A DNA stretch of 62,962 bases, counting the filler, from Nitrospinota bacterium (GTDB taxonomy: Bacteria > JAUXIQ01): NCBI GenBank assembly GCA_030620925.1. It is 16 parts of 16 records of this genome, joined end to end, with 100 filler letters (N's around TTAATTAATTAA, not from the genome) between each part and the next. Parts side by side here need not be neighbours in the genome. Positions count along the whole stretch, not along the records: positions 1 to 5,983 come from JAUXIQ010000142.1; 15 more parts are not named here. One strand, 5' to 3'. The notes under the pieces are model-generated. The model was not told where the DNA came from, searched no databases, and saw nothing but the letters and a program-made list of their open reading frames with translations. This document shows positions 1 to 62,962 of this stretch, one piece after another (positions within the stretch are counted from its first letter, which is position 1; every line of letters starts with the position of its first letter). The translations under genes were made by a program, and so were the position numbers.

Positions 1-240
1 AATATGGCCGGTTGCCCATATTAATGGGCGTTCTGAGACCTCATTTTTTTAAGCCTCGAACCCAACCAGAAAAAAGTACGATCTTACCACCCCGCAACGC
101 CTCTCGGGGACACTGAAGCCGTAATTAAGGTAGTAATTGCCTATTGAAATATTGAGGTCATCGGTAGGCATGTTGGGTGTGGAGTACAGGGAGAACTCTT
201 GATTGAGTACGCGGAATGAACCGAAGGGTAGGATTAAAGA

Positions 241-272
241 AAAGGGGCCAGCCTCATCAGGCTAACCCCTTT
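241..272 (-). terminator. Hairpin directly downstream (minus strand) of the tRNA-Ala 3' fragment; likely intrinsic terminator
   Basis: aaagggg-ccagcct...aggct-aa-ccccttt inverted repeat with A/T tails. Confidence 0.6.
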
Positions 273-279
273 AATTATT

Positions 280-321
280 TGGTGGAGGGTATCGGGATCG
301 AACCGATGACCTGCTGATTGC
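280..321 (-). mobile_element. tRNA-Ala 3' half (att-like duplication; 5' half absent)
   Basis: Reverse complement GCAATCAGCAGGTC-ATCGG-TTCGATC-CCGAT-ACCCTCC-A-CCA: perfect T-arm, U70 and A73 (Ala identity elements), CCA end; no D-arm or 5' acceptor strand upstream. Confidence 0.8.
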
Positions 322-401
322 GCCTACACTGCATAATTCTATAGCAATCAAAATGTATTCCATCACAGCATCGACAAAACATACTGTTTTTAAAGACAAA
401 A

Positions 402-443
402 TAGTGGAGGGTAAGGGATTCGAACCCGAATATGAAGATTGCG
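402..443 (-). mobile_element. Second, degenerate tRNA-Ala-like 3' fragment (att scar)
   Basis: Reverse complement CGCAATCTTCATATTCGGG-TTCGAAT-CCCTTACCCTCCACTA; shares GCAATC, TTCGA and TACCCTCCA with the 280-321 copy. Confidence 0.6.
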
Positions 444-882
444 AAGCCAAAAAGGCTAATTTTCATAAGGGCTTGATTTTACGTCTGGTTTCCCCTTTTT
501 TCACTAAATTCAAAGGCTTACTCTAATTCCAATACGTCCATAGGGTTCATTTGAGCCCATAGAGTTTGACTGCGTTTATCACGTTTTTATCACACTGGCG
601 GGGGTGCAGCCCCGGTTAAGAGAGTTCATGTCAGCACACTTATATTGATATCAAGTTGTTTTTTCTTGACAAGTATACTGGCTGTGAATAATAATGCACA
701 TCTCCGGTAAACTATTTTTATTTAAAACAGACATACTAGTTCTATAGGATTAGTATGCGGTGATTAACGTAGAAATGATATTCACTCCCGGGTCCCCTTA
801 TTATATGAAGATAGCCGGGGCAAGGACGATGGGTTTTACACAATCCATCCATAGCTCTACTCGATTAGCATGAAAATATAGT

Positions 883-2280
883 ATGAAAATAGCAGATGCA
901 CTGCACAAGGTTTGGCTAAATTACATTTGTAAAGATGATGCATTATCGAAGAATGCTGTAGTAAAGTCGCTTGGTGATGTGGGCATCGATACATACACAC
1001 CGAACTCCTGTCCGAACAAAGGCCCCGGTCTTCTTTTCTTTGACGAATTCGACCAATCAATCTGTGATTTCCTGCGTGAAAGTAGTCATTGCGGCCTCGA
1101 AAAGGTGCTGGCTATAACAACACCAGCGGCAACTTTAGCCGAAGGCGATGTCTGGCGCATATTAAAAGCCGGTGTATCAGACGTTATGGTCTGGAATGAT
1201 TCCGACAAATCGGCTAAGGAGGTTTTGGCACGATTAGAAAGATGGCGATATATAGATGACTTGTTGCGCTCACCACTGGTAAGGAATAATCTGATAGGGC
1301 AGAGTCCGGCATGGCTCTCTGCCCTGGCGCAGATGGTTGGAGTAACAAGCTTTAATGACGCATCAATCCTGCTCATCGGGGAAACGGGGACAGGCAAGGA
1401 GTTGTTGGCGAAGCTGTTGCATACCATGGGCACGCGGCCTGACAAAGGTGACCTCGTGGTACTGGACTGCACCACTATCGTGCCTGAGTTGTCGGGCAGT
1501 GAGTTCTTTGGCCATGAGCGCGGCGCCTTCACGGGTGCCGTTGCATCTCGCGACGGAGCCTTTGCAATGGCCAACGGCGGCTCTCTGTTCCTGGACGAGG
1601 TTGGAGATTTGCCGCTTGAGCTCCAGGCCCAGTTACTGCGTGTTATTCAAGAGCGCACCTACAAGCGTGTGGGGGGCAATACCTGGTATAATACGGACTT
1701 CAGGCTTATCTGTGCGACCAACAAGGATTTGTCCGCAGAGGTAAAAAATGGGGGCTTCCGCAGTGATTTATTCTATAGAATAGCTGGAGAGACCTGCAGA
1801 GTGCCCCCGCTCCGTGAACGTACCGAAGATATAATCCAGCTTGCAACCCACTTTATCAAGCAACTTCGGCCTGAAGAGAAGCCCCTTGAAATGAATTGGT
1901 TTGTAAAAAAATTCCTGTTGAGCCGTAAATACCCCGGCAATGTGCGCGAGCTGCAACAACTGGTATCCCGCATGATGTATCGCCATGTGGGTACGGGTCC
2001 GATCACCATTGGAGACATCCCGGAGGATGAGCGCAATGATAGCATGCTCGATATCGCTTCACGGGAATGGATCGATAAGTCTTTCGATAGATCTATCCGT
2101 CGCGCAATCTCACATGGTGTTGGGCTAAAGGATATAGGCCGTGCAGCGGAAAACGCTGCGTTTCGTATAGCGCTCCGGGAAGAGAACGACAACTCTGAGC
2201 GAGCGGCACGCAAGCTGGGGATAACAAAGCGGGCGGTGCAGGAGCGTAAGGCCGGCCGTCTTAAAAGCTGGAACGCTTAA
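883..2280 (+). CDS. Sigma54-dependent transcriptional activator (degenerate receiver-like N-terminus, AAA+, Fis-type HTH)
   Basis: GETGTGKE Walker A, GAFTGA, LFLDEVG Walker B, YPGNVREL, C-terminal RAARKLGIT. Confidence 0.93.
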   Translation: MKIADALHKVWLNYICKDDALSKNAVVKSLGDVGIDTYTPNSCPNKGPGLLFFDEFDQSICDFLRESSHCGLEKVLAITTPAATLAEGDVWRILKAGVSDVMVWNDSDKSAKEVLARLERWRYIDDLLRSPLVRNNLIGQSPAWLSALAQMVGVTSFNDASILLIGETGTGKELLAKLLHTMGTRPDKGDLVVLDCTTIVPELSGSEFFGHERGAFTGAVASRDGAFAMANGGSLFLDEVGDLPLELQAQLLRVIQERTYKRVGGNTWYNTDFRLICATNKDLSAEVKNGGFRSDLFYRIAGETCRVPPLRERTEDIIQLATHFIKQLRPEEKPLEMNWFVKKFLLSRKYPGNVRELQQLVSRMMYRHVGTGPITIGDIPEDERNDSMLDIASREWIDKSFDRSIRRAISHGVGLKDIGRAAENAAFRIALREENDNSERAARKLGITKRAVQERKAGRLKSWNA

Positions 2281-2340
2281 GGAGGCCCCCGTATACGTAC
2301 TGGGCATATACGACAAACTCTTCGAGGCCGTGGCGTTCAC

Positions 2341-3159
2341 TCAGCGAAGGACTCTAACGTTACCTGCCGCTTTGCCGGCCGCGTAGGGGTCTATCACCCG
2401 CGCAAGCGGCCGCGTACGCACCCCCCTGATCAGCCTTAGAAGGTTCCCTCCCAATACGAGCTGTTCATCCGATGGGGAAAGGCCAAGGGCGCGCACCTTA
2501 GCCAGCTCAAGACCGGGGTGCAGCCACGGGCCGTCTGAACCGAAGAGTATCTTCTTAGCACCCGCCTCCCGGACGGCTCTTTCTAGCAGATCAAAGCTGC
2601 GGACGCCGGAGGTATCTGCAAAGATATTCGGGCGGCGGACCAGATGGTCGGTCAATGCAAACTGCGCTTTCCAGTCATCCGAAAAGCTACCCATGTGCGG
2701 AATGATGAAAGCGACATCGGGGTATTGTGACGCCAGAAGCTCCACCATCGGCACCTCACCCCCGACGTCATATAGTATCGGCAGTTTAAAGGCACGTCCG
2801 GCCTCACAGACCTCTCTTGTTATACGCGCATCGTGGCGGTGCACCTTGATTCCACAAAAACCGTATCTCTGAACCGCCTCCCTTATCATTGAATTTATAC
2901 GCCCTCTATCCCGCTTAGGGTGGACCATGGCAAACCCGTAGAAGCGGCCCGGGCTGCCGGCAACGATCCGCGCCAGCTCCCTGTTAGCCGCTCTGTAGTT
3001 GTTGCCGAATGCCGGAAAGAGCACCGTTCGCTTGATCCCCGCCTTTACAGCTCTTTTTATATAGCGTTCAAGCGGCGCCGCCGTATCCCATGGACCGGTA
3101 AAGCCGTCCCCCTTGCCTGCGTGACAGTGGCAGTCTATGATAACCGAAGGTGTCTTCAT
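2341..3159 (-). CDS. Amidohydrolase_2 family metal-dependent hydrolase
   Basis: IDCHCH, GIKVH, PHMG, ILFGSDGP motifs. Confidence 0.88.
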   Translation of the reverse strand: MKTPSVIIDCHCHAGKGDGFTGPWDTAAPLERYIKRAVKAGIKRTVLFPAFGNNYRAANRELARIVAGSPGRFYGFAMVHPKRDRGRINSMIREAVQRYGFCGIKVHRHDARITREVCEAGRAFKLPILYDVGGEVPMVELLASQYPDVAFIIPHMGSFSDDWKAQFALTDHLVRRPNIFADTSGVRSFDLLERAVREAGAKKILFGSDGPWLHPGLELAKVRALGLSPSDEQLVLGGNLLRLIRGVRTRPLARVIDPYAAGKAAGNVRVLR

Positions 3160-4634
3160 GCATTACCTCGAAGTGCCGCCGGCATGCGCTTTACCCGTCC
3201 TTTCGCAGGATGGGCCATCAGGCTTCGTCTGGAGGCGATCTCCGCCAAAAACCTGATGCAGGCCGCTATGCCTTTGTAAAAGTTGGGTAGATGAAACTTT
3301 TCATCAGGGGCATGGATACGGTCGCCGGGCAGTCCGAAGCCCATGAGAACCGTAGGAACGCCGAGTATCTCCTTGAAGAGATTTACAGCCGGTATCGTTC
3401 CGCCCGACCGGACGAATACGGGTTTTGAACCGAAGGCCTTGCTATATGCCGCTTCTGCCGCATTTATGGAAAAGTGGTTGCGGTTGATCTCTATGGGTTT
3501 GGCGCTGAGCGTTGTGCGAATAGAGCAATGGACGGTTCGCGGGGTGATACGCCTGATGTGCCGGCGAACCAGATCTTCGATTTCGCGAGGTTGCTGTCCT
3601 TTGACGAGGCGAAAGCCGAGCTTTGCCCGGGCAAGTGCGGGGATTATCGATTTGTTCCCCTTGCCCTGGTACCCCCCGGTGATCCCGTTAATGGTCAGGG
3701 CGGGACGGATCGTTGTCCTCTCGTACTGCGTGAATCCGTATTCGCCCCGGCCTTTTTCCACCTGTGCGTCACGGGTGATCCGCGCGTCGCTCGGGCCGAC
3801 GGTCTTCATATAGGCGCGCTCCTCTTCGCCGTACTCCAGTACGCGATCATAAAAACCCGGTATCGCTATTCGCCGGTTCTTATCATGCAGCCCGGCTATC
3901 ATCTCGCAAAGGACCTGGACGGGGTCGTGAACCGCCCCGCCGAACTTGCCTGAGTGCAAGTCCGCTTCCGGACCTCTCACTTCCAGCTCCATACTGAGCG
4001 CGCCGCGCAGCGAACAGGTGATAGCCGGGCGGTCCGGTGCGGGGATGCTTGAATCGGACAGAACCGCAACGTCCGCCCCGAGCGCCCCCCTGTTTCGTGT
4101 TAAAAAAGAGGGCAGGTTCGGGCTGCCGATCTCCTCCTCCCCCTCGAATATGCACTTGATATTTATCGGCAGTCTGCCGCCGGCCGTGCGGAGGCAGGAC
4201 TCGAGCGCCTTTATCTGGGCCAGTAGCTGCCCCTTGTCGTCGGACGCCCCCCTGCCGTAAAGATCGTTGCCCCGGATCCTGGGCTCGAACGGCGGTGAGG
4301 ACCACTCATCGACCGGGTCTACCGGCTGTACGTCGTAGTGCCCGTAGAAGAGAACGGTAGGTCCGTCCGGCCTGCCGCGCGAATCGGCGTAGACCAACGG
4401 ATGACGACGGGTCGGGATGACCTTTACATTCTTAAGCCCCGCCCGTCTCAAGTGCTTCGCCAGCCACAGCGCGCCCCTCTTCACATCCTCTTTGTGCCTC
4501 GGCTGGGCGCTGACGGTCGGGATGCGGACGAAGTCCGTAAGCTCCGAAAGAAAGCGCTTGGAGTTGGCCCTGGCGTATGCGAGGGGGCCTGCAACATCAA
4601 ACATAAGACCGGTACCTCGACTCTCTTCGTTCAA
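3156..4634 (-). CDS. M20 family dipeptidase/deacylase
   Basis: YGHYDVQP, RGASDDKG, EGEEEIGS, DLHSG, HAPDE. Confidence 0.92.
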   Translation of the reverse strand: MNEESRGTGLMFDVAGPLAYARANSKRFLSELTDFVRIPTVSAQPRHKEDVKRGALWLAKHLRRAGLKNVKVIPTRRHPLVYADSRGRPDGPTVLFYGHYDVQPVDPVDEWSSPPFEPRIRGNDLYGRGASDDKGQLLAQIKALESCLRTAGGRLPINIKCIFEGEEEIGSPNLPSFLTRNRGALGADVAVLSDSSIPAPDRPAITCSLRGALSMELEVRGPEADLHSGKFGGAVHDPVQVLCEMIAGLHDKNRRIAIPGFYDRVLEYGEEERAYMKTVGPSDARITRDAQVEKGRGEYGFTQYERTTIRPALTINGITGGYQGKGNKSIIPALARAKLGFRLVKGQQPREIEDLVRRHIRRITPRTVHCSIRTTLSAKPIEINRNHFSINAAEAAYSKAFGSKPVFVRSGGTIPAVNLFKEILGVPTVLMGFGLPGDRIHAPDEKFHLPNFYKGIAACIRFLAEIASRRSLMAHPAKGRVKRMPAALRGNA

Positions 4635-5656
4635 ATCGTGTGTGCTATAATAAAGTCTCTCACGTCGTCGTCGATAAAGACGGCCCTGTTGCCCCTCCCG
4701 CCGAGGCTGCGGGCCGATATATGAATGCCGACCAGGACGCGGCCGCCCTTGCTGGGGTGGCGCCTCACCCAGACGGGGCTCCCGCTGTGCCCGCCACAGG
4801 TGTCGTTCAAATAAGAGAGTATGCCAGTAGCCCTATGAAGCCTCACCGTCTGGTTGTAAGAACGGTACTGGTACGTTCCGCATAACGGGCTCCGGCCCGG
4901 GGCATCGAAGCCCCGCGCAGCGCAGCTGCGTCGCGACGCCGAGGAGCGGCACCCGAGTAGTCGTCCTCTCCGTCTCGCCCTTCGCATGCTCGCGGGACGG
5001 CCCGGGTCTGCCAGGTCCCCCGGATAACCGGAGATGTTAACCTTCAGCACGCCCGCCCTCAGCGGAAGCGGGCCGGTGAGCATGCTTGTACCGGTGCTGC
5101 CTCCGGGTCCGGGCCTGTAGGTACGGCCCCAGTCGCCAACGGTGTTTCCGAGAGGGTCATCCAGATGGATAATGGCGTAGTCGGTCTGGGTTGTCGGTTC
5201 ATAAATGTTGGCACCAACGGGCAGTTCACTGTTGCGCACCCCGCTGCGGCCAAACGGGGAGGTCGCCCCGTTGCGCCCCGGGATTACCCGCAATCTCGCA
5301 TCAGGAATTTTATTGTCATCTTCATCATGCAGGACATGCCCGGCGGTCAGCACGGTTCTGGGGCCTATGAGTGTGCCGGTGCCCCACGGTATCCAGTCGC
5401 CAACATCGGGGTGGTTCACTTCGATGCTGCAGATGTAGCGGAAGGGCACCCGGGTCGTATGCAAAATGGGCCTGCGCGTGTCCACCCCCAATATCTCGCG
5501 CTCATAAGCGTTATCGGCCCCGCCGAAGCCGCCGTATATCTCCGAATCTTCGTCCGGGAGCTCATCGCTCAGGAACTCATCGAAGATCTCCTTGGAGGGG
5601 TAGAGATCATCAAAGCCTCCTACCTCCTTCTGTCTATTGCCTGAACAGCATGTCAT
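4631..5656 (-). CDS. Trypsin-fold serine protease, V8/glutamyl endopeptidase-like, with acidic pro-region and no signal peptide
   Basis: LTAGHV, TDYAII, GYPGD, DTCGGHSGSPV, VGIH. Confidence 0.88.
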   Translation of the reverse strand: MTCCSGNRQKEVGGFDDLYPSKEIFDEFLSDELPDEDSEIYGGFGGADNAYEREILGVDTRRPILHTTRVPFRYICSIEVNHPDVGDWIPWGTGTLIGPRTVLTAGHVLHDEDDNKIPDARLRVIPGRNGATSPFGRSGVRNSELPVGANIYEPTTQTDYAIIHLDDPLGNTVGDWGRTYRPGPGGSTGTSMLTGPLPLRAGVLKVNISGYPGDLADPGRPASMRRARRRGRLLGCRSSASRRSCAARGFDAPGRSPLCGTYQYRSYNQTVRLHRATGILSYLNDTCGGHSGSPVWVRRHPSKGGRVLVGIHISARSLGGRGNRAVFIDDDVRDFIIAHTI

Positions 5657-5983
5657 CTTCCACCTCCTATTCGTAGAGTTGCACCATTTACGCTTCTTAT
5701 CGATGCGGCTTTAGCGAGAGCTTGCACCGCACGGTCGATATCTTCCGGGGCGTGGGCAGCCGTGATGATAAAGCTGATCTTCGCACCGCCTCCGCCCCCG
5801 CTCGTCAGAACCGTCCTGACCCCGGCGTCCGACAGCCGCCCGTAAAGAGAGACGGCATCGAGGCCCGGTACCGGTGCAAGCGTCTGTACGGGAAACAGTC
5901 CGCCGGTGCAGGAGAAGCCCGCGGTCTTAAGCCGGCCCCTGAAGTGCCGGATGAGCCGGAGCAGCCGCGACCTCAAGCGCTCC
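5653..5983 (-). CDS. PLP-dependent class I/II aminotransferase (BioF/AONS-like), C-terminal fragment cut by contig end
   Basis: FPVQTL and KISFIITAAHAPEDIDRAV resemble the AONS C-terminal small domain. Confidence 0.65.
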
Positions 5984-6083
5984 NNNNNNNNNNNNNNNNN
6001 NNNNNNNNNNNNNNNNNNNNNNNNNNNTTAATTAATTAANNNNNNNNNNNNNNNNNNNNNNNNNNNNNNNNNNNNNNNNNNNN
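5984..6083. other. Artificial contig spacer N44-TTAATTAATTAA-N44; identical copies start at 11499, 15199, 19064, 22487, 26877, 29512, 33279, 35895, 38687, 43454, 46712, 52048, 55136, 59915
   Basis: Constant 100-bp length, stops in all six frames, genes truncated on both sides. Confidence 0.99.
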
Positions 6084-6172
6084 AGCTCCCCGCATCGGTG
6101 CGGGGCAGGTATAGATTGCTGGGATACAACGTGGAGTTTCACGGGGTTTGCAAAGAGTGTGAAGGAGTCTGA
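6084..6172 (+). CDS. Fur/PerR-family regulator, C-terminal fragment
   Basis: Translates to ...YRLLGYNVEFHGVCKECEGV*, the Fur-family C-terminal GxCxxC; directly upstream of a rubrerythrin. Confidence 0.75.
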
Positions 6173-6186
6173 TTTTTTACCCGGTA

Positions 6187-6206
6187 TTTAGAATTAATAC
6201 TATAAA
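6187..6206. promoter_or_regulatory. AT-rich near-palindrome, candidate PerR/Fur box
   Basis: TAGAATTAATACTA (12 of 14 positions self-complementary) upstream of rubrerythrin. Confidence 0.4.
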
Positions 6207-6348
6207 GTAAACATGCTAATATAGTCGCTCTTCACTCCACTTTCACCCGCCTGTGGCCCTCGGGCCGGGCTTAACCGATAAAAGGTGTTGTTTTATTTGA
6301 CCTCAGAGGTCATACCCCTGATCCTAAACCAAACGAGGAGATTTGAAG

Positions 6349-6768
6349 ATGGCAGAACTGATCAACGAAGTAGCGCTGGGCGTTTCCAAGGGAACCGAAG
6401 TAGAAGAAGCCGTAGACCAGAACTTCCGGGGCGAGACCATGGAAGTAGGCCTATATCTGGCCATGGCGCGGCAGGCGGAACGGGAAGGCTATCCTGAAGT
6501 GGCCAGGACGCTTGAGGCCATCGCCTGGGACGAAGCGCAGCACGCCGCCCACTTCGCCGAGCTTAACGGCAAGATCAGCACCAGCACCAAAGAAAACATC
6601 GCCAAGATGCTCTCCGGCGAGCAGGCCGCCAACAAGATGAAAAAGGAAGCGGCCATCAAGGCCAAGGAGACGGAGTGCGACCCGGCCCACGATTTCTTCG
6701 ACGAATCTTCCCGCGATGAGGGGAGGCACGCCAGGGCACTCGAAGGGCTCCTCAAACGCTACTTCTAA
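6349..6768 (+). CDS. Rubrerythrin-family ferritin-like diiron protein lacking a rubredoxin domain
   Basis: [40 protein letters not shown]. Confidence 0.88.
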
Positions 6769-6788
6769 TCGCTCCTTCACTCAGAAAG

Positions 6789-6821
6789 AAAAGCCGGGGT
6801 GTTTTTAAGACCCCGGCTTTT
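6789..6821. terminator. Bidirectional intrinsic terminator
   Basis: aaaagccggggt...accccggctttt between convergent genes. Confidence 0.85.
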
Positions 6822-6843
6822 CTTACCTCAAACGGGCGGTGCT

Positions 6844-7812
6844 TCATCTGGAAGAATCGGCCCGCACAGCGCTGCCGGTGCTCAACGAATGGATTTTCGA
6901 GCATATCTCTCCGGCGCCTGCGATGATACCATCAACGAGTTCTTTAACGCTCACTATGTCATTTATCATCCCACACACCTGCACAGCGGCCATTGTGCTT
7001 CCCTGACGATAACCCCCGTCGACCGAGTTCCTGGGCTTCATGGCCCTCAGCTCTTCCTCCGATGCGCCCCCGGCCTCCGCCTCCATATACTCCCGCATGG
7101 CTTCGTTCAGGATAACCCTCACCGGCTTGCCGGTGAAAATAGTGCTCACCGTGGTCTGCTCTTCGCTGCTGTTCAGTATCAGTTCTTTCAGCTCGGGCGG
7201 CGCGGTGCTTTCATCGGTGGCGATGAACCGCGTCCCTATCTGCACCCCGGCAGCGCCCATGGCCAGCGCGGCGACAAAACCGCGGGCGTCGGCGAAGCCG
7301 CCCGCCGCCACCACCGGCAGCTTCACGGCGTCCACCACCTGGGGCACAAGGGGAAGCGTGGATACCTTCCCCACGTGACCGCCGGCTTCACACCCGGAAG
7401 CCACGATGACGTCCGCCCCCTCTTCCTCGAGCCTCAGCGCATGCCTGGCGGTGGGGACCACCGGTATCACGGTTATGCCGTGCTCTTTGAGCAGCTTCAC
7501 CACCGGTGTGCGGGGGTCTCCCCTCCCCGTGGTGGCTATGGTCACCCCTTCGGATACGGACAGCTCAGCCATCTTCTGGAACCCCGGCCCCATGGGGACC
7601 AGGTTGACGGCGAAAGGTTTATCCGTAAGGTCTCTGGTGCGCTTGATTTCATCCCTGATCTGCTCCGGCCGGTAGTAGGCCGTGGCCAGCACCCCCAGGC
7701 AGCCGGCGTTAGAGACCGCGGCCACGAAACGGGCATCGGTTACCCCGGACATGGCCCCCTGCAGAATGGGATACTTTATTCCTAACGTGTCGCAAATAAC
7801 GGTGTGGAACAT
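6844..7812 (-). CDS. Nitronate monooxygenase/FabK-like FMN enzyme
   Basis: YPILQGAM, EAGGHVG, AAGGFADARG, GVQIGTRF; likely start MFHTVIC after GGAGG. Confidence 0.88.
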   Translation of the reverse strand: MFHTVICDTLGIKYPILQGAMSGVTDARFVAAVSNAGCLGVLATAYYRPEQIRDEIKRTRDLTDKPFAVNLVPMGPGFQKMAELSVSEGVTIATTGRGDPRTPVVKLLKEHGITVIPVVPTARHALRLEEEGADVIVASGCEAGGHVGKVSTLPLVPQVVDAVKLPVVAAGGFADARGFVAALAMGAAGVQIGTRFIATDESTAPPELKELILNSSEEQTTVSTIFTGKPVRVILNEAMREYMEAEAGGASEEELRAMKPRNSVDGGYRQGSTMAAVQVCGMINDIVSVKELVDGIIAGAGEICSKIHSLSTGSAVRADSSR

Positions 7813-7832
7813 TTCCTCCCCCTGTCCGCTCC

Positions 7833-8075
7833 TTACTCGAGGGTTATGCCGCCGTAGACGCAGTAATCCACGCAGACGTTGCAGGAAGTGCACTCCTCGG
7901 TGAACCGGGTAACTTTCTCTCCTGTCGGTTTGCGCTCTATGATAATCCTTGCCTTGGAGGGATTGAAGACTTTCTCGTAGGTTATGGAGCAGATGAGCTG
8001 GCAGTTGATGCACTGCGTGCATCGGCCAACGTCTATCACCACGCTGGTGTTGTTCTCATCGACATAAGTTTCCAT
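7833..8075 (-). CDS. 4Fe-4S dicluster ferredoxin-like protein
   Basis: CTQCINCQLIC and CTSCNVCVDYC. Confidence 0.85.
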   Translation of the reverse strand: METYVDENNTSVVIDVGRCTQCINCQLICSITYEKVFNPSKARIIIERKPTGEKVTRFTEECTSCNVCVDYCVYGGITLE

Positions 8076-8126
8076 GTCTCTATCCTCTTTGGGTAGCACC
8101 GGCAGATTATCCGGAGAGGCCCCGGA

Positions 8127-8924
8127 TCAGCCCTTCTTTTTGTCCTTCTCCCCGTCCGGATAGCTGAAGGCCAGTCCCGCCGAGGGGTCCGCCTGTGCCC
8201 CCCACAGGGGGATGGGATACTTGAGCCCGGCCTTGGCCAGCCCCTGCAGCCCCTCTATGGCCTTGGGGAGAAAGCGGGGGGGCAGGGCCATCAGCATCTC
8301 ATCGTCTGCGACGTGGCCGTAGCGCCTCTCCCCGTAGCAGGGAATGGCAGCCGCGGGCTTGTCGGACAGGATGCTCTGCGAAATGGAGTCTGAACAGGCC
8401 GTTTCGCCCACGCAGAAGAACTCGTAGCGTTCGTAATCCTTCCACTGCAGCCCGTTGATGAGCAGGATGATCTGCGCCGGGTTGCCGAATAACAGGACGG
8501 TGTCCGGCGGGTCAAGCCTGCCCGAGCCCAGAGGGGAAAAAGCGGCGGCATGATACTTCCCTGCGGAAACGCGGGGGATGGCCTGCTGATGTTTTGCGGC
8601 GTCCGCCTTTTCCTTGAACCAGACTCCCGTCAGCCGGGTGCCGTCCATGAGGTCCGGTGCGGGGGTGGCAAGCCCTATGACCGTGGCGCAGTTGCCACCC
8701 ACGAAATCGTCGGCGACAACCCCCAGCGTCCACCCTATTCTCCGGGCCTGATATATCACCTGGCACATGGTAGCCTTGCCCTGCAAACGGCGGATGCGGG
8801 GGACTTTCATCATCTCCTCTTCGGATTCGAAGAGCTTTATTCCTATGGGAAGCGTCCTCAGCCTCAACATGCCCTCCAGCATCGAAGAGAGCTCCTTCCA
8901 GTTCATTGCCGCTTTATCTTCCAT
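8127..8924 (-). CDS. DUF169 family uncharacterised protein
   Basis: PIGIKLF, CQ...ARRIG, NPAQ, TACSD, PCYGERRYG. Confidence 0.8.
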   Translation of the reverse strand: MEDKAAMNWKELSSMLEGMLRLRTLPIGIKLFESEEEMMKVPRIRRLQGKATMCQVIYQARRIGWTLGVVADDFVGGNCATVIGLATPAPDLMDGTRLTGVWFKEKADAAKHQQAIPRVSAGKYHAAAFSPLGSGRLDPPDTVLLFGNPAQIILLINGLQWKDYERYEFFCVGETACSDSISQSILSDKPAAAIPCYGERRYGHVADDEMLMALPPRFLPKAIEGLQGLAKAGLKYPIPLWGAQADPSAGLAFSYPDGEKDKKKG

Positions 8925-8958
8925 GGGGTCTAACCTCCTTCTTCTCAGGGCGTCTGCT

Positions 8959-9501
8959 CTACTTGGTGAGTATTACAAGCGCCCTGGCCTCCGTCGTTCC
9001 GGTATTGCGCCAATTATGGGGAACGCCTCCGTCGAAATAGGCGCTGTCTCCCTCTTCCAGATTATAAGTCCGATCGTTATAGATGAACTGGGCTTTCCCT
9101 TCCAGCATATATATCAGCTTCATCTCCCCCGGCTCTACCGAGACGCTTTCAGCCCCCATATCACCGGGCCCCAGCGTGGAGACTACGCCCACTATTCTTC
9201 CGCCCAAAATACCCGAGGCCAGTATCTGCCATTTTTCCGAGGTGTGGTCGAAGGTCAGAAGGCGGTGCTCATCCCTGCGGACGATGCGGATGTAATCCGG
9301 CTTATCGTCGTCCTCGAAAAAATAGGTTATCCTTACCCCCAGCGACCTGGCGATTTTCCGGAGGGTGTTTATTGAAGGCGAGAGCCTGTCGTTCTCGATC
9401 TGGGAGATGGAACTTTTGGTGACCTCAGACAGTTTGGCCAATGTCTCCTGTGAAAGTTTCTTCTCGGAGCGAAGCTCTTTTAACTTTTTTCCTATGGCCA
9501 A
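8959..9501 (-). CDS. XRE-family HTH plus cupin transcriptional regulator
   Basis: LSQETLAKLSEVTKSSISQIEN HTH; LEEGDSAYFDGGVPH cupin. Confidence 0.9.
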   Translation of the reverse strand: MAIGKKLKELRSEKKLSQETLAKLSEVTKSSISQIENDRLSPSINTLRKIARSLGVRITYFFEDDDKPDYIRIVRRDEHRLLTFDHTSEKWQILASGILGGRIVGVVSTLGPGDMGAESVSVEPGEMKLIYMLEGKAQFIYNDRTYNLEEGDSAYFDGGVPHNWRNTGTTEARALVILTK

Positions 9502-9784
9502 GTCGATCCCTCTCTTTCCCTGAATCCGCGGTGTAGCGATTTCTGATTGCCTACCCCGGTTTGAATAACGCTAAATGATATTATCAAAAGAGGCGGCAGT
9601 CAAGCAGATTTAAACTCTGTTAACATATACTTAACTACTGCCTTTTCCGCCCCCCTGCCATACCTCCCTCTCTCGCCGGCGGTCTTAAATATACCGATAA
9701 AGCCGCGCCGGCCATGTTTATGCGAGGTATGCTATATTATTTAATGCAGGATATATATAATTTATTTTTCTCGAGGGAACAGGG

Positions 9785-10705
9785 ATGAACATCATTTCGG
9801 CGAGTCGTCGGACGGATATCCCCGCATTCTATTCCGCATGGTTCATGGGCCGCATAAGGGAGGGTTATGCGGCCTACCGCAATCCTTTCGGCGGACAGGA
9901 ACACCGCGTCTCCCTCCTCCCTGAAAACGTGCACAGCATCGTATTCTGGTCCAAGGACTACGGCCCCCTGATCCCTCACCTGCGGACGCTCGACTCGTCA
10001 GGATACCATTTTTGCTTCCACTTCACCATAACCGGGCTGCCCCCGGTTCTCGAAGAAAACGTACCAACTCAGCGCGAAACCGTGGAGCAGTTCAATAAGC
10101 TGGCAGACGAATACGGCCCCCGCCGCATATTCTGGCGCTACGACCCCATACTGCTCTCAGACCTCACGGGCCCCGACCATCACCTCAGCACCTTCGAGGG
10201 GCTGGCCGGGGAGCTGCGGGGCCGCACGGAGCGCTGCTACATAAGTTTCACCCAATACTACTCGAAAGTTAAACGCAATACCGCCGCCCTTACCAACCGG
10301 CGGGGAATCAAATGCTTCGACCCGCACCCGGAAGAAAAATTCGCCCTCGTATCCCGGCTGGCGGAAATAGCCGAGAGCAACGGCATGGAGCTTCTATCCT
10401 GTTGCGGCGACCATCTGGTAGAAGGCAAGGTGGGCAAGGGGAGCTGCATCGACGGCGCCCTCCTGAAAGAGCTGTTTCCGGATAAGCCCTTCGGCTTCGG
10501 GCCCAATCCCACGCGGCCCCAATGCGCCTGCACCGACAGCAGGGATATAGGCGCCTACGATACGTGCCCCCACGGCTGCGTATACTGCTACGCCAACGCC
10601 AACAAAGAAGCGGCGAAAAGAAAACATGCGGAACATCTTCCTCAAACGGAAACGCTGGGGGGAAACACCGTCGAAGCCGCCGAGGGGAAAGAGCTGAACC
10701 GATAA
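9785..10705 (+). CDS. DUF1848 protein (spore photoproduct lyase-related, Cys-rich C-terminus)
   Basis: IISASRRTDIPAFY, WRYDPI, CACTDSRDIGAYDTCPHGCVYCYAN. Confidence 0.88.
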   Translation: MNIISASRRTDIPAFYSAWFMGRIREGYAAYRNPFGGQEHRVSLLPENVHSIVFWSKDYGPLIPHLRTLDSSGYHFCFHFTITGLPPVLEENVPTQRETVEQFNKLADEYGPRRIFWRYDPILLSDLTGPDHHLSTFEGLAGELRGRTERCYISFTQYYSKVKRNTAALTNRRGIKCFDPHPEEKFALVSRLAEIAESNGMELLSCCGDHLVEGKVGKGSCIDGALLKELFPDKPFGFGPNPTRPQCACTDSRDIGAYDTCPHGCVYCYANANKEAAKRKHAEHLPQTETLGGNTVEAAEGKELNR

Positions 10706-10727
10706 CCGTAAATGAGGAGGCTCGAAT

Positions 10728-11201
10728 ATGCCCAACATCCATCCCCTGATAGTGCATTTCCCCATCGCCCTCTTTTCCGCAGGGTTCCTGGTAGGGATGG
10801 TCGGCTACATCTTCAGGAAGGACATCCTTAAAAACGCCGGGCTGGTAATGGTGATACTGGGTGCCGCGGGTGCCGTGGCCGCAGCCCTTTCCGGAGAGGA
10901 GGCTGAGGAAGCGGTGGGAAAATTCCTCTCCGCGGAGGGTGAACAGGCGCTGGAGAGCCACGAGACCTTCGGCGGCGTAACCGTTTACATCCTTCCCGCG
11001 GCGGCCCTGCTCAACCTGCTGGGAGCGGTTTTCCTGAAAAACAGAAGGAGAGCCGCCGCGGCGCTGCTGGCAGCCTACGTTGCGGCGGGCATACTGGGGG
11101 TCATCATGGTCAACGTTACCGCCTACAAGGGCGGACGCCTGGTCTACGAATACGGGGCGGGAGTCAGCAGACCGGCCCTGGAAACGCAGGAGCGGAAATA
11201 A
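10728..11201 (+). CDS. DUF2231 membrane protein
   Basis: HPLIVHFPIAL, GGRLVYEYGAGV, about 4 hydrophobic segments. Confidence 0.82.
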   Translation: MPNIHPLIVHFPIALFSAGFLVGMVGYIFRKDILKNAGLVMVILGAAGAVAAALSGEEAEEAVGKFLSAEGEQALESHETFGGVTVYILPAAALLNLLGAVFLKNRRRAAAALLAAYVAAGILGVIMVNVTAYKGGRLVYEYGAGVSRPALETQERK

Positions 11202-11598
11202 GCCGGTCCCGCCGGTTAAAACCTCGAGAATATCCGCGCTCTAAGCCCGTTTTCCCCCTTCCAAAGTCCCTTAAAGTAACGCCCGTTTAGAGTCGATACT
11301 CAATAAAGTGAGAAATTTCCCCGGGCAGTCTTGAAAAAATGGAACTCTTTGCAATAGAAGCTTGCGTGAGCTGCAACTTTATTTAACAGAGGAGGATTTG
11401 CAAAAACCGCGGCGCTTTTCGCGCTGCTGCCCGTTGCAAGCTCTATTACGGACATACTTTTTCCCGCAAAGACCACCACGATCATCATGAGAATTAATNN
11501 NNNNNNNNNNNNNNNNNNNNNNNNNNNNNNNNNNNNNNNNNNTTAATTAATTAANNNNNNNNNNNNNNNNNNNNNNNNNNNNNNNNNNNNNNNNNNNN

Positions 11599-11731
11599 GT
11601 GCTATCTCGGCCTCCTCTTTTTCGAACATTTTTTCCAGCAGTTGAAGCTCCACGCCACTTTCTGTCGCCGGAAACCCCATGGGGTGCTGATGTAGATGCT
11701 CCTGAAGTTTTCTGTAAACGCCTTCATCCAT
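11599..11731 (-). CDS. N-terminal fragment, probably of a 4Fe-4S binding protein
   Basis: VYRKLQEHL..PMGFPATESGVELQLL; AGGAGG RBS; truncated by spacer. Confidence 0.6.
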
Positions 11732-11874
11732 TGCATCCTCCTTTGTTATGTTAGTTCAAACAGATATAATTTCGTTTATTCTGTTATATATCAGCGGCCC
11801 ATTATCCTATATAAAGACGGAATTATCAAAGGTAATTCGCCGCCTATCGGGGTATGATGAGAGGTGAATCCCGA

Positions 11875-11903
11875 TTGACAACCGGCGGCTCGGAAATTAG
11901 TAT
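11875..11903 (+). promoter_or_regulatory. Sigma70-type promoter for cinA
   Basis: TTGACA-N17-TAGTAT. Confidence 0.55.
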
Positions 11904-11950
11904 AAGCCACAGACAAAGACGCACTCTTCTTTTTAGCAGGGGGACTCTAC

Positions 11951-13192
11951 ATGAAGGCTGAGATAGTGGCCATAGGAACGGAGCTGCTACTGGGACAGAT
12001 TATAGACACCAATTCGGCGCACATGGGTCAGCAGCTTCAAACCATAGGGGCGGACCTTTACTATACCACCTGCGTGGGGGACAACATAGAGCGCATCAAG
12101 GAGGTGTTGGCGCAGGCTCTGGAGCGCTCAGACGTCATAATCACCACCGGCGGCATAGGCCCCACCGAGGACGACCTCACCCGGCAGGCCGCAGCGGAAG
12201 TGATGAACACCGAGCTTGAGTTCCGCCAGGACCTGATGGACCATATAGAGGCCATATTCAAACGCGCCAACTACACCATGAGCCCCAGTAACCGTCGCCA
12301 GGCGTACATTCCCAAAGGATCCACGCCCATAGACAACCCCCGGGGCACGGCGCCCGGGTTCATCGTGAGCGACGAGCGGGGGACCATCATTTCCGTCCCC
12401 GGCGTCCCCCACGAGATGCGGTTTCTCATGGAGACGGCGGTCATCCCTTACATGAAGGAAAAGTTCGGAATAAGCTCGATACTAAAATACAGGACGTTGA
12501 AAACGGCGGGCATGGGCGAAAGCACGGTGAACGAGGTCATCAAAGACCTCATGGATAACCCGAATCCTACCGTGGGTCTCCTTGCGGGGCTTGGCGAGAT
12601 TCGCATCCGGATAGCCGCCAAGGGGGCGGACGAGGGAGAGGCCGACGCCCTCATCGGCGAGATGGAGCAGGAGATAACGGCTCGCCTGGGGGAACACATC
12701 TTCGGCTACGATGATGAAACACTGGAAGAGGTGGTGGGCAGGCTGCTCACGGAGAGGGAAAAGAGTTTGGCCCTTGCGGAAACGCTCACCGGCGGCGCAT
12801 TGTGCCAGCGCTTGAGCGTGCTGCCGGGTAATGGACTCTATTTCAAAGAGGGACTTATCGGAAGCAACCGGCTGGTTGCCGAAAAATTAGTGGAAGGAGT
12901 CCCGTCAGCCGACCGGGAAGTGGACATCTCGCTGGCCGAGGACATGGCCAAAGGGATAAGAGAAGCGGCCGGCGTGGACATAGGGCTGGCCATCATCGGG
13001 ATGCTCAGGCCGGAAGACGGGGATGACATCGTTACACGGCTGCCCGCCTACGCGGCCGTGGCCGCCGAGGGCAAGGTCATGTCCCGGGAGCACAGTATAG
13101 GGGGCGGCATAAAGATCGTCCAGACCCGTGTCTCCAATCTGGCCCTGGACATGGTGCGGCGTTACCTGCTGGATTTGGAATTGCCGGGATAG
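11951..13192 (+). CDS. cinA: Competence/damage-inducible protein CinA (MoCF-like domain plus divergent PncC domain)
   Basis: IGTELLLGQIIDTN, TGGIGPTEDDLT, GTAPG, PGVPHEM, AETLTGG. Confidence 0.92.
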   Translation: MKAEIVAIGTELLLGQIIDTNSAHMGQQLQTIGADLYYTTCVGDNIERIKEVLAQALERSDVIITTGGIGPTEDDLTRQAAAEVMNTELEFRQDLMDHIEAIFKRANYTMSPSNRRQAYIPKGSTPIDNPRGTAPGFIVSDERGTIISVPGVPHEMRFLMETAVIPYMKEKFGISSILKYRTLKTAGMGESTVNEVIKDLMDNPNPTVGLLAGLGEIRIRIAAKGADEGEADALIGEMEQEITARLGEHIFGYDDETLEEVVGRLLTEREKSLALAETLTGGALCQRLSVLPGNGLYFKEGLIGSNRLVAEKLVEGVPSADREVDISLAEDMAKGIREAAGVDIGLAIIGMLRPEDGDDIVTRLPAYAAVAAEGKVMSREHSIGGGIKIVQTRVSNLALDMVRRYLLDLELPG

Positions 13193-13247
13193 CACGCCGG
13201 ATACCATGCCTTTAGCCGGGCAAAATGAAGGTTAGGTTCAAGTCCCT

Positions 13248-13515
13248 CGTAGGGGCAGGGCTTGCCCTGCCCGATAGGGGTGCCCCTAGGGGATAATATC
13301 GAAAACATCGGTCGGTCGTAGGGCGATCCCACGCTTCGCGGGATTGTATTCGCCTGAATTTAAATAAATCAAATGTGGGCGATCATCCCGCCTTCCGCGG
13401 GACTGGCCCCTGCGGAATATTACCAGGAACGTTGTGCAGTCGTAGGGGCGGGTTTCAAACCCGCCCTCCAGGATTATGGGAATATACAAAGGGCAGGTTT
13501 AAAACCTGCCCCTAC
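13248..13515. repeat. Cluster of GTAG-type REP palindromes in inverted pairs (REPIN-like)
   Basis: cgtaggggcagggcttgccctgccc; cgtagggcgatccc..gggattg; cgtaggggcgggtttcaaacccgccct ... agggcaggtttaaaacctgcccctac. Confidence 0.8.
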
Positions 13516-13568
13516 ACCGCTTACGCAGTTCTCGTGCATCGTGAATCGCGAATCATGGAACGTAACCC

Positions 13569-14399
13569 TTGAATCGTGTGCCCTTGGATCAGGTCATTTA
13601 CACCTTCCTAGATGTGGAGACTACGGGCTTAAGCGCTTCCGCCGGAGACCGCATCTGTGAGATAGCCCTGCTTAGATGCAGGGGCGGGCAGGAGCTGGAC
13701 GCATTCCAGACGCTGGTCAACCCTGGCCGCCTTATATCTCCCGGCGCACAGGCGGTCAACCATATCACTGACTCCATGGTGGCCGACGCTCCCCCTTTCG
13801 GGAGCATAGCGGGTCGGGCGCTTGAGTCCATGGAGGGGGCGGTGCTGGTCGCCCACAACGTGTCTTTCGATCTCTCCTTTATCAATAGGCAGCTTACCCT
13901 GTTGAATATGCCGCGGCTCGACAATCCGGTCATCGACACGCTGGCTCTGGCCCGAAGGCATTATCGCTTCCCCAGCAACAGCCTGGGTAACCTGAGGCGG
14001 TACATGGGTCTTCCTCAAAGGGAAGAACATAGGGCCATGGGGGACGTGCTCACGCTCAAAGATGTGTTCATGCGGATGGTTGCCGACCTCGAAGGCAAGG
14101 GGGTGGGAACCCTGGATGAGCTGTTGGAAGCGCAGACGTCGGGCAGCCACGGCTATAAAAAGCCGGAGATCATATTACCACCGGAGGTAGATGAGGCTAT
14201 CGAAAAGGGGGGACGCGTGAAAATAAGGTATGTATCGGGCAGCCGGCAGGATACGGAGCGGGTCATAAGACCGCTGCGGGTGGAAATTCGAGGAAGTGCG
14301 GTTTATCTCGTTGCATACTGTTTTCTGCGTAATGGTGAGCGGACGTTCCTCATGGACCGCATCGTGGAAATGACACCGCTTGCTGATAATGATGCTTGA
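13569..14399 (+). CDS. DEDDh (DnaQ-like) 3'-5' exonuclease fused to a C-terminal WYL domain
   Basis: LDVETTG, HNVSFD, IDTL, HRAMGD; IRY...RVIRP...YLVAYCFLRNGERTFLMDRI. Confidence 0.9.
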   Translation: MNRVPLDQVIYTFLDVETTGLSASAGDRICEIALLRCRGGQELDAFQTLVNPGRLISPGAQAVNHITDSMVADAPPFGSIAGRALESMEGAVLVAHNVSFDLSFINRQLTLLNMPRLDNPVIDTLALARRHYRFPSNSLGNLRRYMGLPQREEHRAMGDVLTLKDVFMRMVADLEGKGVGTLDELLEAQTSGSHGYKKPEIILPPEVDEAIEKGGRVKIRYVSGSRQDTERVIRPLRVEIRGSAVYLVAYCFLRNGERTFLMDRIVEMTPLADNDA

Positions 14400-14636
14400 T
14401 TAAAGATGGATGATTACAGTCATGCCGCGTAGCAGCCCCGCATAATATGACGGGCTGTAGGGGTAGTCCCGCCTGCCGTGGGATTGCCCCCACATCTTGT
14501 ATAAAGCCTCGCCGCATTTGTGGTATCCTGCTGAGTACGTCGTGAAAAAAGTTTCTTCAGCTTTTTCCGGACATAGTTTTCACGTGCGGGTAAGTGGTTT
14601 GTTTTCAATCCAACGTTTATCGAAGGGAGGAGAGAG

Positions 14637-15198
14637 ATGCCCATCACCGGCCCCGACATACTTCTTTATGAAAAGAAAGACCGAATAGTTACCATTACCC
14701 TGAACCGGCCGGAACGGATGAACGCCCTCAGCCTGGAACTCATGGGCAGAATATCAGAGGCTTTTGAGCGTTTCCGGTCGGACGATGATGCGTGGGTGGC
14801 GATCCTCACCGGCGCAGGGGATAAAGCCTTCTGCGCGGGGCTCGATTTGAAGGACCAGGCTGAACGTGACGCGAGCGGTGAGGGGTTCCCCAGATCACGC
14901 CCACAGTTCCACCACCTGGAGATTTTCAAACCCATTATAGCGGCCATAAACGGTTTCGCCATTGCCGGCGGATGGTTACTGGGTCAGGAGTGCGACATCA
15001 GAATAGCCGCTGAGCACGCCGAACTGGGTATCTCCGAGACCATGTGGAACCTCCCCGCCTACTGGGTGGTGGACCTCACCCGGCAGCTCAGCCTGGGCCA
15101 CGCCCTGGAGATAGTCCTGTGGGGGGACAAGAGGATAACCGCGCAGCGTGGCTACGAGATAGGTTGGATTAACCGCGTGGTGCCCAAGGAGAAGCTCA
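14637..15198 (+). CDS. Enoyl-CoA hydratase/isomerase family protein (partial)
   Basis: LNRPERMNAL, AFCAGLDL, KPIIAAING. Confidence 0.9.
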
Positions 15199-15424
15199 NN
15201 NNNNNNNNNNNNNNNNNNNNNNNNNNNNNNNNNNNNNNNNNNTTAATTAATTAANNNNNNNNNNNNNNNNNNNNNNNNNNNNNNNNNNNNNNNNNNNNAT
15301 ATATACGAAACTTTCACCTCCAAGGGGTGAGATAAAATGGTTTCCGTACTTAATTCTTGAAAAGTTGCATTCGTTTAAAGTAGACTTTGGGAATAAGATG
15401 GATGGCACGGGGATTAGAGACACG

Positions 15425-15919
15425 ATGAATTTGATCATAGAAGCGATGAAAGATGAAGATTGGATAGCAGTTCAATCCATCTACAGGGAAGGAATCGCAA
15501 CGGGAAACGCGACGTTTGAAACTGATGCACCTGACTGGAATGGATGGGATAATAATCATCTGCGCGATTGCAGACTCGTCGCCAGATCGGACAGTCGTGT
15601 TATAGGCTGGGCGGCCCTCAGCGCCGTTTCGGGCAGGGCCGCCTATTCGGGCGTTTGTGAAGTCAGCGTTTACGTTTCAAGCTCGGCGAAAAATCTCGGC
15701 GTAGGAAAGGCCTTGCTCGGCGCGGTTATCGAAGAATCAGAGCGCGTGGGTATATGGACCTTGCAGGCGGCGATTTTCCCCGAGAATGTCGTCAGTATCG
15801 CCCTGACCAAAGCTCAAGGGTTTCGCGAGGTGGGATATAGAGAACGCCTGGGTCGGATGAACGGCGTTTGGAGAGATGTCGTTCTCTTGGAGCGCCGCAG
15901 TGAGGTGGCGGGCGTTTAA
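15425..15919 (+). CDS. GNAT N-acetyltransferase, phosphinothricin/methionine sulfoximine/arsinothricin acetyltransferase-like
   Basis: EGIATGNATFET, EVSVYV, GVGKALL, GFREVG, WRDV. Confidence 0.85.
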   Translation: MNLIIEAMKDEDWIAVQSIYREGIATGNATFETDAPDWNGWDNNHLRDCRLVARSDSRVIGWAALSAVSGRAAYSGVCEVSVYVSSSAKNLGVGKALLGAVIEESERVGIWTLQAAIFPENVVSIALTKAQGFREVGYRERLGRMNGVWRDVVLLERRSEVAGV

Positions 15920-16020
15920 CTTGCAAAACCTCACTTTTTGTTATTCAAATAGCAGGCTTGGAAAAACATCGACAATTTTGGGGATAAAAGCAGAGAGCTA
16001 AGTGATTGATTTAAAAGGGT

Positions 16021-16095
16021 GCCCCCGTAGCTCAGGGGATAGAGCATGGGACTCCGGATCCTTGTGCGCAGGTTCGACTCCTGCCGGGGGTGCCA
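16021..16095 (+). tRNA. tRNA-Arg (CCG)
   Basis: GCCCCCG acceptor, GCTC/GAGC D-stem, CT-CCG-GA loop, GCAGG-TTCGACT-CCTGC T-arm, encoded CCA. Confidence 0.95.
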
Positions 16096-16189
16096 AGCGA
16101 AATCGAGCGTGTACATTTTGTGTTTAATCTGAAGTTTTAATGCGGAAGGTTGGTTTTAATAAATTTCCGATTGAAGGAGTGGGAGCATA

Positions 16190-17143
16190 ATGTTTAAGAC
16201 GAAAGTATGTGATCTGTTAGGATTAGAATATCCCATAATTTCGGGGGGGATGGTCTGGATAGCCAAGTCGGAGTTGGCGGCCGCCGTATCCGATGCGGGA
16301 GGCCTGGGGCTTCTTGGTGCGGGTAGCATGAACCCCGACGAGCTTCCCGGTGAGATCGACAGGGTCAAGGAGCTAACAGATAAACCCTTCGGGGTGAACA
16401 TCCCCGTGGCCGACCCCAGGTCCGAGGAGCACGTGAAGACCTGTATAGCTAAAGGGGTGAACGCGGTTTCCACCTCGGCCGGCAATCCGAAAAAGTATAC
16501 CCCTGCCCTCAAAGATGCGGGAATAAGGGTCTTTCACGTGGTTCCTTCGCCCAAACTTGCCGAGAAGGCGGCCGCTGCGGGCGTGGACGCCATTGCCGCA
16601 GAGGGCTATGAGGCGGGGGGACATAACGGGTTCGAGGAGATCACTACCATGGCTCTCGTTCCCCAGGTGGTGGACGCTGTGGACATCCCGGTGATTGCGG
16701 CGGGGGGTATAGCCGATGGACGCGGCATAGTGGCCGCCCTGGCTCTAGGAGCGGAAGGAGTGCAGATAGGAACGCGTTTTGCGGCGAGCATGGAGAGCGC
16801 AGCTCACCCGAGGTTCAAGGAGACGATGCTCACCGTGAAGGATGTGGGGACGGTTGTCACCGGGCGGAGGTTCGGACCCACGCGCTGTGTGAGGAACAGC
16901 CTCACCGATGCCATCCACCAGGAAGAGAACAAGGGGGCCACGGTCGAGGAGCTGCTGGCTTTCATCGGCGAGGGTAGAGCGAGCCGGGCTTCCGTGAGTG
17001 GCGAGGTAGAAGAGGGAACCGTCTACTGTGGTCAGATAGCGGGCCTCATCAAAGAGCTCAAACCGGTTAAGGAGATAGTGGAGGAGATGGTCGCACAGGC
17101 TAAAGCCGGGCTGGAAGGGCTGTATCAGAGGAATCTGCAATAG
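16190..17143 (+). CDS. Nitronate monooxygenase/enoyl-ACP reductase II (FabK-like)
   Basis: YPIISGGM, EAGGHNG, AAGGIADGRG, VQIGTRF. Confidence 0.88.
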   Translation: MFKTKVCDLLGLEYPIISGGMVWIAKSELAAAVSDAGGLGLLGAGSMNPDELPGEIDRVKELTDKPFGVNIPVADPRSEEHVKTCIAKGVNAVSTSAGNPKKYTPALKDAGIRVFHVVPSPKLAEKAAAAGVDAIAAEGYEAGGHNGFEEITTMALVPQVVDAVDIPVIAAGGIADGRGIVAALALGAEGVQIGTRFAASMESAAHPRFKETMLTVKDVGTVVTGRRFGPTRCVRNSLTDAIHQEENKGATVEELLAFIGEGRASRASVSGEVEEGTVYCGQIAGLIKELKPVKEIVEEMVAQAKAGLEGLYQRNLQ

Positions 17144-17230
17144 CCGCTCTGGGGTGGGATGCACGTTCAACATAGCAAATTGCGGGCAATGGTTTGCGTT
17201 AATGGATTAAGAAAGGATGGAGGTTAAAAA

Positions 17231-18595
17231 ATGGAAGCAACCAAGTTCTTACTGAGTGAAAACGACATACCGAAGCAGTGGTACAACATCAGCGCTGATA
17301 TGCCCAACCCGATGCAACCGGTTTTGCACCCGGGCACCGGCCAGCCCGTGGGACCGGATGATCTGGCCCCGTTGTTTCCCATGGCCATCATAATGCAGGA
17401 GGTCTCCCAGGATAGGTGGATAGACATACCTGAGCCGGTGCGGGATATATACAGGCTCTGGCGTCCCACGCCCCTTCATCGGGCGCGACGCCTGGAAGAG
17501 GCTCTGGGCACTCCGGCCAAGATATATTACAAATATGAAGGCGGAAGCCCGGCGGGGAGCCATAAGCCCAATACCTCCGTTGCCCAGGCTTACTACAATT
17601 CCGCGGAAGGGGTAAAACGAATCGCCACGGAGACGGGTGCCGGCCAGTGGGGCAGCGCCCTGAGCATGGCCTGCTCCTTCTTCGGCCTCCAGTGCAAGGT
17701 CTACATGGTGAAGGTGAGTTATAACCAGAAGCCATACCGCAAATCGATGATAAGGGCCTGGGGCGCGGAGGTGGTTCCCAGTCCCAGCGAGGATACCCAG
17801 GCGGGCAGGAGCATATTGGAGGGAGACCCCAACTCTCCCGGCAGCCTGGGCATTGCCATAAGCGAAGCCATGGAGGACGCAGCAACAAACGACGACACCA
17901 AATACTCCCTGGGCAGCGTGCTTAATCACGTGCTCCTGCATCAGACGGTGGTGGGCCAGGAGGCCAAGAAACAGATGGAGATGGCCGGTGATTACCCGGA
18001 CGTGGTCATAGGCTGCGTGGGAGGCGGCAGCAATTTCGCCGGTCTGAGCTTTCCCTTCGCCATGGATAAGATAGCCGGTAAAGACGTGACCTTGCTGGCG
18101 GTTGAACCCGCTGCCTGCCCCACGCTGACCAAAGGGCAGTTCCTCTATGATTTCGGTGACACCGCACAACTGGCTCCGCTGGTCCCCATGTACACCCTGG
18201 GCCACGATTTCATCCCCCCGGAAATCCATGCCGGCGGTCTCAGGTATCACGGGATGTCGCCGCTGATATGCCAGCTTTACAAAGACGGCATAATGGATGC
18301 ACGCTCCTACCACCAGGTGGAAGTGTTCAAGAGCGCCGTGGATTTCGCCCGGTGCGAGGGGATAATCCCGGCTCCGGAGAGCGCCCACGCCGTTAAGGCT
18401 GCTATGGATGAAGCCCTCAAAGCGAAAGAGGAGGGGAAGGAAAAATCGATCCTGTTTAACCTGAGCGGGCACGGACACTTTGATCTGGCCGCTTATGAGG
18501 ATTTCATGGACGGAAACCTCAAAGATTACGAGTATCCGGAAAAAGCCATCCAGGAGTCGATAAAAGCCCTCGAAGGCCTTCCCGTACCACAATAA
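17231..18595 (+). CDS. trpB2: Tryptophan synthase beta chain 2 (stand-alone TrpB2)
   Basis: [45 protein letters not shown]. Confidence 0.95.
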
Positions 18596-18610
18596 AGGCT
18601 TTTAAATTAT

Positions 18611-18656
18611 CGGCGATACGGGGGCGGAAGTTAAAACCCGCCCCCGCTTATCGCCG
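18611..18656. terminator. Long hairpin after trpB2
   Basis: cggcgata-cgggggcgg...ccgcccccg-ct-tatcgccg. Confidence 0.65.
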
Positions 18657-18880
18657 GAAGCGTTAAATAACCCCTTATCATCACTTGACCATTATTTTTT
18701 CAAGGGAATATAGGTTAAGCATATTTCCCACATACCAGGTTTGAAACAATTTTTGCGGACAAAAGGTAATTTGCTGTATCTACCTCTTCCTGGAATTTCC
18801 CGCTTGTATACCCCTTTGCCTCGTATGCAATTCCTGTCCAGTAGTCCCGGGGAAACGATATTTTATAGTATTTAACCAAA

Positions 18881-18896
18881 TGGCATGATTATTGCT
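18881..18896 (+). promoter_or_regulatory. Sigma54 (-24/-12) promoter
   Basis: TGGCATGATTATTGCT matches TGGCAC-N5-TTGC. Confidence 0.7.
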
Positions 18897-19006
18897 CTTT
18901 TTAATTTCGTTGTGTTAAAAGGGGTCTATGGCCTCTGTGATGTGAGCCTTTCTTGCAAGGTTAAATTGAAAGGCCGAAATTTCAAAGTTTGGAGAGGGTG
19001 AGTATT

Positions 19007-19063
19007 ATGAAATGCACCAGATGCGGTGGCTACATGTTCAAAGATGAGTTTCGCCAGTGGGGA
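19007..19063 (+). CDS. Small Zn-ribbon-like protein, N-terminal fragment
   Basis: MKCTRCGGYMFKDEF after GAGGGTG RBS; truncated. Confidence 0.6.
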
Positions 19064-19163
19064 NNNNNNNNNNNNNNNNNNNNNNNNNNNNNNNNNNNNN
19101 NNNNNNNTTAATTAATTAANNNNNNNNNNNNNNNNNNNNNNNNNNNNNNNNNNNNNNNNNNNN

Positions 19164-20287
19164 AGCCCATCGCTTTGACCGGGATGTTCATTCCGGTGGA
19201 GCTCCTGGTGGCCATGGATATCCCCCACGTGTGCGCCGAGAACAACGCCATGTTCACCTCTCAGATGGAGATCGACAAAGTCCCCGATCTGCTGGAGATC
19301 GGTGAGGGGCACGGCATGTCCAGCGAAGTCTGCTCGCCGCACAGAATCGCCGTGGCCCTGTCAAAATCGAAGAGAGTGCCCAGGCCCTCGATGGTGGTAA
19401 GCACTTCCACCACTTGCGACCAGACCCTCAAACTATATGAAGTTCTCGCCGACATGTACGAAGTCCCCAGCTACTTCCTGGACAGCGTCTACAGCAACGA
19501 CCCCCGCAGCGTGAATTACGCCAGGCAGGATGTCCAGGGCCTCATCGAATTCATGGAAGAGCATACCGGCCGCAAGCTGGACATGGATAAACTTACGGAG
19601 TCGGTGACCTACGCCAAGCAGCTTTACGATTACTGGGATGAGATTTGCGAGCTGCGCAAAGCCCAGCCCTGCCCCGTCAGCGCACGGGAAGCGGTGAAGG
19701 ACTTCGGAGTCATGCTCTCCTCGTGCGGGCGCGTTGAAGGCGTTAATTACTACCGGGCCAGGCGGGACGAGCTCAAGGCCAGGGTGGAAAAAGGGGAAGG
19801 CGTAGGCTACGAGGAGAAGTACAGGATAGCCTGGCTCTATGTGCTCCCCATGTTCGACCTGAAGATAGCCGACTGGCTCATGGAGGAGCACGGCGCAGTC
19901 ATCGTCATGGACACCTTCGGCTACGCCAATCCCGGGGTGGACCTGGATACCTCCGACCCCGTAGACTTCCTGGCCAAAAAGGCCCTCAAGTGGGGTTTCG
20001 TGTGCACCACCTACGGCCCCAACGAGACGACCGGGTTCACCAGGATCATGGCCGACCTGTGCAAAGAGTACGAAGTGGACGCCGCTATCTGCTACGCCCA
20101 TTGGAGCTGCAACCAGTACTGCGGAACCATCAAGCTGTTGAGGGACGAGATCACCGAAGCCATAGACTGCGAGTTCCTCATCCTGGACGGCGACCTGCTG
20201 GACTACCGGGTGGTCTCCAGCGAACAGTTGAAAGAGAAGCTTAACGGGTTCATGAGTATGCTTAAAGCTAAGAGGGCGGAGGTTTAG
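19164..20287 (+). CDS. 2-hydroxyacyl-CoA dehydratase / class I benzoyl-CoA reductase catalytic-subunit family (HGD-D), 5' truncated
   Basis: PVELLVAMDI, EVCS, TTCD, HWSC, LDGDLLD. Confidence 0.88.
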
Positions 20288-20288
20288 A

Positions 20289-21119
20289 ATGATAGTGGCC
20301 GGTTGCGACGTCGGCTCCACCACGGGGAAAGTGGTCATCATGGATGACGGAAACATCCTCTCCCATTCACTGGTGCCCTCGCGTGTGATCTGCGAGGATA
20401 CCGCCGTGGAAGCCATGAACAACGCGCTGGAAGGCACCGACCTCAAGCTGGAGGATATCGAGTATATAGTGGGGACCGGCTACGGACGCGTCAATATCCC
20501 TTTCGCCAGGAAGAACATCACCGAAATATCCTGCCACGGGATGGGAGCCTTCTGGACCAGCCCGGAAATAAGAACGGTCATCGATATCGGGGGGCAGGAC
20601 TGCAAGGTCATCAAGCTGGAGCCGAACGGCAAGGTGCGCGAGTTCGTGATGAACGAAAAGTGCGCCGCCGGCACGGGCCGCTTCATGGAGGACACCGCCC
20701 TGGCCCTGAGTCTCGCGGTGGAAGAGCTGGGCCCCCTCTCCCTGAAGGCTGCCAGCAGGGCCTCGGTAAGCGCCCAGTGCAGCGTATTCGCTGAGACCGA
20801 GGTGATCTCCCTGATGGCGGAGAAGAGGCCGCTGGAGGAGATCGTGGCGGGCATCAACGACGCGGTAGCCAGCCGACTGGCGGGCATGGTGCTTCGGGTG
20901 GGAATGGAGGAACAGGTGGTGCTCTCCGGCGGGGTGTCCAAGAACGTTGGCGTGATCAGATTTTTGCAGGAGCGCATGAAGGTCGAGTTCGTGGACGTTA
21001 GCGAAAAGGTGGACCCCCAGCTCATGGGCGCCCTGGGCGCTGCCATCTTCGCCCGGCAACGCGCAGATAAGGGAGAGCGCCGGACCAGGCGCAGAAGGTC
21101 AAGAGCGGAAAACGCATGA
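20289..21119 (+). CDS. CoA-substrate-specific enzyme activase (BadF/BadG/BcrA/BcrD ATPase)
   Basis: GCDVGSTTGK, TGYGR, DIGGQDCK, NEKCAAGTG, CSVFAETE. Confidence 0.92.
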   Translation: MIVAGCDVGSTTGKVVIMDDGNILSHSLVPSRVICEDTAVEAMNNALEGTDLKLEDIEYIVGTGYGRVNIPFARKNITEISCHGMGAFWTSPEIRTVIDIGGQDCKVIKLEPNGKVREFVMNEKCAAGTGRFMEDTALALSLAVEELGPLSLKAASRASVSAQCSVFAETEVISLMAEKRPLEEIVAGINDAVASRLAGMVLRVGMEEQVVLSGGVSKNVGVIRFLQERMKVEFVDVSEKVDPQLMGALGAAIFARQRADKGERRTRRRRSRAENA

Positions 21120-21155
21120 TGAGAGGTTGATGAAAAAAGTGTGGAGAATTGATTG

Positions 21156-21929
21156 ATGATAGTAGCAGGCTGCGACGTCGGTTCCAGGTTCGGCAAGGTG
21201 GTGGTAATGAACAACGGGGAGATGCTCTCACACAGCATCGTCCGGTCCGCCATCACCAGCGAGGATACCTCCCGCATGGCCATGGATAAGGCCCTGGAGG
21301 GATTGGATATCGGCCTGCAGGACATAGATTATATAGTGGCCACCGGATACGGCAAGTTGAACGTCCCCTTCGCCCAGGAGACGATCTACGAACTCGCCTG
21401 CATAGCGATGGGCTCCCATAAGATCAACCCTGGGGTGAGGACCACCATCGATATAGGGGGCCAGGACGCCAAGGTGGTCAAAGTGGATGAGAAGGGAGGG
21501 GTGAAAGACTTCGTCCTGAACGATAAGTGCGCCTCAGGCACCGGCCGTTTCCTGGAGGATATAGCCCGCGTCCTGGAGGTGGACATGGAAGATATGGGCC
21601 CCCTCGCCCTGCGATCGCAGAGTCCGGCGCAGATAAGCAGTCAGTGCAGCGTCTTCGCAAAGTCGGAAGTGGTCTCCCTGATCGCGGAGAAGGTTTCTGC
21701 AGTGGACATCACGGCCGGCATCAGCGAGGCGATCTCCAGCCGGGTGGCCTCCATGGTGCACCGCCTGAACGCCGAGGAAGAGGTCATGCTCTCCGGAGGT
21801 GTGGCCAAGAACGAGCGGGTGATCAACGACCTGCAGGAAAAAATCAAGATGGAGATCACCCCCTACTCCCTTGATCCGCAGTTGGTGGGTGCTCTGGGAG
21901 CCGCACTGCTCGCCGCCAGGAAAGCCTGA
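21156..21929 (+). CDS. Second CoA-substrate-specific enzyme activase
   Basis: GCDVGSRFGK, DIGGQDAK, NDKCASGTG, CSVFAKSE. Confidence 0.9.
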   Translation: MIVAGCDVGSRFGKVVVMNNGEMLSHSIVRSAITSEDTSRMAMDKALEGLDIGLQDIDYIVATGYGKLNVPFAQETIYELACIAMGSHKINPGVRTTIDIGGQDAKVVKVDEKGGVKDFVLNDKCASGTGRFLEDIARVLEVDMEDMGPLALRSQSPAQISSQCSVFAKSEVVSLIAEKVSAVDITAGISEAISSRVASMVHRLNAEEEVMLSGGVAKNERVINDLQEKIKMEITPYSLDPQLVGALGAALLAARKA

Positions 21930-21940
21930 GCGGGAAAAAG

Positions 21941-22486
21941 CTACTTCCCGGCCAGCCCCAGGGCTTTGTAGAACTTTTCCGGAATCTTGTCCCTGTCCTT
22001 GTAGATGTACATCCGGCAGGGCTCTTCCGGTTTATCCGGAGGCTCGATGGCCCATTGAATATGGCCGTACCACCGGATGGTCATGATGCCGTTCCAGACC
22101 GCACAGTGGGCGCAGTAGACGGGCAGCCCCTCCTTCCCGAAGGTCTGCGGCTGAGCTCCCTTCACCCTGGCGAACTTCCCCCCTTCGTCGAACCAGCCCT
22201 TGCGCATCATCCTGCCCCCGCTCCCGCAGGGGTCGTTGATGAAGGTGAATTTCTCCTCATCCTCCTCCACGGTCATATTCCCCATGTGCGATTTGGCCAG
22301 GAAGGCCGTTGCCCGGGCGAAATCCTCGGTGCTCATCTGCTCCCAGGCGTCGAAGCCTGCCTTCTGGCTCTCGGCGCTCCCTTCGAGCACTTCGAAAAGC
22401 GCCTCGTCTCCGCAGGTGGTGTAGGCCCAGTTGAAGATGGTGGCCAGCGTTTCCACGAAAAAGTCGTGGATGGGCAGGAACTGCGC
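21941..22486 (-). CDS. Cys-containing hypothetical protein (5' truncated)
   Basis: DPCGSGGR, PVYCAHC, PC motifs; codon bias like neighbouring genes. Confidence 0.7.
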   Translation of the reverse strand, partial: AQFLPIHDFFVETLATIFNWAYTTCGDEALFEVLEGSAESQKAGFDAWEQMSTEDFARATAFLAKSHMGNMTVEEDEEKFTFINDPCGSGGRMMRKGWFDEGGKFARVKGAQPQTFGKEGLPVYCAHCAVWNGIMTIRWYGHIQWAIEPPDKPEEPCRMYIYKDRDKIPEKFYKALGLAGK

Positions 22487-22586
22487 NNNNNNNNNNNNNN
22501 NNNNNNNNNNNNNNNNNNNNNNNNNNNNNNTTAATTAATTAANNNNNNNNNNNNNNNNNNNNNNNNNNNNNNNNNNNNNNNNNNNN

Positions 22587-23699
22587 CTCTTCCGTGGGCA
22601 GCCCTAAATTCTCGTCATAGGAACAGGTGTGCAGCGACTGGGTGCCGGAGAGTATCGCCGCCAGAGCCTCTATAGTGACCCTGACGACATTATTGAGCGG
22701 CTGCTGACGGGTCAGCGATGAACCAGCGGTATGGACGTGAAATTTATATTTCAAAGCCCTTGGTTCTCTGCCCCCGAACTCATCGTGTATTATCCTCGCC
22801 CATAATCGTCTGGCGGCCCTCAATTTTGCGATCTCTTCAAAGAAATCGATCTCCGCGCTGGCGGTAAACGTTATGCGGGGGGCCATGTCGTCTATTGCTA
22901 TTCCCCGTTTCAGGCCTTCTCTCAGATATTCTTTGGCGAGGGCGAAGGTAAATGCTATTTCCTGGGGTGCATTGACGCCGTTTTCCCGGATATTATACCC
23001 GTCTACACTCAGGGGATTCCATCTGGGTACGTGGTTGATGCAATACTCCACACAATCGATGGCCAGTTTTAGAGCCAGGTCTGAAGGGACAAAACTCCGC
23101 TCGTAGCCGCAGAAAGGGTCTCCGAGCGTATCGTTTAGAATGGTTCCCCGCAGCTCATTAAAATTAAATCCCTTCCTTTTGGCGGCCACCAGGTAAAAGG
23201 CCATAAGCATGGTGGAGCCGATGGTGCTCAGATTGACGCTGATGTTTTCGAGAGGAATGCCTTCCAGGACCGTTTCCATGTCTTGTATCGATGAGACGGG
23301 GGCGCCCTGAAGCCCTATATCTCCTTTGGCCAGGGGGTGGTCTGCATCCACCCCGGAATTGGTGGGTATGTCAAAAGCGATATTTACGGCGCTCTCCCCT
23401 TGATCGATTAAGTATTTAATCCTTTCATTGGTTTTTTCAGGCGATCCGAAGCCGCAAAGCTCCCGCCGACTCCAAAGCCGCCCCCTGTACATATTGGGGT
23501 AGATACCCCGGGTATACGGAAAAGAGCCGGGGTCATTAAGGTCTTCTTCGTAAGACATCCCTTCAATATCTTTCGGTCGGTAATATTCCTTAACGCTATA
23601 GCCGGACCACGTTTCAAAATTGGGGGGTTTCTCCCGGTAGATGCTTTCGGCCTCCTCGGCGCTCGGCAAATTTTTCTTTTGATCGGTTTTATTATCCAA
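22587..23699 (-). CDS. Adenosylcobalamin-dependent acyl-CoA mutase large subunit (MCM family, divergent), 3' truncated
   Basis: PGSFPYTRGIYPNMYRGRLW, AFDIPT, FFEEIAKLRAARRLWA, TAGSSLTRQQPLNN; GGGAGG precedes TTG at 23699 (alternative ATG at 23720). Confidence 0.92.
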
Positions 23700-23989
23700 C
23701 TGATAGACCTCCCTTTTCATCTGCTCTGAATTCCGTTGATCGGAAGCAGGCTCCGTTGACCTCTCACCCCGGCTATTGTATCATTTTTTAATCCGGGCTT
23801 TAAGATGGTTCAACTCAATTTGATACAGGCATAAAAGCGAAAGCTGTTTATACCCCTTCGCAGACCGGCGGCGGCCTTCCTATTTTATTGCTCATCTCCC
23901 GCCATTTTGATATGCTTTCACGAACCTGAACTCCCCTGCGTCACCTGTATACTCACCGTCTTCGTGAGATCATATAAAGGAGGACCACC

Positions 23990-24988
23990 GTGGCTGATAA
24001 CAGGCCGGCAGACCCCAACCTCATTCACCGACTGGCCACCGGTTACATGGGTACCTGCGTGCTCCTGGCCGCCCTGGAGCTGAACGTGCTGGACGAAATC
24101 TCCGGAAAATCGCTGACCTCGGCGGAGGTAGCCGAAGCGCTCGAGCTGGACCCCAGACCCGTGGACAGGCTCCTGGTAGCCCTCACCGCCCTTGGACTGC
24201 TTGAGCGGGAAGAAGGGAAATACTCCTGTTCCCCCGAAGCGGAGAGATACCTGGTAAAATCCAGCCCCAGCTACTTCGGCGACTATTACCGCTTCCAGGT
24301 GCGCGAGTGCCTGATGCCCGATTTCATCCGCCTGGACGAGCTGATCAGGCAGAACCGGGCCATCATGTCCGATAACTGGGCGGAGTTCATGAGCGACCCC
24401 GAAAAGGCGCGGGTGTTCATACTGGGGCAGCATTCCGCTTCCCAAGGCGGAGGGAGAATGCTGGCCAGGAAGTTCGATTTTTCCGCCTACCGGAACATGG
24501 TGGACCTGGCCGGTGGCTCCGGGGCCTGCTCCATCGCCGCCTGCCAGGGCAACCCGGAATTGAAATCGGTGATAATAGATTTTCCCAACGTGCTCAAGGT
24601 GGCGGAGGAAATCATCGAGAAGGAGGGTCTCTCCGACCGCATAACCACCCAGCCCGGTGACCTCAGAAAAGACGACTGGCCCGAGGGCGACCTCATGCTC
24701 ATCTCCCTCATAATAAGCGGCTACTCGAAGGAGACGCAATTAAAGGTTTTCCGAAAATGTTTTGATAAGCTCCCCTCCGGCGGGGCCATCGTGGTCCACG
24801 ATTTTCTCATGGACGGCGATTACAAAGGCCCGCTGCTCTCCGCCCTGTACAACATTACGTCGGTGGAGGGGGTCCCCCTGTCCGGTGAGGATATGGCAAG
24901 CCTGCTCCAGGAAGCCGGTTTCGTGGAACCGGTTATGGACACCGTGATACCCGAATATACCGCCATGGTGGCGGCGAGGAAACCGTGA
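23990..24988 (+). CDS. SAM-dependent methyltransferase, type 2 (dimerisation plus O-MTase domains)
   Basis: AALELNV..RLLVAL N-terminal domain; VDLAGGSG, PGDL, LPSGG. Confidence 0.88.
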   Translation: MADNRPADPNLIHRLATGYMGTCVLLAALELNVLDEISGKSLTSAEVAEALELDPRPVDRLLVALTALGLLEREEGKYSCSPEAERYLVKSSPSYFGDYYRFQVRECLMPDFIRLDELIRQNRAIMSDNWAEFMSDPEKARVFILGQHSASQGGGRMLARKFDFSAYRNMVDLAGGSGACSIAACQGNPELKSVIIDFPNVLKVAEEIIEKEGLSDRITTQPGDLRKDDWPEGDLMLISLIISGYSKETQLKVFRKCFDKLPSGGAIVVHDFLMDGDYKGPLLSALYNITSVEGVPLSGEDMASLLQEAGFVEPVMDTVIPEYTAMVAARKP

Positions 24989-26172
24989 TGTCAGCCATAT
25001 TATCGCAGCCGATAGATATAGGAGAAAGAACTGCGCCCAACCGCATCGTCTATCAGGCCATGGAGGCCAACGACGCCGACGAGCTGGGCCGCCCCAGCGA
25101 CAAGACCTTCAGGAGATACACGAGCTTCGCCGAAGGTGGGCCGGGGATAATCTTCCTGGAGGCCATAACCGTCTCCCATGAGAGCCGGGGCAGGATGAAC
25201 CAGCTCAGAATCAACCCGGAGACGGAGGAGAGCCTGCGGGAGCTGGTTGCGGCCATGAAGGAAACGAATCCCGAGCCGCTGATACTTTTCCAGATAACCC
25301 ACGACGGGAGACAGAGCGGGAGCTTCTCCCGCGTGGTCTCGGTCTACCCAGCGGATGATCCCGCGGTGGAAACGCTCACCACCGATGAGCTCGAAGCCAT
25401 CGGCGACCAGTTCGCCGCCGCCGCCGCCATCACCCGCTCGGTGGGTGCGGACGGCATCGACTTCAAACACTGCCACGCATACCTATGCTGTGAGATGCTG
25501 CGACCGGCAAACCGGCGGGACGACAGATTCGGGGGCAGCTTCGAGAACAGGACGCGCTTCTTCCGGGAGACGCTGGACAAAATAAAGGGAGCGGTGGACG
25601 ATCCGTCCTTCATTCTCGGCTGCCGCACATCGTCATACGAGCCGGAGCCGGGCGGCTGCGGCACTGCGGGCCCGGATACTGACCGCGAAGACCTCGCCGA
25701 GTCCGTCGCCTTCGCCCGCCTGATGGAAGAGTCGGGGATGCACTACATAAACATTTCCGCGGGCAGGCCCCTATCCGTCCCCACCAGGGACGCTCCGGAA
25801 GCGGTGCTCCATCATTTCCGGCTGACCGAGGAGATCAAGAAAAACGTGAGCATGCCCGTAATGGGCACGGCCTACAGCCTCTTGAGAGACGGCGACAATA
25901 AGATGCAAGAGCCGGACCCTCAGAAGAAATCGTTAAGATACTGGGCCGAAAAGAACGTGAGAGAAGAACATGTGGATATGGTCGGCGTGGGGCGGCAGTC
26001 CTTCGCCGACCCCCTGTTCGCCAAAAAGCTTCTCTCCGGCGCGGACGATATAAATTACTGTACCCTCTGTAACGGCTGCTTCAAGCTCCTCTACTATCAG
26101 AAAGTGGGCGGATGCGCCGTTTACGATGATTTCTACCGGGCGCTTCTGAAAGAAGCCTCCAAAAAAGAATAG
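24985..26172 (+). CDS. Old-yellow-enzyme family NADH:flavin oxidoreductase with C-terminal Fe-S motif
   Basis: FQITHDGR, DFKHCHAYL, NRRDDRFGGSFENRTR, GRQSFADP, CTLCNGC. Confidence 0.88.
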   Translation: MMSAILSQPIDIGERTAPNRIVYQAMEANDADELGRPSDKTFRRYTSFAEGGPGIIFLEAITVSHESRGRMNQLRINPETEESLRELVAAMKETNPEPLILFQITHDGRQSGSFSRVVSVYPADDPAVETLTTDELEAIGDQFAAAAAITRSVGADGIDFKHCHAYLCCEMLRPANRRDDRFGGSFENRTRFFRETLDKIKGAVDDPSFILGCRTSSYEPEPGGCGTAGPDTDREDLAESVAFARLMEESGMHYINISAGRPLSVPTRDAPEAVLHHFRLTEEIKKNVSMPVMGTAYSLLRDGDNKMQEPDPQKKSLRYWAEKNVREEHVDMVGVGRQSFADPLFAKKLLSGADDINYCTLCNGCFKLLYYQKVGGCAVYDDFYRALLKEASKKE

Positions 26173-26184
26173 GGGGAGATAGAC

Positions 26185-26876
26185 ATGGCTGAATTCGAGA
26201 TAATAGACGCTCATCTGCACACCTATACCACGGCGGAAATCGGCCTCCAGGCAATGCAGGGGAGAGGCAGGGCCGGTTACACCGGAGTGATCGACGAGCT
26301 GCTCGGAATAATGAAAGAGGGCGGCATCAGCAAGTCGGTGATGCTGAACCTCACTCCCCAGCCGGAAATGCGGGATGCGGCCCTGGCCAAAATTCCTGAG
26401 GACAAACGGGAAGAAGCCCTGCCCGAAATCAACGACAAGATGATCGCCCGCACCATCCGCCGCAACCAGTGGAGCTGCGACGTGGCCAAAGAGCACCCCG
26501 AGCTTATCGCATACGTAAACCTCGACCCCAACATGTCGGCCCAACAGATAATTGACGAGATTCACGACAAGGTGGAGAACCACGGAGCCAGTGGGATAAA
26601 GATGCACCCTGCAAGCCAGCGCTTCTACCCCGCCGATGAGCCTCTGCTGCCAGTGTATCAGACGGCGCTGGAGATGGGCTTGCCGGTATTTTTCCACGCC
26701 GGTGAATTCCACGGCCCACCCGACTACGCAAGGCCCCGCGGCTTCGTCCAGGTGCTCGACCAATTCAAAGAGCTCACGGTCTTATTGGCCCATTTAGGCC
26801 GCGGATACGAAGACGAAGCGGCGGAGTTGGCCGCCGGGTACCCCAACGTATACTTCGATCTCTCCGCCTGCATTTC
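26185..26876 (+). CDS. Amidohydrolase_2 family protein (partial)
   Basis: IDAHLH, GIKMHP, FHAG, LAHLG. Confidence 0.87.
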
Positions 26877-26976
26877 NNNNNNNNNNNNNNNNNNNNNNNN
26901 NNNNNNNNNNNNNNNNNNNNTTAATTAATTAANNNNNNNNNNNNNNNNNNNNNNNNNNNNNNNNNNNNNNNNNNNN

Positions 26977-27556
26977 CCATGAGCTGCTCTGGGGGCACTA
27001 CCCTGTTCACCAGGCCCACGCGCAGCGCTTCCTGGGCGTCTATCATGTCTCCGGTGAGCACCATCTCCATGGCTTTTTTCCTGCCCACGAGTCGGGTGAG
27101 GCGTTGCGTCCCGCCCCAGCAGGGGTTGAAGCCCAGGTTGATTTCGGGCTGGCCCATCCTGGCTTTATCGGAAGCAACGGCCAGGGTAGCGGCTTCGATT
27201 ATCTCGCAGCCGCCGCCGAGGGCATACCCGTTCACGGCGGCGATCACCGGTTTGCCAAGATTCTCCATGAGGTCCAGGAACCGCTGGCCGGACAGGGAGA
27301 AAAGCTCCCTCCCCTTGATAGGCCCTTGAAGGGCGAATTCGTGTATCTCGTTTATATCCGCTCCGGCCACGAATCCTTTATCTCCGCTGCCGGTGAGGAT
27401 CACCACTCTTACCTCCGGATCGTCTTTTATCTCGGTGAAAACCTGTGTGAGCTCGGCTACCGTCCGACTGTTGAGCGCGTTCAATACCTTGGGCCGATTC
27501 ACAGTTACGTAACCAATGCCTTCTTTCTTCTCGTAAAGAATATTCTCATAGCTCAT
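26977..27556 (-). CDS. Crotonase / enoyl-CoA hydratase (partial)
   Basis: NRPKVLNALN, FVAGADI, LGGGCE, QPEINLG. Confidence 0.92.
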
Positions 27557-27753
27557 CTTCAACCCTCCTGGGAATAACTGTATGTAGAATTTTATATAAA
27601 CCGATCAACGGACAAAAACGATTAGAAGAATGGCAGGGGAAACCGTAAAAAGCATAAACTACTGTTTCGGATACTATAGTTGGAGACGTTTGTCAAGACC
27701 GGAGACTTGCCGGGTGCACCTCGGGAGAACCTCCAGGGCACCTGCAGGGAACC

Positions 27754-28065
27754 TTGAGGGAACCATTTTGAAAAAAGGTTCCCTCAAACTCCTTCCCAAA
27801 ACTTTTGTTACCGATCATGGGCACTTCTCCGCACTGACACTCTGGATGGATTTTATCAGGTCTATCCCTATTGACTGTCATAAAAATCTTTGGAGGGGGG
27901 ATTGGGGGGCACCTTTCTTTAGAAAGGTGCCCCCCAAGAGCTCACCTAACCCCGCGTGCAGCGGGGTTAGGTAAAAGTTTTCCCCTGACCTGATACTACG
28001 AGCAAAAGTTTTTAGGGGGAGTTTAGCTTCACTTTCCGCGGGGGTTTTTCAAAAAGGGTTCCCTC
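27754..28065. repeat. Three copies of a ~52-bp palindromic repeat plus one extra hairpin
   Basis: Minus-strand copy 27754-27806, plus-strand copies about 27882-27937 and 28004-28065 (aaaagttttt..ggga..GGGAACC tttt.aaaa GGTTCCC); perfect hairpin acctaaccccgc-gtgca-gcggggttaggt at 27944-27972. Confidence 0.7.
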
Positions 28066-28085
28066 TGAAGTAAACCAAGCTCCGA

Positions 28086-28114
28086 TTGACGCAGGAATGG
28101 GGGTATAGTATAAG
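28086..28114 (+). promoter_or_regulatory. Sigma70-type promoter
   Basis: TTGACG-N17-TATAAG. Confidence 0.55.
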
Positions 28115-28180
28115 AACTTTTACTGACCGTGAAGTAACAACCCGCTAATAATGACAAATTTCCATGGGGGGAAACGAAAG

Positions 28181-28786
28181 ATGAAGATATTGGGATTCAT
28201 CGGCAGCCCGCGCAAAGGTGAGAATACGGACGTACTGGTCAACCACATCCTGGATAAAGCTAAAGAGTGCGGCGCCGAAACCAAGCTCTACAACATCTGC
28301 GACATGAAAATAGGCGGCTGCGTGGCCTGTCTGGCCTGCAAGAGCAACCCCGGCACCTGCTCCATCGAAGACGACATGCTGCCCCTCTACGACGAAATCG
28401 TGGGAGCGGACGCGGTGGTCATAGGCTCGCCGGTCTACGTGGGCTGGATAACCGCCCAGGCCAAAGCCTTCGTGGACAGGCTCTACGCCTTCCTGGGGCC
28501 GGACTACAAACCCTACATCGAGACACCCAAACGCTGCCTGCTGGTAATGCCCCAGGGCCACCCCGACGGGAGCCGCTACGAGTTCATCGGGACACAACTG
28601 GGGTTTCTCCTGAAATTCTTATGCAACCTGGAGACCAAATACTTCATCGCCGCCGGTGTGGGGAAGCGAGGCGCACGCGGCGCTGACGTCAGAGAACATC
28701 AGGATATCATGGACGCCGTATCCAAACTGGCCGAAGAATTGGTCACCGCGCCCACCTGGGAAGGTGTCAAGGACCCCACGCCATAA
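28181..28786 (+). CDS. Iron-sulfur flavoprotein / NADPH-dependent FMN reductase family
   Basis: GSPRKGENT, CVACLAC, CSIEDDM, GSPVY, KAFVDR. Confidence 0.88.
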   Translation: MKILGFIGSPRKGENTDVLVNHILDKAKECGAETKLYNICDMKIGGCVACLACKSNPGTCSIEDDMLPLYDEIVGADAVVIGSPVYVGWITAQAKAFVDRLYAFLGPDYKPYIETPKRCLLVMPQGHPDGSRYEFIGTQLGFLLKFLCNLETKYFIAAGVGKRGARGADVREHQDIMDAVSKLAEELVTAPTWEGVKDPTP

Positions 28787-28841
28787 GACTGCAAAAGAAA
28801 ATCAAGAAAATCAATAGATCCGATTGATAAGGAGAGGGGAA

Positions 28842-29511
28842 ATGATTCTGGATGAGTTGAAGCTTGACGGGAAAGTAGCGGCGGTGACGGGTGCCGGACG
28901 GGGTTTGGGGAAGGCCATGTCCCTGGCGCTATCGCAGGTGGGCGCTTCCATCGTGGCGGCGGCCAGGAGCAAGGACCAGATCGAAGGCACGGCCAAAGAG
29001 ATAAACGATGCGGGCGGAAAATGCATCACGGTGGTTACCGACGTGCAGAAGCTATCGGATATAAACAACATGATAGACACGACCGTAAAGGAGTTCGGAA
29101 AAATCGACATCTTGCTGAACAACGCGGGGTTCGGCATTGCCAGGAATGCGCTCGAAGTAACCGAGGAGGATTGGGACTCTATCCTGGATACCAACCTGAG
29201 GGGGATGTTCTTCTGTTCGCAGGCGGCGGCGAAACACATGGTGGATCAGGGGAGCGGGAAGATAATCAACATCGCTTCGGGCGCCGGACTGAGGGGCTTG
29301 AAATACGAGGTACCCTATAGCGCCAGCAAGGGCGGCGTCATAAACATGACCCGCGCCCTGGCTCTGGAATGGGCCCGGCACAAGATCAACGTCAACGCCA
29401 TCGCTCCGGCATGGTTCCCGCTGGAATCGCATTCGGGGACTTATGCCGAAGACGAAATGAAGAAGAAGCTGCTCAAACATATCCCGCTGAGGCGGTTCGG
29501 CGAACCCAGCG
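28842..29511 (+). CDS. Short-chain dehydrogenase/reductase (partial)
   Basis: TGAGRGLG, NNAG, YSASK. Confidence 0.92.
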
Positions 29512-29611
29512 NNNNNNNNNNNNNNNNNNNNNNNNNNNNNNNNNNNNNNNNNNNNTTAATTAATTAANNNNNNNNNNNNNNNNNNNNNNNNNNNNNNNNN
29601 NNNNNNNNNNN

Positions 29612-30646
29612 AACTTTTTTGAGGTCGTAGTGGTCTTCGTCCAGCACTTTCTGGGCCACGCTTATATCCAGGTTGTCTTCGGTGGCCTTGGACCAGGGAA
29701 GCTCGATGAGCCAGTCCAGGTAGGTGCGGGAGACGGTATATTCCGCCGAGGCGGGGGACATACGGGCCAGGCGCTCCAATTCCTTTTCCGCCTCGTTGTT
29801 CGCTTCCTCGGGCATGCCGGCGGCTTTTATTTTCTCGCGCAGCTCTTCTATCTCCGCCTCCTGGTCGTCACCCTCTCCCAGCTCTTTCTGGATCGCCTTA
29901 AGCTGTTCGCGCAGAAAATATTTCCTCTGCTGCTCCTCCATTTCGCTCTTTACGTCGGATTGAAGCTTACTGCCCAGCTCGAGAACCTGCACTTCGCGGT
30001 TGAGCATATCGTGCACCGCTTTCAGGCGCACTTTCACGTCCAAAGTTTCCAGAAGTTTCTGCTTATCCTCGATGTTTATATTCAGGGCGGAGCCAACTAA
30101 ATCCGCCAGGTTCCCCGGCCTGTCGATGTTCATGACCATGATGCCCAGCTCCTGGGGCAGGCGGGGGGCCAGCTCCATCATCTTGCGGAAGAGTTCCCTG
30201 AGGTTGTTCATCAGGGCCTCCACTTCCATGTCTATCTCTTCTTTTTCCTCGATGATTTCTATTTCCGCCTTGAAGTAAGGCTCCTTCTGCACGTAATTGA
30301 GGATTTTGATGCGCTTGAGGCCCTGTATCAGCACGTTGCTCCCTTGCTCGGGGAGTTTTATCATCTTTAATACTATGGCGGCCGTCCCGTAGGTAAAAAG
30401 CTGGCCGGTATCGGGGTCTTTGGTTTCCTGGTCCTTGACGGCCACCACGCCGATGAGCTTGTCTTTCACAAGCACCTCATCGATGAGCTTGAGCGACTTC
30501 TCTTTTTCAACCAAAAGGGGCATCACCATGTCGGGGAAAATGACGCTGCCTTTTATAGGTAAAATGGGCAACTGGTCGGGTATGGGAGGCGAACCTTCCT
30601 TGGACGCCTCATCCGGCAAGGCCCCTTTCTTGATATCCAATTCCAT
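29612..30646 (-). CDS. lon: ATP-dependent Lon protease, N-terminal part
   Basis: LPILP..VIFP, QRKYFLREQLKAIQKELGE, RTYLDWL, LDEDHY. Confidence 0.95.
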
Positions 30647-30714
30647 AACTGTTAATCCTCCTGCCTCTATTGCCTATGGAAAAATTTAATGAGGTTCGAT
30701 ATTCGCTGCTGTTT

Positions 30715-31158
30715 CTATGACGATATGTCTATTTTCCCCGGAGGTTTCGCCGCATTCTTGGGAATCGTTACCTTGAGGAAACCATCGCTGTAAGAGGCTG
30801 AGATGCCGTCTTCCTTGTAAGGGATGGAAAGACGGACCACCCTCTCAAACATTCCGTAATCTATTTCCATCTGATGCAGGCGCATCTTAGGCTGGTCAGT
30901 GAGGTCTTTCCTCTGACCGCGTATGGTGAGGTAATCCCTTTCCAGGATTATCTCCAGGTCTTCCCTGCTGACTCCTGCTATCTCCATCAGTATGATCACC
31001 GATTCAGGCGTTTCGTAGACATCCAGGGCCGGCCGCCAGACGTTATCCGCGAGCAGGCAGAAAGATTTGGCCTGACTTATCAAACGCTCGAACATCTGGT
31101 CCATTCTGCTTTGCATTTTCTCCACGTCCTTCTGTATGTCAATTTTGATGCGGTTCAT
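30715..31158 (-). CDS. Hsp20/alpha-crystallin small heat-shock protein
   Basis: WRPALDVYET, EIDYGMFER, YSDGFLKVTIPK. Confidence 0.92.
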   Translation of the reverse strand: MNRIKIDIQKDVEKMQSRMDQMFERLISQAKSFCLLADNVWRPALDVYETPESVIILMEIAGVSREDLEIILERDYLTIRGQRKDLTDQPKMRLHQMEIDYGMFERVVRLSIPYKEDGISASYSDGFLKVTIPKNAAKPPGKIDISS

Positions 31159-31621
31159 GGAAGCTCCCGTTATGTTTAGGGTATGAATGAACGCTTCTTC
31201 CCATTACGATTCATAAAGAAGAATCATGATACTCTGAAATAGAATAATATAAAAGCGGGAAATTTTCTGCAAGTTCCGACTTCCGGCATCAAAGGGCACT
31301 TTAGAATCGGAAATAAAAAATCTCCTTTCAATAATCGTTGAATTTCAGATCCAGGCCATTTTCATCGCTGATTTATAATTACCGCCACGGATTTTTTCTT
31401 TAATATAACATCAAAAATCTCTCTTTTCATTAAAAAGATTCCCTCTATATGTTCCCACCATGCTAACGTTTTACGTGGTATATTCGTCCTTTATGTAACT
31501 TTATCTTGACATGCCGCCAATGATATACTAAAGGTTCATTTCCAGGCCTATCATGAGGTGTAGCGGCGAAGCTGCATTTTGCACCCCGGTGGTGAGTCAT
31601 AGAGGGGGGGGGATTATCATC

Positions 31622-32836
31622 ATGAATTTGCCTTTGCAGGGGATCAGAGTGCTGGACTGGACTATCTGGCAGCAGGGCCCTTGTGCCACTGTCATGCTTG
31701 GAGACATGGGCGCGGAGGTCATCAAGATAGAGTCTATCGATGGAGACCCCGGCCGCAACATTGTGCCCAAGATCATGAAGGCGTTGAATATCGAAGCGGA
31801 TTACAATTTTTATTTCGAATACCTTAACAGAAGCAAGAAAGGCATAACCCTGGACTTAAGGAGGCAGGAGGGACGTGAGGTGGTTTACCGCCTGGCGGCC
31901 GAATCTGACGTCTTCGTTCAGAACTTTCGCAAAGGAGTGGCAGAGAGGTTGGGCCTCGGCTACGAAGACCTCAAGAAGCACAACCCGAAGATCATTTACG
32001 CTGCCGCCTCAGGATACGGACCTCATGGCCCCGACAGCGCAGAACCTTCCTTCGATTATATGGGCCTGGCCCGCTCCGGTATAATGACCGCATTGGGCGG
32101 CCCCGACACGCCTCCCCTCAATATCGCAGGCGGCATAGCAGACCAGATGGGCGCCATCATGCTCTCCTATGCAATTCTCACCGCTCTCATAGCCAGAGAG
32201 CGCCTGGGAATCGGCCAGCGGGTGGACACCTCGCACCTGGGCAGCATGATGCATCTCCAGGGGCTTAACGTGCAGGCGGTCATGACCATGAAACAGCCGA
32301 TGAACAAGGCTGCCAGAGAGGAAGTACCCAATCCCTTGTGGAACCACTACAGGTGTCAGGATGACAAGTGGATATGCCTGGGCATGCTGGAGCCAGATCG
32401 CTACTGGCACGATTTCTGCGCCGTCATGGGCATCCAGGAGCTGGAAAGCGATCCCAGATTCAAGGAAATGAGCTGCCGTGCGGATAACTCCGCAGAGCTT
32501 ATTCCCGTTCTGGACCAGCGATTCGCCTCCAGGCCCCGAGACCAGTGGTTGAAGCTCTTAAAAGAAGGGGGAGATTTCATTTACACTATCGTCAATGACC
32601 TAACAGATTTACTCTCAGACCCTCAGGCGATAGAAAACGGTTATCTTGCCGCTTTCGATCACCCTGAACTGGGAAATGTAGACATCATGGGATTCCCCTT
32701 CGGAATGAGCGAAACACCTTGCGGTATCCAGAACAGGGCGCCCTCCCTCTCAGAGCATACCGAGGAGACCCTGAGTGAAATCTGCGGGTTCAGCGCTGAA
32801 GAAATAGAAGAGCTGCGGAAGGAAAAAGTCATCTGA
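31622..32836 (+). CDS. CaiB/BaiF family III CoA-transferase
   Basis: PLQGIRVLD, LGDMGAEVIKIE, NRSKKG, QNFR, SFD, APSLSEHT. Confidence 0.93.
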   Translation: MNLPLQGIRVLDWTIWQQGPCATVMLGDMGAEVIKIESIDGDPGRNIVPKIMKALNIEADYNFYFEYLNRSKKGITLDLRRQEGREVVYRLAAESDVFVQNFRKGVAERLGLGYEDLKKHNPKIIYAAASGYGPHGPDSAEPSFDYMGLARSGIMTALGGPDTPPLNIAGGIADQMGAIMLSYAILTALIARERLGIGQRVDTSHLGSMMHLQGLNVQAVMTMKQPMNKAAREEVPNPLWNHYRCQDDKWICLGMLEPDRYWHDFCAVMGIQELESDPRFKEMSCRADNSAELIPVLDQRFASRPRDQWLKLLKEGGDFIYTIVNDLTDLLSDPQAIENGYLAAFDHPELGNVDIMGFPFGMSETPCGIQNRAPSLSEHTEETLSEICGFSAEEIEELRKEKVI

Positions 32837-32933
32837 GCCAGGAGAGAATCGCGGAGCCGATTCCCCTGGTTATCTCACCCCGGAAGATGGTGAATCAGCT
32901 GCCTCGCCGTCAGGGGAAAAAGGGGGTGGATTA

Positions 32934-33278
32934 ATGGCGTCGATACTTAATGGAATAAGAATTCTGGATTGCTCCATCTGGATGCAGGGTCCTTCGGCCA
33001 CCGTCATGTTGGGGGATATGGGGGCTGAAGTAATAAAATTGGAGCCTATTTCGGGTGACCCCAGCCGCGGCCTGCTCGATCTCGTGGAAAAGACTACGGA
33101 CCTTCCCACCACCTGGGACTTCTATTCCGAATTCCTGAACCGGAACAAGAAGAGCATCTCCGTCGACCTCAAAAACCCTGAGGGAAGAGAAGTAATATAC
33201 CGCATAATCAAGCACTGCGATGTCTTCGTGCAGAACTTCCGCAAAGGGGTGGTGGACAGGCTGGGGATGGGCTACGAT
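32934..33278 (+). CDS. Second CaiB/BaiF CoA-transferase (partial)
   Basis: GIRILD, LGDMGAEVIK, NRNKKS, QNFR. Confidence 0.92.
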
Positions 33279-33378
33279 NNNNNNNNNNNNNNNNNNNNNN
33301 NNNNNNNNNNNNNNNNNNNNNNTTAATTAATTAANNNNNNNNNNNNNNNNNNNNNNNNNNNNNNNNNNNNNNNNNNNN

Positions 33379-34342
33379 CGAACAGCTTGGCTATGGAGGC
33401 CTCGGCGGGCAGCTCCTCTCCTTTGTCGAACTTGCGGCCGGCGTCGGCGATTATGTTGCGCAGCGCATAGACGTCCGTAGCCATCTCCGCCAGGTAGTTC
33501 CGAACGGCCTGCCTCTTGGATATGGGCTTCCCGAAAGTCTCCCGCTCCTTGGAAAACTCCAGGGTCAGCTCAAGGAACCGCTGGGCCAGGCCCAGGCACC
33601 CCACGGCGATGGAGAGCCTGCTTATCTCCAGGAAGCTGAAGGCAACCTCCAGCCCCTGCCCCACTTCCCCAAGCTGGTTTTCCGCGGGGAGGAGGGTGTT
33701 GTCCATGTGAAAGATGCCGTGCTCGCTGCCTCGCAGCCCCATGGTTGGCTTCATGTATTCTATCTCGAAACCCGGGGTATCCCGCTCCAGGAGGAAGGCG
33801 GTGACGCCCAGGTGCCCCTTGGAACGGTCGGTGTAGGCGAAGATATGGAAAGGGTCGGCGAAATCTGCGAAGGAGATGAGCTGTTTCTTGCCGTTGACGA
33901 TCCAGTTATCCCCCTCCCTGCGGGCCTCGCTCTTGATATCCGCGCCGGTACCCGTATCCGGCTCGGTGAGCGCGAAACCGAGGTATCTGTCGCCCCTGGC
34001 CGCTTCCGGCAGGTACTTCTTCTTCTGCTCTGGGTTGCCGAAGTTGTGAATCATGCGCCAGAAGCCGTTTGCCGCGTGCACAATCAGCCGTATGGAGCCG
34101 TGGGCCTTGGCCACCTCCTCCAACAGCGGCCAGTAATCGGAAAAAGCGAGCTCCTCGCCCCCGTACTCGGTGGGCATAGTCAGGCGAAACAGCCCGGCGT
34201 CGGCCAGCACCCGGACTATGTCCTCAGGCAGTTTCCCATTCTCCTCGATCCCCTCCGAAATGGGGTCCAGCGTGTCCTCCCGGAACCCCTTCACGAAATC
34301 CATGTAGCGCTCTAAATTGTCGCCGATCTTATAATCTATCAT
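33379..34342 (-). CDS. Acyl-CoA dehydrogenase (3' truncated)
   Basis: FALTEPDTGTG, VNGKK, MGLRGS, RETFGKPI. Confidence 0.92.
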
Positions 34343-34386
34343 GGCCCTCTCCTTTCACTTCAGGATTACCGGAAGCGTTTACTGTT

Positions 34387-35445
34387 CTATGGTATGAAAT
34401 CTATTTTATCGTCCACCCGGCAGATGAACTCGGCCAGCAGTTTGGCGGTATTCTCAAGGTCTTTCAAAGAGACCACCTCCACCGGTGTGTGCATGTATCG
34501 ATTGGGCACGCTTATAAGCCCCGTGGCCACGCCTCCCCGCGATATCTGCATGGGGTTGGCGTCCGTGCCGGTAGCCCTGGGCGCGCCTTCCAGTTGATAG
34601 GGTATTTTCGCCTCCCCGGCAATCTTCATGAGCATCTTGCCCACCATGGGGTTGATGTTGGCCCCTACCGATACCACCGGCCCCGAGCCCAGCTTGACTT
34701 CCCCCACCTTCTTACGGTCCATATCGGGGTGGTCGGAAGCGAAAGTAACATCTATGGCTAAGCCCACTTTGGGGTCTACGTCGAAGGTGCTGGTGCGCGC
34801 CCCCCTCAGGCCCAGCTCTTCCTGCACGGTGGAAACTCCATAGACGGCCGCTTTGAGCTTTCGGCGCGAGGCTATGCGCAGTGCTTCCGCCACGGCGAAA
34901 CACCCCACTTTATCGTCGAAAGCCCTGGAAACCACCATGTCCCCCATGAGGTTCTCGTAACCCACGGCGTAGGTTATGGGGTCCCCCACTGCGACCTTCT
35001 TTTCCGCTTCTGCTTTGGTCCCGGCGCCTATGTCCAGCCACATCTGGTCTATCTGCGCGGTCTTTTTCCTCTCTTCAGGAGTGGTGAGATGTACGGCCTT
35101 CTTCCCTACTACCCCCAGGATCGGCCCCTTATCCCCCGAAACGACCAGCCTCTGGCCGGAAATGATGCCCGGATCGTGCCCGCCTATGGCCGAGAAATAT
35201 ATATAGCCGTCTTTATCTATGTAGTGAACCATGAAACCGATTTCGTCTACATGTCCGGCCAGCATAACCCTGGGGGAGCCCTTGGGATTGAGCACGGCGA
35301 TGCAGTTGCCATGCACGTCCTTCCGGACCTCATGGGTGTATTTGCTCACGTAGCTCTTCCAGACCTCCTGGGCGGCCTGTTCAAAACCCGAGGGGCTGGG
35401 TGTCTCCACCAGATTCCTGAGGAACGTTTCAGACTCTTTTCGCAC
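34387..35445 (-). CDS. M42 family (TET-like) aminopeptidase
   Basis: SPSGFE, GHVDEIG, AFDDK, VQEELG, GTDA, RYMHT. Confidence 0.93.
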   Translation of the reverse strand: MRKESETFLRNLVETPSPSGFEQAAQEVWKSYVSKYTHEVRKDVHGNCIAVLNPKGSPRVMLAGHVDEIGFMVHYIDKDGYIYFSAIGGHDPGIISGQRLVVSGDKGPILGVVGKKAVHLTTPEERKKTAQIDQMWLDIGAGTKAEAEKKVAVGDPITYAVGYENLMGDMVVSRAFDDKVGCFAVAEALRIASRRKLKAAVYGVSTVQEELGLRGARTSTFDVDPKVGLAIDVTFASDHPDMDRKKVGEVKLGSGPVVSVGANINPMVGKMLMKIAGEAKIPYQLEGAPRATGTDANPMQISRGGVATGLISVPNRYMHTPVEVVSLKDLENTAKLLAEFICRVDDKIDFIP

Positions 35446-35807
35446 TATACACCTCCTGTTTCAAGCATTAACTCCATGCGATAATTATTCCTGAGTGCTA
35501 TCGGACTGAGACGAAATAACCATAAAAATCCACGCACTTTTGGCCGTTAGAAAAACCCATATTACCCTTCATTTCGAGTGATTGTCAAATAGAACGGTTA
35601 CAGTCGGATGGTCGGCCCGTTTGCAAAAAGAAGGGTTCTTGAATGAACCTGAGATACAGACTATGCTCAGGATACAAGACAGTTGAATACTACAGGGTAA
35701 GTGGGATTACTTCCAAGAAGGCTCTGATCAGGAAGTGTGTGCATCCCTATATAATGTTAGGGGGCAATTTATCCAACAGAAAAAAATACAAGATTGTGAC
35801 ATAATTG

Positions 35808-35836
35808 TTGACAGTTTCACTGTTATATAATATATT
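35808..35836 (+). promoter_or_regulatory. Sigma70-type promoter overlapped by an inverted repeat; downstream gene lies off-contig
   Basis: TTGACA-N17-TATATT; TGACAGT-TTC-ACTGTTA. Confidence 0.5.
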
Positions 35837-35994
35837 ATCGCAATATCTTCAATAAGATGAGCGTGACAAAATAATGGACAAAAAAAGTGTCAAGNNNNNN
35901 NNNNNNNNNNNNNNNNNNNNNNNNNNNNNNNNNNNNNNTTAATTAATTAANNNNNNNNNNNNNNNNNNNNNNNNNNNNNNNNNNNNNNNNNNNN

Positions 35995-36479
35995 ACCTCC
36001 TGGTGAAACCTATCGCTATTGTGGGAGCCATTATAAGCATCACCTTTCTGGCCGGGTTCAGCTTTCTCTTCCTGAAAAGCCGCACCGGAATGGCTCTCCG
36101 CGCCGTAGCGGACGATCACGCGGCATCACAGCTTATGGGGATCAATGTAAAGCATTTTATAGCCTTCGCCTGGGCGTTGACGGGGCTGGTGGCGGCCATC
36201 GGGGGCGACGTCTGGGGAAGTATGGTAGGGGTGGACATGTACCTCTCCGTCATGGGGCTCAAAGTATTCCCCGTGGTGATCATGGGAGGGATGACCAGCA
36301 TACTGGGCACCATCATAGCGGGCCTTATAGTGGGCGCAGTGGAAAGCGTATCGGCGGGCTATATCGACCCCTATGTGGGAGGGGGGCTAAAAGATTTCGT
36401 CCCCTTCGTCATCATCATTATCGTGCTCATGATACGACCATCCGGGCTTTTCGGCGAGGAGGCCATCGAATCGCTTTAA
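35995..36479 (+). CDS. Branched-chain amino acid ABC permease (LivH-like), 5' truncated
   Basis: SRTGMALRAVA, LMGIN, IMGG, RPSGLFG. Confidence 0.88.
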
Positions 36480-36505
36480 GCCGATGGGGAAATTTTATAA
36501 AGGTT

Positions 36506-37891
36506 TCACTGCTGCCGGCCGCCGACCACCATGTTCTTTATCCGTAAAGTGGGCTGACCAACGTTAGTGGGCACCAACCCGCTGCTGGCCCCGCACATTC
36601 CCTGAGCAAGTTCCCGGTTATTCCCAACCATATCTATGTCTTTTAAAACCTGCGCGCCGTTGCCTATGAGGGAGGCCCCTCGCACGGGCTTACCTATCTT
36701 GCCTTTGCTTATGGTATAGCCTTCCTCGACCGCGAAGTTGAAATCACCGGTGGAAGGGTTTACGCTCCCTCCCCCCATCTTTTTGGCGAAGAGGCCCTGA
36801 TCAGTGGCGGCGATGATCTGCTCGAAGCTGCTTTCTCCGTCGAGTATCATGGTGTTGCGCATGCGGGAGACGGGGGGGAAGCGGTAAGACTGCCGCCGGC
36901 CGCTGCCCGTGGAGGCAAGGCCCAGCTTCAGCCCCGATAGCTTGTCTACCATGAAGGATTTCAGGATACCCCTTTCGATGAGTACTGTGCGCTGGGTGGG
37001 TGTCCCCTCGTCGTCTAAGTTTGTTGAGCCCCAGGCGTTGGGGAGCGAGCCGTCGTCCACGGCGGAGACTACTTCGCTGGCGATTACCTCCCCCATCTTT
37101 TCGGCGAAGATGGATGCCTCCTGCGAGATCGAATATGCCTCCAGGCCGTGGCCGCAGGCTTCGTGAAAGATTACCCCCCCGAACCCGTTGTGGATGACAA
37201 CGGGCATGGTGCCTGCCGGTGCGTAATCGGCGTCGAGCATGGTGAGCGCCGTTTCCGCCGCCTGTCGGGCCGATTCCTCGATGTTTATACTTTCGTAAAA
37301 CTCAAATCCCATGAGGGCTCCCGGGGCCATCCTACCCACCTGCATCTCGTTACCGTTCGAAGCCACCGCAAGCAGGATCAACCTGGTCCTCACCCGCCGG
37401 TCTTCCACCATGAGCCCGTCGCTGTTGGCTATGGACACCTCCTGTGCCTCGTCCGAGTAGCTTATCTCTACCTGGGATATGGCCCGGTGCGTATCGCGTG
37501 CGGCCCGGTTGGCCCTCTCCACCAGGAGGAGCTTTTCAGAGAAAGGGACACCTTCCGGCTGAACTTCCACAGGGTGGATATCGTTCGTCTCTCTTCGTTT
37601 AAGGGGGATTACCCGTTTCCCCACTCCCAGGGATACTGCCTCGGCGAGGGTGCGGGCCGCATCCTCAAGACCCTGAGGCGAGAGGTCGTTGGTATAGCCG
37701 TAATAAGATTGATGCCCTTTGAAAACCCTTATGCCCACCCCTGAATCCGTTCCCGATATACTTTTCTCCAGCCGGCCGCCGCTGAACTGAAGCTGGTTTT
37801 TACTGTTTTTCTCCACGAATAACTCCGCAAAATCCCCCTCCCCCCCCAGGGCGCTTCCCAGTGTTCTTTCTATCAGCGCTTGCTCAAGCAT
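36506..37891 (-). CDS. tldD: TldD metalloprotease
   Basis: FHEACGHGLE, DDEG, STGSGRRQSY, RMRNT, GMCG, VGQPT. Confidence 0.93.
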   Translation of the reverse strand: MLEQALIERTLGSALGGEGDFAELFVEKNSKNQLQFSGGRLEKSISGTDSGVGIRVFKGHQSYYGYTNDLSPQGLEDAARTLAEAVSLGVGKRVIPLKRRETNDIHPVEVQPEGVPFSEKLLLVERANRAARDTHRAISQVEISYSDEAQEVSIANSDGLMVEDRRVRTRLILLAVASNGNEMQVGRMAPGALMGFEFYESINIEESARQAAETALTMLDADYAPAGTMPVVIHNGFGGVIFHEACGHGLEAYSISQEASIFAEKMGEVIASEVVSAVDDGSLPNAWGSTNLDDEGTPTQRTVLIERGILKSFMVDKLSGLKLGLASTGSGRRQSYRFPPVSRMRNTMILDGESSFEQIIAATDQGLFAKKMGGGSVNPSTGDFNFAVEEGYTISKGKIGKPVRGASLIGNGAQVLKDIDMVGNNRELAQGMCGASSGLVPTNVGQPTLRIKNMVVGGRQQ

Positions 37892-37979
37892 GATTTGATA
37901 CCTCTTGATTAAATATTAGTGGATCTACGAGCTTTACTTTCTGGTTTTCCTTAAAGACTATAGCCTAAGGAGGGAATTT

Positions 37980-38360
37980 TCAATCAGTCCGGGCTTTTGA
38001 GCAGGACTCCCGCACCCAATCGATATATTCCTTTAAGCCATTAACGATGGGAAGAGCGATTACCTCGGGGACATCATATTCATGATTTTGGCGGACATAC
38101 TCGGTAACTCGTGAGAAAAGCGAGGAGGTGCTTTTGACCAGCATCAGGGATTCCTGCTCTCTGCAGAGCTCCCCCTCCCAGGTATATATTGATGTCACGG
38201 TGGGGATTACGTTCACGCAGGCTGCCAGGCCTTTTTCCACAAGGCCTTCGCCGAGAGTTTCCGCCTTTTCCCGCGTGGGAGTGGTTATGAGTATAACCAG
38301 GCAAGCGTCCTCTTCAGTCTGCTGGCGGCCGTGCCGGGCCTTTCCGTCGGCGGTATTCAT
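37980..38360 (-). CDS. cutA: Divalent-cation tolerance protein CutA
   Basis: LAACVN, SIYTWEG, HEYDVPEVIALP. Confidence 0.92.
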   Translation of the reverse strand: MNTADGKARHGRQQTEEDACLVILITTPTREKAETLGEGLVEKGLAACVNVIPTVTSIYTWEGELCREQESLMLVKSTSSLFSRVTEYVRQNHEYDVPEVIALPIVNGLKEYIDWVRESCSKARTD

Positions 38361-38372
38361 GGGAAAAGGCCC

Positions 38373-38686
38373 TTACTGGGGTATGACCATGGTGATCTCA
38401 TCCTTATTGACAATGACCACTTCTTTGTAGAGGACGTGCAGCTCTCCATTAATGGTGGTTACCTTGGCGTTGGTGATGGGCAGAAAAGTAGAGTTAGTTT
38501 CATTGAGGTAATCGGATAAGCGGCTTCGATAGCCTTTGGAGACATACCTTATTTGTCCTTCTATGCGGTAATGGGCGGTAAATATGGTTATATCCAGTAC
38601 TTTGACATTCGGCTCAGCTTCTTTGAGTGCTTTGTCCACAGCCTTGGCCGCCGCCTGTTCTGCTTCTATTTTACTTATTACCACAC
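38373..38686 (-). CDS. Hypothetical protein (possibly 5' truncated)
   Basis: RIEG..RLSDYLN..FLPITNA..VNKDEI pattern; same strand as and adjacent to cutA. Confidence 0.65.
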
Positions 38687-38786
38687 NNNNNNNNNNNNNN
38701 NNNNNNNNNNNNNNNNNNNNNNNNNNNNNNTTAATTAATTAANNNNNNNNNNNNNNNNNNNNNNNNNNNNNNNNNNNNNNNNNNNN

Positions 38787-39112
38787 TCTATTCTCCGCTG
38801 GGAATTCATCGGCCGAAAAGTGTTGATAAAGAGGTTTATAAACCCGCGCCCGACATATTTGAACATCCTCACAAAGATGCCTCCTCCTCTTTTACGCATC
38901 GGGCGATAAAATTTTATATAATCGGGCTTCCCTTTTTCAGAGAGGAGAGCCTGTTGATCAGCAGAGAGCCTGGAATACTTCAGCTTCTCAACCTTCCACC
39001 TGTATTCGTCTACCTTCTTGCCTTTCTGGATGAAAGACACACGGTTGGCACAGCCCGTTATCAGTGCGGCGCATAGAAGAATTAACCATGTTGTCGAAAT
39101 CAACCGTTTCAT
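38787..39112 (-). CDS. Predicted lipoprotein (3' truncated)
   Basis: MKRLISTTWLILLCAALITG-C lipobox. Confidence 0.65.
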
Positions 39113-39173
39113 CAGGTTCCCTTCAGGTATGGACGTATTGCGATACACCCTGCTTTGAATATACCTCTGATTC

Positions 39174-39962
39174 TCAGCGGCCTTTGAACACAGGTTCGCG
39201 ACCCTCCAGAAAAGATTGAACGCCCTCTTTTGCGTCCTCGGTCTGCGAGCAGATGGACTGGGCGAAGGCTTCATAGTCCAGGGCCGCCTCCAGGTCCGAT
39301 TCGAGCCCTTTGTAAATCGCTACCTTGGAAATGCCTATGGCGACGGCGGGCCCGTTGGCTATTTCTTCAGCCAGCGTTCGCGCCTCATCCATCAATTTTT
39401 CTGGTGCAACAACGCGGTTCACCAGGCCGATGCGGTCCGCCTCCTGAGCGTCGATTATTTTCCCTGTGAAGATCATCTCGCAGGCGCGGCCCGTGCCCAC
39501 TATCCTGGGCAGGAAGTAAGAGCCGCCCATGTCCGGGTGCAGGCCCCGCTTCACGAACACCAGGCCGAACCTGGCCTTCTCCGATGCCAGGCGGATGTCG
39601 CAGGCCATGGCGATGCTGCAGCCCGCCCCTACGGCGGCGCCGTTTACCGCTGCTATGACCGGTTTCTCTATCTGCTGGAAGGCGGTGATCATGCGGGATG
39701 ACTTTCTGATGTTAGCCCTCCGATCGACGGGATTCATCTTGAGGCGCTCCGGCATGGTCTTAACGTCGCCGCCGGCGGAGAAGGCCCGCTCCGCACCGGT
39801 AACCGTGAGGGCGCCCACGCCTTCGTCGTAGCGGGCGTCCTCCAATGCGTGCTGTATTTCGGCCATCATCTCAGCGTTTACGGCGTTGAGCACATCGGGT
39901 CGATTGAAGGTCAGGCATGCCACCCTGTTTTCCACTTGATAGATGATGTTCTTGTATTCCAT
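39174..39962 (-). CDS. Enoyl-CoA hydratase/isomerase (PaaG-like)
   Basis: NRPDVLNA, FSAGGDV, GAAVGAG, RGLHPDMGG. Confidence 0.92.
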   Translation of the reverse strand: MEYKNIIYQVENRVACLTFNRPDVLNAVNAEMMAEIQHALEDARYDEGVGALTVTGAERAFSAGGDVKTMPERLKMNPVDRRANIRKSSRMITAFQQIEKPVIAAVNGAAVGAGCSIAMACDIRLASEKARFGLVFVKRGLHPDMGGSYFLPRIVGTGRACEMIFTGKIIDAQEADRIGLVNRVVAPEKLMDEARTLAEEIANGPAVAIGISKVAIYKGLESDLEAALDYEAFAQSICSQTEDAKEGVQSFLEGREPVFKGR

Positions 39963-40534
39963 TTCTCTCTCCCGGTTCTTGATGCCTATGGGGTTCGGTA
40001 GCTGAATCCTTGACCAACCCCGTAAAGAATTTTAGGAAAGAAATGTTCGAAGGGGCTGAACAACTTATTTTCAATGAAACTATATAGCAGAAGTGAGGCG
40101 AGCTTGCAAACAGCCATTCTTTATAAATTGGTTATATTGGAATTTAATGTTTTAAGAAATCTGTCTGAAATGCAGGCCAAAATTAAATATGAATATCTAA
40201 TGAGGCCCTCACGTCAAACCTGGAAAATTGTCTTTTTTGAGTTGACAGTCCTTTGATAGTGTGCGATAAATCTTGATGCTGTTTATCTAAATATTATGAT
40301 TCTTTGCGGATTCGTAACCGTTACCGGAGAAAGTATACCGGTCAATTTTCTTTTGAGGGGGGAGCGAATCGTACAAGTTGGGGTAAAGAAGCAAATACCA
40401 GAGTAAATAGGTTGTGTTTCATAACATTATTATTACTTCAGCAAAGGAGGTGATTTAACTTTAAATAATTTTGTGTCGGAGTGATGCTCGGTTTTCGTAT
40501 CACCTGAACCTTATTACCGATGGGAGGCAGTCTT

Positions 40535-41890
40535 ATGAGCAGTAAATCAGGTAAAGGTTTGAGCAGGAGAAAGTTCTTAGCCACCAGCGCCGGAGCGGCT
40601 GCGGGGCTCTATGGACTGTCCATGCTAGGCGGGTCTTCGGCTTACGCCAAGAAGAAGCGTGTGGACCTTACCATGTTGAACTGGAACCACTTCGTGCCCA
40701 AGTCGGACGAGAAGCTGAGGGAGCAATTTGCCGCTTTCGGTAAGTCCAAGGGCATCGTGGCCAGGCTGGACACCATCGCCCACCTTCAGCTTGCGGCCAA
40801 AAAGGCTGCTGAGGCGCAGGCCCGTGCGGGCCACGATACCTGGGGAGTGGGTGGCGGTGAAGTGTCTCTTTATGAGGCCCAACTCGAAGATTTAGACGAC
40901 TTGGCTGCTGAGCTGGGGAAAGAGCACGGCGGCTATTTCCAACTGGGCAAGGAAACGTCCGTTGTTAACAACCATTGGAAAGCGATACCCGCGTATTTCA
41001 TCTCCTTCCCGCTGGTGGCCAGAACGGACCTGGTCGCGGACATCGGCGAGAAAATCCCCGATACCTGGGAAGACCTGCTGCGAGTGGGCGCCAAGCTCAA
41101 GAAGAAGGGCCACCCGGGAGGGATACAGTTGGGGAATTCCGCGGACGCCAACGCCATCCTGCAAGGCATCATGTGGAGCTACGGCGCAAGTTGGGTGGCG
41201 AAGGACAGCGAGACCATAACCGTCAATTCGCCGGAGATGGTCAATGCCATCGAGTTCGTCAAGGAGCTGTATGAGAAAGCCCTCGACCCGCAGGTCGTAG
41301 CATGGGACGACGCCAGCAACAACCGGTTCATCACCTCGGGGAAGGGCTCGTTCATCCTAAACCCCATCAGCGCCTACAAGTCGGCGGAGAGGGGCAACCT
41401 CAAGGTCAAGAAGCTCGACGGCACGGTGGTCCCGGCCATAAGCGTGCTCAACCACTTCATACCCCCCAAAGGCCCGGCGGGGAGGCACATGTATTGCTAT
41501 ACTGGCGGCTATGGGGTTATGAGCTGGGCGAAAGACAAGGGGCTGGCCAAGGACCTGCTCCGCTTCATGTTCCAGAAAGAGAATTACGATGCCCACATCT
41601 GGGCCAGTGACGGATACAACCAGCCGCTTTTAAAGGCGTTCGCAAATCACCCCGTCTGGGGCACCAATCCCAAGTATGCCTTTGCGCCGAAGATAGGCAA
41701 ATATTCCCACACCCAGGGCTGGCCGGGTCTCCCCACCAAGCATTCGCAGGTAGTCAACCAGCTTTACGTGATCCCCAATATGTTCGCCTCGGTGGCCACC
41801 GGAAAGAAGACCCCCAAACAGGCCATAGCCGTGATGGAAAAGGAGATCAAGGATATATTTGCAGGCAGAAAGAAAAAGATAACAAAGTGA
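40535..41890 (+). CDS. ABC transporter substrate-binding protein (carbohydrate family), Tat-exported
   Basis: SRRKFL twin-arginine signal, PDTWEDL, WDDASNN; followed by two permeases. Confidence 0.88.
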   Translation: MSSKSGKGLSRRKFLATSAGAAAGLYGLSMLGGSSAYAKKKRVDLTMLNWNHFVPKSDEKLREQFAAFGKSKGIVARLDTIAHLQLAAKKAAEAQARAGHDTWGVGGGEVSLYEAQLEDLDDLAAELGKEHGGYFQLGKETSVVNNHWKAIPAYFISFPLVARTDLVADIGEKIPDTWEDLLRVGAKLKKKGHPGGIQLGNSADANAILQGIMWSYGASWVAKDSETITVNSPEMVNAIEFVKELYEKALDPQVVAWDDASNNRFITSGKGSFILNPISAYKSAERGNLKVKKLDGTVVPAISVLNHFIPPKGPAGRHMYCYTGGYGVMSWAKDKGLAKDLLRFMFQKENYDAHIWASDGYNQPLLKAFANHPVWGTNPKYAFAPKIGKYSHTQGWPGLPTKHSQVVNQLYVIPNMFASVATGKKTPKQAIAVMEKEIKDIFAGRKKKITK

Positions 41891-41919
41891 TGGGAGACGG
41901 TTGTTAGCCTCCTGATGAA

Positions 41920-42924
41920 GTGGAGGTAAAAGTTCTCCCGAAGCAGACCAGTAGTGTAAAAAGAGAAGGGATAGGCGCGATGGAGGATGGAGCTGTTGCA
42001 GCTGAAGTAACAGCGGTAAAAAAGATTAGTGCCTGGCAGTCTTTCAGAGAGAAGGTCGAGCAGGAGAAGATACTCGGGTTCATTTTCATAGCTCCCGCTT
42101 TGGCAGTTATCGTCCTCCTCGTTGCCTATCCCTTCGTAATCGCCATATCCCTCAGTGTCTCGGATGCCTGGGTAGGGTCTGAAAAATTCACCTACGTGGG
42201 CCTTAAAAACTTCGCAGACATGCTTGGTAACGAGACCTTCAGGCGCACGGTCAGAAACACCTTTCTTTTCACCGGCGCCTCGGTGGGTATGAAGATCGTT
42301 CTGGGCTTAGTTCTTGCCCAGTTGATGCACAGGGCGATGCGGTTCAGGAGGATATTCCGGGCGGTGGTTCTCCTGCCCTGGGTGGTCCCCACCGCCTTGA
42401 GCGTTCTGGCCTGGTGGTGGATGCTGGACCCTGATTACAGCGTGGTGAACTGGACGATGTCGCGCCTTGGCCTGGGCGAGCATTGGTGGCTTACCGACCC
42501 GAGGCTGGCCATGCTGTCCGTGATCATAGTGAACACCTGGCGGGGTCTCCCATTTTTCGCCATAGCCATCCTGGCCGGCCTGGTATCCATTCCCACGGAG
42601 CTTTACGAGGCGGCGGATACCGACGGCGCCGGAAGATTTAAAAAATTCTGGCACATCACGCTCCCCTTACTGAAACCCGTGCTGGCCATCGTCATACTCT
42701 TTTCCACCATATTTACCTTCGCAGATTTCAACATCGTCTTCATCCTCACCAGGGGCGGGCCCATGAACATGACCCACCTTTTCTCCACCCTCTCCTTTGC
42801 CTACGGTCTTCAAGGCGGGAACCTGGGACAGGGCGCCGCCATATCCCTCTTCTTGTTCCCCATCCTGGTGGTGGTGGTCTTCATCCAGCTTCGATTCTTT
42901 ATCCGGAGGGACGAAATTACATGA
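41920..42924 (+). CDS. Carbohydrate ABC permease (MalF/UgpA-like)
   Basis: VGLKNF, LPWVVP, ELYEAADTDGA, TRGGP. Confidence 0.92.
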   Translation: MEVKVLPKQTSSVKREGIGAMEDGAVAAEVTAVKKISAWQSFREKVEQEKILGFIFIAPALAVIVLLVAYPFVIAISLSVSDAWVGSEKFTYVGLKNFADMLGNETFRRTVRNTFLFTGASVGMKIVLGLVLAQLMHRAMRFRRIFRAVVLLPWVVPTALSVLAWWWMLDPDYSVVNWTMSRLGLGEHWWLTDPRLAMLSVIIVNTWRGLPFFAIAILAGLVSIPTELYEAADTDGAGRFKKFWHITLPLLKPVLAIVILFSTIFTFADFNIVFILTRGGPMNMTHLFSTLSFAYGLQGGNLGQGAAISLFLFPILVVVVFIQLRFFIRRDEIT

Positions 42925-43453
42925 AAAAAAAGAATAAGGGCATATTAAGGGCGTTCGATCTGTACCTCCCGCTGATACCTTTTTTCATTTTCGCCCTGTT
43001 CCCCTTATATTTTATGGTCGTCACCTCGTTCAAGAAGGATGCAGAGCTATATGATCTTGAATCCGTTCCCTTCCTCATCAGGCAGGGCGTCACGCTCGAG
43101 CACTATAAGCTCCTCTTCTACGATACGCCCTTCCTGATATGGTTCAAAAACTCGATGATAGTCAGCGTGGCGACCACTGCGATCGCTTTGGTTATAGCTC
43201 TTCTGGCCGCATACAGCCTGGCACGCATGAAGTTCAGGGGGGTGGAGTTCTTCGGGGTGGCCGTTTTTGTGACCTACCTGGTGCCCCCCGACCCTGATGT
43301 TCCTGCCCATGAACCAGGTGATGGGTAAGCTGGGGCTGTTGGACTCCATCTGGTCCCTGATAGTCGTCTATCCCACCTTCCTGATTCCTTTCCTCACCTG
43401 GCTGATGATGGGCTATTTCAGGTCCATCCCTAAAGAGATAGAAGAGTGCGCAA
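42921..43453 (+). CDS. Carbohydrate ABC permease (MalG/UgpE-like) with a +1 frameshift at a C6 run (43284-43289); 3' truncated
   Basis: ...TYLVPP continues as TLMFLP...SIPKEIEECA in another frame. Confidence 0.85.
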
Positions 43454-43553
43454 NNNNNNNNNNNNNNNNNNNNNNNNNNNNNNNNNNNNNNNNNNNNTTA
43501 ATTAATTAANNNNNNNNNNNNNNNNNNNNNNNNNNNNNNNNNNNNNNNNNNNN

Positions 43554-43711
43554 CCACCATGGACCCCTCCCGCAGAACGCTGCTGCAAATCACGGTGGAC
43601 GACCTCTACAAAGCCAACGAGCTGTTCACCATCCTCATGGGCGATCAGGTGGAGCCGCGCAGGGAGTTTATCGAGCGCTACGCCATGGAAGTGCGCAACC
43701 TGGATGTATAG
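43554..43711 (+). CDS. gyrB: DNA gyrase subunit B, C-terminal fragment
   Basis: [12 protein letters not shown]...[17 protein letters not shown]...NLDV*. Confidence 0.95.
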
Positions 43712-43769
43712 CTTTGTGGCGTGATGCTGATTATACTATGCGGGGTCAGCTTAGGCGGGGATTAAAGAT

Positions 43770-43982
43770 ATGAAATATAGGGTTTTTATAGAGCAAGACG
43801 AAGACGGAATGTTTGTAATAGAATGCCCCTCATTGCCTGGATGTATCTCCCAGGGTAAGACACGAGAAGAGGCCAGAAAAAACATAAAGGAAGCCATCGA
43901 GGCCCATCTGGAAAGCCTTAAAGAACATGGCGAGCCTATACCTCCTTCGATCTATGAAGAGATAATTGAGGTAAATCCGTGA
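43770..43982 (+). CDS. hicB: HicB antitoxin (short form, no DNA-binding domain)
   Basis: EQDEDG..CPSLPGCISQGKTREEARKNIKEAI. Confidence 0.92.
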   Translation: MKYRVFIEQDEDGMFVIECPSLPGCISQGKTREEARKNIKEAIEAHLESLKEHGEPIPPSIYEEIIEVNP

Positions 43983-44198
43983 TCCAAATGCCTCTTTTGT
44001 CCGGAAGAGAGGTGGTCATGGCATTGTCTAATATAGGATATCAGTTCAATAAAAAGGCAGCCATATTATATTTTGGAATATCAACCCCCCACACCGAAGA
44101 TTAACCATACCAGACCATAGAGAAATATCTAAAGGCACGTTAAGGGCAATTATAAGACGGCGGGTTTAACCATGGAGGAATTTGCCGAGTTGCTCTGA
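43979..44198 (+). pseudogene. hicA: HicA toxin with two frameshifts
   Basis: LSGREVVMALSNIGYQF / KGSHII...PPHRRLTIPDHREISKGTLRAII / AGLTMEEFAELL* split over successive frames. Confidence 0.85.
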
Positions 44199-44247
44199 TT
44201 AAAAGAGCGAATAAATTAAGAGCATATTAATGTGAGAAAGTAGAGCC

Positions 44248-46698
44248 ATGCAGCAAGAGGAAGTCAGGATTCCGGTAAATATCGAAGACGAGATGCGGCA
44301 GTCCTACCTGGATTACGCCATGAGCGTCATCGTGGGCAGGGCACTGCCCGACGTCCGCGACGGCCTCAAACCTGTCCACCGGCGCGTGCTTTACGCCATG
44401 GAAGAGATGGGTCTGGCCTACAACCGCCCCTACAAGAAGGCCGCCCGGCTGGTGGGTGATGTGATGGGTAAATATCACCCCCATGGAGACGCCGCCATCT
44501 ATGACACCATCGTGCGCATGGCTCAATATTTCTCCATGCGCTATCCCCTTGTGGACGGGCAGGGCAACTTCGGCTCCGTGGACGGAGACCCCGCCGCCGC
44601 CATGAGATACACCGAGGTGCGCATGGCGGCCATCGACCAGTTCATGCTGGCCGACCTGGACAAGGAGACCGTCGATTTTGCCCCCAACTACGACGAGACG
44701 ATGAATGAGCCCCTCGTCCTCCCCACCCGTATCCCCAACCTGCTGGTCAACGGCTCTTCGGGCATCGCCGTGGGCATGGCCACCAACATACCGCCTCACA
44801 ACATGGTAGAGGTGGTGGATGCCCTGCTCATACTGATTGATAAGCCCGGCGCCTCCATAGACGATCTGATGGCCTGTATCCAGGGGCCCGACTTCCCCAC
44901 GGCAGCGTTTATTCACGGGCGCAGGGGCATCATCGAGGCCTACCGCACGGGCAGGGGCCGCATTCAGCTCAGGGGCAGGGCGTTTACAGAAGAGCTCGAG
45001 AAAGGCGACAGGGAGAGGATAGTCATCACCGAAATTCCCTACCAGGTGAACAAGGCCCGGCTGGTGGAAAGCATCGCCGACCTGGTGCGGGAGAAGAGGA
45101 TCACCGGCATCTCGGAAATCCGCGACGAATCGGACCGCGATGGCACCCGGGTGGTCTTGGAGCTGCGGCGCGACGAAGCCGCCCAGCTCATCCTGAACCA
45201 GCTTTACAAGCACACCCAGATGCAGACCACCTTCGGAATTATCATGCTGGCCTTGGTCAACAACCAGCCCCGCGTCCTTAACCTTGCCCAGATGCTTCGC
45301 CACTTCCTGGACCACCGGCAGGAGGTGGTCGTACGCCGGACAAGGTACGAACACCGTCAAGCCCTGGAGCGCGCTCACGTGCTGGAGGGGTTGAAGGTGG
45401 CCATAGAGAACATCGATGAGGTGATAGCCCTCATCAGGGGGGCCGATTCCCCGGCAACCGCCTCCACCGAGCTTCAGAACAGCTTCGACCTCACCGAAAT
45501 CCAGGCCAGGGCCATCCTGGATATGCGTTTGCAGCGGCTCACCGCTCTGGAGAGGGATAAGATTCTCGAGGAGTTAAGCCAGTTGCAGGAGAGGATAAAG
45601 GGGCTGGAGGCAATCCTGGCCAGCGAAGCCAAGGTGAGGAAGATCATCAAGGAAGAGCTTCTCGAGGTGAAGAAAAAATACGCCGATAAGCGCCTCACTG
45701 AAATCATAGACGAGACGGAAGAAATAGGTTTCGAGGACCTGATAAAAGAAGAAGAGATGGTGGTCTCCGTCACCCAGACCGGCTATATTAAACGGACACC
45801 CCTCACCCTCTATCGCAGCCAGCGGCGGGGAGGCAAAGGGGTGATGGGAATGGAGACCAAAAAAGAGGACTACGTTGAGCACCTCTTCGTGGCCTCCACC
45901 CACCATTACATAATGGTCTTCACCAATTTGGGCAAGGTGCAGAGACTCAAGGTGCACGAGCTTCCCCAGACCAGCCGCGCTGCCCGCGGAAAGGCCATCG
46001 TGAACCTCCTGAAGCTGGAGCGGGGGGAGACGGTCGCCGCCATGATAACCGTCCGCGATTTCACTGAGGATAGATACGTCATCACAGCCACCCGGAAGGG
46101 CATACTCAAGAAGACGCATCTGAGCGCCTACGCTAATATGCGGACGGGAGGAATTATCGCCATAACCCTGGACCAGGGGGATGAGCTCATCTCCGTGCGC
46201 CTGAGCGATGGCGACCAGCAGATTTTCCTGGCCACCAGAGGAGGGTTGGCGCTTCGGTGCAACGAGAAGCAGGTGCGGCCCATGGGGAGGACCGCCCGGG
46301 GGGTTACCGGAATAAGGCTGGGGGATAAGGATAGCATCGTGAGCATGGAGATTCTTGGCCCCGATGTCAGCATACTCACCGTCACCGAAAAGGGGTTTGG
46401 CAAACGGACCCGGGTAAAGGAATATCGCGTGCAGCGCCGCGGCGGGAAGGGTATAATCAACGTCAAAGTACGCCCGAAAAACGGCCCTGCGGTGGGCGTC
46501 CGCCAGGTGAAGGAGGACGAGGGGATACTCATCGTCACCAAGGAAGGCAAGATGCTGCGCACCCAGGTCAGCGGGGTCAGGGCCAAAGGCCGCGATACCA
46601 TGGGCGTTAAAATAATGGATCTGGACGAGGGGGATCACGTGGTGAGCGTGGCCCGACTGGAAGATAAAAAGGTAGTGCAGGAAGGGATTGTGGCCTAG
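44248..46698 (+). CDS. gyrA: DNA gyrase subunit A
   Basis: [29 protein letters not shown], GyrA box QRRGGKG. Confidence 0.98.
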
Positions 46699-46811
46699 GT
46701 TTTAATCCCGCNNNNNNNNNNNNNNNNNNNNNNNNNNNNNNNNNNNNNNNNNNNNTTAATTAATTAANNNNNNNNNNNNNNNNNNNNNNNNNNNNNNNNN
46801 NNNNNNNNNNN

Positions 46812-47033
46812 GAAATGTCACCTGCCCAAGGCCCCGTCGACGAATGCCCGAGACTCGAAGAGAATCTCAGCTCATGCAGCTGCACGTATACCTCCTGCCC
46901 CAGGAGGGGGAACTGCTGCCTGTGTGTGGTCCATCACCGGGAGCAGAATCAGTTGCCCGGCTGTTTCTTCCCGCCGGAAATTGAAAAAACCTACGACCGC
47001 TCCTACGAGCGGTTCGCTCAACTATACAGCTAA
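46812..47033 (+). CDS. Small Cys-rich protein (DUF6485-like)
   Basis: CSCTY..CPRRGNCCLCVVHH...LPGCFF...TYDRS. Confidence 0.75.
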   Translation, partial: EMSPAQGPVDECPRLEENLSSCSCTYTSCPRRGNCCLCVVHHREQNQLPGCFFPPEIEKTYDRSYERFAQLYS

Positions 47034-47050
47034 AAAGAACGGAGAAACCA

Positions 47051-48022
47051 GTGAGCCTGAAAGAGGTTATTAAGAAGATCGCCGGAGATTTCGGCGTCGA
47101 CAAGGTGGGTTTCGGCTCCGTGGAAAGATTGGAAGGCATCCCCTCTGCGGACCCCTCCTACCTGCTCCCTGAGACCGCTACGGTCATCTCGCTGGCGGCG
47201 GCCAACGACCGCCGCGCCATTCGCGCCTACCTGTCCAAAAGGGATCAGGTGGCCTATGCCGTGGATATGACGGAGACCTACAAACGCCTGTTCAGGGCAG
47301 GGCGCGCCATAGCCGAAGAGCTCAATGGACGGGACCACAATTCGGTCAACGTGGTCCCCAATTTTTCCTACCGCCCTCAGAAAGAGCCCTACGACATGGT
47401 TCCCGACTTCTCCCACCGGTACAGCGCCGTGGCCGCGGGGGTGGGTCTGATGGGTTGGAGCGGGAATCTGATGACACCTGAATACGGCTCCGCAGTGCAC
47501 CTGGGAAGCGTGCTCACCGAAGTGTCCATAGAGCCCGACCCCATTCTCGAAAAGAACCCCTGCGACAACTGCAAACTCTGCGTGGCGGTGTGCACGACCG
47601 GTTACATGAGCATGAATGACGAGATGTACCATCACCTGGGCGGCATCCCCTTCATCACCTGCAAAAAGGCCAACAATGCCCGCTGCATAATCTGCTGCGC
47701 GGGCATGACCGGTCTCAGCAAGGACGGTAAGTGGTCCACGTGGTCGCCTTACAAGGTGAACGTCCCGTCCACCGATAACGGTCTCGATAAACTGGTGGAC
47801 AAGGAACGGCAGCAGATGGTCGAGCGGATTAAGGTAGACCCCATGGTTTTCCTCTCCGGAGGGGACGTCAGGGAGACCAAGAGCCTGCTGCCGACCTGCG
47901 GCAACTGCGGCGCCATATGCTGGGAGAAGCGCGAGGACCGGGAGGAAAATTACAAGCTGCTCACCACCTCAGGCACGGTGGTTCTTGACGAAAATAAAAG
48001 CCTGAAAGTGATCAAGACCTGA
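47051..48022 (+). CDS. QueG/reductive-dehalogenase-superfamily Fe-S protein
   Basis: SHRYSAVAAGVG..GWSG..TPEYG, CDNCKLCVAVC, later Cys clusters CIICC and TCGNC. Confidence 0.78.
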   Translation: MSLKEVIKKIAGDFGVDKVGFGSVERLEGIPSADPSYLLPETATVISLAAANDRRAIRAYLSKRDQVAYAVDMTETYKRLFRAGRAIAEELNGRDHNSVNVVPNFSYRPQKEPYDMVPDFSHRYSAVAAGVGLMGWSGNLMTPEYGSAVHLGSVLTEVSIEPDPILEKNPCDNCKLCVAVCTTGYMSMNDEMYHHLGGIPFITCKKANNARCIICCAGMTGLSKDGKWSTWSPYKVNVPSTDNGLDKLVDKERQQMVERIKVDPMVFLSGGDVRETKSLLPTCGNCGAICWEKREDREENYKLLTTSGTVVLDENKSLKVIKT

Positions 48023-48110
48023 CGGGCTGCCCCTCACATATCTCGCAGCAGTCCATACAGAGAGGGCCGGTTCGTTCCGGCCCATTCTGTTTCACCCGGG
48101 GGAGAAGACC

Positions 48111-49502
48111 ATGTCCGGTTTTCAGACACTGATGGAGCCCGCCTCGGTGGCGGTGGTAGGCGCAACCGAGAGCGAAGGGAAAGCGGGCAACATAGTCCTG
48201 GGCAACATTCTGGAAAACGGTTTCGCCGGCCCCGTCTACCCCATCAATCCCAGGGCGGATCGTATAATGGGGCTGAAAGCCTATCCCGATCTGCTTGGCG
48301 TCCACGGCTCCATAGGAACCGTCTTCATCCTCCTTCCCGCCGAGCACGTGATGGAAGTTATCAGGGACTGCGCGCGGAAGGAGGTTCGGTCGGTGGTGAT
48401 AGTCTCTTCCGGTTTCGGAGAGGTGGGCGGCTCCGGGGTCAGGGAGCAGAAGGATATAGAGAAAATCATGCGCGGTGCGGGCATCCGGGGCATCGGCCCC
48501 AACACCGTGGGCTTCATCAACTCTTACCACCATCTTTTCGCCAGCTTCCTGCCCGTGCGGGAATGGCAGAGCGGCCCCATAGCCATCGCCGCCCAGACGG
48601 GCAATTTCTCCGGATGCATTGCCGATGAAATCATGAACCGCGAGACACAACGTCTGGGCATCGGACTCACCCTCAGCTTCGGCAACAAGATTGACCTGGA
48701 CGAGGTGGACTTCCTGGAGTACACCTGGAAGAAGCGGGAAGGGGGCGTGGTGGCCCTCCACCTGGAATCCTTAAAACGACCCCATCCTTTCATGGCCATG
48801 GCTGCCAGGGTCAAAAAAGATAAGCCGGTCATAGTCTTGAAATCAGGCCGCACTGCGGCGGGGGCCAGAGCCGCCGCCTCCCATACCGGCTCCCTGGCCG
48901 CAGAAGACGCTATAGTGGAAGCAGCCGTCCGGCAGGCGGGGATCATACGCGCCTATACGGTGGAGGAGTTCCTGGAATATATAAAGGTCTTCTCCTACCA
49001 ACCGTTGCCCCGTGGTAACCGCGTGGGGATAGCCACTCTGAGCGGAGCGGCGGCGGTCATAGCCTGCGACGAGCTCCACGAGGAGGGACTGACTCTGGCC
49101 CGCTACCGGGAAGAGACGATTAATAAAATTTCAGGGCTGATGCCACACTGGCAGCCGGTAAATAACCCTGCCGACGTCTGGATGTCCATGTACGGCGATG
49201 TCAAGTCTTCGCACCAGAGGATAATAGGCGCCGTCCTGGACGACCCCCAGGTGGATATGGCCCTCTTCATTCTATTGCCGGTGGCAAACACCGATTTCGA
49301 TGGAGTGCGGGGCGTATTTGAAAAAGCCATGAAAAGCCACCCCGAAAAGCCTATTTTCACGGTCATGCTGGGGGGCAGGGTCAAGCAGAAGTGGATGCGG
49401 GAGCTGGAGGGCACGGGAGTGCCCATCTTTAACGATACGTCCATCGCCGTCAGGTGCATGAAGGCGATGTATCAATACTCAGTAAACCATAGCAGGAAAT
49501 AA
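48111..49502 (+). CDS. ADP-forming acyl-CoA synthetase alpha subunit (CoA-binding)
   Basis: SVAVVGAT, YPINP, IGPN, KSGRT, SHTGSLA phospho-His motif, NNPAD. Confidence 0.88.
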   Translation: MSGFQTLMEPASVAVVGATESEGKAGNIVLGNILENGFAGPVYPINPRADRIMGLKAYPDLLGVHGSIGTVFILLPAEHVMEVIRDCARKEVRSVVIVSSGFGEVGGSGVREQKDIEKIMRGAGIRGIGPNTVGFINSYHHLFASFLPVREWQSGPIAIAAQTGNFSGCIADEIMNRETQRLGIGLTLSFGNKIDLDEVDFLEYTWKKREGGVVALHLESLKRPHPFMAMAARVKKDKPVIVLKSGRTAAGARAAASHTGSLAAEDAIVEAAVRQAGIIRAYTVEEFLEYIKVFSYQPLPRGNRVGIATLSGAAAVIACDELHEEGLTLARYREETINKISGLMPHWQPVNNPADVWMSMYGDVKSSHQRIIGAVLDDPQVDMALFILLPVANTDFDGVRGVFEKAMKSHPEKPIFTVMLGGRVKQKWMRELEGTGVPIFNDTSIAVRCMKAMYQYSVNHSRK

Positions 49503-49687
49503 AAAACGTAGGAGCGACCACCCATGCTGAGGGGCGGTCGCCCTTCAAACATAGAAATTCCTTGTATCTTTTCATGGCGACTGAACTATAATAAAAGCCC
49601 CATCGGGGAGTCGAGGGATGAGAGCAGTTCATCCCTCTGAAATTCAATAGAAACCCAAAGAGAAGGAACAGTGCCTTGGTAGAGGTA

Positions 49688-50266
49688 ATGTCAGAGATAA
49701 AACTGCTGGGGCGGGGTGGGCAGGGAATAGTCACCGCAGGCGAGCTGCTGGCCAAAGGCGCCACGATGGCCGGAATGCACGCCCAGGCCATCCCCTCTTT
49801 CGGGGCGGAGAGACGCGGCGGCCCCTCCCAGAGCACGCTGCGCATTTCCAACCATCCGATACTTCTGCGATGCAATCCGTCTACCATAGATATTCTGTGC
49901 GTATTCGATCCCACAATATGGCATTTCGTCGACGCTACGACAGGGGTGAAGGAAGACTCCGTCCTCATATTCAACAGCCGCAAAAAATCGAGCGAGCTGG
50001 AGAAGCTTCTTAAGGATGGCAGCCATCCCTCAAAACTAATCGTAAAAGATTGCCGCATCTTCTCCCTGGATGCCACCAGCATCGCCATGGAGACCATAGG
50101 CCGCCCCATTACCAACACCACCATGATGGGGGCTTTCAGTGCGGCCACCAAACTGCTTTCATTCGATAACGTCACGGAAGTCATAAAAGCGAACTTCGGC
50201 AAGCTGAGCGACGTCAATATTAAAGCGGCCCAGCAGGCTTATCGACTGGTAAAGAAGCGGCACTGA
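49688..50266 (+). CDS. porC: 2-oxoacid:ferredoxin oxidoreductase gamma subunit
   Basis: GRGGQG, FGAERRGGP, ITNTTMMGA. Confidence 0.9.
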   Translation: MSEIKLLGRGGQGIVTAGELLAKGATMAGMHAQAIPSFGAERRGGPSQSTLRISNHPILLRCNPSTIDILCVFDPTIWHFVDATTGVKEDSVLIFNSRKKSSELEKLLKDGSHPSKLIVKDCRIFSLDATSIAMETIGRPITNTTMMGAFSAATKLLSFDNVTEVIKANFGKLSDVNIKAAQQAYRLVKKRH

Positions 50267-50298
50267 TTCGCAGGGGAGAAACTAAAGGAGAACAGTCC

Positions 50299-50586
50299 AT
50301 GAGCGATTCACTCCACTTGAAATGCGTGAGGGAGTCCCGGTCGGCCCTGATTTATCCGCCGGGTATGAGCCTGGGCAACCTCACCGGCTCCTGGAGGGAT
50401 ATGAAGCCCGTGCTGGATAAAGAAAAATGCAATAAATGCGGGCTCTGCTGGATATACTGCCCTGACATGACCATCTCCCGCCAGAACGACTATGAGATAG
50501 ATTACCAATACTGCAAGGGATGCGGGATTTGCGCCGAGGAATGCCCCACTGAAGCCATCTCCATGGTCAGGGAGGATTCGGACTGA
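50299..50586 (+). CDS. porD: 2-oxoacid:ferredoxin oxidoreductase delta subunit
   Basis: TGSWR..P, CNKCGLCWIYCPD, CKGCGICAEECP. Confidence 0.92.
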   Translation: MSDSLHLKCVRESRSALIYPPGMSLGNLTGSWRDMKPVLDKEKCNKCGLCWIYCPDMTISRQNDYEIDYQYCKGCGICAEECPTEAISMVREDSD

Positions 50587-51782
50587 TGGCCCAGGAACTA
50601 TGGAACGGCAACCGGGCCGCAGCCGAGGCCGCCCGCCTGTGCAAAGTGCAGACAGTCGCCGCCTACCCCATCACCCCCCAGACAGGCGTGGTGGAGCACA
50701 TTTCCGCGTTCATCAACAACGGGGAGATGAAGGCGGAGATGGTGCACGTGGAAAGCGAACACAGCGCCATGTCCGCCTGCGCGGGGGCGGCCACCATGGG
50801 TGCCAGGACTTTTACCGCAAGCTGCTCCCAGGGCCTGATGCTTATGGGAGAGGTGCTTTTTATGACTTCCGGCTGCCGGCTGCCGGTGGTAATGGCCGTG
50901 GCCAACCGGTCGCTATCGGCGCCGGTCAATATCTGGGGCGACCAGCAGGATTCACTGGTCCTGCGGGACAGCGGCTGGATCCAGCTTTACTCGACCACCG
51001 TCCAGGAGACCTACGATAATATCATACAGGCTTACAGGATAGCCGAAGACGAACAGGTCTGCCTGCCGGTAATGGTCTGTTACGACGGCTTCTACATCTC
51101 CCACGTCTCAGAGACGGTGGAGACCCTCACTCAAGAGGAAGTGGACCAATACCTCCCCTCAAACGGGACTCCGAACTGGACGGTGCTGGACGTAGAGAAC
51201 CCCTTCCAGTTAAATCAACTCCTGCCGCCCGTGGCATACGCCGAGTACCAGTACCGCAAACACACCGCCATGGAACGTGCAAGAGGAATCGCCATCGAAG
51301 CAGGAAACGTATTCGGGGAGATGTACGGCAGAAATTACGGCCTGCTCGATGCCTATCAGTGCGAAGACGCCGAGGTGATCATAGTGGGCCTGGGCTCCCC
51401 CACCGGCACCGCCCGCTGGGTGGTGAACAACCTCCGGGGCCGCGGCGAGAGAGCGGGCTTGGTGGACATCCGCATGTTCAGACCTTTTCCCGAAAAAGAG
51501 TTCATCGAGGCCGTGAAGAACGCCAGGCTGGTGGTGGTACTGGACAAAGACATGGGGTTCGGCACCAGCGGGATGCTCTACCCGGATATCACCAGGGTGC
51601 TCTACCATCTGGATAACCGCCCCATGGCCCTCAACTTCATCGTGGGCCTGGGGGGTCGCGACGTTACCCCCGAAACCATAGAGCATGCCTATTTCAGGGC
51701 AAGGGTGGTATTGCAGGACGGACTCCAGGACAACGCGCAGACCGTCTTCTGGCCCGATACAAATCTTGAAGGGTTATACTGA
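50586..51782 (+). CDS. porA: 2-oxoacid:ferredoxin oxidoreductase alpha subunit
   Basis: AYPITPQT, VESEHSA, SQGL, ANRSL, FRPFP, GLGGRD. Confidence 0.92.
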   Translation: MAQELWNGNRAAAEAARLCKVQTVAAYPITPQTGVVEHISAFINNGEMKAEMVHVESEHSAMSACAGAATMGARTFTASCSQGLMLMGEVLFMTSGCRLPVVMAVANRSLSAPVNIWGDQQDSLVLRDSGWIQLYSTTVQETYDNIIQAYRIAEDEQVCLPVMVCYDGFYISHVSETVETLTQEEVDQYLPSNGTPNWTVLDVENPFQLNQLLPPVAYAEYQYRKHTAMERARGIAIEAGNVFGEMYGRNYGLLDAYQCEDAEVIIVGLGSPTGTARWVVNNLRGRGERAGLVDIRMFRPFPEKEFIEAVKNARLVVVLDKDMGFGTSGMLYPDITRVLYHLDNRPMALNFIVGLGGRDVTPETIEHAYFRARVVLQDGLQDNAQTVFWPDTNLEGLY

Positions 51783-52047
51783 TGAGACTGAAAGACCTGA
51801 CAGACGAAGAACAGCTCCACCTGGGCAGTAACTCCTGCTCCGGCTGCGGCGCCTACCTGGGGCTGCGCCTGGCCCTCAAGGTGTTGGGGGAAAATACTAT
51901 TATCGTCAACCCCACGGGCTGCATCTCCGCCTGCACCATGATGGGGGAAACCAAGGTGCCTTTTTTCCATCCCCTTTTCGGCAACGCAGGGTCGATTATC
52001 AGCGGTATGGATACCGGCCTCCGAGTCCTGGGCAAGCGGGAGGGCAA
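51782..52047 (+). CDS. porB: 2-oxoacid:ferredoxin oxidoreductase beta subunit (partial)
   Basis: CSGCG, TGC, LFGNA. Confidence 0.88.
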
Positions 52048-52147
52048 NNNNNNNNNNNNNNNNNNNNNNNNNNNNNNNNNNNNNNNNNNNNTTAATTAAT
52101 TAANNNNNNNNNNNNNNNNNNNNNNNNNNNNNNNNNNNNNNNNNNNN

Positions 52148-52577
52148 ACACGTCTTCCGTGGGGCTGCATATTGAGGTGTCCTGTTCTCCGCAGACGGTA
52201 ATCAGCCCTATCTTCTTACCCGTCATTTCCGGTAGATATTCTTTTTGCCACTTCCAGGCCGCGTCGTAGAGGGCGCACCATCTGTCCAGGTAGGCTTTCA
52301 TCTGCGCCGTCATGGAGTAAATATATATGGGGACCGCATGTATTATGTAATCGGCCTCCCTCACGCGGGGGAGTATGGTCTGCATGTCGTCTTCGACGAC
52401 GCATACCCCCGTCTCGTTGCAGCCCGTGCAGTCGTTGCAGCCGCTTATGGTAAGCTCGTTGAGGACTATCTTCTCCGTCCTGGCTCCCTTTTCCGCCGCC
52501 CCTTTCAGGGCCTGTTCCAGCAACACGTCGCTGTTTCCACCCACTCTGGGGCTGCCCATTATTCCCAGCACGTACAT
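52148..52577 (-). CDS. Iron-sulfur flavoprotein / FMN reductase family (partial)
   Basis: GSPRVGGNS, CNDCTGC, CVVEDDM, KAYLDR. Confidence 0.88.
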
Positions 52578-52619
52578 CGTTTCCCCCCTTTTTCTTAGGT
52601 TATCATTTTCAGGACCGGA

Positions 52620-53798
52620 TCAGGCGTATTCGCTTATCTCCCCCACGGGGATGTTTTTCCGCAGGATGTTCCTGGCGATTATGTAGCGTTGGATTTCGTT
52701 GGTCCCGCCGGCTATCCTCCGCAGGCGCACGTCCCTGTATATTCGCTCGATGGGGAATTCGGTGGTGTAGCCGACGCCCCCGTGTATCTGCATGGCACTG
52801 TCCGCCACCCTGCACAGCATCTCCGAGAAGAAGACCTTGACCATGGATGAATCGTGCCGCACGTCCATGCCCTGGTCATACTTCCAGGCGAAGTTGTAGG
52901 TGAGCATCCTGGTGGCGTATATGTCGATAGCCATGTCCGCTATCATCCCCTGGATGAACTGCCTTTCACCGATGGGCTTTCCGAACTGGACGCGGATGTT
53001 GGCGTAGTCGCGGCACATTTCGAGCAGCATCTCGGCGGTGCCGATGGCCCTGCCGCCGTGCCTCCCCCGGCCTTCGGCGTAACTCTTGCCGAAGATAGTC
53101 AGGCCCTCGCCCTCATTGCCCAGCATGCTTTGGGAGGGGACCGTGCAGTTCTCAAAAGTCTCCTCGCACTGGTGCATGCCCCGGTTACCCATGGTCTCCT
53201 GGATGTTGGATACGCTGAAGCCCGGGGTGTCGGTTTCCACCAGGAAACAGGTGATGCCCCCCTTGGCCCGCTTGACCTTGTCGGTAACCGTCCAGACCTT
53301 GATGATGTCCGATACGTCCGCCCAGGTGGTGAAGCGTTTGTTTCCGTTGATGACAAAATTGTCCCCGTCCCGCTCGGCGGTGGTCTGGATGTTGGCCACG
53401 TCGGAGCCGGCGTCGGGCTCGGTCATCCCGATGGCCACGAACATCTCGCCGTTGCACAGCGGTCTGAGGTATTTTTCCTTCTGCTCGTCGTTTCCGTAGC
53501 GGGCGATCATGCTGTCCCCGCCGGAAAAGAGGAAACCGAATGCGTCTATGGTGCTGCCGAATGCCTCCGCCACTATGACCCTGCATAAAAGTCCCTGTCC
53601 GCCGCCACCGTATTCCTCCGGCTGGTCCAGGGCGTAGATGCCGATGTCCACGGATTTTTTGGCCAGCTTCAGCATGAGCTCTTTGGGGATATCGTTATTG
53701 CGCTCGATCTCCTCCTCCAGCGGTTTGCACTCTTCCTCTACGAACCTCCGGGCCACTCTCTTCAATGCGCGATACTCTTCGGGTATGGTGAAATCCAT
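52620..53798 (-). CDS. Acyl-CoA dehydrogenase family protein, tandem copy 2
   Basis: MTEPDAGSD, INGNK, RVQFGKPI, AMQIHGGVGY, IAGGTNEIQR. Confidence 0.93.
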   Translation of the reverse strand: MDFTIPEEYRALKRVARRFVEEECKPLEEEIERNNDIPKELMLKLAKKSVDIGIYALDQPEEYGGGGQGLLCRVIVAEAFGSTIDAFGFLFSGGDSMIARYGNDEQKEKYLRPLCNGEMFVAIGMTEPDAGSDVANIQTTAERDGDNFVINGNKRFTTWADVSDIIKVWTVTDKVKRAKGGITCFLVETDTPGFSVSNIQETMGNRGMHQCEETFENCTVPSQSMLGNEGEGLTIFGKSYAEGRGRHGGRAIGTAEMLLEMCRDYANIRVQFGKPIGERQFIQGMIADMAIDIYATRMLTYNFAWKYDQGMDVRHDSSMVKVFFSEMLCRVADSAMQIHGGVGYTTEFPIERIYRDVRLRRIAGGTNEIQRYIIARNILRKNIPVGEISEYA

Positions 53799-53841
53799 CC
53801 TCTCCTCCTTATGCCTGAGCGTCTGCCGGTCGAGGGTCGAG

Positions 53842-55020
53842 CTAAGCGTATTCGCTTATCTCGCCCACGGAGATGTTTTTCCTGAGGATGTTCCTGGCGA
53901 TTATGTAGCGTTGGATTTCGTTGGTCCCGCCGGCTATCCTCCTGAGGCGCACGTCCCTGTAAATACGCTCGATGGGGAACTCGGTGGTGTAGCCGACGCC
54001 CCCGTGTATTTGCATGGCGCTGTCCGCCACCCTGCACAGCATCTCCGAGAAGAAGACCTTGACCATGGATGAATCGTGTCTCACGTCCATGCCCTGGTCA
54101 TACTTCCAGGCGAAGTTGTAGGTGAGCATCCTGGTGGCATAAATGTCTATGGCCATGTCCGCTATCATCCCCTGGATGAACTGTCTCTCGCCGATGGGTT
54201 TACCGAACTGGACGCGGATGTTGGCGTAATCGCGGCACATTTCGAGCAGCATCTCGGCGGTGCCGATGGCCCTGCCGCCGTGCCGCCCCCGGCCCTCGGC
54301 GTAGGTCTTTCCGAAGATGGTCAGGCCCTCGCCTTCCGGCCCCAGCATGCTCTCAGAGGGGACCACGCAGTTCTCGAAAGTCTCCTCGCACTGGTGCATG
54401 CCCTTGTTACCCATGGTCTCCTGCACCTTGGTGACGCTGAAGCCCTGAGTGCCTGCTTCCACCAGGAAACAGGTGATGCCCCCCTTGGCCCGCTTGACCT
54501 TGTCGGTGACCGCCCAGACCTTGATGATGTCGGCGACGTCCCCCAGGGTGGTGAAGCGCTTGTTCCCGTTTATGATGTAGTTATCGCCGTCTTTCTCGGC
54601 GGTGGTCTGGATGCTGGCCACGTCGGAGCCGGCGTCGGGCTCGGTCATCCCGATGGCCACGAACATCTCGCCGTTGCACAACGGCCTGAGATATTTTTCC
54701 TTCTGCTCATCGCTTCCGTAGCGGGCGATCATGGTGTCCCCGCCGGCGTGCAGGAAATCGAAGGCGTCTGTGGTCCGTCCGAATTCCTCCGCCACCATGA
54801 CCCTGCACATCAGCCCTTCCCCGCCGCCCCCGTATTCCGCCGGCTGGTCGAGGGCGTAGATGCCGATGTCCACGGCCTTTTTGGCCATTTCTTTCATCAT
54901 CTCCTTTGGGAATTCGTTATTGCGCTCGACTTCTTCTTCCCGCGGGTTGCACTCTTCCTGCACGAACCTGCGGGCCACTTTCTTCAACGCACGATACTCT
55001 TCAGATATGGCAAAATCCAT
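53842..55020 (-). CDS. Acyl-CoA dehydrogenase family protein, tandem copy 1
   Basis: Same motifs; same 392-aa length as copy 2. Confidence 0.93.
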   Translation of the reverse strand: MDFAISEEYRALKKVARRFVQEECNPREEEVERNNEFPKEMMKEMAKKAVDIGIYALDQPAEYGGGGEGLMCRVMVAEEFGRTTDAFDFLHAGGDTMIARYGSDEQKEKYLRPLCNGEMFVAIGMTEPDAGSDVASIQTTAEKDGDNYIINGNKRFTTLGDVADIIKVWAVTDKVKRAKGGITCFLVEAGTQGFSVTKVQETMGNKGMHQCEETFENCVVPSESMLGPEGEGLTIFGKTYAEGRGRHGGRAIGTAEMLLEMCRDYANIRVQFGKPIGERQFIQGMIADMAIDIYATRMLTYNFAWKYDQGMDVRHDSSMVKVFFSEMLCRVADSAMQIHGGVGYTTEFPIERIYRDVRLRRIAGGTNEIQRYIIARNILRKNISVGEISEYA

Positions 55021-55235
55021 CCTCTCCTCCTCTTTAATGCCTCGAAAATCCGGTTAACCTCACATATTACAGGACATATTACGGGCAACAAAATCCGGCA
55101 AAATCCATTGGGCGCGGTAAGCAGCGCCCCTGAATNNNNNNNNNNNNNNNNNNNNNNNNNNNNNNNNNNNNNNNNNNNNTTAATTAATTAANNNNNNNNN
55201 NNNNNNNNNNNNNNNNNNNNNNNNNNNNNNNNNNN

Positions 55236-55392
55236 CGCAGCCGGACTCCCCCACCAGGCCGAAAACTTCTCCCTTTCTGACCTCCCAGTTGACATCGTCC
55301 ACGGCGGTGAGTAAGCCCCGCTTCATGTAAAACCTGGTGGTCAGCCCCTGGACCTTTAACACCTGGTCATTGCTTTGCTCCATCGGCTCCAT
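55236..55392 (-). CDS. Peptide/nickel ABC transporter ATPase (DppD-like), N-terminal fragment
   Basis: LKVQGL..AVDDV..GEVFGLVGESGC. Confidence 0.9.
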
Positions 55393-55412
55393 ACCTCTTA
55401 TTATGGTTCGGT

Positions 55413-56339
55413 CTATCTTTCCACCTGTCTGGGATCGAGTGCGTCCCTCAGACCATCCCCGAACAGGTTAAAACCCAGTACCGCCAGGGAAAGGACTATC
55501 CCCGGAAAGACGGAGAGATGGGGCGCCGTTTCCATGAACCCCCTCGCCGCGCTTAAATCGTTCCCCCAACTGGGTGTGGGCGGTTGAGCGCCTAACCCAA
55601 GGAATCCCAGGGCGGCGTCGATTATCATGAGGTAACCTATAGCAATCGTGGCCTGCACTATCACCGGAGACAGGCAGTTGGGAAGAATCTGTCGGAAGAT
55701 AATGTAGGGGTTGGATTCCCCCGTGGCCCTGCAGGCCTCTACGTATTCCTTCTCTTTCTCCTGCAGGAAGGTGCCCCTCACCAGGCGGGCCAGAAGGGGT
55801 ATTTGCGCTATGCCCAACACTATTATCATCGACCAATCACTCTCTGCAAATCCGTGGGCTCTGAAAATGGTTGCCATGACCAGAAAAAAGAGTATGCCCG
55901 GCATGGCCAGCCAGGCGTCCACCACTCTCATCAGTATGTTATCCACCATCTTCCCGAAATAGCCGGAAACCGCCCCCAGGGGCACTCCCGCCGATATACC
56001 CAGTAAAACGGCGGCCACGCTTATCCAGAGCGCACGCCTGGCTCCGTGTACCACCCGGGACCAGACGTCCCTGCCGTACTGGTCGGTCCCGAAGAAGTGT
56101 TTGAGTCCGGGTTTTTGCAATAGGGCATCCTGGTTCATGGCTATGGGGTCATACCTCTCGATGTAGGGTGCTAAGACTGCTATCAACACCAGCACTAAAA
56201 CGGTTACGGCCCCCCAGGCAGCCAGCTTGTTCTTGAATAGTTCGCCGGACACGTCCAAAAAGCGGTCGTAAATGGCTTTCACCCGCTCTGATAGAGGGGG
56301 TCTGGCCAGTTCCATCTGTCCGGCAACAGCATTTCGCAC
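55413..56339 (-). CDS. Peptide/nickel ABC permease (DppC-like)
   Basis: FGTDQYGRD, ARLVRG, EYVEA, PSWG, GDGLRDALDP. Confidence 0.92.
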   Translation of the reverse strand: MRNAVAGQMELARPPLSERVKAIYDRFLDVSGELFKNKLAAWGAVTVLVLVLIAVLAPYIERYDPIAMNQDALLQKPGLKHFFGTDQYGRDVWSRVVHGARRALWISVAAVLLGISAGVPLGAVSGYFGKMVDNILMRVVDAWLAMPGILFFLVMATIFRAHGFAESDWSMIIVLGIAQIPLLARLVRGTFLQEKEKEYVEACRATGESNPYIIFRQILPNCLSPVIVQATIAIGYLMIIDAALGFLGLGAQPPTPSWGNDLSAARGFMETAPHLSVFPGIVLSLAVLGFNLFGDGLRDALDPRQVER

Positions 56340-56366
56340 GTTCTTTTTCTCCCCGGTTCCTCACGC

Positions 56367-57317
56367 TCAGGATAGCTGAACCCTGGGGTCCACCCATTTA
56401 TAGAGAAGGTCTACGATCAGATTAATGGTCACAAACGCCGTGGCCAGAATCAGCACTCCGGCCTGGAGCACGGGGTAATCGCGGGCGTTTATGGAATTCC
56501 AGATCAGAAGCCCCACACCCGGCCACCCGAAGATTTGTTCGATGATGATGGTGCCGCCCAGCAGCCGGGCGAACCATAGCCCCGCCATGGTGATGGTGGG
56601 GATGAGTGCGTTTTTGAGCGTATATTTATAGATGACCATTCGCTGGGGAAGTCCCTGGGAGCGGGGTGTATTGACGTATTCTTTCTTCAGCTCGTCCAGC
56701 ATGCTGGAGCGGATCATGCGGGTGACTATCGCGCAGGGCAGAGCGGCCATCACCAGGGCGGGGAGCAGCAGATGCTTCAGGCTGGCGGCGGCATTTACCG
56801 TCAGGTCCACGTGCCCCATGCTGGGTAACCAGCCCAACTTTAATGAAAAAAACAGGATGAACATGAGGGCCAGCCAGAAACCGGGTATGGAGACCCCCAG
56901 CAGCGCGGCGACCATGGCCGCGTAATCCACACGGGTGTTCTTCTTAACCGCCGCAATGGTGCCCAGGGGAATGGCTACCAGCAACGCTATCAGAAAGGCC
57001 GCCGACGCCAGGTAGAGGGTGGCGGGTATAGCCTGGAAGACCAGCTTTTTGACCGGTTGCCGGGTGAATATGGACTGGCCGAAATCTCCATGCAGCAAAC
57101 TCCAGAGCCAGTCGAAGTATTGCACCATCACCGGCCTGTCCAGGCCAAGCTCTTTTATAAGGATTTCTCTGATTTCAGGGTCAGCGGCCTCGTCGGGAGG
57201 TACCAAGGCGTCTATGGGGTCGCCGGGAAGCATATGCGAGATGGAAAATATGAATAATGACAGTAAAAGGAGGACAGGTATAAGATAGATTATCCTGTTG
57301 ATAACATATCTGACCAT
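56367..57317 (-). CDS. Peptide/nickel ABC permease (DppB-like)
   Basis: PGDP, GLDRP, GDFGQS, RSSML, EQIFGWPGVG, DPR. Confidence 0.92.
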   Translation of the reverse strand: MVRYVINRIIYLIPVLLLLSLFIFSISHMLPGDPIDALVPPDEAADPEIREILIKELGLDRPVMVQYFDWLWSLLHGDFGQSIFTRQPVKKLVFQAIPATLYLASAAFLIALLVAIPLGTIAAVKKNTRVDYAAMVAALLGVSIPGFWLALMFILFFSLKLGWLPSMGHVDLTVNAAASLKHLLLPALVMAALPCAIVTRMIRSSMLDELKKEYVNTPRSQGLPQRMVIYKYTLKNALIPTITMAGLWFARLLGGTIIIEQIFGWPGVGLLIWNSINARDYPVLQAGVLILATAFVTINLIVDLLYKWVDPRVQLS

Positions 57318-57556
57318 CCACTCCCCCTCCCCGGAAGTATAGAAAGTATTGAATAGCCTGCTTTGAGTTCGGCTAAGATAACAAAAAGAATTATGTTATG
57401 CAAGGGATATTTTATATTGGTATAAATATTATTGATATAAGCCTAAAACCATTAATGATAACCATATATAGATGAATCAGAACACCATATTATAATTTGT
57501 TTTAGTATGGTATGAATGAGTAGAACAGAGGAATGTCGGAGTGCAGAGCGGGGAGG

Positions 57557-58081
57557 TTACAGCTTTCGCAGCCGGGCCCTTCGCTTACGCTCTTTCTTCG
57601 AGGCCCGCCGGGGGTTCCCTTTCTTCTTGGTGCCTGGAGGCCGTTGAGAGTAGTCTTCCTCGCCGGTGTCACCTTTCAATTCTGCGATTGCGGCGTACTC
57701 GACTTTGTCCATGAACTCCGGGGAGGAGATGGTGGTGCATCCGGCCCTTTCGACGGTGCGGGCCAGCGCGTTGTCTGAGGTGACGACTATCAGGCCGCCG
57801 CCCGATTTTCCTGCCGCGGCTTTTATGACGTCGTCCGCCTTTTGGGGGTGACGGCTGAAGACGACATCGATTCCGGCGATTTTAGTTTTTTTAGGATATA
57901 TCCCGCCTTCCAGGCTGCCGTCGAAGACCACGGTTATTTTGTTGGCCGTGATCTTTTTGTATCCTGCGAGTTTGTTTATGAGGCCTTCTCTGGCTTTTTC
58001 CAGGTCGCGGAGCATGCCACGGTTCATACCTTGCCCCGCCATCATCAGGTTGTAACCGTCCACGACTATTCTGGCGGCCAT
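57557..58081 (-). CDS. NYN-domain (YacP/Rae1-like) ribonuclease
   Basis: VDGYNL, VVFDG, ADD, VVTSD; basic C-terminal tail. Confidence 0.85.
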   Translation of the reverse strand: MAARIVVDGYNLMMAGQGMNRGMLRDLEKAREGLINKLAGYKKITANKITVVFDGSLEGGIYPKKTKIAGIDVVFSRHPQKADDVIKAAAGKSGGGLIVVTSDNALARTVERAGCTTISSPEFMDKVEYAAIAELKGDTGEEDYSQRPPGTKKKGNPRRASKKERKRRARLRKL

Positions 58082-58105
58082 GGTAAGCGACTCCGGTTTA
58101 GCGGG

Positions 58106-58600
58106 TTACTGTTCCTCCGGGGCGCAATCGGAGGGGTCTCCCTTGATTTTCTCTATGGTGTGGGGAATCGCGGGCAGGACCACCTGGAGGTTTTCTTTTG
58201 CGGCCTTCGGGCTGCCCGGCAGGTTTACGATGAGAGTTTCGCCCCTCAAACCCACGACCGCCCTGGATACCATGCCGTGGGGGGTGATCTTCATGCTCTC
58301 CATGCGCATGGCCTCGGCCATTCCGGGGACCTCTTTTTCTATGACTTGTCGAGTGGCCTCTGGGGTAACGTCCCTGGGGCTGACGCCCGTGCCGCCGGTG
58401 GTCAGTATCAGGTCCAGGCCGCTGGAGCAGAACTCGAGGAGTTTCTCTTTTATCTCTTCGACCTCGTCGGGGACTATCTGATATTCGACAACCGTGTAGC
58501 TGTCATCCGGGAGCATCTCCCGCAGCGTTTGGCCGCTCTTATCCTCCCTCTCCCCCCGGGAGCCCTTGTCACTGACGGTCAGTATGGCGCAGTTGATCAT
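58106..58600 (-). CDS. mog: Molybdopterin adenylyltransferase (Mog/MoaB)
   Basis: TVSD, TTGGTG..PRDVTPEAT, NLPGSP. Confidence 0.93.
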   Translation of the reverse strand: MINCAILTVSDKGSRGEREDKSGQTLREMLPDDSYTVVEYQIVPDEVEEIKEKLLEFCSSGLDLILTTGGTGVSPRDVTPEATRQVIEKEVPGMAEAMRMESMKITPHGMVSRAVVGLRGETLIVNLPGSPKAAKENLQVVLPAIPHTIEKIKGDPSDCAPEEQ

Positions 58601-58615
58601 GGCGTTCTATGGATA

Positions 58616-59776
58616 TTAGACCTTCGGCGCGACCGGCTTCCTCTCCTCGAGGAATGTCTCAAGCCGGTCCATGCCTTCGGCGATGTTATCGATGGAATTG
58701 GCGTAAGTGAACCTCAGGAAACCCTCGGCGTTCTTGCCGAAATCGATCCCGGGCGTAACGGCTACTTTCGCTTTCTCCAGCACTTCCAGGGCGAAGCTCA
58801 AGGAATCGTCGGTGAAGCGGCGGGCGTTGGCCAGCACGTAAAACGCGCCCGTCGGCTCACGAACCACCCCCAGCCCGATTTCTCTGAGGCGCTTCACCAT
58901 GAATTTTCTTCTGCGGTCGTATTCGGCCACCATGCGGTCCGTGTCCGGCCCGGCCTCTCGCAGCGCTGTAATGCCCGCCTGCTGAACGAAGGAGTTGGCG
59001 GAGATGAAGAATTTCTGGAGCATGCTCTGTATGGGCCTGATGAAGTCCTGGGGAACGATCATGTAGCCCAGCCGCCAGCCGGTCATGGCGTAGAGCTTGG
59101 AGAAACCGTTGAGCACGAAGGCTTTATCGGTGAACTCCAGCATGGAGTGTTCCTTCCCCTCATAGACCAGGCCGTGATAAATCTCGTCGGACACCACGTA
59201 GTTCCCCAGCGAGGCTATATCTTCCATTATTTCCTTTTCCAGCACGGCCCCCGTGGGGTTGGCCGGTGAGTTTATTACTATGCATCTGGTGTTTCCGTTC
59301 AGCCTCGATCTGACTTCGTCCACCGAATACTGGAAACCGTTGTCTTCGTAGACCTTGACAAAGGAGGGTGAACCGGAGAAGAAATCGATGAAGTTGGGGT
59401 AGCAGGCGTAATGAGGGTCGGGCAGGATGACTTCCTGCCCCGGATCGAGCAGGGTTGCGAAGATTACAAGCATGGCCGGGGAAGTGCCGGAAGTTATGAG
59501 CACCCTTTCGGGTGATACGTATACGCCGTATTTTTCGTGGTAGTGCTCCGAAACGGCCTCTCTCAGTTCCAGAAGCCCCAGGCTGTGGGTGTAGTGGGTC
59601 CGGTTATCGCTTAGGGCTTTTATAGCCGCTTCTTTGATGCAGGGAGGGGTATCGAAATCGGGCTCTCCCACTTCAAGATGGACGATGTTCGCCCCCTCAC
59701 GCTCCATGGACTGTGCGCGTTCCATAACCTCCATGGCCAGAAACGACGAAAATTTTTCTAATCTTTCGGGGATCAT
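58616..59776 (-). CDS. PLP-dependent aspartate aminotransferase family (class I)
   Basis: GEPDF, NSPANPTG, DEIY, FSKLYAMTGWRLG. Confidence 0.93.
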   Translation of the reverse strand: MIPERLEKFSSFLAMEVMERAQSMEREGANIVHLEVGEPDFDTPPCIKEAAIKALSDNRTHYTHSLGLLELREAVSEHYHEKYGVYVSPERVLITSGTSPAMLVIFATLLDPGQEVILPDPHYACYPNFIDFFSGSPSFVKVYEDNGFQYSVDEVRSRLNGNTRCIVINSPANPTGAVLEKEIMEDIASLGNYVVSDEIYHGLVYEGKEHSMLEFTDKAFVLNGFSKLYAMTGWRLGYMIVPQDFIRPIQSMLQKFFISANSFVQQAGITALREAGPDTDRMVAEYDRRRKFMVKRLREIGLGVVREPTGAFYVLANARRFTDDSLSFALEVLEKAKVAVTPGIDFGKNAEGFLRFTYANSIDNIAEGMDRLETFLEERKPVAPKV

Positions 59777-60014
59777 CGACGCAGTATCCTCTAAGTTAAG
59801 ACATTTTAATTAAAAATAAACCAATACTTATTTTAGCTTGCGCCATCAACGGTGTAAAGTCTCTATTACGAAAGCATTCCCGGTAATTGAATTTTCGCGC
59901 CTGGAAGGCGCTGCNNNNNNNNNNNNNNNNNNNNNNNNNNNNNNNNNNNNNNNNNNNNTTAATTAATTAANNNNNNNNNNNNNNNNNNNNNNNNNNNNNN
60001 NNNNNNNNNNNNNN

Positions 60015-60173
60015 AAATACCTGCACGCCAGGTATCCGGCGCAATTTTCCCACACTCCGGCACGCATAATATCCGCTCCGCCCACACCGGGAGAACATAC
60101 CGAAGAAATAGTATCCGGGCTGGGTTACTCAGCGAAAGAGCTTAAGAGATTCAAGGAAGAAAAGGTAATCTGA
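60015..60173 (+). CDS. CaiB/BaiF CoA-transferase, C-terminal fragment
   Basis: PAQFSHTP...APPTPGEHTEEI..LGYS..EEKVI*, matching the end of 31622-32836. Confidence 0.8.
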   Translation, partial: KYLHARYPAQFSHTPARIISAPPTPGEHTEEIVSGLGYSAKELKRFKEEKVI

Positions 60174-60248
60174 CCTCTTTTTCGTGAAGAAACTAATATC
60201 GGGGCTTCGATGCGCACTTAGCGGCGCGAGCGAGTCTACTGATCAGAG

Positions 60249-61073
60249 ATGGCAAACTGGCGTGAAAAACTATCCGAGACCCTGAGCTACATACGCGAAC
60301 GCTCGGGGTTGATACCGTCGCTGGGGATCGTTCTGGGCTCGGGCCTCGGCTCCTGTCTACCCGACATCCGGGAAGAGAACTCTTTTCTCTTTTCCGAGCT
60401 GCCCCACTTCGCCCGGCCCACCGTGGCAGGGCACCAGGGCCGGCTGGTATTAGGAAGAGCCTTCAACCGGGACATAGCCCTGATGCGAGGGAGAGTCCAT
60501 TATTATGAAGGCCATCCCCTGGAGGACGTGGTCTACCCCGTGCGTCTTTTAAAGGGGCTGGGCGCAGAGGCGCTGGTGGTTACCAACGCCTGCGGCGCGG
60601 TCAACGAGAGTTTCTCGCCCGGCGACATCATGGTCATTAAGGACCATATTAACTTCATGGGTGTGAACCCCCTGGCGGGGCAGGCGGTTCCGGAGGGTGC
60701 CGAACGCTTCCCGGACATGACGCATTGCTACGATGAAGAATATATCCGTCTCACCCGGAACGCCGCTCAGGTGCTGGATATGGTATTACGGGAAGGAGTG
60801 CTCATGGCATTCAACGGCCCTAACTACGAGACGCCCGCGGAGATAATCATGGCCCGTAACATGGGGGCCGACGCGGTCACCATGTCCACCGTGCCTGAGG
60901 TTATAGTCGCCCGTCAGCTCGAGATGCGGATTCTGGGCCTCTCCTGCATAACCAACATGGCAGCCGGGATTCTCGAAACTCCTCTGGAGCATGAGGACGT
61001 CCTGCGCGTGGCGGGGGAAGCCGCCCGTAAGCTGGACTCTCTCATCTCAACGGTCATCCCTCATCTACCATGA
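60249..61073 (+). CDS. punA: Purine nucleoside phosphorylase (trimeric PunA/XapA type)
   Basis: LGSGLG, GHQG, GRVHYYEG, DHIN, YETPAE, MSTVPE, TNMAAG. Confidence 0.92.
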   Translation: MANWREKLSETLSYIRERSGLIPSLGIVLGSGLGSCLPDIREENSFLFSELPHFARPTVAGHQGRLVLGRAFNRDIALMRGRVHYYEGHPLEDVVYPVRLLKGLGAEALVVTNACGAVNESFSPGDIMVIKDHINFMGVNPLAGQAVPEGAERFPDMTHCYDEEYIRLTRNAAQVLDMVLREGVLMAFNGPNYETPAEIIMARNMGADAVTMSTVPEVIVARQLEMRILGLSCITNMAAGILETPLEHEDVLRVAGEAARKLDSLISTVIPHLP

Positions 61074-61177
61074 TTTTCACCGGTCGGGAAAACACTTCTC
61101 ACTTGAAAGATTCGCTCAATGGGAAGAGACCGGGGGCTTAAGACGCTGAAGCCGCCGGTGCAAAGGGATCACGTTCT

Positions 61178-62962
61178 CTAACGTTGATAGAAATATGTTT
61201 CGGAGGAACCCGCCCCGTCGCCTATCAGGTTTTTGTCAGGACAATACTTCCTGGGCTCGGTGCCTTCTATGAAAACCTCTTTAATCACGTTTTTATCACA
61301 ATTTTCGGTGGGCAGAAGGCCGGTGTGGGCGTCTATCTTGACCAGTGTGATACCTTCCGGTTTCACGAAATCTTCGGTTGGAGCGTCCTTGAGGGCTTCT
61401 TTCATGAACTCAAGCCAGATGGGGCTTGCGGCGCGGCTGCCCGTTTCGTAAACACCGATTCCCGTGTGGTCGTCCATGCCCACCCATACTCCGGTCACCA
61501 GTTGGGGCGTGTAACCTATAAACCAGGCATCGCTGTATTTATCGGTGGTGCCTGTCTTCCCTGCCGCCGGCTTGCCGAGAGCTTTCGCCCGCCAGCCGGT
61601 GCCGCGCTGCACAGCGCCCTGCAGCATACGAGTAACAATAAAAGAGGTGTGCGGCGAAAGGACATTCTTAAGCTTGGGAAAGTTTTCCTCTAATATTTGT
61701 CCATCCCTGTCGGTGATATAGCGAATGGCCATGGGCTGCGCGAGTATACCGTAATCGGCAAGTACAGCGTAAGCGGAAGTCAGCTCCAGAAGGGGGACTT
61801 CGAATGACCCCAGGGCCATCGACAGGTATGGGTCTATGTGGCTTTCGATGCCCATCTTTCTTGCGTATTCAATGACTACCTCAGGCTTTAATTGTATGAG
61901 GAGATTCACCGTGGCGGCGTTCCTGGAGTGCTCCAACGCATGGCGCAGGGTAACCGGCCCGTAAAATTTTTTCTGGAAGTTGGTCGGTTTCCACACCTCG
62001 CCCGTCCAGCGGTCGCGGTAAACAATGGGGGAGTCCATGATGATATCGGAGGTGCGATAACCTTTATCTATGGCCGCCGCATAGATAACGGGCTTGAAGG
62101 CGGAACCCGGCTGACGCATGGCCTGTATGGCCCTGTTAAACTGGCTCCTGTAATAATCATAGCCCCCCACCATGGCGCGGATGTACCCGTTGCTGGGGTC
62201 CAGGGCGACGATGGCGCCCTCCACCAGCGGTTCCTGCTCCAGAGCCAACGCGTAGAGAAAATCCGCTGAGCCGTCGCCTGAGGCAATCACCTTTACCAGC
62301 ACCGTGTCCCCCACGTAGAAGGAGGGAATGTGGTCCTCCAGCTGCGCCCACTTCATATCCTCCAGTCCGATTCTCCCCAACCTCTCCCCCATCCTCACCA
62401 GCAGACCGTCCGGCATCACCTGCTCGACTACTCCCCTCAGTATGTCGCCCTTTTCCGGCGGCAGGTTCCCTTCCTTGCGGAAAGGGCCTGTATAGAGAGG
62501 CAGGTTCGAGGGGAGCCTGAAACCCCTGCGCTTGGAAACATCTATGAGTCCCCGGCCGAGGGCGAGCTGGGCGGCCTTCTGATACTTGAGGTTCAGAGTG
62601 GTGTAGACTTCGAGACCGTTATTATAAATGTCTTCCCTCTCATAGTTCTCTTCCAGGTATCGGCGTATATATTCGACAAAATATGGCGCCCTGTTGATCC
62701 TCTCCCCACCCCCTACGACGACGTTTAACAGCTCGGAATTAACTTGCTGGGCCTGCTCCCGGGTAATGAATTTTTCCACTGCCATGCGCCGAAGGACCAG
62801 CGACCTTCTGCGCTTGGCGCGCTCAGGATGCTTTAAGGGGGAGTAAGCCGAGGGCGCTCTCAAGAGACCGGCGAGGAGGGAGGCTTCAGAAAGGTTGATG
62901 TCGGAAACCCCCTTCCCGAAATAGCGCCGTGAGGCGGATTCCACCCCGTAGGCCCCGCCGCC
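61178..62962 (-). CDS. mrcA: Penicillin-binding protein 1A (with OB/S1-like insert), 5' truncated
   Basis: LAGLLRAPS, RQPGSAFKP (SxxK), SRN, GKTGT. Confidence 0.93.
   Translation of the reverse strand, partial: GGGAYGVESASRRYFGKGVSDINLSEASLLAGLLRAPSAYSPLKHPERAKRRRSLVLRRMAVEKFITREQAQQVNSELLNVVVGGGERINRAPYFVEYIRRYLEENYEREDIYNNGLEVYTTLNLKYQKAAQLALGRGLIDVSKRRGFRLPSNLPLYTGPFRKEGNLPPEKGDILRGVVEQVMPDGLLVRMGERLGRIGLEDMKWAQLEDHIPSFYVGDTVLVKVIASGDGSADFLYALALEQEPLVEGAIVALDPSNGYIRAMVGGYDYYRSQFNRAIQAMRQPGSAFKPVIYAAAIDKGYRTSDIIMDSPIVYRDRWTGEVWKPTNFQKKFYGPVTLRHALEHSRNAATVNLLIQLKPEVVIEYARKMGIESHIDPYLSMALGSFEVPLLELTSAYAVLADYGILAQPMAIRYITDRDGQILEENFPKLKNVLSPHTSFIVTRMLQGAVQRGTGWRAKALGKPAAGKTGTTDKYSDAWFIGYTPQLVTGVWVGMDDHTGIGVYETGSRAASPIWLEFMKEALKDAPTEDFVKPEGITLVKIDAHTGLLPTENCDKNVIKEVFIEGTEPRKYCPDKNLIGDGAGSSETYFYQR

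What the first reader, a model, noticed from the sequence alone, without database searches (positions are those of the whole stretch)
883..5983. Candidate undescribed sigma54-linked peptide-processing system on an island: PLP enzyme, V8-like protease, M20 peptidase, amidohydrolase
Seen: four minus-strand genes are chained by 4-bp start/stop overlaps (ATGA 5653-56, TTGA 4631-34, ATGA 3156-59), which indicates translational coupling. They converge on a sigma54 activator and lie beside tRNA-Ala att scars. The three complete ones show no signal peptide. Known: the families are AONS-like PLP enzyme, trypsin-fold protease, M20 peptidase and amidohydrolase_2; I know of no characterised pathway that combines them. 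Inference: a mobile module that cleaves a protein or peptide at Glu, then trims and modifies the product (signal, RiPP-like metabolite, or a conflict/developmental function), with the activator as its dedicated regulator. The 5' part of the operon is lost at the contig end.
Basis: partly seen in the sequence, partly recalled or inferred. Interest (0 to 1): 0.75.

Follow-up and report, generated by a model that had tools for sequence, protein, structure and literature searches.

The report
Tail end of sigma-54-switched envelope-attack island
These genes are the cut-off tail of a widespread but undescribed gene island in which a dedicated sigma-54 switch appears to turn on masked membrane-active proteins and export-signal-less cell-wall-cutting enzymes, most likely to burst the cell or release weapons.

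Summary
Window 1-5983 is one whole 5,983-bp MAG contig carrying a sigma-54 activator that converges on amidohydrolase, M20 dipeptidase, V8-like protease and the last 109 codons of an AONS-like PLP enzyme.

The four enzymes are not a fixed pathway. In 80 related loci from many phyla, the conserved unit runs in this order:
- a sigma-54 promoter
- 1-2 acidic, glycine-zipper proteins
- an orphan HExxH peptidase
- an orphan ~650-aa protein
- usually the PLP enzyme
- variable cargo
- the amidohydrolase, followed by the activator

Cargo is mostly signal-less peptidoglycan-binding wall hydrolases. The protease (10 of 80 loci) and M20 (18 of 80) are optional.

I read it as an inducible lysis or envelope-attack module (confidence about 0.5). 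A new export route, peptide maturation and wall remodelling remain open.

Published Paraburkholderia phymatum RNA-seq supplements show a non-significant trend: the island drops 4- to 33-fold in an rpoN mutant.

Six literature searches found no description. The scan noted the same island type earlier in a Nitrosomonas genome (e1-5266598). This copy is truncated and its host assignment is uncertain.

The parts
241..272 (-). Terminator-like hairpin directly 3' of the first tRNA-like fragment
   Evidence: 14-pair stem followed by a T-run
281..323 (-). tRNA 3'-half-like fragment 1 (T-arm plus acceptor end CTCCACCA); possible att remnant
   Evidence: similar to fragment 2 and to the 3' end of the MAG's tRNA-Ala-GGC. 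Not called by ARAGORN or Rfam.
405..447 (-). tRNA 3'-half-like fragment 2 (ends CTCCACTA); degenerate copy of fragment 1
   Evidence: Rfam gives only a 13-nt T-loop match at 415-427. Region 201-600 has 57-98x summed contig depth against about 6x elsewhere, with several loose ends, in run X1.
666..695 (+). Sigma-70-like promoter candidate for the activator gene
   Evidence: TTGACA-18-AATAAT, 11 of 12 matches. This is a consensus match only.
883..2280 (+). Sigma-54 enhancer-binding activator (465 aa): orphan ~125-aa N-terminal domain, AAA+ with a GAFTGA loop, conserved C-terminal region
   Evidence: Full-length homologues sit next to the amidohydrolase in 73 of 80 loci.
2341..3159 (-). Amidohydro_2 TIM-barrel metal hydrolase (272 aa), the most conserved island gene (62-74% identity across phyla)
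3156..4634 (-). M20 dipeptidase/carboxypeptidase (optional island gene). The ORF begins at TTG 4634, but the probable true start is ATG 4604.
   Evidence: Present in 18 of 80 loci, mostly directly upstream of the amidohydrolase.
4631..5656 (-). V8-like glutamyl-endopeptidase-type serine protease zymogen (341 aa), a cargo-slot gene. The acidic pro-region covers residues 1-54 (nt 5495-5656).
5653..5983 (-). C-terminal 109 codons of the island's AONS/Kbl-like PLP enzyme, cut by the contig end
5984..6083 (.). Artificial N/TTAATTAATTAA linker. The sequence beyond it is an unrelated contig.

Best explanation
Window 883-5983 is the promoter-distal end of one copy of a widespread, patchily distributed gene island.

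Shown by comparison:
- Complete copies run in a fixed order:
  - a sigma-54 (-24/-12) promoter
  - one or two ~230-aa proteins with a very acidic N-terminal part, a glycine-zipper middle and a basic C-terminal 'GRWxRRGxxIVL' tail
  - an orphan HExxH peptidase
  - an orphan ~650-aa protein
  - usually an AONS-like PLP enzyme
  - a variable cargo slot
  - sometimes an M20 dipeptidase
  - a highly conserved amidohydrolase
- A dedicated sigma-54 activator follows, usually convergent.
- Cargo is mostly peptidoglycan-binding wall hydrolases with no export signal. Proteases, PLD and deaminase domains also occur.
- Many cargo proteins share short acidic-aromatic leader motifs with each other and with the glycine-zipper proteins.
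- In this window the cargo is a Glu-endopeptidase-like zymogen with an acidic pro-region, followed by M20 and the amidohydrolase.

Inferred mechanism:
1. An unknown signal acts on the activator's orphan N-terminal domain.
2. The activator fires the sigma-54 promoter.
3. Masked pro-proteins are made.
4. Proteases strip the Glu-rich acidic masks. These are the HExxH peptidase and, here, the Glu-specific protease, which probably also activates itself after Glu54.
5. The unmasked glycine-zipper proteins permeabilise the inner membrane.
6. Cargo reaches the wall, and the cell lyses or releases its weapons.

The PLP enzyme, M20 and amidohydrolase are cytoplasmic small-molecule or peptide enzymes whose role is unknown. 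They may make or destroy a ligand for the switch.
For: Membership in the island family:
The best 80 are 61-74% identical and come from many phyla.
- The activator sits next to it in 61 of 63 loci with at least 2.5 kb downstream.
- In the 53 loci with at least 9 kb upstream, the glycine-zipper protein is present in 49, HExxH in 51, the ~650-aa protein in 52 and the PLP enzyme in 40.

Sigma-54 control:
- Of 25 strict TGGCAC-N5-TTGC-type hits in 2 x 1.25 Mb, 10 lie within 200 nt upstream of glycine-zipper genes.
- A relaxed motif occurs upstream of 16 of 58 such genes, against 0.026 expected per 200 nt. It usually lies about 80 nt before the ATG.
- The MAG has rpoN.
- The compact P. phymatum copy, Bphy_6908-6913, was mapped exactly by coordinates. 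[quoted passage not shown] In bacteroids versus free-living cells the values are +4.04, +5.30, +2.95 and +2.01 (supplements of PMC5979394 and PMC5748707).

Envelope target (93 cargo-slot proteins from 45 loci):
- 36 carry PG_binding_1 and 12 carry OmpA; 40 carry one or both.
- 19 carry wall-hydrolase domains: Amidase_2 4, VanY 6, M23 4, M74 3, Muramidase 1, DUF2272 1.
- By a crude hydropathy check, only 1 of 56 proteins in the ten tabulated slot clusters (one of five M23 members) has an N-terminal hydrophobic stretch.

Shared leaders:
- An acidic-aromatic motif occurs in 15 of 89 slot proteins and in 0 of 238 flanking proteins.
- The GRW motif occurs in 29 of 58 glycine-zipper proteins (C-terminal), in 5 of 89 slot proteins (N-terminal) and in 1 of 238 flanking proteins.

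Protease:
- The triad H107/D159/S291 is invariant, and Glu54 is nearly invariant before 'IIGxDxR'.
- The nearest solved chain is glutamyl-endopeptidase 1p3c, E 4.3e-8. Its residue 4 aligns to query residue 57.

HExxH protein:
- HExGH is invariant and the AF2 model has pLDDT 87.5.
- The only zincin lead is the M48 protease BepA: Z 7.6, rmsd 4.5, 167 residues aligned.
Against: - No experiment shows lysis, pore formation or processing.
- The window lacks the promoter and all three orphan core genes. They were not found elsewhere in the 89%-complete MAG, so this copy may be incomplete or not functional.
- The glycine-zipper proteins have no classical transmembrane segment: 0 of 58 exceed a KD-19 hydropathy of 1.6. 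They are therefore not canonical holins.
- The P. phymatum expression trends are individually non-significant (p 0.066-0.36). They fall below the authors' cut-off (p <= 0.02) and are not discussed in the main text.
- In the same data the amidohydrolase and activator do not follow the trend (-0.77 and +1.01).
- Deaminase, PLD and HNH-like cargo act on cytoplasmic targets, and PADLOC knows none of the core proteins. Phage defence is therefore unsupported.
- The lysis model leaves the PLP enzyme, M20 and amidohydrolase unexplained.
- The window's protease lacks the strict leader motif and any PG-binding domain.
- Contig composition is atypical for the MAG, so the host is uncertain.
Confidence: 0.5

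Rival explanations
1. A new protein-export route. The glycine-zipper proteins, the HExxH peptidase and the ~650-aa protein would form or gate a channel that exports leader-tagged, signal-less antibacterial effectors. The producer survives, and the module serves competition between bacteria.
For: - Cargo resembles the effector repertoires of known antibacterial secretion systems: wall amidases and peptidases, PLD, and APOBEC-like deaminases.
- Cargo proteins share N-terminal leader motifs absent from the flanks: 15 of 89 against 0 of 238.
- Small Pfam-less ORFs next to cargo could be immunity genes (not examined).
Against: - There is no ATPase or other energy source and no outer-membrane component in the conserved core.
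- No core protein has a transmembrane segment by the crude test, apart from borderline hydrophobic stretches.
- No immunity pairs were demonstrated.
- A fold search of the ~650-aa protein gave nothing (best Z 5.3).
Confidence: 0.2
2. One reading: a peptide or protein maturation pathway. The acidic-leader proteins are precursors that are cut after Glu, trimmed by M20 and modified by the PLP enzyme and amidohydrolase, giving a signal or RiPP-like product.
For: - Acidic-leader proteins recur at the head of the operon, sometimes in two copies.
- Two or three proteases and two small-molecule enzymes are co-encoded.
- The PLP enzyme keeps the SLAK lysine motif and is present in 40 of 53 loci.
Against: - The putative precursors are ~230 aa and conserved along their whole length, unlike RiPP cores.
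- No known RiPP enzyme family is present.
- The Glu-protease (4 of 53 loci) and M20 (13 of 53) are optional.
- The model does not explain why 40 of 93 slot proteins bind peptidoglycan.
Confidence: 0.12
3. A conditional wall-remodelling or wall/peptide-scavenging programme, for example during host association, starvation or differentiation. Wall hydrolases, peptidases and amidohydrolase would turn over murein and peptides without killing the cell.
For: - In P. phymatum the operon trends upward in bacteroids, which remodel their envelope, and not under nitrogen starvation.
- The nearest solved relatives of the M20 are Sso-CP2 carboxypeptidase and dipeptidases such as carnosinase, CNDP2 and Dug1.
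- Sigma-54 often controls nutrient responses (general knowledge).
Against: - The distribution is patchy and accessory: 3 strong matches in 61 genomes of one genus and 2 in 101 of another. That does not suit a housekeeping programme.
- The cargo includes deaminase, PLD and HNH-like proteins.
- Cargo varies from locus to locus like conflict genes.
- The hydrolases lack export signals.
Confidence: 0.1
4. Nothing special: a chance run of ordinary metabolic genes next to an unrelated sigma-54 regulator on a mis-binned contig.
For: - Each enzyme belongs to a large ordinary family.
- The contig is short and compositionally atypical for the MAG.
Against: - The amidohydrolase-activator pair and the upstream core recur in the same order in dozens of phylogenetically distant genomes.
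- The protease's best homologues appear to sit on the same contigs as amidohydrolase homologues. This rests on equal contig lengths of 9955, 13499 and 21705.
Confidence: 0.03

Closest known systems
Phage/tailocin holin-endolysin lysis cassettes and holin-dependent ('type 10') secretion
   Same: Signal-less peptidoglycan hydrolases are co-encoded with small proteins that look membrane-active. The expected outcome is lysis or release.
   Different: - No phage genes are present, and the core marker has no match in 50,697 phage records.
- The glycine-zipper proteins have no classical TM helices.
- Control is by a dedicated sigma-54 activator.
- There are three orphan core proteins plus a PLP enzyme and an amidohydrolase.
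- Cargo also includes proteases, deaminases and PLD.
RtcR-type sigma-54 activators that switch on a neighbouring stress/defence operon (RtcR-RtcAB)
   Same: A stand-alone bEBP with a non-kinase-linked N-terminal sensor domain lies beside the operon it presumably controls. The PADLOC model RtcR_PspF2 matches the AAA+ and C-terminal parts of the Pontibacter island activator (L048; E 3.4e-87). NCBIfam RtcR is the top, sub-cut-off hit for the window's own activator.
   Different: - The match starts at profile position 151, so the CARF sensor domain is not matched.
- The N-terminal ~125 aa has no Pfam hit in 0 of 8 proteins tested.
- The controlled genes are unrelated to RNA repair.
Glutamyl endopeptidases of family S1B (Bacillus intermedius BIGEP, PDB 1p3c; staphylococcal V8 protease)
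   Same: - It has the trypsin fold with a His/Asp/Ser triad.
- 1p3c is the nearest solved sequence (E 4.3e-8).
- Sources name the homologues 'V8-like Glu-specific endopeptidase'.
- There is a pro-region ending in Glu.
   Different: - There is no signal peptide.
- The pro-region is long, acidic and of variable length, with an N-terminal MxCxxC pattern.
- A Cys-rich insert is present.
- The protease is embedded as optional cargo of the island.
- Glu specificity was not tested.
Colicin-type release operons (toxin plus lysis gene under an inducible promoter)
   Same: The logic is similar: an inducible, costly operon that may couple toxin-like proteins to permeabilisation of the producer.
   Different: - No SOS control, no lipoprotein lysis gene and no receptor or translocation domains.
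- The regulation is different (sigma-54 with a bEBP).
- The resemblance is by logic only and was not tested.
CqsA/LuxO-type quorum sensing (AONS-like autoinducer synthase plus sigma-54 activator)
   Same: An AONS-family PLP enzyme occurs in one system with a sigma-54 bEBP. The NCBIfam autoinducer-synthase model hits the island PLP enzyme weakly (E 1.4e-13, below cut-off).
   Different: - There is no sensor kinase or phosphorelay.
- BioF and Kbl models score better than the autoinducer synthase model.
- The PLP enzyme is missing from 13 of 53 loci.
- This is a lead only.

Membership tests
[quoted passage not shown] | Sigma-54 interaction AAA+ domain scoring above the curated cut-off | tested here: met
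   PF00158: E 3.4e-55, 186.7 bits against a cut-off of 20.2
[quoted passage not shown] | GAFTGA loop that contacts sigma-54 | tested here: met
   'ERGAFTGAV' is present in the translation. The column is conserved in 31 aligned homologues. That this motif defines the family is recalled knowledge.
[quoted passage not shown] | Host encodes sigma-54 | tested here: met
   PF04552 match at G000:C170, 199.9 bits. Binning of C91 to this MAG is uncertain.
[quoted passage not shown] | A -24/-12 promoter in front of the controlled operon | not testable with these tools
   The operon's 5' end is off the contig, and there is no strict match inside window 1-5983. In relatives the feature is met: 10 of 25 strict hits and 16 of 58 genes with the relaxed motif.
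Response-regulator receiver domain (activator N-terminus) | Sequence match to the receiver family and a conserved phospho-acceptor Asp | tested here: inconclusive
   - Pfam gave 0 of 8 N-terminal domains with a hit.
- A profile search against PDB gave a response regulator only at E 0.51.
- The position after the 'GIxFF' strand is not a conserved Asp.
- Depositors label the P. phymatum homologue 'response regulator receiver protein'.
S1B glutamyl endopeptidase (V8-like) | Trypsin fold with a His/Asp/Ser triad | tested here: met
   PF00089, E 2.9e-9. H107, D159 and S291 are invariant in 14 aligned sequences.
S1B glutamyl endopeptidase (V8-like) | Closest characterised relative is a Glu-specific endopeptidase | tested here: met
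   1p3c glutamyl-endopeptidase, E 4.3e-8. The only other hit has E 0.0041.
S1B glutamyl endopeptidase (V8-like) | Cleavage after Glu | not testable with these tools
   This is inferred only, from family names and the nearly invariant Glu54 at the predicted pro-region boundary.
S1B glutamyl endopeptidase (V8-like) | Secreted with a signal peptide, as in the characterised members (recalled) | tested here: not met
   The best 10-residue hydropathy in the first 45 aa is 0.29, and net charge is -9 over the first 80 aa. This is a crude test.
M20 dipeptidase (NCBIfam NF006053) | Score above the curated equivalog cut-off | tested here: met
   516.1 bits against 441. The nearest solved relatives are Sso-CP2 carboxypeptidase, carnosinase and Dug1.
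Amidohydro_2 (PF04909) | Score above the gathering cut-off and metal-ligand motifs | tested here: met
   68.7 bits against 26.4. 'DCHCH', 'PHMG' and 'SDGPW' are visible in the sequence; assigning them as metal ligands is recalled knowledge. No NCBIfam family matches.
Alpha-oxoamine synthase (AONS/BioF/Kbl) family | Full-length match with the PLP-binding lysine | tested here: inconclusive
   - The window holds only the last 109 residues (E 4.3e-6, far below cut-offs).
- Full-length island homologues hit BioF at E 1.7e-25, but at 89.5 bits against a cut-off of 426.
- They keep a nearly invariant K in 'SSLAKG'.
- The family is therefore a divergent relative, not BioF or Kbl itself.
   They lie beyond the contig end. 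Single-protein queries did not find them elsewhere in the MAG. A contig of run X1 runs 418 nt past the end, but its letters are not available.
Holin-endolysin lysis cassette | Small holin with transmembrane helices | tested here: not met
   0 of 58 glycine-zipper proteins have a 19-residue hydropathy window above 1.6. PHROGs gives only weak hits of the Gly-rich stretch to tape-measure proteins.
Known anti-phage defence systems (PADLOC-DB 2.0) | Core proteins match a defence-system model | tested here: not met
   Only the activator's AAA+/HTH region (Pontibacter L048 copy) matches the RtcR models. There are two weak LmuA hits (E 0.0014 for the L048 deaminase cargo, 7e-6 for the window's protease) and ZorB hits to an OmpA-type cargo protein. 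The core proteins get none.

The most novel reading that the evidence does not exclude
The island is a previously unrecognised kind of protein-based bacterial weapon or suicide device. A sigma-54 switch releases a set of leader-tagged, charge-masked pro-proteins. An orphan HExxH peptidase, and in some islands a Glu-specific protease, unmask them. The unmasked glycine-zipper proteins then open the inner membrane to folded, signal-less wall hydrolases and toxins. This would be either a new export route or a new form of programmed cell lysis. It is spread by horizontal transfer through more than ten phyla and is switched on inside legume nodules in at least one rhizobium.
Probability: 0.35. Interest if true: 0.85.

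Novelty: categorically new. Interest (0 to 1): 0.7.

Why it matters
If the reading holds, several hundred environmental and plant-associated species carry a self-contained, tightly switched device for breaching a cell envelope. It is built from three protein families with no known relatives and uses a shared leader tag on its cargo. That would add a new entry to the short list of ways bacteria move folded proteins across, or destroy, their own inner membrane. It would also supply new controllable lysis parts and wall hydrolases. The accessory island in a model rhizobium may explain its apparent induction in nodules. For annotation, the work shows that the 'amidohydrolase 2', 'M20 dipeptidase' and 'trypsin-like protease' genes seen here are island components, not metabolism. 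The system is directly testable in Paraburkholderia phymatum STM815 (Bphy_6908-6913).

Tried and rejected
- **Missing 5' part.** Single-protein searches of the MAG for the ~650-aa and HExxH proteins found nothing. The PLP query found only the known fragment.
- **Close relatives.** The protease matched 2 of 61 genomes, namely the MAG itself and one weak hit. The amidohydrolase gave only distant paralogues.
- **Frameshift idea.** I suspected the Arg-rich stretch of the protease was a frameshift. It is not: the protein aligns end to end with 13 homologues, and the Cys-rich insert is a family feature.
- **Folds.**
  - The ~650-aa protein modelled poorly (pLDDT 63). Foldseek found nothing at E <= 0.001, and VIA-wide gave a best Z of 5.3.
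  - For the HExxH protein, Foldseek also found nothing. VIA-wide hits were dominated by generic helical bundles over residues 1-110; BepA scored Z 7.6.
  - PDB profile searches gave E >= 0.63.
  - The Atlas gave no usable hit for the ~650-aa protein. For HExxH it gave only leads at score 0.77 to clusters carrying M48 or U49 on 12-25% of members.
- **Complex prediction.** HExxH peptidase with the glycine-zipper protein gave no verdict (score 0.00). This is not evidence either way.
- **Activator N-terminal domain.** No Pfam hit in 0 of 8 proteins. The PDB profile search gave a best E of 0.35-0.51.
- **PADLOC and PHROGs.** Nothing informative for the core proteins.
- **Sigma-54 promoter inside the window.** No strict match. 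One relaxed match lies at 3182-3195 (-), 23 nt before the amidohydrolase ATG, which I do not trust.
- **tRNA linkage as a general feature.** Only 2 of 80 loci have a tRNA gene nearby.
- **Phage carriage.** 0 of 50,697 phage records match.
- **Expression.** No RNA holder is listed for the window stretch.
- **Literature.** Five full-text searches for a description of the system found none. A sixth search only located P. phymatum transcriptome papers. Passages of PMC7159879 describe something else.

Full report
**What the window is.** The 62,962-base window is not one locus. It is a string of short MAG contigs joined by N/TTAATTAATTAA linkers, with 15 linkers in all. Window 1-5983 is the whole of contig C91. 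The assembly has 445 contigs, 2.5 Mb, and is 89% complete with 3.6% contamination.

**Genes.**
- 883-2280 (+): a 465-aa sigma-54 enhancer-binding activator. Sigma54_activat scores E 3.4e-55 and the GAFTGA loop is present.
- 2341-3159 (-): an Amidohydro_2 enzyme.
- 3156-4634 (-): an M20 peptidase that passes the NCBIfam 'dipeptidase' equivalog cut-off (516 bits against 441).
- 4631-5656 (-): a trypsin-fold protease.
- 5653-5983 (-): the last 109 codons of an AONS/Kbl-like PLP enzyme.

The ATGA, TTGA and ATGA overlaps exist. The M20 gene more likely starts at the ATG at 4604 than at the overlapping TTG, because homologues begin 7-8 residues before the 'LAYA' motif.

**Left of the activator.**
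- There is a sigma-70-like promoter candidate at 666-695.
- Two mutually similar tRNA-3'-half-like segments lie at 281-323 and 405-447 on the minus strand. They end CTCCACCA and CTCCACTA.
- The first is followed by a terminator-like hairpin.
- ARAGORN and Rfam do not call them, so 'tRNA-Ala att scars' is plausible but not shown.
- In the one DNA run that holds the stretch, region 201-600 has 57-98x summed contig depth against about 6x elsewhere, with several loose ends. That piece is therefore repeated in the community.

**Does the gene set recur?** The closest genomes held do not carry it. The lineage is isolated, with only one same-family genome among the 60 sampled. The amidohydrolase, however, belongs to a very tight family.
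- In the 5.8-billion-protein collection the best 120 hits listed are 67-76% identical.
- The best 80 loci come from Acidobacteriota, Verrucomicrobiota, Planctomycetota, Chloroflexota, Nitrospira, Gemmatimonadota, Actinomycetes, Bacteroidota (Pontibacter, Hymenobacter and others) and Alpha-, Beta- and Gammaproteobacteria.

I called ORFs in these 80 loci, clustered them and laid the window's proteins on them. The activator, full-length at about 50% identity, follows the amidohydrolase in 73 of 80 loci. That is 61 of the 63 loci with at least 2.5 kb downstream. It is convergent in 66 loci and co-directional in 7.

In the 53 loci with at least 9 kb upstream, the genes present are:

| Gene | Loci of 53 |
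|---|---|
| ~230-aa acidic/Gly-rich protein, often two copies | 49 |
| ~447-aa protein with invariant HExGH | 51 |
| ~650-aa protein | 52 |
| PLP enzyme | 40 |
| M20 | 13 |
| V8-like protease | 4 |

Across all 80 loci, M20 is in 18 and the protease in 10. Only one locus has both. The PLP enzyme and amidohydrolase are near-core, while the protease and M20 are optional.

**The core.** The three upstream families have no Pfam, NCBIfam or PADLOC match and no PDB sequence relative.

The ~230-aa proteins:
- They start 'MHDIDRT'.
- Their first 80 residues have a median net charge of -16.
- They carry an 'ELAAELL...ELDQFLG' helix, a glycine-zipper stretch (GGxLKGxAKKALPxAGGAxG...), an 'EGLSxEDQEFE' segment and a basic 'GRWxRRGxxIVL' C-terminus.
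- They have no classical TM helix (0 of 58).
- The Gly-rich part hits phage tape-measure families only weakly.

The HExxH protein:
- It folds confidently (pLDDT 87.5).
- Foldseek finds nothing.
- The only zincin lead is the M48 protease BepA: Z 7.6, rmsd 4.5, 167 residues aligned.
- Atlas leads point weakly to M48/U49-bearing clusters at score 0.77.

The ~650-aa protein folds poorly (pLDDT 63) and matches nothing.

**The cargo slot.** I scanned 93 proteins lying between the core genes and the amidohydrolase in 45 loci.

| Domain | Proteins of 93 |
|---|---|
| PG_binding_1 | 36 |
| OmpA (40 proteins have PG_binding_1, OmpA or both) | 12 |
| Wall-hydrolase domains: Amidase_2 4, VanY 6, M23 4, M74 3, Muramidase 1, DUF2272 1 | 19 |
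| M20 | 10 |
| APOBEC-like deaminase | 4 |
| Trypsin at this threshold | 2 |
| PLD | 1 |
| No Pfam match | 30 |

- By a crude hydropathy test, only one protein in the tabulated slot clusters (one of five M23 members) has an N-terminal hydrophobic stretch.
- Many cargo proteins open with an acidic-aromatic motif such as 'FAFEAEPFEF'. A regex for it hits 15 of 89 slot proteins and 0 of 238 flanking proteins.
- The GRW motif of the glycine-zipper C-terminus reappears at the N-terminus of 5 of 89 slot proteins, against 1 of 238 flanking proteins.
- Shared tags on otherwise unrelated cargo argue that a common machinery recognises them. This is an inference.

**The window's own cargo.** The protease aligns end to end with 13 homologues.
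- H107, D159 and S291 are invariant.
- The N-terminal region is acidic, variable in length and often starts MxCxxC.
- Glu54 is nearly invariant just before 'IIGxDxR'.
- The nearest solved sequence is Bacillus glutamyl-endopeptidase 1p3c (E 4.3e-8). Its residue 4 aligns with query residue 57.
- From this I infer that residues 1-54 are a pro-region removed after Glu.
- Sources name the homologues 'V8-like Glu-specific endopeptidase'. Some are fused to OmpA or PG_binding_1.
- Three of the best homologues appear to share contigs with amidohydrolase homologues, judged by equal contig lengths.

The M20's nearest solved relatives are Sso-CP2 carboxypeptidase, carnosinases and Dug1. It has no acidic leader, so I count it with the cytoplasmic enzymes. 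The island PLP family keeps 'SSLAKG' and an AONS-like N-terminus, but it scores far below the BioF and Kbl cut-offs.

**Regulation.**
- A strict -24/-12 pattern occurs 25 times in both strands of the 1.25 Mb of loci. Ten of those hits lie within 200 nt upstream of a glycine-zipper gene.
- A relaxed pattern precedes 16 of 58 such genes, against 0.026 expected per 200 nt. It typically lies about 80 nt before the ATG.
- GCGAAG/CTTCGC half-sites, sometimes as GCGAAG-N4-CTTCGC palindromes, occur 18 times in 14 upstream regions, against about 4 expected. This is a candidate enhancer.
- Six loci carry their own rpoN-like gene (Sigma54 domains) within a few kilobases of the amidohydrolase; in three of them it lies between the amidohydrolase and the activator.
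- The MAG has rpoN.
- The activator's N-terminal ~125 aa is an orphan domain. Pfam gave no hit in 0 of 8 proteins, and a response regulator appears only at E 0.51 in a PDB profile search. Its 'AGASDV..W' pattern reminds me of receiver domains, but that is an impression, not a result.

**An experimental hint.** The HExxH marker hits 5 of 72,556 plasmid records, all megaplasmids or chromids. One is pBPHY01 of Paraburkholderia phymatum STM815.
- That copy is compact: glycine-zipper, HExxH, ~650-aa protein, one small ORF, amidohydrolase and a convergent activator.
- A single offset of 6,176,561 maps both ends of three ORFs exactly onto Bphy_6913, Bphy_6909 and Bphy_6908 in the Tn-seq supplement of PMC11681206.

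I read only the supplement rows and some main-text passages of the two RNA-seq papers.

| Gene | log2, rpoN-mutant vs wild-type nodules (PMC5979394, Table S8) | p | log2, bacteroids vs free-living (PMC5748707, Table S4) | p |
|---|---|---|---|---|
| Bphy_6913 | -5.05 | 0.066 | +4.04 | 0.11 |
| Bphy_6912 | -4.53 | 0.14 | +5.30 | 0.08 |
| Bphy_6911 | -3.86 | 0.094 | +2.95 | 0.19 |
| Bphy_6910 | -2.21 | 0.36 | +2.01 | 0.33 |
| Bphy_6909 (amidohydrolase) | -0.77 | 0.27 | -0.61 | 0.41 |
| Bphy_6908 (activator) | +1.01 | 0.10 | -0.28 | 0.62 |

Nitrogen starvation changes no gene by more than 0.9. None of these values passes the authors' threshold (p <= 0.02), and the genes are not mentioned in the main text. 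It is a consistent trend over four adjacent genes in two data sets, not a demonstrated result. Upstream of Bphy_6913 lie GGTATGACTCGTGC, 96 nt before the ATG, and a TGCGAA-N6-TTCGCA palindrome.

**Distribution and mobility.**
- The HExxH profile finds 1,145 representative clusters at E <= 0.001, of which 357 are at E <= 1e-30, among 1.84 billion.
- Within genera it is sporadic. In the genus of the Pontibacter locus there are 3 strong and 2 distant matches in 61 genomes. In the genus of a Bradyrhizobium locus there are 2 strong and 1 distant in 101.
- No phage record carries it.
- Only 2 of 80 loci have a tRNA gene nearby, so tRNA-site integration is not general.
- C91 is compositionally atypical for its MAG. 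Gene GC is 0.576 against 0.541 +/- 0.024, and only 4 of 140 similar-sized contigs lie farther from the genome's tetranucleotide mean. This fits either horizontal acquisition or mis-binning.

**Mechanism and rivals.** The best-supported reading is a sigma-54-switched module that makes masked, membrane-active proteins and signal-less envelope-degrading cargo. Dedicated proteases unmask them, and the result is lysis or release.
- Shown: gene order, recurrence, promoter motifs, cargo make-up, absence of export signals (crude test) and shared leader motifs.
- Inferred: unmasking by proteolysis, pore formation, the outcome, and any role for the PLP enzyme, M20 and amidohydrolase.

The nodule trend fits the last of these. 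None is excluded. A complex prediction between the HExxH peptidase and a glycine-zipper protein gave no verdict.

**Novelty.** Five full-text searches for a description of the system found none. A sixth only located the P. phymatum papers. Passages of the closest-looking paper, PMC7159879, concern other systems. The library lacks most subscription journals, so this is not proof of absence.

This scan noted the same island type before in a Nitrosomonas genome (e1-5266598) and read it much as I do.

This window adds:
- a truncated copy in an isolated lineage;
- a Glu-endopeptidase-type zymogen as cargo.

The comparative work for this report adds:
- the leader-motif statistics;
- the mapping to Bphy_6908-6913, with its expression trend.

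**Limits.**
- This copy lacks its promoter and core.
- The hydropathy checks are crude.
- ORF calling in the loci was my own greedy longest-ORF method, and some starts are over-extended.
- Counts from the 80 loci cover only the best 80 of at least 511 relatives.
- bioRxiv supplements were not available.

Noticed in passing
window 5984-6083 and 14 further sites (e.g. 11543, 15243, 19108): The window is a concatenation of many short contigs joined by N-runs around TTAATTAATTAA (15 linkers). Features must not be read across these joints.
   Followed up: yes
whole MAG (G000): The lineage is isolated. Among the 60 nearest genomes offered, one is 'same family' and all the others are only 'same domain'.
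   Followed up: no
L029, L043, L085, L097 (10735-10752) and other loci, upstream of the sigma-54 promoter: GCGAAG/CTTCGC half-sites recur, sometimes as GCGAAG-N4-CTTCGC or TGCGAA-N6-TTCGCA palindromes. There are 18 in 14 regions against about 4 expected. This is a candidate binding site for the island's activator.
   Followed up: partly
L026 6214-7587; L036, L059, L060, L067, L085: Some islands carry their own sigma-54 (rpoN-like) gene. In L059, L060 and L067 it lies between the amidohydrolase and the activator; in L026 and L085 just beyond the activator; in L036 upstream of the glycine-zipper gene. These islands bring their own sigma factor.
   Followed up: partly
L097 (P. phymatum STM815 pBPHY01, Bphy_6908-6913): A compact island lacks the PLP enzyme and recognisable cargo. 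Published RNA-seq supplements show a non-significant drop in an rpoN mutant and a rise in bacteroids. The Tn-seq tables record transposon insertions in all four genes looked up.
   Followed up: partly
L048 7441-8499, L051 7397-8515, L078 7218-8348, L092 8794-9921: The Bacteroidota copies (Pontibacter, Adhaeribacter, Rufibacter) carry an APOBEC-like deaminase in the cargo slot, just before M20 or the amidohydrolase.
   Followed up: no
G093, G112, G200; H5: Distant relatives of the HExxH core protein (E 1e-36 to 1e-45; 27% identity in a Paraburkholderia chromid) suggest a second, related system family.
   Followed up: no
window 201-600: In run X1 this stretch has 57-98x summed contig depth against about 6x for the genes, with loose ends at 248, 302, 308, 399, 594 and 600. 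It may be a repeat, a widely shared tRNA-derived sequence, or a weak point in the assembly of C91.
   Followed up: partly
L053 7890-9854; L080 5982-8363: Some large cargo proteins contain the glycine-zipper family's 'ELAAELL...ELDQFLG' module. This points to domain shuffling between the conserved head proteins and the cargo.
   Followed up: partly
window 6343-6768, 6844-8022, 8127-8924 (next contig): A rubrerythrin-like ORF, a nitronate-monooxygenase-like ORF and a further ORF were seen in the ORF list. They lie on a different contig and are unrelated to the finding. The family names are my impression and were not scanned.
   Followed up: no
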